From: Candidatus Tenderia sp.
Lineage (GTDB): Bacteria > Pseudomonadota > Gammaproteobacteria > Tenderiales > Tenderiaceae
Direction of reading: 5' to 3'
DNA length: 31,036 bases
Assembly: GCA_031416075.1 (NCBI GenBank)
Contig: JANOSY010000042.1
Span: 1 to 31,036, forward strand
Part shown: positions 1 to 31,036 of the stretch, piece after piece
Layout: the number at the start of each line of letters is the position of its first letter
How positions within the stretch are numbered: the first letter of the stretch is position 1
Made by a program: the position numbers and the translations under genes
The notes under the pieces: generated by a model
The model's database searches: none
Seen by the model: the letters and a program-made list of their open reading frames with translations, nothing else
What the model was told of the DNA's origin: nothing

Positions 1-126
1 GTCTCTTCGCTACGTCCTGCTTTCAGTCTGGCCTCGCGGCTTCCACCTTGGATTTCGCTACACTTCTCGTCACTCTTCGTGGCAGTTTCCTTTCAAACTA
101 CGAGTACATGCCCATGCTGGGCACAC
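1..126 (-). mobile_element. 5' end (domain I) of a group II intron, most likely class IIC, truncated by the window edge
   Basis: The minus strand from 126 reads GTGTGCCCAGCATGGGCATG...TAGCGAAATCCAAGGTGGAAGCCGCGAGGCCAGACTGAAAGCAGGA. This has the GUGYG 5' boundary followed by the CCCRGCAUGGG stem typical of IIC introns. It starts 3 nt downstream of a hairpin, as IIC introns do. The RT ORF and domains V/VI lie outside the window. Confidence 0.8.
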
Positions 127-307
127 TAGGTCCGATTAGCGGAGCGTAATCGGACGCATGTAAACGCAGCAAACAGGCTCGTTTGAATCACCCCGCTGAC
201 AACCTGCTCTCATACCCCATGCGAGGCATAAAAACCAAAAAATGGCCACTCAGCCAATTTTCAGGCAACCTTCATGCGTCCGATTACGCTCCGCTAATCG
301 GACCTAC
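127..307. repeat. Inverted pair of GTAG-family REP-like palindromes (REPIN/BIME-like doublet)
   Basis: 127-160 (taggtccgattagcggagcgtaatcggacgcatg) is the exact reverse complement of 273-306. Each copy holds the hairpin gtccgatta...taatcggac. The right copy has an intact GTAG foot (minus strand, 307-304); the left copy lacks the G where the intron begins. Confidence 0.85.
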
Positions 308-825
308 GAGCTAATTTGGTTTCGTCTTTCATCATCAAGCTTACATAATTTATTGTGCGTAAAATTAGGCTTTAATACTAATTCATGTTCATTTTCATTT
401 TCATTCCCTTCGAACAACACCTGTGAATCATCAATCTCCATAAGAAATACTGGCCTAGATTCAAGTTTGGTCTCGGATATGCTAGATGAATAGCAATAAG
501 CCTTCAGTCCTTCAATTTTTTTTGCCCACGAGCATCCTAAATTTCCTTCAGACTCACCATCTCTACCTATTCTATATAAGGTCAAGACTCGATTTGTTGG
601 CCTGTAGCTTTGTCGGAATTTCGACAGATCAAAGCGAAAACAAGCATAGTTTCCTGAAATTATACTTGAGGTATATAGCTCTTTCAGTGTATCTATTTTC
701 CCTTTGCCGTCCATGAGATCGATTATCTGTATCTTATGGCCATTAAGAAAAAATAGTAATACCTCCAATTGATCACCATGTTCACTGGTGTAAAAAGATT
801 CTTCTAAATCTTGTTTAGATGTCAA
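304..825 (-). CDS. AT-rich hypothetical protein with a putative ADP-ribosyltransferase-like (R-S-ExE) signature; true start uncertain
   Basis: 173-aa ORF from TTG 825, but the frame stays open up to 921. Motifs TLYRIGR, GCSWA and ENEHELVL. Base composition is visibly more AT-rich than the flanking genes. Confidence 0.6.
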   Translation of the reverse strand: MTSKQDLEESFYTSEHGDQLEVLLFFLNGHKIQIIDLMDGKGKIDTLKELYTSSIISGNYACFRFDLSKFRQSYRPTNRVLTLYRIGRDGESEGNLGCSWAKKIEGLKAYCYSSSISETKLESRPVFLMEIDDSQVLFEGNENENEHELVLKPNFTHNKLCKLDDERRNQISS

Positions 826-1212
826 AACTCTATCGATATATGCCAGTTCCTCGGAACTCAGATATTCGTTTGTTAAGTGTTCGAGATCGATAGCGATGGT
901 ATTAAGTAGTGTGGTTAAATATTAATTCAAATGGATATCTCTTATAAAAAATATGACCCGTATTAGACAAAAATATTAAACAGGACAATAGGCAGAATCT
1001 GTCTATCACCCCCATTCCCCCAACAACATTCCCCAATCATCTGTCCTATAAGCCCTTTATGCAACCACTGCCCGACGCTGGGATTAATACTGTGACGTGC
1101 TACAGGTGGTTATCTTGCCTTAGCCGCCCCCATTATGGCGCTATCCATGTCACATAGCTGGCATCTGCCCGCCGCTGGCAGTACCATACGCGCCTAAATC
1201 CTTGGAGTTCCT

Positions 1213-3090
1213 ATGCCCTTAATTACCCTGCGCGATGTTGTGGTCAGCTTTGGTGGTCCGCCACAGCTGGATGGTCTTAACCTGTCGATTGATCCTGGCG
1301 AACGTGTCTGTCTGGTCGGGCGTAATGGCGCGGGCAAGTCGACGCTGATGAAGGTATTGGCGGGCGAGATCATCCCTGAGGGGGGTGCTATTGAGAAGCA
1401 GCAGGGGCTGCGGGTAACACGTCTGAACCAGGAGGTGCCGAGTGATATGACCGGCTCGGTCTATGACGTGGTGGCCGATGGTCTGGGTGAGCAGGGGCAG
1501 TTGCTGCGCGACTACCACCACGCCACGCAGCGGTTGGCGACTGACTTCAGCGATGAGGCGATGGCGGAGCTGGAGCGGGTGCAGCACAAACTTGAGGCGG
1601 TGAACGGTTGGGAGGCGAGCCAGCGGGTGGATACCGTGATCTCGCGGTTGGAGCTGCCGGAGGATGCGGAGTTCAGCGAGCTTTCCGGCGGTATGAAGCG
1701 CCGGGTGTTGCTGGCCCAGGCGCTGGTGCTGGACCCGGACCTGTTGCTGCTGGATGAGCCGACCAACCATCTGGATATCGAGTCGATCAAGTGGATGGAG
1801 GAGTTTCTGCTCAACTACCGCGCCGCGCTGCTGTTTGTGACCCATGACCGGATGTTGTTGCAGCATCTGGCAACCCGCATTATCGATCTTGATCGTGGCA
1901 AGCTCACCAGCTGGCCCGGCAACTACGAGCTCTATCTGGTCCGCAAACAGGAGCAGCTCGATGCTGAGGAGACTGCCAACGCGCTCTTTGATAAGAAGCT
2001 GGCGCAGGAGGAGGTGTGGATTCGCCAGGGGATCAAGGCACGTCGTACCCGCAACGAGGGGCGAGTGCGTGATTTGAAGGCGCTGCGGGTTGAGCGCAGC
2101 GAGCGGCGTGAACGCATGGGCACGGCCAAGATTCAGACGCAGGAAGCGGCTAGCTCCGGCAAGATTGTGGTTGAGATTGATAATGTCAGCCAGAGTTTTG
2201 GCGACAAGGTGATTCTGAAAAACCTCACCACCACTATCATGCGCGGTGACAAGATCGGCATCATCGGCCCCAACGGCGCGGGTAAATCGACGCTGTTGAA
2301 GATTCTGCTGGGGCTGCTGGAGCCGCAGCAGGGCACGGTGAAGAAGGGCACCAAGATGGAGGTTGCCTACTTCGACCAGCACCGCGCCCAGCTCGACCCC
2401 GAAAAAACTGTTATCGATAACATCAGTGGTGGCAGTAACGAGATCACCGTTAACGGCAAACCGCGCCACGTCATCAGCTACATGCAGGAGTTTCTCTTCT
2501 CGCCGCAGCGGGCGCGCACACCGGTGAAGGCGCTCTCCGGCGGTGAACGCAACCGCCTGCTGCTGGCCAAGCTCTTTACCAAACCGGCCAACGTGCTGGT
2601 GATGGATGAGCCGACCAACGATCTCGATGTTGAAACACTGGAGCTGCTCGAAGAGCTGCTGATCGACTACAGCGGCACCCTGCTGCTGGTGAGCCATGAC
2701 CGTGCCTTTATCAACAACGTTGTCACCAGCTCGCTGGTATTTGAGGGTGATGGCGTGGTGAATGAGTATGTGGGTGGTTATGACGACTGGCTGCGGCAAC
2801 GCGCCCAGCCGGTTGCTGCTGTTGCAGAGAAACCCAAGGCCGCCGCCGTTAAAGAGAATCCTAAGACCGCCGCCAAACTGAGCTACAAAGAGCAGCGTGA
2901 ACTCGATGAGCTGCCAAAGAAGATTGAGCTGCTGGAGGCGGATCTGGATGAGTTGCACAAAACCATGGCCGACCCTGATTTTTATAAACAGGGCAGCGCC
3001 AAGATGGCCGAGGTGCAGAAGCAGCTGGATGAGCTGGAACAGCTGCTGAGTGTCACGTATAAACGCTGGGAAGCGCTTGACGCCCAATAA
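1213..3090 (+). CDS. uup: ABC-F family ATPase Uup
   Basis: Two ABC domains (GRNGAGKST/LSGG/DEPTNHLD and GPNGAGKST/LSGGE/DEPTNDLD), linker WIRQGIKARRTRNEGRVR, C-terminal KLSYKEQREL coiled coil and no TM helices. SD GGAG upstream. Confidence 0.95.
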   Translation: MPLITLRDVVVSFGGPPQLDGLNLSIDPGERVCLVGRNGAGKSTLMKVLAGEIIPEGGAIEKQQGLRVTRLNQEVPSDMTGSVYDVVADGLGEQGQLLRDYHHATQRLATDFSDEAMAELERVQHKLEAVNGWEASQRVDTVISRLELPEDAEFSELSGGMKRRVLLAQALVLDPDLLLLDEPTNHLDIESIKWMEEFLLNYRAALLFVTHDRMLLQHLATRIIDLDRGKLTSWPGNYELYLVRKQEQLDAEETANALFDKKLAQEEVWIRQGIKARRTRNEGRVRDLKALRVERSERRERMGTAKIQTQEAASSGKIVVEIDNVSQSFGDKVILKNLTTTIMRGDKIGIIGPNGAGKSTLLKILLGLLEPQQGTVKKGTKMEVAYFDQHRAQLDPEKTVIDNISGGSNEITVNGKPRHVISYMQEFLFSPQRARTPVKALSGGERNRLLLAKLFTKPANVLVMDEPTNDLDVETLELLEELLIDYSGTLLLVSHDRAFINNVVTSSLVFEGDGVVNEYVGGYDDWLRQRAQPVAAVAEKPKAAAVKENPKTAAKLSYKEQRELDELPKKIELLEADLDELHKTMADPDFYKQGSAKMAEVQKQLDELEQLLSVTYKRWEALDAQ

Positions 3091-3101
3091 AGTGCAATGC
3101 G

Positions 3102-3182
3102 TCACTTAGCATTCTGAACCTGTCGAAGGAGTCTGGATGGGTGGCAGGTGGTTCGACAAGCTCACCACGAACGGCTAAGTGA
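3102..3182. repeat. Imperfect long inverted repeat, a degenerate extragenic palindrome of the TGTCGAA/TTCGACA type
   Basis: tcacttagc (3102-3110) pairs with gctaagtga (3174-3182). Internally, ctgaacctgtcgaa pairs imperfectly with ttcgacaagctcac. Confidence 0.6.
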
Positions 3183-3252
3183 ACAACATTGCAATAGCGT
3201 GTTGATTAAATAACACCCCGAGCCAGTCTCGCGACAATCTGGGAGCATGTTG

Positions 3253-5139
3253 ATGTCGCAACATACCGAAACGGCTAAAAAGAGCCTGCTGTTCCCACTG
3301 ATGGTGGGGGCGGTGGGCGTGGTCTATGGCGACATTGGCACCAGTCCGCTCTACGCCCTGAAGGAGACTTTCAGCGGTCCGCACGGTTTGCCCCCGCAGC
3401 CAAACAACATTCTCGGCATCCTCTCGCTAGTCTTCTGGGCGCTTGCGATTGTGGTATCGCTCAAGTATGTGCTGTTTATGATGCGCGCCGATAACAAGGG
3501 CGAAGGTGGCATCATGGCGCTGATTGCACTGACACGTCGTATCGCCGCTGACAACCCGCGCTTACGTTGGATACTGGCGTCGCTGGGGCTGTTTGGCGCG
3601 GCGCTTTTTTATGGCGACAGCATGATCACCCCCGCTATATCGGTACTCAGCGCCATAGAGGGGGTAGCGATTCCAGCACCAGCACTGGAATCATGGATAG
3701 TGCCCATGGCACTGGTGGTATTGGTGCTGCTGTTCTTCTTTCAGTACCGTGGCACCGCTGGCATGGGCAGGCTCTTTGGCCCGGTGATGGGAGTCTGGTT
3801 TGCGGTGCTGGCGCTGCTTGGCGTCATCAACATTGTGGAATATCCCGGCGTACTGAAGGCTGTCAATCCGAGCTACGGCCTCGATATGCTGCTGCACCAC
3901 GGCTGGCAAGGCTTTCTGGTGCTGGGCACGGTGGTGCTGGTAATCACCGGCGCCGAGGCGCTCTATGCCGACATGGGCCACTTTGGCAAACGGCCGATCC
4001 AGTTCGCCTGGTTTGGTTTTGTCTGGCCGGCACTGCTGCTCAACTACTTCGGCCAGGGGGCGCTGTTGATGCACATGCCCGAGGCGGCGCGTAACCCCTT
4101 CTATTTGATGGCGCCCGCCTGGGCGCTCTATCCTTTGATTGCACTGGCGACCCTGGCCACCGTCATCGCCTCGCAGGCGGTGATCACCGGCGCCTTCTCC
4201 GTTACCCGGCAGGCGATCCAACTCGGCTACATTCCGCGCATGCAAATACTGCACACCTCTGAGAGTGAAGCAGGACAGATCTACATCCCGTTTGTGAACT
4301 GGTTTCTGCTGCTGGGCGTGGTGGCGCTGGTGGTGGGATTTGGCTCCTCCAGCGATCTGGCGGCGGCTTACGGCATCGCCGTTACCGGCACCATGGCCAT
4401 CGATACCCTGCTCGCCTTTTTTGTGGTTTACGGTCTGTGGCGCTGGCACTGGGCAGCAGCGGCGGCTGTGATGGCGCTGTTTTTGGTTGTTGATATCGCC
4501 TTTATCAGCGCCAACGCCACCAAAATCCTGCATGGCGGCTGGTTCCCACTGCTGATTGCTACGGCCATCTTTATTCTGCTGGCCACCTGGAAGAAGGGAC
4601 GTCGGATCCTGATCCGGCGACTCCATGCAGACGCTATGGATATTGGCCTTTTCCTCACCAGTATTGAACGCCATCCACCGATCCGGGTGCCGGGCACGGC
4701 CGTCTTTCTGACAGCCAGTTCCAACGGTGTGCCACACGCGCTGCTGCACAACCTCGCCCACAACAAGGTACTGCATGAACGGGTGATATTGCTGACGGTA
4801 ATGACGGCTGACGTACCCTACGTGGCGGAAAATGAACGTATTAAGATCGAACCACTGGGCGGCGGTTTCTATCGCACCCTCTTCCACTTCGGCTATAAAG
4901 ATGAGCCGGATGTACCGGCAACGCTGGCGCAGTGTGAGCCACTGGGGCCTGAGTTCAACATGCTCGAGACATCGTTCTTCTTCAGTCGCGAGACTCTGAT
5001 CTCTACCCGCATCCCCGGCATGGCGCCGTGGCGTGAAAAGCTCTTTATCACCATGGCCCGCAACGCCGCCAGCGCCATGACACTATTCAAAATACCCACC
5101 AACCGTGTGATTGAGCTAGGTGCACAAGTCGAGTTATGA
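3253..5139 (+). CDS. kup: Potassium uptake transporter Kup (KUP/HAK/KT)
   Basis: GVVYGDIGTSPLY, RADNKGEGG, GAEALYADMGHFG and AAAYGIAVTGTM motifs, about 12 TM segments and a C-terminal cytoplasmic domain. ATG 3253 is best spaced from the GGGAG SD; ATG 3247 is an alternative. Confidence 0.96.
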   Translation: MSQHTETAKKSLLFPLMVGAVGVVYGDIGTSPLYALKETFSGPHGLPPQPNNILGILSLVFWALAIVVSLKYVLFMMRADNKGEGGIMALIALTRRIAADNPRLRWILASLGLFGAALFYGDSMITPAISVLSAIEGVAIPAPALESWIVPMALVVLVLLFFFQYRGTAGMGRLFGPVMGVWFAVLALLGVINIVEYPGVLKAVNPSYGLDMLLHHGWQGFLVLGTVVLVITGAEALYADMGHFGKRPIQFAWFGFVWPALLLNYFGQGALLMHMPEAARNPFYLMAPAWALYPLIALATLATVIASQAVITGAFSVTRQAIQLGYIPRMQILHTSESEAGQIYIPFVNWFLLLGVVALVVGFGSSSDLAAAYGIAVTGTMAIDTLLAFFVVYGLWRWHWAAAAAVMALFLVVDIAFISANATKILHGGWFPLLIATAIFILLATWKKGRRILIRRLHADAMDIGLFLTSIERHPPIRVPGTAVFLTASSNGVPHALLHNLAHNKVLHERVILLTVMTADVPYVAENERIKIEPLGGGFYRTLFHFGYKDEPDVPATLAQCEPLGPEFNMLETSFFFSRETLISTRIPGMAPWREKLFITMARNAASAMTLFKIPTNRVIELGAQVEL

Positions 5140-5338
5140 GGAGGCTCGACGGAATCAGGAATGAGCCGCATTAACCCCACCTGATTTTCCAGCATCGCCT
5201 AAAATGGAACTGCATACCGCCGCATCTTCTCCGATAATTATCACCCCAACATTTTGCCCCGCACTGTTTTACTGCCACCACTGGGTCGCGCAAGGTGTTT
5301 ATACTAAACGCACCCGTTTAACCAACAGGAGCATGCAA

Positions 5339-5953
5339 ATGTCAGACACTCCGCCACTCGAAGAGTATTACGCGCCAAAAGATCTTCGGGATCGCATCGC
5401 CTATCGCTTTGTTAAGTTTTTACGTTACTTCGCGGACGCTTTTTTTGCCAAGCGTTATGGCCATCGTGCGGTGGTACTGGAAACAGTCGCCGCTGTGCCC
5501 GGTATGGTAGGTGGCGCGCTACAACACTTACATGCCCTGCGACGCATGGAGAGTGATCATGGCTGGATTCGTATACTGTTAGATGAAGCGGAGAATGAAC
5601 GTATGCATCTGATGACATTCATCCATATCGCCCAACCCTCGCGACTGGAACGATGGCTGATTGTGTTAGTGCAGGGGCTGTTTTATAACGCCTTTTTCCT
5701 GCTCTATTTGATATCGGCAAAGACGGCGCATCGTGTGGTGGGATATTTCGAAGAGGAGGCCGTCTACAGCTATACCGAATATCTGGCGGAAGTGGACAGT
5801 GGCGCCGCCGAGAATATAGCGGCGCCGCAGATTGCCATCGACTACTGGCAGCTTGCCCCTGACGCGCGCCTGCGCGACGTCATCATCGCGGTCCGTGCCG
5901 ATGAGGCAGTGCACCGCGATGTAAACCACAGGTTTGCCACTCAGCTCTCCTGA
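5339..5953 (+). CDS. aox: Alternative oxidase (di-iron ubiquinol oxidase)
   Basis: [28 protein letters not shown] and [12 protein letters not shown] di-iron motifs. The AGGAG SD at 5327-5331 favours ATG 5339 over the track start at 5204. Confidence 0.95.
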
Positions 5954-6039
5954 TTAGCCATACGGTCTGGTATCAACAGCGAGAAACAGGTGAAGCCAGA
6001 GGTAGCGGTCCCCGTTGGTCACTACATGAATACCAGGCA

Positions 6040-6067
6040 GGGAGCCAACCTGCTGGGCTTGGCTCCC
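6040..6067. terminator. Hairpin between convergent aox and hbpS-like genes
   Basis: 9-bp stem gggagccaa / ttggctccc; no clear U-tract. Confidence 0.4.
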
Positions 6068-6080
6068 GTCGCTGGCAATA

Positions 6081-6614
6081 CTACTCTGCCTGAATCTGCT
6101 GCAAACCATATCTGGCACAGGCTTCATCCAGGTGTCCGCCTGGGGCACCACCCACACCAATGCCACCGATACGTTGTCCACCCATCGTAATGGGCAGACC
6201 TCCGGCTAGAATCACCAGTCGTGGATCCATGTCACGCAAACCACTGAGCGCTGGATTACTGACAATGGCATTTGCCAGATTGGTTGTAGCCTGCCCCATA
6301 CTGGCGGAAGTGAACGCCTTACCATAACTACTACCTATGGTATGGGGACCAGCTGCGGGGTCGCGCACCTGTGCGATCAGTGTACCGCTGCGGTCGACTA
6401 CAGCAACACTAACAGCATAGCCGTCCTGTCTGCATTGCCCCAAGGCCGCCATTGCAGCGCTAGTGGCCAGCTCCAAAGACAACTGCGACGCCGTTATTGA
6501 TGGAGGACGTTTGTCTGCATAGGCAGAATGGCTCGTCACAACAACACCCAGCAAAACAACAGTAATCAGAGTCCGGCCAGATTGGTGAATATTAAATCCT
6601 GTGCGTAGTTTCAT
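6081..6614 (-). CDS. Secreted GlcG/HbpS family (DUF336) haem-binding protein
   Basis: Signal peptide ending AYA, then VSVAVVDRSG, KAFTSAS, GGLPI and IGGIGVGGAPGGHLDEACA. Strong AAGGAGGAG SD. Confidence 0.88.
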   Translation of the reverse strand: MKLRTGFNIHQSGRTLITVVLLGVVVTSHSAYADKRPPSITASQLSLELATSAAMAALGQCRQDGYAVSVAVVDRSGTLIAQVRDPAAGPHTIGSSYGKAFTSASMGQATTNLANAIVSNPALSGLRDMDPRLVILAGGLPITMGGQRIGGIGVGGAPGGHLDEACARYGLQQIQAE

Positions 6615-6777
6615 TTAACTCCTCCTTAAGTTACGCCGTCGAGTATTCGACAGAGAAAGCGTAGTTACTTTGTGATGATTTTCAAATGAAAAAAATGATA
6701 CTGACGCTCATGAAATCAATATCAACTCAACACTGCATTGTCCTGGTCTTAATTTACTGTTGATTTTTGATGCCCGG

Positions 6778-8241
6778 TTAACTGGCGGCGCTATCCCCCT
6801 TCCAGGTCAAATCCAGCTCCCGCGCTGCACGTACATCATCAAGACGGCGGGACGGCAGAGTGTAGGGGGCACCCTTCAACAGACTGGAGTCCTGCTGCGC
6901 CTCGGCTTTGATCTTGGCCATGGCGGCAACAAAACCATCGAGCACATCTTTGCTTTCAGTTTCGGTTGGCTCGATCAACAGACATTCAGGCACCATCAGT
7001 GGGAAGTAAGTGGTGGGGGCGTGAAAGCCGTAGTCGAGCAGCCGCTTGGCAAAATCCATAGCCGTAGCGTTGAGCTCCTTTGCCTCTTTTTTCAGGGTGA
7101 TGATGAACTCGTGGGTAGCACGACGTTTGGGATAAGCCAGCTCAAACCCGGCCTTCTGCAACTCTGCCGCCATGTAGTTGGCATTGAGCGTGGCGTACTC
7201 GGCCACACGCTCCATGCCCTCGCGCCCCAACAGACGGGCGTAGACGTAGGCGCGGATCAACACACCGATGTTGCCGGTGAAGGCGGAAAGACGACCGATC
7301 GACTCGGGGCGATCCTTCTCGGTCAGCCAGCGGAATTTATCACCCTCTTTAGTGACGATGGGGATTGGCAGGAACGGCAACAATCGCCCACTGACACCCA
7401 CAGGACCGGCACCGGGGCCACCACCACCATGTGGAGTGGAGAACGTTTTGTGCAGATTCATATGGATAACATCAAAACCCATGTCGCCGGGCCGCACCTT
7501 GCCAAGAATGGCATTGAGATTGGCACCGTCATAATAGAGCAGGCCACCGGCATCGTGCACGATCTTGGCAATCTCTTTGATATTGCGCTCGAAGACACCC
7601 ACAGTCGAAGGGTTAGTGAGCATAATGCCAGCGGTCTGAGGGCCGACGGCGGCTTTTAGCGCGTCGATATCGATGTCGCCACAATCCTTGGTCGGAATCT
7701 CCTTCACCTTGTAACCACACATAATGGCGGTGGCAGGGTTGGTACCGTGAGCGGCATCGGGCACGATAATCTCGCTACGTGCGGTGTCGTTCCGTGAGTC
7801 GTGGTAGGCACGAATCATCGCCACACCAGCAAACTCACCCTGAGCGCCGGCGGCAGGGGTAAGCGATACACCCTTCATACCTGTCACCTCTTTGAGCAGC
7901 TCCTGCAAATCGTACATCGACGCCAGCAGCCCCTGACCAGAGGTGTCCGGCGCATAGGGGTGACGCCCGGCAAAACCGGGTTGCAGCGCCACCGCATTAC
8001 AGACCCGCGGGTTGTACTTCATGGTGCAGGAGCCAAGTGGATAGAACTGGGTATCGATAGAAAAGTTTTTCTGCGACAGGCGGGTATAGTGACGCACCAC
8101 CTGCATCTCGGAGACCTGCGGCAGCAGTGGGCGTGTTGTGCGGCGCAGCGCAGCAGGAATGCCTTTGACCTCAACGGCGCTAGCCATCTGGGCAACAGCA
8201 ATACGATTGGGACGGGATTGTTCGAAAATCAGTGTGCTCAT
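6778..8241 (-). CDS. gcvPB: Glycine dehydrogenase (decarboxylating) subunit 2
   Basis: [28 protein letters not shown] and the PLP lysine motif [16 protein letters not shown]. Confidence 0.97.
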
Positions 8242-8262
8242 AGTGATTCCGTTATTCCTTTG

Positions 8263-9621
8263 TTAGGCCAACACTGCTTTAAGCGCATCGCTGTAAGCAT
8301 CCAGATCCGCCACTGTTTTGGTCTCGGTGGCACAGACACTAATGCAGTCGTTTAACGCCGGATACTGGGTACCCATGTTGTAACCGCCATAGATCCCTTT
8401 CTCCGCCAGCGCTTCGAGCACCCCCGCAACCGGTTTGGGCAGACGCAGCACCACTTCGTGGAAGTTCACACCGGCGAAGACTCTTTCAACACCGTTGATG
8501 GCACAGAGTTTGTCGGCGAGTATCTGAGTATTCGAGATGCTCTGTGCCGCGGCACGCTCCAACCCTTCAGCCCCCATCAGAGACATGAAGATAGTTGAAG
8601 CCGTCACCATCAACCCCTGGTTGGTACAAATGTTGGATGTCGCCTTGGAGCGGCGGATGTGCTGCTCACGCGCCTGCAGTGTCAGGGCAAAACCGGGCTT
8701 ACCATCAAGATCAACAGTGCGGCCGATGATACGGCCCGGCAGCTGCCGCACATGTGCCTGTTTGCATGTGATAAAACCGTAATAGGGGCCGCCGCTGGAG
8801 AGTGGAATACCGAGTGGCTGACCTTCGCCACAGGATATATCAACACCGTTCTGGCCCCACTGGCCCGGTGGCTTGAGCAACGACAGGGTCATCGGATTCA
8901 CCACCGCAATCGCAATCGCATTATTGGCCGCCGCCCAGTCGGTCAGGCCATCCACATCTTCCAGTACACCAAAAAAGTTGGGCTGCGGGATCACCAGTGC
9001 GGTGATGTCTTGCCCTTCGTACTGCTTCAGCTCCCCGACCAAGGTAGTGCCTGCCTCTGCACAGTAGGGCAGCTCAACAATCTCAATGCCTTGATTTTTC
9101 ACCACCGCCCGCACCACCGCACGGTAGGCCGGATGTACGGTACTGGGCATAAGAACCCGTTTTGACTTCGATTTACGATGGGCACGTACCGCCATCAACA
9201 CCGCCTCTGAGAGTGCCGAGGCACCGTCATACAGCGAGGCATTGGAGACATCAAGGCCGTTGAGACTGGCCGTCATGGTCTGGTACTCGTAGAGCAGCTG
9301 CAACGTGCCCTGACTCGCCTCAGCCTGATAAGGGGTGTAGGCAGAGTAGAACTCACCCCGGGTGGTGATATCCCACACCGCCTGCGGGATATGGTGCTCG
9401 TAGGCACCGGCACCGATGAAATTGAGGCCGGTGGCATCCCCGGCGGCACGTTCACGCATCAAGCGGGCGACCGCCATCTCGTTCATGCCATCGGGGATAT
9501 TGAGCACCCCCTTAACCCGCAGCTCAGCGGGGATCTCGTCAAATAACGCTTCAATGCTATCGACGCCAATGGCGTCGAGCATCTCGGTGACATCCTGTTC
9601 GGTGTGTGGAATAAAAGGCAT
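8263..9621 (-). CDS. gcvPA: Glycine dehydrogenase (decarboxylating) subunit 1
   Basis: [28 protein letters not shown] and [18 protein letters not shown]. Confidence 0.97.
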
Positions 9622-9648
9622 CGTCTGCTCTGCTGGCTGGTGTGGATT

Positions 9649-10044
9649 TTAGTGATCGTCTTCGTCGATCACGTCCTGATAGCTCTCGGCGTCAAACAGC
9701 TCTTCCAGCTCGCCCTCATCGGCAATCTTGATGCGCATGATCCAGCCGTCACTGTAGGGGTCGCCATTGACCAGGCCAGGATTCTCGGCCAGGTTTTCAT
9801 TGACGGCAACCACCACACCCGAGATCGGGCTGTAGACGTCAGAGGCGGCCTTGACCGACTCAACTACGGCGCACTCCTCACCGGACTTCACCTCGTCACC
9901 CACCTCTGGCACTTCGACATACACCATGTCACCGAGCAGCTCCTGGGCGTGGTCGGTGATGCCGACGCGGGCCGTGCCATCACTCAGCACTTCAACCCAC
10001 TCGTGGCTAGAGGTGTACAACAGGGTATCTGGAATATTGCTCAT
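9649..10044 (-). CDS. gcvH: Glycine cleavage system H protein
   Basis: [17 protein letters not shown], lipoyl-lysine motif [13 protein letters not shown] and DPYSDGW. Confidence 0.97.
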
Positions 10045-10133
10045 CGTTCTGGTCCTCGTCGTTATTTAGTGTTTTAACTGTTTGGTATCTGTTTCCCATC
10101 CCCATCAGGGGTCTGGAAATCATCGGTCACTCA

Positions 10134-11228
10134 TCAATCAATCTTAATAGAGGCTTTTCCATTACGGACAAAGGGTGGTTTAACCACCTGGCACAGCAGC
10201 ATTTTGCCACGTACTTCAACCTGGCACTCATCACTCACCTCCGTCGCCACCCTTGCCAGGGCGATGGAGCGGCCGAGGGTAGGGGAAAAGCCGCCGCTGG
10301 TGGTTTCGCCCATCGGATCACCATTCCAGACCACTGTCTGATGGGCGCGCAATACCCCCTTATCGAGCAGCACCAACCCCACCAGCTTGCTGCCACCACT
10401 CTGGCGACGCTGCGCCTCTAACGCCTTGCGACCAATAAAGTGGCGTGTTGATGGCTCCCAGGCGATAGTCCAGCCCATGCCCGACTCCAGCGGACTGGTG
10501 GTCTCATCCATATCAGAACCATAAAGATTCATGCCTGCCTCCAGCCGCAGACTGTCACGGGCCCCCAGGCCACAGGGACGAACTCCCTGCTGCACCAGCG
10601 CACTCCACAACTGCGCGGCCTGACCGGCGGGCACCATCATCTCGTAACCATCTTCGCCAGTGTAGCCGGTACGGGCGATAAAAAACCCCTCACTCTCACT
10701 GCCAAAAAAGGGCTGGAGCTGTCGGGCAGCGTCGGCCTGAGCGGCGCTCAATACGGCATGGGCCTTCTCACGGGCATTTGGCCCCTGCACCGCCACCATC
10801 GCCAGATCGTGGCGTTCATTCACATCAACCGCAAACGCTACTGCCTGCTTCTCAATCCAGGCCATATCTTTGTCACGGGTACCGGCGTTGACCACCATTC
10901 GGTAGAAGGTATCGTGAATGTAATAGACGATCAGGTCGTCAATCACCCCACCATCTTCCCGCAACATGCCGCTATAAAGCGCCTTGCCGCTGAGTTTGAG
11001 TTTATCTACATCGTTAGCCAGCAGATACTGAAGAAAAGGTTTGACCTTGTCGCCGGTCAGATCAACCACCGTCATGTGGGAGACATCAAACATACCCGCA
11101 GCGGTGCGAACGGCGTGGTGCTCATCAAGCTGGGAGCCATAATTGAGCGGCATGTTCCAGCCAGCAAAGTCAACCAGCTTGCCACCACAGGCGATGTGCT
11201 GATCGTAGAGCGGGGTCTTTTTAGCCAT
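10134..11228 (-). CDS. gcvT: Aminomethyltransferase (glycine cleavage T protein)
   Basis: [32 protein letters not shown] and [13 protein letters not shown]. Confidence 0.97.
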
Positions 11229-11407
11229 GATATTTCGCGTCCACTGTTAAAGGGGCCAGGGAGGGCTGGTCACCCTCCGCTACATGATAAGACAAACCTG
11301 GCAACGGCCTGAACTCCAGCCCCACCATACACCCAACAGTGGGCGAACCGAGATGGTCAAAGGGCTGCGTTTGGGCTGTTATCATTAATCTTGTACCTTA
11401 AAAACGC

Positions 11408-11446
11408 AAAAAGGGCGACAGGTCAGCCGTCGCTGACCTGTCGCCC
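11408..11446 (-). terminator. Intrinsic terminator, the expression platform of the glycine riboswitch
   Basis: Perfect 15-bp stem gggcgacaggtcagc / gctgacctgtcgccc with a 4-nt loop, followed by a U-tract on the minus strand. It abuts the 3' strand of P1 in aptamer 2. Confidence 0.88.
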
Positions 11447-11636
11447 CTCTGTCCGGGTACCTGAGAGTTTAAGCCTTTGATTAGACTCACCCCTTCGGTG
11501 GAACTCTCTGTCTAAAACAGAGGCTCGCTCTCCAGAGTCAACCACCGTCTGCGGTCCTGAGGCCTGAGCGATTCCGGGCGGGTTGCGCCTTCGGCGGTTC
11601 CGACCCTGTTGGATCCGAACACTCTCCCCCAGACGG
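11447..11636 (-). promoter_or_regulatory. Tandem glycine riboswitch (two aptamers)
   Basis: Aptamer 1 (11636-11545): GGAGAG...CCGAAGGCGCAA...CGCTCAGG, closed by ccgtctg/cagacgg. Aptamer 2 (11538-11447): CTCTGGAGAG...CACCGAAGGGG...AACTCTCAGGT...GGACAGAG. Located upstream of gcvT. Confidence 0.95.
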
Positions 11637-11796
11637 GTTAGGTTGAGCCACGAACTATACCTATAACCCTTGCCAAAACCAAGAGAGGTACCACCACAAA
11701 AAAACTACTGTGATAAAAACGTGACTCTTTTGTAAGGATTTATCACAACAACCCGACAATAATAGTACCTACCCACCCACATCACTGGAGCCTGTT

Positions 11797-12288
11797 ATGC
11801 AACGCCGCCATTTTTTACTCTCACTCGTGGCCCTGGCCGCTACCCCGCTATTAACCCGCCAGGCGGTGGCCATGAGTAGCCGTCAAGTGGGCAGCCCCAT
11901 CCAGAAGATCACCAAAAGCGATGCCGAATGGCGTCAGCAACTGACCCCCGCGCAATACGATGTCCTCCGTAAAGAGGGGACCGAACCCCCTCGTAGCAGT
12001 GCACTCAACCACGAAAAACGGGCCGGTACCTTTGCCTGCGCCGCCTGTGAACTACCGCTGTTCCGCTCCGCTATGAAATATGAGAGTGGCACCGGCTGGC
12101 CGAGCTTTTTTGATGCACTGCCCAACAGTGTTGAGACCCGCGAGGATTTCAGACTCTTTTTTACCCGCACCGAGTACCACTGCGCCCGCTGCGGCGGCCA
12201 TCAGGGCCATCTATTTGATGACGGCCCCAAACCCACCGGCAAACGGTATTGCAACAATGGCCTGGCACTCACCTTTATCCCTGATTAA
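11797..12288 (+). CDS. msrB: Peptide-methionine (R)-S-oxide reductase MsrB with a twin-arginine signal peptide
   Basis: MQRRHFL Tat motif, two Zn-binding CxxC (CAAC, CARC), KYESGTGWPSF, GHLFDDGP and RYCNNG. Confidence 0.94.
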   Translation: MQRRHFLLSLVALAATPLLTRQAVAMSSRQVGSPIQKITKSDAEWRQQLTPAQYDVLRKEGTEPPRSSALNHEKRAGTFACAACELPLFRSAMKYESGTGWPSFFDALPNSVETREDFRLFFTRTEYHCARCGGHQGHLFDDGPKPTGKRYCNNGLALTFIPD

Positions 12289-12980
12289 GTTCAGCGCCCA
12301 CAAACAGCCCCTGCTTCGCCGCCTCGCTGATGGCCACCACCGCGGGGTGGCGTAGTACTTAACCACCACCTCATCAACCTGACCAACCACCTCCGTACCG
12401 TACTGGCGCTAAATCTCGGCGCTGATCACCGCTGGGATGGAAAAGAGACCGGCCCCCGCCTGACCAAACGCCTTCATCAACGCCGTATCATCAAACTCCC
12501 CCACCGTGCGTGGATGTACGCCGCGCTCACTGAACCAGCACCCCATGAAATACAACCCCACACTGTCCCAGCACATGGCTATACCCCTTCACCCCCAGCT
12601 CAGTAGGCAGTGGGCGATCGGCAACCACCAGATCCAGCTTATGGATGGCCAGCTCCGCAAACAGCCGCTCCAGCTTATCTTCATGGCAGACAAGGCGTAC
12701 CGACTCCGACAACATCAGTGCCGGTGCCAATAATCTGTAGGCGATGGATTTGGGGACCACATCCGCCATTCCGACCCGGAACAGCAGATCGCTACTGCCC
12801 GCCGAATGGTGCATCAGCCCTTCCAGCTCGCTGCCTATCTGAAAGATTTCATCGGCGTGAGAGAGGGCCAGCTTGCCCGCCTCCGTCAGCTCAAGCCGCC
12901 GCCCGGTACGACGGAACAGATCACGCCCCAGCGCCCGTTCAATCTCACCGATCTGCGCACTGATGGTCTGGCGGGACAGT
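12289..12980 (-). pseudogene. nhaR: Degraded LysR-family regulator NhaR
   Basis: Recognisable blocks QTISAQI...LFRRTGRRLELTEAG, FRVGMADVVPKSIAYRLL, GEFDDTALMKAFGQAG and HPAVVAISEAAK. The N-terminus is missing, frames break near 12540 and 12350, and there is a premature TAG at 12411-12409. Confidence 0.85.
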
Positions 12981-12982
12981 CG

Positions 12983-13684
12983 GGGATCGCTGTTGGCATC
13001 ATCGGCTACACAGTGTTTGCCATCCAGCAGAGCCGTAAAGAGAACGCGGCGATACACGCCGAATATGAACAGGAGTTCGGTGACGAGAAGAGTCCATGGC
13101 TGGCGCGGCTGCCGGTCCAGATCGCGCTTATCATCGGCGGTCTGGCGCGGCTGGTACTAGGCGCTAGCTGGCTGGTCGACAGCGCGGTGACCATTGCACG
13201 GGCGCTGGGGGTGAGTGAGGTGATCATCGGTCTGACCATCGTTGCTGCTGGCACGTCGTTACCGGAACTGGCCACCTCAGTGGTGGCGGCGCTGCGTGGC
13301 GAGCGTGACATTGCCGTGGGCAACGTCATCGACAGCTGTCTGTTCAACCTGCTTGGCATTGCCGGTATCGCCGTTCTGGTCACGCCGGGTGGACTTGAGG
13401 TCGCGGCGTCCATGGTCCGCTTCGACATCCCGGTGATGGTTGCAGTGGCGCTTGCCTGCCTGCCGATTTTCGCCGCCGACCGCTCGATCAGACGCTGGCA
13501 GGGGGCGCTGTTCCTGGGCTACTACCTCGCCTACGTGCTCTATCTGGGTCTGGCAACAACAGAGCACGTGGCACCGCCAGCATTCAGCCCCGCCATACTC
13601 GGGTTTGTGTTGCCGATTACGGTCGTGACGCTGATTGTGCTGCTGGTGCATCAGCGCACTTCGGTGGTCAGGGCCGAACAATGA
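12983..13684 (+). pseudogene. C-terminal half of a Ca2+/Na+ antiporter (YrbG/CaCA family); 5' half deleted
   Basis: Only the second alpha-repeat remains (IIGLTIVAAGTSLPELATS...DIAVGNVI). GSN is degraded to DSC. Upstream of about 12983 the sequence is antisense nhaR, not antiporter. Confidence 0.8.
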
Positions 13685-13751
13685 GCTACAATGCCCACCA
13701 GACCGGATCACAAATAGATCTCCGTACATACAAATGACCCAAGAGCCTACT

Positions 13752-14438
13752 ATGTCACAACCCAAAAACTACCCGCTGGTCGAACTGCTGATCACCATTG
13801 TCATCCCCTCCGTGATCCTGATGAAGTTCAGCGGTCCGGAGTCGTTGGGCAGCGTCAATGCCCTGCTGCTGGCGCTCGCCTTTCCACTCGGCTGGGGGCT
13901 ACGGGGTCTACTTATGTACCGCAAGGTCAATCTGTTTGCGGTGCTTGGTCTGATCAGCACCCTATTCACCGGCGGCATCGGCCTGTTACAGCTGGACAAC
14001 CAGTGGCTGGCCATCAAGGAGGCCGCCATTCCGGCACTCATCGGCCTTGCTGTCGCCATCTCCGCCTACACCCCCTACCCTCTGATCCGGGTGCTCCTGT
14101 TTAGCCCGACGCTGATGGATGTGGAACGGATCCAGACCTGTCTGGAGCAACGCGGCAACCGCGCCGCCTTCGAAGCACGACTCAAGATCGCCACCTGGAT
14201 GTTAAGTGGTTCGTTTCTCTTCTCCGCCATCATGAACTACATGCTCGCCATCTGGATGGTCACCAGCCCCACCGGCACCGCCGCCTTTAACGAGGAGCTG
14301 GGGCGCATGACATTACTGAGTTATCCGGTGATCGCCCTGCCTGCCACACTCATCATGGCGGCAGTGCTCTACTACCTGTCACGCGCCACTCAGCAGCTCG
14401 CCGGGCTGAAACTTACCGAAGCGTTCAAATCGTCGTAG
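13752..14438 (+). CDS. VC0807-family integral membrane protein
   Basis: IVIPSVILMKFSGPE, LALAFPLGWG, TGGIGLL...WLAIKEAAIP and AFNEELGRMTLLSYPVIALP, with about 6 TM segments. Start at ATG 13752. Confidence 0.78.
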   Translation: MSQPKNYPLVELLITIVIPSVILMKFSGPESLGSVNALLLALAFPLGWGLRGLLMYRKVNLFAVLGLISTLFTGGIGLLQLDNQWLAIKEAAIPALIGLAVAISAYTPYPLIRVLLFSPTLMDVERIQTCLEQRGNRAAFEARLKIATWMLSGSFLFSAIMNYMLAIWMVTSPTGTAAFNEELGRMTLLSYPVIALPATLIMAAVLYYLSRATQQLAGLKLTEAFKSS

Positions 14439-14465
14439 CCCCAAAAACCCATTAAGGAAATCAAC

Positions 14466-14696
14466 ATGGCCGGTCCAAAAAAAGCCCGTAAACGAGATGT
14501 AGAGAAGCACTACTCACGAAAGGCGTTTATCAACAAATTACGGCGGCTGGCTGACGCCCTGGAGCGCGATGAACGTTTCACCATTCAAATCGCAGGCGAG
14601 CGCATCGTTGTGCCAGAGGCCGCCACCTTTGGTATCGAACACGAACGTGGCAGTGGGGCCGAGGAGATCGAATTCCAGATAAAATGGAAGGCGTAA
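14466..14696 (+). CDS. Amphi-Trp domain-containing protein
   Basis: RDVEK...KLRRLADALE...FTIQIAGERI.VP...IEHER...EEIEFQIKW, an amphipathic beta end with a terminal Trp. AAGGA SD. Confidence 0.85.
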   Translation: MAGPKKARKRDVEKHYSRKAFINKLRRLADALERDERFTIQIAGERIVVPEAATFGIEHERGSGAEEIEFQIKWKA

Positions 14697-14828
14697 CGTT
14701 GCCACCCACGCCGGGAGAGACCACAGGAAGATCAATCGGTAATAGGCACAACACTGGCTCCAGCTAAGAGACTACCGTTTTAGGAGCGCCGCGCCGCACG
14801 CCAAATCTCTTGGTGCACCGCTAATAAC

Positions 14829-14858
14829 TTGCCCAAGAGCCTGATTAATTGTTAAATT
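14829..14858 (+). promoter_or_regulatory. Putative sigma70 promoter of the mre/mrd operon
   Basis: TTGCCC-N18-TAAATT with an extended TG, about 55 nt upstream of the mreB start. Confidence 0.4.
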
Positions 14859-14892
14859 AGCGGGATATTTCCCGCAGCATTCCAACGCATAA

Positions 14893-15963
<1,071 letters not shown>

Positions 15964-16057
15964 ATAACACCACCAGACCGGTGACCATCGCCTAAAGGGA
16001 GCCCAAACGCCACGGCGGCAGCCATCTGCCACCGTGGCCACAACAGTAGGATGTACC

Positions 16058-16969
16058 ATTAAACCGTTATTTGTAGACGGCAACTCTGCCAACGTACGCC
16101 TTCTGGCATGTGCGCTCATTGCTGTTGCCCTGATGGTGGTGGACCACCGTTTCAATCTACTCAAAGAGGTCCGCATCGCCCTCTCCGTGGTGGTCTACCC
16201 GATCCAGTACGCCGTCAACTTTCCGCTGACAGCGGGCGGCTGGATGAGTGAGAGCTTTACCACCCGCAAGACCTTGCAGGAGGAGCTTGATCAACTCAAA
16301 ACCAGCCAATTGGTCAACAATGCCCGGCTGCAAAAGCTCGCAGCGCTGGAGTCCGAAAATCAGCGTCTGCGGCTGCTGCTCGACTCATCATTCAAGATTG
16401 GTGAACGGGTCCTGATCGCTGAACTGCTAGCGGTGGACCTGGCCCCCTTTACCCATCAGGTGATGATTAACAAAGGGAGTCATCAAGGAGCCTATGAAGG
16501 ACAGCCCCTGCTCGATGCCCATGGCATTATGGGGCAGGTGACACGCATCGGACCACTCACCAGTACCGTCATGCTGATCACCGACCCCAACCACGCCATC
16601 CCGGTGGCCATCAACCGTAACGGCCTGCGGACGATTGCACTGGGCAACGGCAACCCTAACGAAATGGAGGTCATTCATCTGCCCAACGATGCTGATCTTG
16701 AGGTGGGTGACCTGCTAATTAGCACCGGTCTGGGTGGCCGCTTCCCTGAGGGGTACCCGGTCGCCACCATCACCCATATCCAGCAGAACCCTGGCCAGCC
16801 CTTTGCCCTGGTGACCGCCGCCCCCACCGCCAAACTGCGCCAGAGCCGTGAGGTGCTGCTGGTCTGGCCAACCCCAATTGATGAGTCCGAAGCCCCTGCC
16901 CGACCTGCGGATGCAGCAGAACAGCCCTCTGCTGCTACCCCCGCCACCACACAGGAGAGACCACAATGA
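16058..16969 (+). CDS. mreC: Rod shape-determining protein MreC (probable ATT start; GTG 16034 is the alternative)
   Basis: KPLF N-terminus, one TM, coiled coil (ENQRLRLLL), INKGS..G and STGLGGRFPEGYPVA; position in the operon. Confidence 0.95.
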   Translation: MKPLFVDGNSANVRLLACALIAVALMVVDHRFNLLKEVRIALSVVVYPIQYAVNFPLTAGGWMSESFTTRKTLQEELDQLKTSQLVNNARLQKLAALESENQRLRLLLDSSFKIGERVLIAELLAVDLAPFTHQVMINKGSHQGAYEGQPLLDAHGIMGQVTRIGPLTSTVMLITDPNHAIPVAINRNGLRTIALGNGNPNEMEVIHLPNDADLEVGDLLISTGLGGRFPEGYPVATITHIQQNPGQPFALVTAAPTAKLRQSREVLLVWPTPIDESEAPARPADAAEQPSAATPATTQERPQ

Positions 16970-17460
16970 GCCAGGCCATTCGTCCCCGTGGTGGGATCAT
17001 CATCATTCTCACCTTTGTGGCCGCGCTACTGTTAACCATTCTGCCCATGCCCGAGTGGCTGGTACTGTTCCGTCCGGAGTGGGTCGCCCTGGTACTGATC
17101 TACTGGTGCATGGCGCTGCCACAACGGGTCGGCATCATCAGCGGGCTGGGACTGGGGCTACTGCTCGACACACTCCGAGGTGCCGTGCTCGGCCAACACG
17201 CCCTGGCACTGGTGGTGGTCGCCTACCTGACCCACCGGGTACACCAGCAGGTGCGAGTCTACCCCCGCTGGCAGCAGGCGCTGAGTGTAATGGCACTGTT
17301 GCTGCTTTATCAGTTATTACTGCTTTGGGTCAGCGGCATCACAGGGATCAATAATCAGCGTTGGCTCTACTGGCTACCCACCCTCAGCAGCACCCTGCTA
17401 TGGCCATGGCTCTATCTGATTCTGCGCGACATCAGACACCATTTTGGGGTCCGGGGATGA
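16966..17460 (+). CDS. mreD: Rod shape-determining protein MreD
   Basis: RPEWVALVLIYW...P.RVG, GLLLD.L.G..LGQHAL; ATGA overlap with mreC. Confidence 0.95.
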   Translation: MSQAIRPRGGIIIILTFVAALLLTILPMPEWLVLFRPEWVALVLIYWCMALPQRVGIISGLGLGLLLDTLRGAVLGQHALALVVVAYLTHRVHQQVRVYPRWQQALSVMALLLLYQLLLLWVSGITGINNQRWLYWLPTLSSTLLWPWLYLILRDIRHHFGVRG

Positions 17461-17516
17461 ACACCAGTACTGTCTGCAAACCACCACTTTTGTCACTCTC
17501 AGGTTAGCTGCTACCC

Positions 17517-19370
17517 ATGCCTCAGCTTGACCTAAAAGATCACATCCGCGAAACCCATCTCTTCACCAACCGCACTATTGTGGCGCTAGTTGGCATTATA
17601 TTGGTCATCCTGATTATCATCACCCGCATGGTCTACCTGCAGGTGATTGGCCACGAACACTACAGCGCGCTCTCACAAAACAACCGTGTGGGTATTGTGC
17701 CTCTGCCCCCGATACGGGGTCAGATACATGACCGCAACGGGATCCTGCTGGCACAAAACCAACCCTCTTTTTCACTGGAGATTGTTGCCGAACAGGTAAA
17801 AAACATGGATCTGCTGATCACACAGCTGGCAGAGCTGGTTGAGGTCAGTGAGCGTGACATTGACCGGTTTAAAGAGCAGCTCCATCAGCAGCGCCGCTTT
17901 CAGCCCGCCACCCTGCGTTTCCGCCTGAATGAAACCGAGGTGGCCCGGCTGGCCGTCAATCGCCACCGCTTCCCCGGCGTTGAGGTCCAGGCACGCCTGG
18001 TACGCTACTATCCACAAGCCGCATTGGCGGCCCACGCCATCGGCTATGTTGGACGGATCAGCGAAAAAGACATGAAGGCTATTGATATCGCCAATTATGC
18101 TGCCACTACCCACATCGGCAAGCAGGGGATAGAGAAATCCTACGAAAAGGTACTGCACGGCACTGTGGGTTATCAGCGAGTAGAGACCAACGCCTTTGGC
18201 CGGATGGTCAGGGTACTGGACCGCATCGAACCCATCCCTGGCAAAAACATTGTGCTGACACTGGATGTGGAACTGCAACGCGTCGCCCGCGAGGCAATGG
18301 GCGAAGAGGCTGGGGCGGTGGTGGCCATCAACCCCAAAAACGGTGAGGTACTGACCCTGGTCAGCACCGGTGACTTTGACCCCAACCTGTTCATCAACGG
18401 CATTGACCGCAAGAGCTACAAGGAGCTGCAGGAGTCACCCTCCAGACCTCTGTTTAACCGCGCCCTGCAGGGACAATACCCGCCCGGCTCTACCTTCAAA
18501 CCGTTTGTTGCCCTGGCGGGACAGGAGCTGGGGGCCGTTGATGCCAACCACACCATCTTCTGTCGCGGCTGGTACTCGCTCAAAGGCAGCTCACACCGTT
18601 ACCGCGACTGGAAAAAGGATGGCCACGGCCCGACAGATCTGAAAAAGGCGGTGACCGAGTCGTGTGATGTCTACTTCTACGAGCTGGCCCAGGCACTGGG
18701 TGTCGACCGACTGCACGACTACCTGATCCAGTTTGGCTTTGGTAAAAGCACCGGCATCGACATCGCTGGTGAGGCCTCGGGTATTCTTCCCTCCACCCGC
18801 TGGAAACGTAAAACCTACAATCAACCCTGGTATCTGGGCGAAACCTTGATCACCGGCATCGGCCAGGGGTTTACCCTGACCACACCACTGCAGCTGGCGG
18901 TCACCACCGCTACCTTGGCAAACGGCGGCCAGTACCATCAGCCCCACCTGCTGAAACAGATCGCCGATACCCAGACCAATCTGTTGCCTTTTGTACCGGA
19001 ACACCCCAGCACAACCATTAAAAAGGTGAATGAGCGCCACTGGAAGGCGGTAATCGACGGCATGATCAATGTGGTACACGGTGACCGTGGTACCGCCCGC
19101 CGCATCGCCCACGGCCAGCCCTACCAGATTGGCGGCAAGACCGGTACCGCACAGGTCGCCAGCATTAAACAGGGGGCCAAGTACAATGAAGAGATGACCC
19201 CCAAACATCTGCGCGACCACGCCCTGTTTGTCGCCTTTGCCCCGGCAGACAATCCCACCATCGCTATCGCGGTGATTGTTGAAAACGGTGGCCATGGCGG
19301 TTCGGTGGCGGCCCCCGTCGCCGGGGCGGTGATCGACCACTATCTTTTAGGAGCCGCGCCCGCGCCATGA
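17517..19370 (+). CDS. mrdA: Penicillin-binding protein 2
   Basis: N-terminal TM, RGQIHDRNG, and transpeptidase motifs STFK, SCD and KTGTAQ. Confidence 0.96.
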   Translation: MPQLDLKDHIRETHLFTNRTIVALVGIILVILIIITRMVYLQVIGHEHYSALSQNNRVGIVPLPPIRGQIHDRNGILLAQNQPSFSLEIVAEQVKNMDLLITQLAELVEVSERDIDRFKEQLHQQRRFQPATLRFRLNETEVARLAVNRHRFPGVEVQARLVRYYPQAALAAHAIGYVGRISEKDMKAIDIANYAATTHIGKQGIEKSYEKVLHGTVGYQRVETNAFGRMVRVLDRIEPIPGKNIVLTLDVELQRVAREAMGEEAGAVVAINPKNGEVLTLVSTGDFDPNLFINGIDRKSYKELQESPSRPLFNRALQGQYPPGSTFKPFVALAGQELGAVDANHTIFCRGWYSLKGSSHRYRDWKKDGHGPTDLKKAVTESCDVYFYELAQALGVDRLHDYLIQFGFGKSTGIDIAGEASGILPSTRWKRKTYNQPWYLGETLITGIGQGFTLTTPLQLAVTTATLANGGQYHQPHLLKQIADTQTNLLPFVPEHPSTTIKKVNERHWKAVIDGMINVVHGDRGTARRIAHGQPYQIGGKTGTAQVASIKQGAKYNEEMTPKHLRDHALFVAFAPADNPTIAIAVIVENGGHGGSVAAPVAGAVIDHYLLGAAPAP

Positions 19371-20509
19371 CCCGCTACCGTCAGAAACACTATCTGCCTT
19401 GGGTCGACCGCCGTAAGCAGGGCGCGCTCTTTACACGGGGCATGCACTTGGATTGGCCACTGCTGGCGGGCCTGTTGCTGTTGGCCGCCATTGGTCTGGT
19501 GGTGCTCTATAGCGCCAGCGGCCAGGATCTGGAACATATCTGGCGACAGATAATCCGCCTTGGACTCGCCTTTGGTGTCATGGTGGGGGTAGCCCACATT
19601 CCACCACACCAGCTTGAGCGCTGGACCCCTTGGCTGTTTGGTGCCGGCATAATAATGTTGCTGGCGGTGGAGATAGTTGGTGATATCAGCAAAGGGGCGC
19701 AACGCTGGCTCGATCTGGGATTTATCCGCTTTCAACCCTCGGAAATCATGAAGGTCGCGGTGCCCATGATGGTCGCCTGGTACCTGGCCGAAGCCCGCCT
19801 GCCACCATCACTCAAGGCCATCGGCGTCGCCGCCGCGCTCGTTTTTGTGCCCGTTGGCCTGATCGCCCTGCAGCCCGATCTCGGTACCGCCCTGCTTGTC
19901 TGCGCTGCTGGGGTATTTGTCGTCCTGCTCTCGGGCATCTCCTGGCGCTTTATTGGTGCCACCGCCCTGCTCGGCGCCTGCGCCGCACCCCTCATGTGGT
20001 TTTTTGGCATGCATGACTACCAGCGCCAGCGGGTACTCACCTTCATCGACCCCGAGACCGACCCCCTCGGCACCGGCTACCACATCATTCAGTCCATGAT
20101 CGCCATCGGCTCCGGCGGCCTCTACGGCAAGGGGTGGCTTAACGGTACCCAGTCACAACTGGACTTTATTCCGGAGCGCTCCACCGACTTTATCTTTGCC
20201 GTCTTTGCCGAAGAGTTTGGCCTTTTTGGCATAGTACTGCTGCTGGCGGTCTACCTCTTTATTGTCCTGCGTGGACTCTACATCGCCAACCAGGCTCAAA
20301 ACAGCTTCACCCGGCTGCTGGCGGGCAGTCTGACAATCACCTTTTTTGTCTATCTGGCCGTCAACATCGGCATGGTCTCAGGGCTGCTGCCGGTTGTGGG
20401 TGTCCCCCTGCCACTCATCAGCTACGGCGGCACCTCCATGATCACACTCATGACCGGTTTTGGCATCCTGATGTCGATACAGACACACCGCAAACTGGTC
20501 ACTACCTAA
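19367..20509 (+). CDS. rodA: SEDS peptidoglycan glycosyltransferase RodA
   Basis: GAQRWLDLG..RFQPSE, QPDLGTA, GYHIIQSMIAIGSGG, PERSTDFIF and PLISYGGTS. Confidence 0.96.
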   Translation: MTRYRQKHYLPWVDRRKQGALFTRGMHLDWPLLAGLLLLAAIGLVVLYSASGQDLEHIWRQIIRLGLAFGVMVGVAHIPPHQLERWTPWLFGAGIIMLLAVEIVGDISKGAQRWLDLGFIRFQPSEIMKVAVPMMVAWYLAEARLPPSLKAIGVAAALVFVPVGLIALQPDLGTALLVCAAGVFVVLLSGISWRFIGATALLGACAAPLMWFFGMHDYQRQRVLTFIDPETDPLGTGYHIIQSMIAIGSGGLYGKGWLNGTQSQLDFIPERSTDFIFAVFAEEFGLFGIVLLLAVYLFIVLRGLYIANQAQNSFTRLLAGSLTITFFVYLAVNIGMVSGLLPVVGVPLPLISYGGTSMITLMTGFGILMSIQTHRKLVTT

Positions 20510-20529
20510 TGCACCAAGGTCACACATCC

Positions 20530-21426
20530 ATGAATAGATCAATATTAACAATCCGTTGTGCCATCACACTACTGGCCACCCTGCTACTGCTAGCCGGGTG
20601 CAGCGGTCCCCCCATCAAACCCACCATAAAACCCGGTGTCGTGGCACCCGCCACCCCCGCTGAGCCTGCCGCCGCCCCCACCATAACGGGTGAGCCTAGC
20701 GATGGTGCACCCAGCACACAGGTGGACATCAATACCATCCCTAACGCTGTGCCGCGCCCTGAACCCTATAGCAAATATGGCAATCCCAGCACCTATGAAG
20801 TCTATGGCCAGCGTTACACCCCCCTCAAAAGCAGCAAAGGGCACGTCGAACGTGGCACCGCCTCCTGGTATGGCACCAAGTTCCACGGTCGTCGCACCTC
20901 CAGCGGCGAACCCTACAACCTCTACGACATGACTGCCGCCCACAAAACGCTGCCATTGCCCACCTATGCTCAGGTGACCAATCTCGACAATGGCCGCTCA
21001 ATCGTCGTCAAGATCAATGACCGCGGCCCGTTTCATAAAGGCCGCATCATCGACCTCTCCTATGCCGCCGCCATGAAACTCGACATCATGAAAACCGGTA
21101 CGGGCCGGGTTGAAGTGCGGACCATCGACCCCTACGCCCCATCGACACATCTCGCCAGCCCCAGCAAAACTGAGCCCACCACACTGGCCAGCACCCCCGG
21201 ACGGTTCCTTCAGGCCGGTGCCTTTGGCGTCTATGACAATGCGGAAAATCTACGCAACCGCCTCAGCAGCCTGACGGCCAACCCGGTGGTGATCAACAAA
21301 AATGACCAGACCCCACCCATCTACCGGGTCCTGATCGGCCCGCTCAACAGTGACCAGGAGGCCCGGCAGCTAGCGGATCAACTGACCGGGATCGGCGTCA
21401 CCGAGACCAAACTAGTGGCGAATTAA
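20530..21426 (+). CDS. rlpA: Septal ring lytic transglycosylase RlpA lipoprotein
   Basis: Lipobox LAGC, DPBB domain (ASWYG..FHG, MTAAHKTLPLP, INDRGPF, RIIDLSYAAA) and C-terminal SPOR (LQAGAF). Alternative start 20509 overlaps the rodA stop. Confidence 0.94.
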   Translation: MNRSILTIRCAITLLATLLLLAGCSGPPIKPTIKPGVVAPATPAEPAAAPTITGEPSDGAPSTQVDINTIPNAVPRPEPYSKYGNPSTYEVYGQRYTPLKSSKGHVERGTASWYGTKFHGRRTSSGEPYNLYDMTAAHKTLPLPTYAQVTNLDNGRSIVVKINDRGPFHKGRIIDLSYAAAMKLDIMKTGTGRVEVRTIDPYAPSTHLASPSKTEPTTLASTPGRFLQAGAFGVYDNAENLRNRLSSLTANPVVINKNDQTPPIYRVLIGPLNSDQEARQLADQLTGIGVTETKLVAN

Positions 21427-21558
21427 TCATCGCCATTACAGCAATCACCTACATTTCCCGGAACAATCCCGCTAAAATGGCGTCTCACCCTGGCTAATAA
21501 CCCCACAACCAGAATGTAAACCACCCTTTTAACCTTCCCCGGAATCCCCAGCAGAGAC

Positions 21559-22728
21559 ATGATTACAACAAAACCTGATTTACGCCGCACCCTGACAACC
21601 CTCTGTCTTGCCGCCACAGCACTGATCGCTGCACTCAGCAATAGCGCTACACAGGCCAGCAGTGTCACACCACCACCGTCAGTTGAAGCCCGTAGTTATA
21701 TCCTCATGGACTACAACAGCGGCAAAATAGTGGCCGCTGATAAGGCCGACGCCCGCATGGAACCCGCCAGCCTAACCAAAACCTTGGCGGTCTACGTCAT
21801 CCTGCAGGAGTTAAAGGCCGGCAAACTACAGCTGAATGACGCCGTCCGCATTAGCGAAAAGGCGTGGCGCATGGAAGGATCCCGCACCTTTATTGAGGTA
21901 GGCAACACAGTGCCGCTCGAAATACTCCTCAAAGGATTAATTGTGCAATCGGGTAACGACGCCACTGTCGCCCTGGCCGAACACGCCGCCGGCAGTGAAG
22001 AGGTATTTGTCAGCGTCATGAACCAGACCGCCAAAACCCTGGGCATGAACGGCACCCACTTTGTGAACAGTACTGGTCTGCCCGACCCCAACCACTACAC
22101 CACCGCCCACGACATGGCGCTGCTGACCCAGGCGCTGATCCGCGACTACCCAGAGCACTACTCCTGGTACTCCATTAAAGAGTTCAGTTACAACGGCATC
22201 ACCCAGCACAACCGTAACAAACTGTTATGGATGGATAAAAGTGTGGATGGCCTGAAAACCGGCCACACCGAGAGTGCCGGCTACTGCCTGATCTCCTCTG
22301 CCAAACAGGAGAACATGCGCCTGATCGCCGTGGTGATGGGTACCAGCAGTGAAAACGCCCGTGCCGCTGAGAGCCTGAAGCTGCTGAGATACGGCTTTCG
22401 TTTTTTTGAAACACACCGCCTCTACGCCCCGCAAAAACCACTGAGTAGCGCCCGTGTCTGGAAGGGTGAGACCGAACAGCTACCACTGGGACTGGCCCAG
22501 GAGCTCTACCTCACCATCCCCCGTGGCCAGTACAGCAGCCTCAAGGCCTCCATGCGCGTCAGCAGCAAAATCATGGCACCGGTCGCCAAAGGGGCCAGAC
22601 ATGGCACCCTCGAAGTGAGCCTCAACGGTGAAAAGATTGCCGAACGCCCCCTGGTAGCGTTACAGGCAGTCCCTGAAGGGGGGCTCTTTTCACGCCTGAT
22701 TGACGACGTCAAACTGCTGCTCGAATAA
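21559..22728 (+). CDS. dacA: D-alanyl-D-alanine carboxypeptidase (PBP5/6)
   Basis: Signal peptide, PASLTK, SGNDA, KTGHT, PBP5 C-terminal domain and amphipathic tail. Confidence 0.93.
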   Translation: MITTKPDLRRTLTTLCLAATALIAALSNSATQASSVTPPPSVEARSYILMDYNSGKIVAADKADARMEPASLTKTLAVYVILQELKAGKLQLNDAVRISEKAWRMEGSRTFIEVGNTVPLEILLKGLIVQSGNDATVALAEHAAGSEEVFVSVMNQTAKTLGMNGTHFVNSTGLPDPNHYTTAHDMALLTQALIRDYPEHYSWYSIKEFSYNGITQHNRNKLLWMDKSVDGLKTGHTESAGYCLISSAKQENMRLIAVVMGTSSENARAAESLKLLRYGFRFFETHRLYAPQKPLSSARVWKGETEQLPLGLAQELYLTIPRGQYSSLKASMRVSSKIMAPVAKGARHGTLEVSLNGEKIAERPLVALQAVPEGGLFSRLIDDVKLLLE

Positions 22729-22729
22729 G

Positions 22730-23602
22730 ATGAGTTCCAGCACCGTCTATCTCAATGGCCGCTTCCTCCCTCAGGAACAGGCCTTTGTTTCGGTGCTGGA
22801 TCGTGGTTTTGTCTTTGGTGATGGTGTCTATGAGGTGGTCCCCGTCTACGGTGGGCGACTCTTCCGCTTCGATGAGCACATGCAGCGGCTCAACAACAGC
22901 CTTGCCGCCATCCGCCTCGACAACCCGCTGGAAAAAACAGCGTGGCACACCCTGCTCAGCACCCTGGTCAGCAAAAACGGCGGCGGCGAACAGTCGCTCT
23001 ACCTGCAGCTGACACGAGGTGTCGCGCCACGGGACCACCCCTTTCCAACCAATACAGCGCCGACACTCTTTGCCAGCAGCAGCCCGCTGATTCCGGTGGA
23101 TTCCGCACTGCTGGCCAGAGAGGCCAGTGCCATTACCCTGGAAGATACCCGCTGGAAACATTGCAACATCAAAACCATCTCCCTGCTGCCCAACATATTG
23201 CTGCGACAACAGGCGCTGGATGCCAACGCCCAGGAGGCGATCCTGATCCACGACGGTCTGGTCACCGAGGGGAGCGCCAGCAACCTCTTCATCGTCAGCC
23301 ATGGCATTATCAAAACACCGCCTAACGGCCCCTATCTACTGCCCGGCATCACCCGTGACCTGCTGCTGGAGCTGGCCGCTGCCAACCACATCGCCTGCCA
23401 GGAGTGCAACATCAATCGCCATGAGCTGTTACACGCCGACGAAGTCTGGATCGCCAGCTCAACCCGCGAGCTGCTGGCCATCACCCACATCGATGGCCAA
23501 CCCATCGGCAGTGGCCACGCAGGCCCCGTCTGGCAGACAATGAACCAACTTTACCAGCGCTACAAACAGGCACTCATCGCCGGAGAGGTAGAACAGCCAT
23601 GA
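22730..23602 (+). CDS. dat: D-amino acid aminotransferase (class IV PLP enzyme)
   Basis: DRGFVFGDGVYE, YLQLTRG, PLP lysine IKTISLL, EGSASN and LPGITR. ATG at 22730. Confidence 0.85.
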   Translation: MSSSTVYLNGRFLPQEQAFVSVLDRGFVFGDGVYEVVPVYGGRLFRFDEHMQRLNNSLAAIRLDNPLEKTAWHTLLSTLVSKNGGGEQSLYLQLTRGVAPRDHPFPTNTAPTLFASSSPLIPVDSALLAREASAITLEDTRWKHCNIKTISLLPNILLRQQALDANAQEAILIHDGLVTEGSASNLFIVSHGIIKTPPNGPYLLPGITRDLLLELAAANHIACQECNINRHELLHADEVWIASSTRELLAITHIDGQPIGSGHAGPVWQTMNQLYQRYKQALIAGEVEQP

Positions 23603-23871
23603 CCCAGGAACGACTCGACACATTGATGGAGTTCCCCTGCTCCTTTGCCATCAAGGCCATGGGGCTGGCAGCCGATGATTTTGATGGGCTGGTCGTCACC
23701 ATCGTCCGCCAATATGTCCCCAACCTGAGCGAAGCTGCCGTACGTTCCAAACCCAGCGCAGCGGGTAAATACCTCTCCGTCACCATCGCCTTTGAGGCCG
23801 ACAGCCGCGCCCAGCTCGATGACATCTACCGTGCACTCAGTGCCGAAAAACGTATCCTGATGGCACTCTGA
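23599..23871 (+). CDS. ybeD: YbeD/DUF493 family protein
   Basis: MEFPC.F.IKAMG, S..GKYLSVT and QLDDIYRAL; located between dac/dat and lipB. Confidence 0.9.
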
Positions 23872-23873
23872 CC

Positions 23874-24518
23874 ATGCTCGACTCAACCCTGTTGATCCGC
23901 CAGCTGGGGCGGCGCGACTATGAACCGGTATGGCGTGAAATGCAGCATTTTACCGACCTGCGCGATGAACAGAGCAGCGACGAGCTCTGGCTGGTGGAGC
24001 ATCCCCCCGTCTTCACCCTTGGACTCAACGGCAAACCGGAGCACATCCTCGCCGCCGGTGAGATCCCGGTAATCACCATTGATCGTGGTGGCCAGGTGAC
24101 CTACCACGGCCCCGGCCAACAGGTTGTCTATCTATTAATAGATCTGCGACGCAACAAACTGGGCATTCGTGCGCTGGTGGAAAAGATCGAACAGGCCCTC
24201 ATCCGTCTGCTCGCCGACTACCAGATCAGCGCCCACGGCCGCCGCGACGCCCCCGGCGTCTATGTAGGCGAGCGCAAAATCGCCGCCCTCGGCCTTCGGG
24301 TCCGCCGCCACTGCACCTACCATGGCCTGGCACTCAACGTCGATATGGCACTTGAACCGTTCACCCGTATCAACCCCTGCGGCTACCCCGGCATGGTCGT
24401 CACCCAGCTTGCCGATCTGGTTGATCAGACTCACCGTCCAACCCTCGCTCACATTGCGCCCAGCCTGTGCCGCTATCTGGCAGAAGCGCTAGGCTATAAA
24501 GGAACCACACAGCCATGA
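23874..24518 (+). CDS. lipB: Octanoyltransferase LipB
   Basis: [40 protein letters not shown] and INPCG. Confidence 0.97.
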
Positions 24519-25483
24519 CTGATAAAACCTTGGAACAGCAACGGATTGAGGGCTTTGCGCCACTCAAGGGGCAATCCAAAACCGCCCGCATCCCGATCAA
24601 GGTTGTGCCCAAGGCCGTGCCGCTCAAAAAGCCAAGCTGGATACGGGCCAAGGCCCCCACGGGTGGCGCGGTCAACCGCCTCAAGCGGGTACTGCGTGAA
24701 CAGAAACTGCACACCGTCTGTGAAGAGGCGCAATGCCCCAATCTGGGTGAATGTTTCAGCCACGGCACCGCCACCTTCATGATCATGGGTGGCATCTGTA
24801 CCCGTCGCTGCCCCTTTTGCGACGTTGCCCACGGCAAACCCCTGGCGCTCGATACCGAAGAGCCGCAACACCTCGCCGAGACCATCCGCGCCATGCAGCT
24901 CAAATACGTAGTCATCACCTCCGTCGATCGTGACGACCTGCGTGACGGCGGTGCCAGCCACTTTGCCAGCTGCATCACCGCCGTGAGAGAGCACTCCCCC
25001 AGCACCAAAATTGAAGTACTGGTCCCCGACTTTCGGGGCCGCATGGATATCGCCCTTGACACCCTACAGGCCACACCCCCCGACGTTTTCAACCACAATA
25101 TGGAGACCATCCCCCGGCTCTACAAACAGGCGCGGCCCGGCGCTGACTACCAGTGGTCACTCACATTGCTAAAACGTTTTAAGGCGGCACATCCGGCGGT
25201 CCCGACAAAATCGGGGCTGATGTTGGGGCTGGGCGAAACGGACGAGGAGATTTTAGAGGTGATGCGCGACTTGCGCGCCCACGATGTCAACATGTTAACC
25301 CTGGGGCAGTACCTGCAACCGAGCCTGCACCACTTACCGGTAGAACGTTATGTGACACCCGCCATGTTTGACGAATTGGCCATCCAGGCCAGGGCCATGG
25401 GATTTGATAATGTCGCCAGTGGTCCGATGGTACGCTCCTCTTACCATGCTGACCTGCAGGCGGCAGGTGAAGCGGTTTCGTAA
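24515..25483 (+). CDS. lipA: Lipoyl synthase LipA
   Basis: [12 protein letters not shown], radical-SAM [21 protein letters not shown] and C-terminal RSSY. Confidence 0.98.
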
Positions 25484-25503
25484 AATCAACACCTCCAGAA
25501 ACA

Positions 25504-25538
25504 GTAAACCCCGCCACTGCAGCAGTGGCGGGGTTTAC
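25504..25538. terminator. Probable bidirectional intrinsic terminator
   Basis: Perfect inverted repeat gtaaaccccgccactgc-a-gcagtggcggggtttac between convergent genes. Confidence 0.8.
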
Positions 25539-25569
25539 ACATCACGTGTTGACATCCGTTAACTCACTC

Positions 25570-25695
25570 TCATAAATGTTTTTTATGGAAACCGCCGTGC
25601 ATCGCTATGCTCTCATCCTGCATGGTAGCGGCGACGGCAATCGCCACCGGTATTAAACACGCCGCCAGAATCACCCAAAAGCTTGTAATTTCCAT
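25570..25695 (-). CDS. Small (41 aa) single-pass membrane protein, absent from the ORF track
   Basis: AAGGAG SD before ATG 25695. Translation MEITSFWVILAACLIPVAIAVAATMQDESIAMHGGFHKKHL*. Ends about 30 nt before the terminator. Confidence 0.7.
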   Translation of the reverse strand: MEITSFWVILAACLIPVAIAVAATMQDESIAMHGGFHKKHL

Positions 25696-25851
25696 GATGT
25701 GTCTCCTTTACGTTAACCAGATACGGGTACCCCGCATCTTTGAAGTTAGACAGTAAAAAAGGAGATTGTTGTGATGGAGTTCGCAGAAACAGTCCACCCC
25801 TCTACCAAAAGCATAGCCAATTACAGCGATGCAATAAGGGGGGAGGATAAC

Positions 25852-26514
25852 TTAACGTACACGCCTCCAGGTACGACGTTTCATCAGGTACAGCAGTATT
25901 GTCAAAACAATAAGATAAACAATCACATAAACACCCATTTCACGACGTTCGTCGGCACTGGGGTCTGCTGCCCACATTAAAAATGACACGGCATCCCGAA
26001 TCTGCGCCTCAACTTGGGCACGTTCAACGCTACCCTCGGTAGTCAGGCTATAACCGAGCATGTCCGGCATTTTAACTCCAGGGAAAAGGTAGTTATTGGT
26101 ACGCCCAGTCTCATCAATATAGAAGCTGGTCAGCAGGGTATAGATATATTGCGGCCCACGTTTTCGGGCCACCACCATCAACGACAGGTCGGGTGGCTCT
26201 TTACCAAACGACTCCTTACGCACCGCTAGCGGCGTCAGACTCAGCAGGGGGTCTGCAAACTGTTGATCCGTCAACAGTGACTGAATCTTTTCAGGGGTCA
26301 TGCCAATATCCGCCAGATCACCAAACTTCACATATTTGAGGCTATGGCACATCAGGCAGACACCCACCACCGTCTCTGCGCCGCGCTGGCGGGCCGTGAT
26401 GGTTGTATCAAAATCGACCTTTTTCAACGCAATCCCATCATTATCAGCCACGGCGGAATGGCTATTCAATATCACCATCACCACTGCCAACCAGACCCAC
26501 AGACGCACCATCAC
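25852..26514 (-). CDS. petC: Cytochrome c1
   Basis: Signal peptide, CLMCH haem motif, PPDLSL, distal Met in KMP and C-terminal TM anchor; overlaps the petB stop. Confidence 0.92.
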   Translation of the reverse strand: MMVRLWVWLAVVMVILNSHSAVADNDGIALKKVDFDTTITARQRGAETVVGVCLMCHSLKYVKFGDLADIGMTPEKIQSLLTDQQFADPLLSLTPLAVRKESFGKEPPDLSLMVVARKRGPQYIYTLLTSFYIDETGRTNNYLFPGVKMPDMLGYSLTTEGSVERAQVEAQIRDAVSFLMWAADPSADERREMGVYVIVYLIVLTILLYLMKRRTWRRVR

Positions 26515-27809
26515 TTATGCCCCCGCAGATGGCTACGTTTACGCTTCGCAGGCATATTGTCACCTTCGCGGCGCTGATTGTGCTGACTACGCAGCAGCTC
26601 CTCCTGCTCCTCGCGGATCAGGCGTTCAGCCGCACTTGGCAACCCCGCCCGACGGGAGCGGCGATCCTCACCGCTGGAGACAATGGGCAGCAACAGGAAC
26701 AACCCAAAGTAAACAAAGGTTGCTGCCTGACCAACCACCATAGAGACCCCTTCAGGGGGCTGGGCACCGACATACCCCAAGACCAGTACATCGATAAAAA
26801 AGAGGTAGACCAGTATGCGATAACCAGGGCGATACAGGGCACCGCCCGGCACGCTGGAACGATCCAGCCACGGCAGGGCGGCAAAGACCAGCAGCGACAT
26901 GATCATGGCAATCACCCCACCCAAGGCGTCCGGGATAGAGCGCAAGATGGTGTAAAAGGGTAGAAAATACCATTCAGGCACAATGTGTTGGGGGGTATGG
27001 AGTGGGTCCGCCGGGATATTGTTGGCGGACGCAATAAAAAACTCCGGGCCAAAAAAGACAACGCCACAAAATACAATCAGAAAGACCCCCAGACCAAACA
27101 GATCTTTGATCGTAAAGTAGGGGTGAAACGGTATATTGTCCCCCGCCGTCAGGGTAATGCCCGAGGGATTACTGCCCTTCACCCAGTGCAGTGCCACCAC
27201 ATGGATGACCACACCCGCAATAATGATAAATGGCAACAGGTAGTGCAGGGCAAAAAAGCGCGTCAGGGTGGCATCCCCCACCACATACCCACCACGCAGC
27301 CAGCGCACGATATCCTCACCATAAAACGGCGTGGTACCAAACAGTGAGGTGATCACCTGTGCCCCCCAATAAGAGGTCTGCCCCCACGGCAACAGGTACC
27401 CCATAAAGGCGGTTGTCATCACCAACAACAACAGAATAAGACCCGTCCACCACATCAACTCTCGCGGCCGACGGTAAGAGCCGTAATAAAGTGTGCGCGC
27501 AATATGGATAAAGATCACCGCAAAAAAAGCCGACGCCCCCGTAGAGTGTAGGTAACGGATCAGCCAGCCATAATTAACATTGCGCATGATGTGCTGAACG
27601 GAGTCGAACGCCAGCAGTGCGTCAGGTTTATAGTGCATGGCCAGAAAGATACCGCTCACCAGCTGCACGCCCAGTATGAATATGGCGAGAAAGCCAAAAC
27701 TCCACCAATAGGTAAGATTTTTAGGGACCGGGTATTCCGTCAACTCATGTTTGACGATCACCGTCAGCGGGAAACGTTCATCAATCCAGCCCAGTGTCTT
27801 TTTAAACAT
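26511..27809 (-). CDS. petB: Cytochrome b of the bc1 complex, with a charged C-terminal extension
   Basis: Haem-ligating His pairs (YLHSTGAS...IHIAR; ALHYLLP...IHVV), GYLLPWGQ.SYWG and PEWY. Confidence 0.96.
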   Translation of the reverse strand: MFKKTLGWIDERFPLTVIVKHELTEYPVPKNLTYWWSFGFLAIFILGVQLVSGIFLAMHYKPDALLAFDSVQHIMRNVNYGWLIRYLHSTGASAFFAVIFIHIARTLYYGSYRRPRELMWWTGLILLLLVMTTAFMGYLLPWGQTSYWGAQVITSLFGTTPFYGEDIVRWLRGGYVVGDATLTRFFALHYLLPFIIIAGVVIHVVALHWVKGSNPSGITLTAGDNIPFHPYFTIKDLFGLGVFLIVFCGVVFFGPEFFIASANNIPADPLHTPQHIVPEWYFLPFYTILRSIPDALGGVIAMIMSLLVFAALPWLDRSSVPGGALYRPGYRILVYLFFIDVLVLGYVGAQPPEGVSMVVGQAATFVYFGLFLLLPIVSSGEDRRSRRAGLPSAAERLIREEQEELLRSQHNQRREGDNMPAKRKRSHLRGHK

Positions 27810-27816
27810 AGCGCCC

Positions 27817-28326
27817 TCAGGCCTCGCCGATGATTAGGGTGTTATCACCAGCAAACTCATAGTGGGGCACAATCAGGTTTTTGGGCGCAGGACCCCGCAC
27901 AACCCGGCCACTGTTGTCATACATGCTGCCATGGCAGGGGCAGCTCCACCCCTCATGGGTACGGTTGGGCACGCACCCCAGGTGTGTACAGATGCCCACC
28001 ACCACCAGCCACTGCGGCTGCTGCACCCGCGCTGCATCGGTCTGCCGGTCGAGCTGACTCTCTTTAGCAGCCATCTCGGCAATCTGCTCATCGGTACGGT
28101 GCACCACAAACACCGGTTTGCCCTGCCACTCCACCGTATGGGTTTTGCCCTTGGGAATGGAGCCAAGATCAACCTTGGCCGTGGCCTCAAACTTCACCTC
28201 TTTACTGGGATTCATGCTGCTGATAAAGGGCCAGCAGGCCCCTGCCACCCCCACAGCCCCCACAACACCGGTCACCAAACCCAGAAAATCACGGCGATTG
28301 GGATCTGGCTGTTTTTCACTGGCCAT
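27817..28326 (-). CDS. petA: Rieske iron-sulfur subunit of the bc1 complex
   Basis: Tat anchor NRRDFL, CTHLGC, CPCHGS and GPAPKNL. GAGG SD. Confidence 0.96.
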   Translation of the reverse strand: MASEKQPDPNRRDFLGLVTGVVGAVGVAGACWPFISSMNPSKEVKFEATAKVDLGSIPKGKTHTVEWQGKPVFVVHRTDEQIAEMAAKESQLDRQTDAARVQQPQWLVVVGICTHLGCVPNRTHEGWSCPCHGSMYDNSGRVVRGPAPKNLIVPHYEFAGDNTLIIGEA

Positions 28327-28639
28327 CACATCACCTCAATATATTTTTATTTTATTTTTAAGGAGTTACTCACACTAACAAGCAGTATATAGCGTTATTT
28401 TGTTACCGCGACAATGCTACGACATATACAGATGTCGATCCAGAAAAAAACCACCCACGCTAAATACTCATCCAGTTTTTTATAAATCCGCACCCTGCCG
28501 CAGTCCACCCTTTTTTTATGAGACCCACGTCACAGATTGAGCACCGCCCTCTCAATCCCACCCTCCCGCCATTCGATAGCCCCTAAGCAAGTAGGGACAC
28601 CTATCCCACAATTCACAACAATCGGAACAACAGCGCCAA

Positions 28640-30871
28640 TTGAACATTCTCAGCAAAAACAGGCTACAGGGCATAACGCTCCTCCTCTGCATAGCGGCCA
28701 GCGGCCACGCCGATGCAGCGGACAGTGGCTTCGCTTCGCTGAAACAGATCAACGCCCCTGAACGTCAGGCACCACAGACCGGGCTACGCAGCCTGGGGCC
28801 GGAGAGTGGCCGCGACACAATACGGATGCAGCACGGCAGTTTCCGTCTTGATCCCAGCGTCATCCCCCAGCTCAACACCGCACAGGGGTATCTGCTGCTA
28901 CAGCTCACCGGCCCCCTGACGGATGAGTGGCGTAATCAGCTGGAAACATTGCAGGTCAACCTGCTGGAGTATATTCCGAACAACACCTGGAGCAGCCGCG
29001 TTAACCGTAACCAGCTCCAGGCGATTCACGACCTGCCCTTTGTACGCGCCATGGGCAAGCTCTATCCTGGTGACAAACTGCCTGCCACTCTTTTAAACCA
29101 CGACCTCTCACCCCATGCAAAACAGGGGAGTCAGATCACCCTTGATGTCTCGTTTCAACCGGACCAGACCCTTCAACAGGCGCTGGCAGCACTGCAGACC
29201 ATCGCTGCCACCCCCCTTGCTAGTGAGTACAGCAGCGGCCAGCAACTGCAGATCACCTTGCCAGCCAGCCGCCTGCTCGACCTTGCCAACCTTGAAGCAG
29301 TGCGCTGGATAGAGGAACCCGCCGCCCCGATCATGCAGGACAACGTCAACTCCGCCAACCTCATCCAGGTCACCGCTCTGCAGCAGCATCTGCCCGACCT
29401 GCTCGGCACCGGCGTCATGATTAGTGGCTGGGAGGGCGGCACCCCCCAGGACAACCACCCCGACCTCGCCGGCCGTATCACCATCGCCCAGAGCAGCGCC
29501 AACTCCGACCACGCCACCCATGTCACCGGCACTCTCATCGGCAGTGGCAAAAACAACCGCCTGGCCCGTGGCATGGCACCGGCGGCCCAATATGTCGGCT
29601 ACGACTTTTATGGCGACATCCCCGCCGAAATGGCCCAGGCTATCATCAGTTACAAAGCCTATTTGAGCAACCACTCTTGGGGCTACATGGTCGGCTGGAC
29701 CGAGGATTATTACGGCAGCGGCTGGACCTGGTTTGGCAACCCCGACGAAGAGAACGACAGTAACTTTGGCCGCTACTCCAGCCTGACCCAGCAGTGGGAC
29801 CACTTTATTAACCGCTACGACGGCATTGCTGTTAAATCCGTCGGCAACAACCGTAACGACCACGGCGTCGCCGCGGGCAAAGCCCACCGCCACCATGGGG
29901 ACTCCATCACACTCCACTACGACAGCCACAAAAGCGACAGCGGTTACGACTCCCTTGAGGTGGTTGCCAGCGCCAAAAACATCATCACCGTCGGTGCCGT
30001 CGATGATAACGGCGGCATGGCCAGCTTCAGCGGCTGGGGTCCCACTGACGATGGCCGCATCAAACCAGACCTGGTCGCCAACGGCACCGGCATCCTCTCC
30101 ACCTTCTCCAACAGCAACTACGGCGTCATGAGCGGCACCTCCATGTCCACCCCGGCCATCACCGGCACCCTGGCCCTGCTGACAGAGCTATACAGCCGTC
30201 ACTTTACCAACAACCTGAGCGCCGCCACCGCCAAGGCACTGCTGATCCATACCGCCACCGACCTTGGCAATTCCGGACCCGACTATCAGTTTGGCTGGGG
30301 ACTCATCAACGCCAACGCCGCCGCCACCCTCATACGTGACGATCAGGGCAGCGGGCTCTACCTGCGTCAAACCTCCCTGAGCAGCGGTGCCGAACTGGTA
30401 TTCCCCATCAACATCACCAGTGCCAGCCCCGAACTGCGCGTCACCATCACCTGGACCGACCCCGCCGGCTCACCTGCCGCCGCCAGCGCACTGGTCAACG
30501 ACCTCGACCTTGAACTGATCGCCCCCGACGGCACCCGCCACTACCCCTTCAGCCTCAACGGCCTCGCCGACCCCGCCGCCTCGGCCCGACAAGACCGTGC
30601 CAACCACACCGACAACGTTGAACAGGTACTGGTCGCCCAACCCCAACTGGGCCAGTGGCAACTGCGTATCCGTGGTTATCGTGTACAAGGAAACCAACCC
30701 TTCACTATCGTCAGCAGCAACAGCCTCAACAACACCGGCAAAGCCGCCACCCTCGCCGCACCCACCCCACCCCCCAGCAACAGCAGTAATAGCAACAGCG
30801 GTGGCGGCGGTGGCACACTCGGATTTTTTAGCCTGCTACTGCTGATACTGGCTGGCCGCCGCCGTCACTAA
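28640..30871 (+). CDS. Secreted S8 (subtilisin-like) serine peptidase with a GlyGly-CTERM sorting signal
   Basis: Signal peptide, prodomain, HATHVTGT, oxyanion VGN, GPTDDGRIKPD, GTSMSTP, beta-sandwich (WTDP...VNDLDL...DNVEQV) and terminal SGGGGG-hydrophobic-RRRH. Confidence 0.92.
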   Translation: MNILSKNRLQGITLLLCIAASGHADAADSGFASLKQINAPERQAPQTGLRSLGPESGRDTIRMQHGSFRLDPSVIPQLNTAQGYLLLQLTGPLTDEWRNQLETLQVNLLEYIPNNTWSSRVNRNQLQAIHDLPFVRAMGKLYPGDKLPATLLNHDLSPHAKQGSQITLDVSFQPDQTLQQALAALQTIAATPLASEYSSGQQLQITLPASRLLDLANLEAVRWIEEPAAPIMQDNVNSANLIQVTALQQHLPDLLGTGVMISGWEGGTPQDNHPDLAGRITIAQSSANSDHATHVTGTLIGSGKNNRLARGMAPAAQYVGYDFYGDIPAEMAQAIISYKAYLSNHSWGYMVGWTEDYYGSGWTWFGNPDEENDSNFGRYSSLTQQWDHFINRYDGIAVKSVGNNRNDHGVAAGKAHRHHGDSITLHYDSHKSDSGYDSLEVVASAKNIITVGAVDDNGGMASFSGWGPTDDGRIKPDLVANGTGILSTFSNSNYGVMSGTSMSTPAITGTLALLTELYSRHFTNNLSAATAKALLIHTATDLGNSGPDYQFGWGLINANAAATLIRDDQGSGLYLRQTSLSSGAELVFPINITSASPELRVTITWTDPAGSPAAASALVNDLDLELIAPDGTRHYPFSLNGLADPAASARQDRANHTDNVEQVLVAQPQLGQWQLRIRGYRVQGNQPFTIVSSNSLNNTGKAATLAAPTPPPSNSSNSNSGGGGGTLGFFSLLLLILAGRRRH

Positions 30872-30896
30872 CCCCCCATAACAGGGGTGGTTCTAC

Positions 30897-31036
30897 CAGG
30901 GCAATCGCGCTACATAGCCCCTGAGCCAAATAAGGCCCGAAAGCGATAGTCATCGTTGAGTAGGGCCACCAATTTACGGCGGCGCAGGCTGCGCTTGCTG
31001 TCTTCGGCCTGGCGTAGCAAATTAAGGGCAGTGCGT
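30897..31036 (-). mobile_element. Right end of an ISAs1-family insertion sequence
   Basis: Terminal inverted repeat CAGGGCAATCGC at 30897, directly after the stop codon of a transposase C-terminus. Confidence 0.82.
30910..31035 (-). CDS. ISAs1-family transposase, C-terminal fragment cut by the window edge
   Basis: RTALNLLRQAEDSKRSLRRRKLVALLNDDYRFRALFGSGAM* fits the ISAs1 C-terminal pattern ALNLLR...K.S...R..A...DDY. Confidence 0.8.
   Translation of the reverse strand, partial: RTALNLLRQAEDSKRSLRRRKLVALLNDDYRFRALFGSGAM

Follow-up and report, generated by a model that had tools for sequence, protein, structure and literature searches.

The left edge of the window (the whole stretch of DNA analyzed here, C42:1-31036, which is the start of contig C42 in a genome of 95 contigs and 3.49 Mb, G000) most probably carries the 5' end of a class C (IIC) group II intron. 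The intron appears to have entered by the usual IIC route, between the CTA and the C at the end of a REP, and the REP belongs to a family associated with RAYT genes. As a rough figure, a probability of 0.8 can be put on this reading.

It is clear where the intron begins. Read on the minus strand, the sequence is ...CATGC GTCCGATTA CGCTCCGC TAATCGGAC CTA/GTGTGCCCAGCATGGGCATG..., with the slash (here and below) marking the junction between REP and intron. Positions 160 to 127 are the REP with the end ...TAATCGGACCTA, and positions 126 to 1 open with GTGTGCCCAGCATGGG. The first G of the intron is window position 126, and from there the intron runs to position 1, the contig start. By sequence comparison this stretch (1-126, minus strand) is the first 126 nt of group II intron domain I, with 5' GUGUG at 126-122. 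A sister REP at 273-307 (plus strand) is uninterrupted and reads CATGC GTCCGATTACGCTCCGCTAATCGGAC CTAC. Since the sister ends in CTAC, the intron separates CTA from C or, on the opposite strand, the G of GTAG from its TAG. The preliminary description had put a IIC intron at this point in the REP, and the observation of an intron 5' end in the head of a REP is confirmed, with a first intron base that is one position to the right of what the coordinates of that description might imply.

The immediate surroundings are simple. The intron-split REP occupies 127-164 (minus strand) and consists of CATGC, a 9-bp stem (GTCCGATTA with TAATCGGAC, 130-155), an 8-nt loop and CTA, its terminal C having been pushed beyond the intron. 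These limits come from alignment and fold, and metagenome contigs give the same ones. The last four bases of the 5' exon, CCTA (127-130, minus strand), are the putative IBS1, judging from the EBS1 loops of relatives as paired by eye. The REP stem ends with the first C of this tetranucleotide, and the CTA that follows is complementary to the TAG in the GTAG head. A 108-nt spacer (165-272) separates the two inverted REPs, which together form a REP doublet, and the intact sister (273-307, plus strand) with its CTAC end and its own fold is an unoccupied target site. Upstream of the intron and co-oriented with it is an ORF of 173 aa (304-825, minus strand), a putative gene from a mechanical ORF call that has no Pfam family. 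The TAG stop of this ORF at window 304-306 is the TAG of the GTAG head of the intact REP.

What identifies the 126-nt fragment as a group II intron? An Rfam search of window positions 1-400 gave no match at E<=10. The fragment covers only about 40 nt of RF02001, and it receives no score because only 126 nt are present and the contig stops about 40 nt into the first model. The identification comes from homology to complete introns and from covariation. In a gap-free alignment, 90 of the 126 nt are identical to the Rfam-confirmed intron of a metagenome contig, L020. The fragment also aligns with intron 5' ends that have Rfam matches downstream, namely those of C82 and C64 in the same genome and that of a Clostridium MAG. 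Across an alignment of nine intron 5' ends, the fragment included, 16 of the 23 predicted pairs show compensatory changes. GTGTG at window 126-122 agrees with the group II 5' GUGYG. The placement of the window copy is that of class C, with the hairpin stopping 3 nt ahead of the insertion site. Because this copy is 126 nt long in a genome with no RVT_1 match, its class, completeness and activity are read from relatives that are 71-79% identical.

The intron 5' end is present at exactly two places in the genome, C42:1-126 and C41:4558-4683. Both read ...TAATCGGACCTA/GTGTG at the same REP position, and so the expectation that all genomic copies follow this REP held for two of two. Each insertion lies at the outer edge of an inverted REP doublet whose two halves are about 110 nt apart, and each intron has the orientation of the upstream ORF. 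On the plus strand the GC skew is negative in C42 (-0.084; intron on the minus strand) and positive in C41 (+0.081; intron on the plus strand). The intron sense strand is therefore the G-rich strand in both contigs, an observation that agrees weakly with insertion into the template of the lagging strand.

Could these two junctions have come from one duplicated segment, or from a mis-assembly, instead of two insertions? The last 141 nt of C41 and C42, including all 126 intron nt, are identical and stop at the same base, which fits such an origin. However, the identity ends 15 nt upstream of the junction, at a C/A difference within the REP loop, and the spacers, the partner REPs and the upstream genes are unrelated. 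Unrelated flanks argue for two insertions and against one duplicated segment. The overlap of 141 nt is also the one at other contig joins of this assembly (C82/C75 and C82/C39), so it would seem to be the assembly k-mer, not biology, with contigs ending where a repeat begins. In addition, L020 has the same junction in a different assembly, with an intron that is 71% identical. A duplicated or mis-assembled segment is thus highly improbable, and two separate insertions are the preferred reading of the two junctions.

The rest of the intron is missing. Neither the intron body nor the 3' end of the lineage was found in the G000 assembly, where only the 5' ends in C41 and C42 are present. An RVT_1 search of the genome gave nothing, and the RT of L020 (P0001) used as a query at 1e-60 gave 0 matches. 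The genome has a single D5/D6, located at the tail of C82, which equals the head of C75. It was considered as the 3' junction of the window intron and rejected, as it belongs to another ORF-less IIC intron with a 5' exon ending in ACGT and a 3' exon starting with T. Among the Logan contigs of the sequencing runs, none has at least 31 letters on each side of the junction, hence there is no bridge across it, and none shows an empty site. A contig of run X1 agrees with the window at positions 141 to 9, and beyond that point its letters are different and colinear with the L020 intron (30 letters shown). Judging from these letters, it would be a second intron variant in the sampled community.

One possibility is that the copy in the window is a remnant, dead or non-autonomous (just a 5' fragment, or an ORF-less derivative), and that the insertion is a fossil. 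In keeping with this are the failure to find an RT gene or the 3' end of the lineage in the assembly, the ORF-less state of all four copies in genome G130 (656-697 nt; see below) and the presence of another ORF-less IIC intron in C82. On the other hand, the body might be a collapsed repeat of <2 kb that was filtered out, given that the smallest contig of the assembly has 2061 nt and that both contigs end in a common 141-mer. The two copies are also identical over 126 nt, which suggests recent spread. A remnant comes close to an even chance without quite reaching it. It is compatible with the best explanation of how the copy arrived, that is, insertion of a IIC intron into a REP by the usual route.

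The contig ends of this assembly deserve a comment. Dozens of them fall into a few shared-end groups of up to nine contigs each, a sign that several IS families of high copy number have fragmented the assembly. One of these IS ends, C82:1-139, interrupts a transposase-like ORF of C82. For annotation, it is useful that contig breaks beside REPs in G000 are partly caused by the introns described here.

Scanning metagenome contigs for the REP-intron junction yielded a complete relative. Contig L020 has the same REP and the same junction, followed by an intron at 157-2025 (1869 nt). Its ribozyme matches RF02001 with 95.5 bits and RF01998 with 45 bits, and D5/D6 was not reported by RF00029 at E<=1. 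Its 3' end, which terminates in ...CCCGAU, forms D5 and a D6 in which a GA is left unpaired. The 3' exon begins with C, which restores CTAC. The encoded RT has 416 aa, with RVT_1 and GIIM as its only Pfam domains and 377.6 bits to TIGR04416. Against solved structures the best match is the GsI-IIC RT (381 bits), followed by 7uim (293 bits) and 5hhl/5hhj (about 250 bits), with the IIB structure 6me0 (118 bits) and the IIA protein LtrA (112 bits) far behind. In a search of 400 genomes of the class, 15 genomes matched the L020 RT, all at 39-53% identity and with no close relative among them. The best match in a search of plasmids was 45.5%.

L020 also contains the N-terminus of a RAYT, 32 nt after the intron (E 6e-12). 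Is this the RAYT that belongs to the REP? Over 51 aa it is nearer to the C55-type RAYT of G000 (59%) than to the other type (39%), and the C55-type RAYT has its own REP, GTAGGGTGGGC..., which differs from the intron-bearing one. The L020 REP is moreover oriented the other way round from the REP in the REP-RAYT units of G000. For these two reasons the pair in L020 is not claimed as cognate.

The next members of the lineage were found in genome G130. It has four ORF-less copies of 656-697 nt that are 76-78% identical to the L020 ribozyme, and all have the junctions CCTA/...GAT/C. As in L020, a D5/D6 fold is formed at the 3' end, with ...CCCGAU as the last bases. Two of the four are in a duplicated segment, which leaves three independent sites. 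The site in G130:C3 belongs to a REP-like family, GCGGCT.AAGCCGC-TCCTAC, of which there are four copies at 0-1 mismatch, an inverted doublet among them. The sites in G130:C4 and G130:C12/C20 are unique hairpins, followed by TTCCTA/C and CCTA/C. For one of these hairpins there are 0 further copies at <=3 mismatches, and for the other there is a single 3-mismatch match.

With the introns of L020 and G130 in hand, several predictions of the preliminary description can be judged, although only in relatives, because the intron body is missing in G000. An RT/maturase of class C was predicted, and the RT of L020 has the GsI-IIC RT as its best match. A D5/D6 ending in AY was predicted as well, and the introns of L020 and G130 end in ...GAU. 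Finally, a 3' exon starting with C is present at four of four independent sites in L020 and G130.

How widespread is the lineage? The pattern of CCTA plus intron start occurs in two of 401 genomes of the class (G000 and G130), in one of 41 relatives of G130 (G130 itself) and in one of 401 genomes of the phylum (G000 only). A DNA search with the 126 nt gave matches in 0 of 60 relatives. Scanning genome contigs with the first 22 nt retrieved only the intron of a Clostridium MAG, which shares the first 25 nt, and scanning metagenomes with intron nt 26-47 retrieved none. In four sister genomes and G059 the junction pattern has 1-mismatch matches only, at control level. By these sequence matches the lineage is known from three places: G000 with two copies, L020 with a full-length intron that includes the RT, and G130 with ORF-less copies.

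The relatives provide a clue to how the target is read. At RF02001 positions 94-101 the L020 intron has a loop, GCUGGGAA, in which UGGG pairs with CCUA (one pair being G·U). The corresponding loop in G130 is GCUAGGGA, where UAGGG pairs with (U/C)CCUA. These pairings were read by eye from Rfam alignments and not computed. An EBS1 loop complementary to (C)CUA, that is UAG(G), had been foreseen, and the relatives bear this out with UGGG and UAGGG. The same loop complements the last 4-5 bases of the 5' exon in six of seven other class C introns that were compared: AACA with UGUU in G157 (a genome flagged as unpublished), CAGA with UCUG or UUUG in G165, ACGUG with UACGU in G003, GCGUG with CACGU in G407, ACGU with GCGU in G219 and GUCGG with CUGAC in G164. 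The seventh, the G106 intron, lacks an EBS1 match in this loop. The EBS3 position was not located in the intron alignments compared. A candidate for it, the variable base in GA-N-GAACA, was dropped for want of covariation with the 3' exons (T, C, T, T in G165). Altogether the target of the lineage looks like a DNA hairpin that is followed within 3-6 nt by CCUA/C, with C as the first 3'-exon base at every readable site.

It had also been claimed that the repeat hit by the intron is RAYT-associated, and this proved correct. One expectation was a RAYT gene flanked by the same REP. NF047646 (NCBIfam REP_Tyr_transpos) scores above its cut-off at C36:30-470, with the REP at 523-548, and again at C89:49659-50099, with the REP at 50189. 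RAYT genes with this REP on both sides are found in G001:C266 and G002:C292. Furthermore, RAYT remnants lie next to the REP in C15 and C24, and the one at C15:504-614 is between inverted REPs. Folded as single-stranded DNA, the REP forms a stem of 9 bp that closes an 8-nt loop, and four copies gave z values of -2.5 to -4.0. The family is present in all four genomes of the genus with 1-17 copies each, and in two of 56 other genomes searched, G005 (once, with one mismatch) and G059 (five times). G000 has 15 copies, a low number for a REP. Their tails are CTAC in ten of 15, CTA/GTGTG with the intron in two, and the variants ATAC, CTGC and TTAC in the remaining three. On this sequence evidence, the repeat that bears the intron is a genuine RAYT-type REP.

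Two further observations concern REPs in this genome. At C41:4420-4528, the spacer of the C41 REP doublet, a stretch resembles by eye the 3' end of a RAYT gene of the C36/C89 type, and this doublet may be a decayed RAYT locus. Besides the intron-bearing family, G000 has at least five more recurring hairpin types with a GTAGG head, for example GGTGGGC..GCCCACC (which flanks the C55 RAYT, C55:50900-51850), CGTGGGCAC..GTGCCCAC, GGTGCGC..GCGCAC, GGTGCATGGAATGCAC and GGTGCGAATAAATTCGCAC. None of those listed contains the intron.

Is the lineage specialized for REPs, as the preliminary description proposed? One way to approach this is a census of potential targets in G000, defined as CCTAC sites with a perfect stem 3-6 nt ahead, the families being read from the printed list. 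There are 153 sites with a stem of >=5 bp, 73 with >=6 bp and 45 with >=7 bp, of which the intron-bearing REP family contributes 13, 13 and 12, respectively. The 45 strong sites are made up of 12 in this family, 20 in five other recurring GTAGG-headed types and 13 singletons. In other words, GTAGG-headed REPs of about six hairpin types provide 32 of the 45 strong combinations of hairpin and CCTAC (about 70%). Given this share, a plain rule of hairpin plus CCUA/C already predicts that both insertions would be in REPs, and the data reveal no recognition specific to this family or to REPs as such.

What if the lineage is nevertheless dedicated to REPs? In this hypothetical scenario the intron or its RT recognizes the REP structure, EBS1 and EBS3 have evolved to suit GTAG(G), and the non-REP sites in G130 are off-target. 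Four of six independent sites of the lineage are indeed in REPs or REP-like elements of two unrelated families (the two in G000, L020 and G130:C3), and CCUA/C is the exact complement of GTAGG. However, L020 was recovered with a pattern that contains the REP, which makes it a biased sample for REP preference, and the fraction is three of five without it. The two sites outside REPs are both in G130, where two of three independent sites are unique hairpins, and the two of two in G000 would be expected without any REP-specific recognition given the 32 of 45 strong sites. A dedicated lineage of this kind is therefore unlikely. The copies of G130, in one REP-like element and two unique hairpins, make the determinant look like a hairpin with CCUA/C. 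The claim of specialization stands in part: both G000 copies, L020 and G130:C3 are in REPs, but the two unique hairpins of G130 are not. What is supported is that the lineage favors REP sites and does not use them exclusively.

A less strict version is that the exon-binding sites of this IIC lineage are tuned to GTAGG, a head common to many unrelated REP families. Such a lineage could move between REP families and genera (the GTCCGATTA REP of G000 and the GCGGCT.AAGCCGC REP of G130), splitting G from TAG and taking REPs out of the reach of RAYTs. If true, it would be a retroelement that parasitizes the repeat system of a domesticated transposase. This is put forward tentatively, as a doubtful possibility.

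The reading preferred here is more modest. An ordinary IIC mechanism, which uses a hairpin and a short IBS1, would be at work with a target motif that coincides with the REP head, and REPs would be its main but not its sole landing sites. With a conserved GTAGG head beside a stable stem, each REP is a ready-made target. The intron RNP would recognize the hairpin extruded in single-stranded DNA and pair its EBS1 with CCUA, and comparison supports both the hairpin and the pairing. Reverse splicing would take place ahead of the C, with the biochemistry presumably that of known IIC introns. By the same analogy, reverse splicing would enter hairpin DNA at replication forks, and the intron would be transcribed through read-through from the upstream gene. 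The insertion would split the GTAG motif that the RAYT needs, and the REP would thereby be disabled, as the split GTAG suggests.

How does this compare with known systems? The terminator-type IIC introns include B.h.I1 of Bacillus halodurans and GsI-IIC of Geobacillus stearothermophilus. The lineage shares with them a compact ribozyme, an RT without an endonuclease domain (in L020, nearest to the GsI-IIC RT), a site a few bases after a DNA hairpin, an EBS1-IBS1 pairing of 4-5 bp, and an intergenic position co-oriented with the upstream gene. Relatives at the level of the class, the four copies in G165 and those in G157 and G106, are located after T-rich terminators. In contrast, the hairpin of this lineage has no T-run and in G000 is a RAYT-associated REP, CCUA is the IBS1 and the 3' exon opens with C in every case (together the complement of GTAGG), and the L020 RT is only 39-53% identical to all class C relatives found. 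Insertion of IIC introns into hairpin DNA and the biology of the terminator type are outlined in the introduction of PMC12584367.

A second parallel is provided by the IIC-attC introns of integron cassettes (abstract of PMC7923331). In both cases a IIC sub-lineage is tied to one kind of recombination hairpin, which is present in many copies and is acted on by a DNA recombinase in its own right. The difference is in the target, which here is not attC but a REP next to RAYT genes, and exclusivity is not claimed.

Insertion sequences also make use of REPs, and IS621 is one of those that target them. Others, including ISPpu9/10, ISPa11 and ISPsy8, appear in PMC1525189. For such elements, as for the intron, REPs are safe intergenic places to land that are available in many copies. 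The insertion sequences, however, work with DNA transposases or recombinases, whereas the intron is an RNA-guided retroelement that reads a 4-nt motif and a hairpin. A precedent is a group II intron of P. putida KT2440, which a table lists as REP-associated in two of nine copies (Tobes and Pareja 2006, PMC1525189). This too is a group II intron in or next to gammaproteobacterial REPs, and the REP-like target in G130 ends in GCTCCTAC. The table entry gives no junction, class or mechanism. Beyond it, the main texts of openly searchable papers did not describe any homing of IIC introns to REPs.

For a class C intron, nothing in the mechanism itself is unusual. IIC introns read DNA hairpins, namely those of terminators and attC sites. 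The GTAGG head and stem of REPs would, if shown, be a third and very abundant class of IIC landing sites. This would link two mobile systems, a retroelement and the RAYT/REP system, and it would explain how introns find harmless intergenic sites in REP-rich genomes with a simple target rule, a hairpin plus CCUA/C.

A few other elements were noticed along the way. Within the window, 11439-11639 (minus strand) holds tandem glycine riboswitch aptamers (RF00504, 60.7 and 43.3 bits). The ORF-less IIC intron of C82 (C82:2279-3062, L005) has 783 nt and matches RF02001, RF01998 and RF00029. It follows a hairpin and ...CTCCACGT, and its EBS1 loop has a 31-nt insertion. Its neighbors are a tyrosine-recombinase ORF and a split ORF that by eye resembles an IS91-type (Y2) transposase. 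G003 and G407 have full-length or related copies of this intron with the same 5' exon, GGTTAGCTCYACGT. The 5' part of yet another IIC intron is at C64:9406-10038 (L008 2407-3039); it is 76% identical to that of C82 and runs into the contig end. The intron bodies of G000 are largely unassembled. Finally, in L021 (G164:C21; 3382-3458 and 3381 downwards) a class C intron starts right after the D6 end of another group II intron, in a tandem or nested arrangement, and its EBS1 loop matches the last bases, CUGAC, of the group II intron that precedes it.
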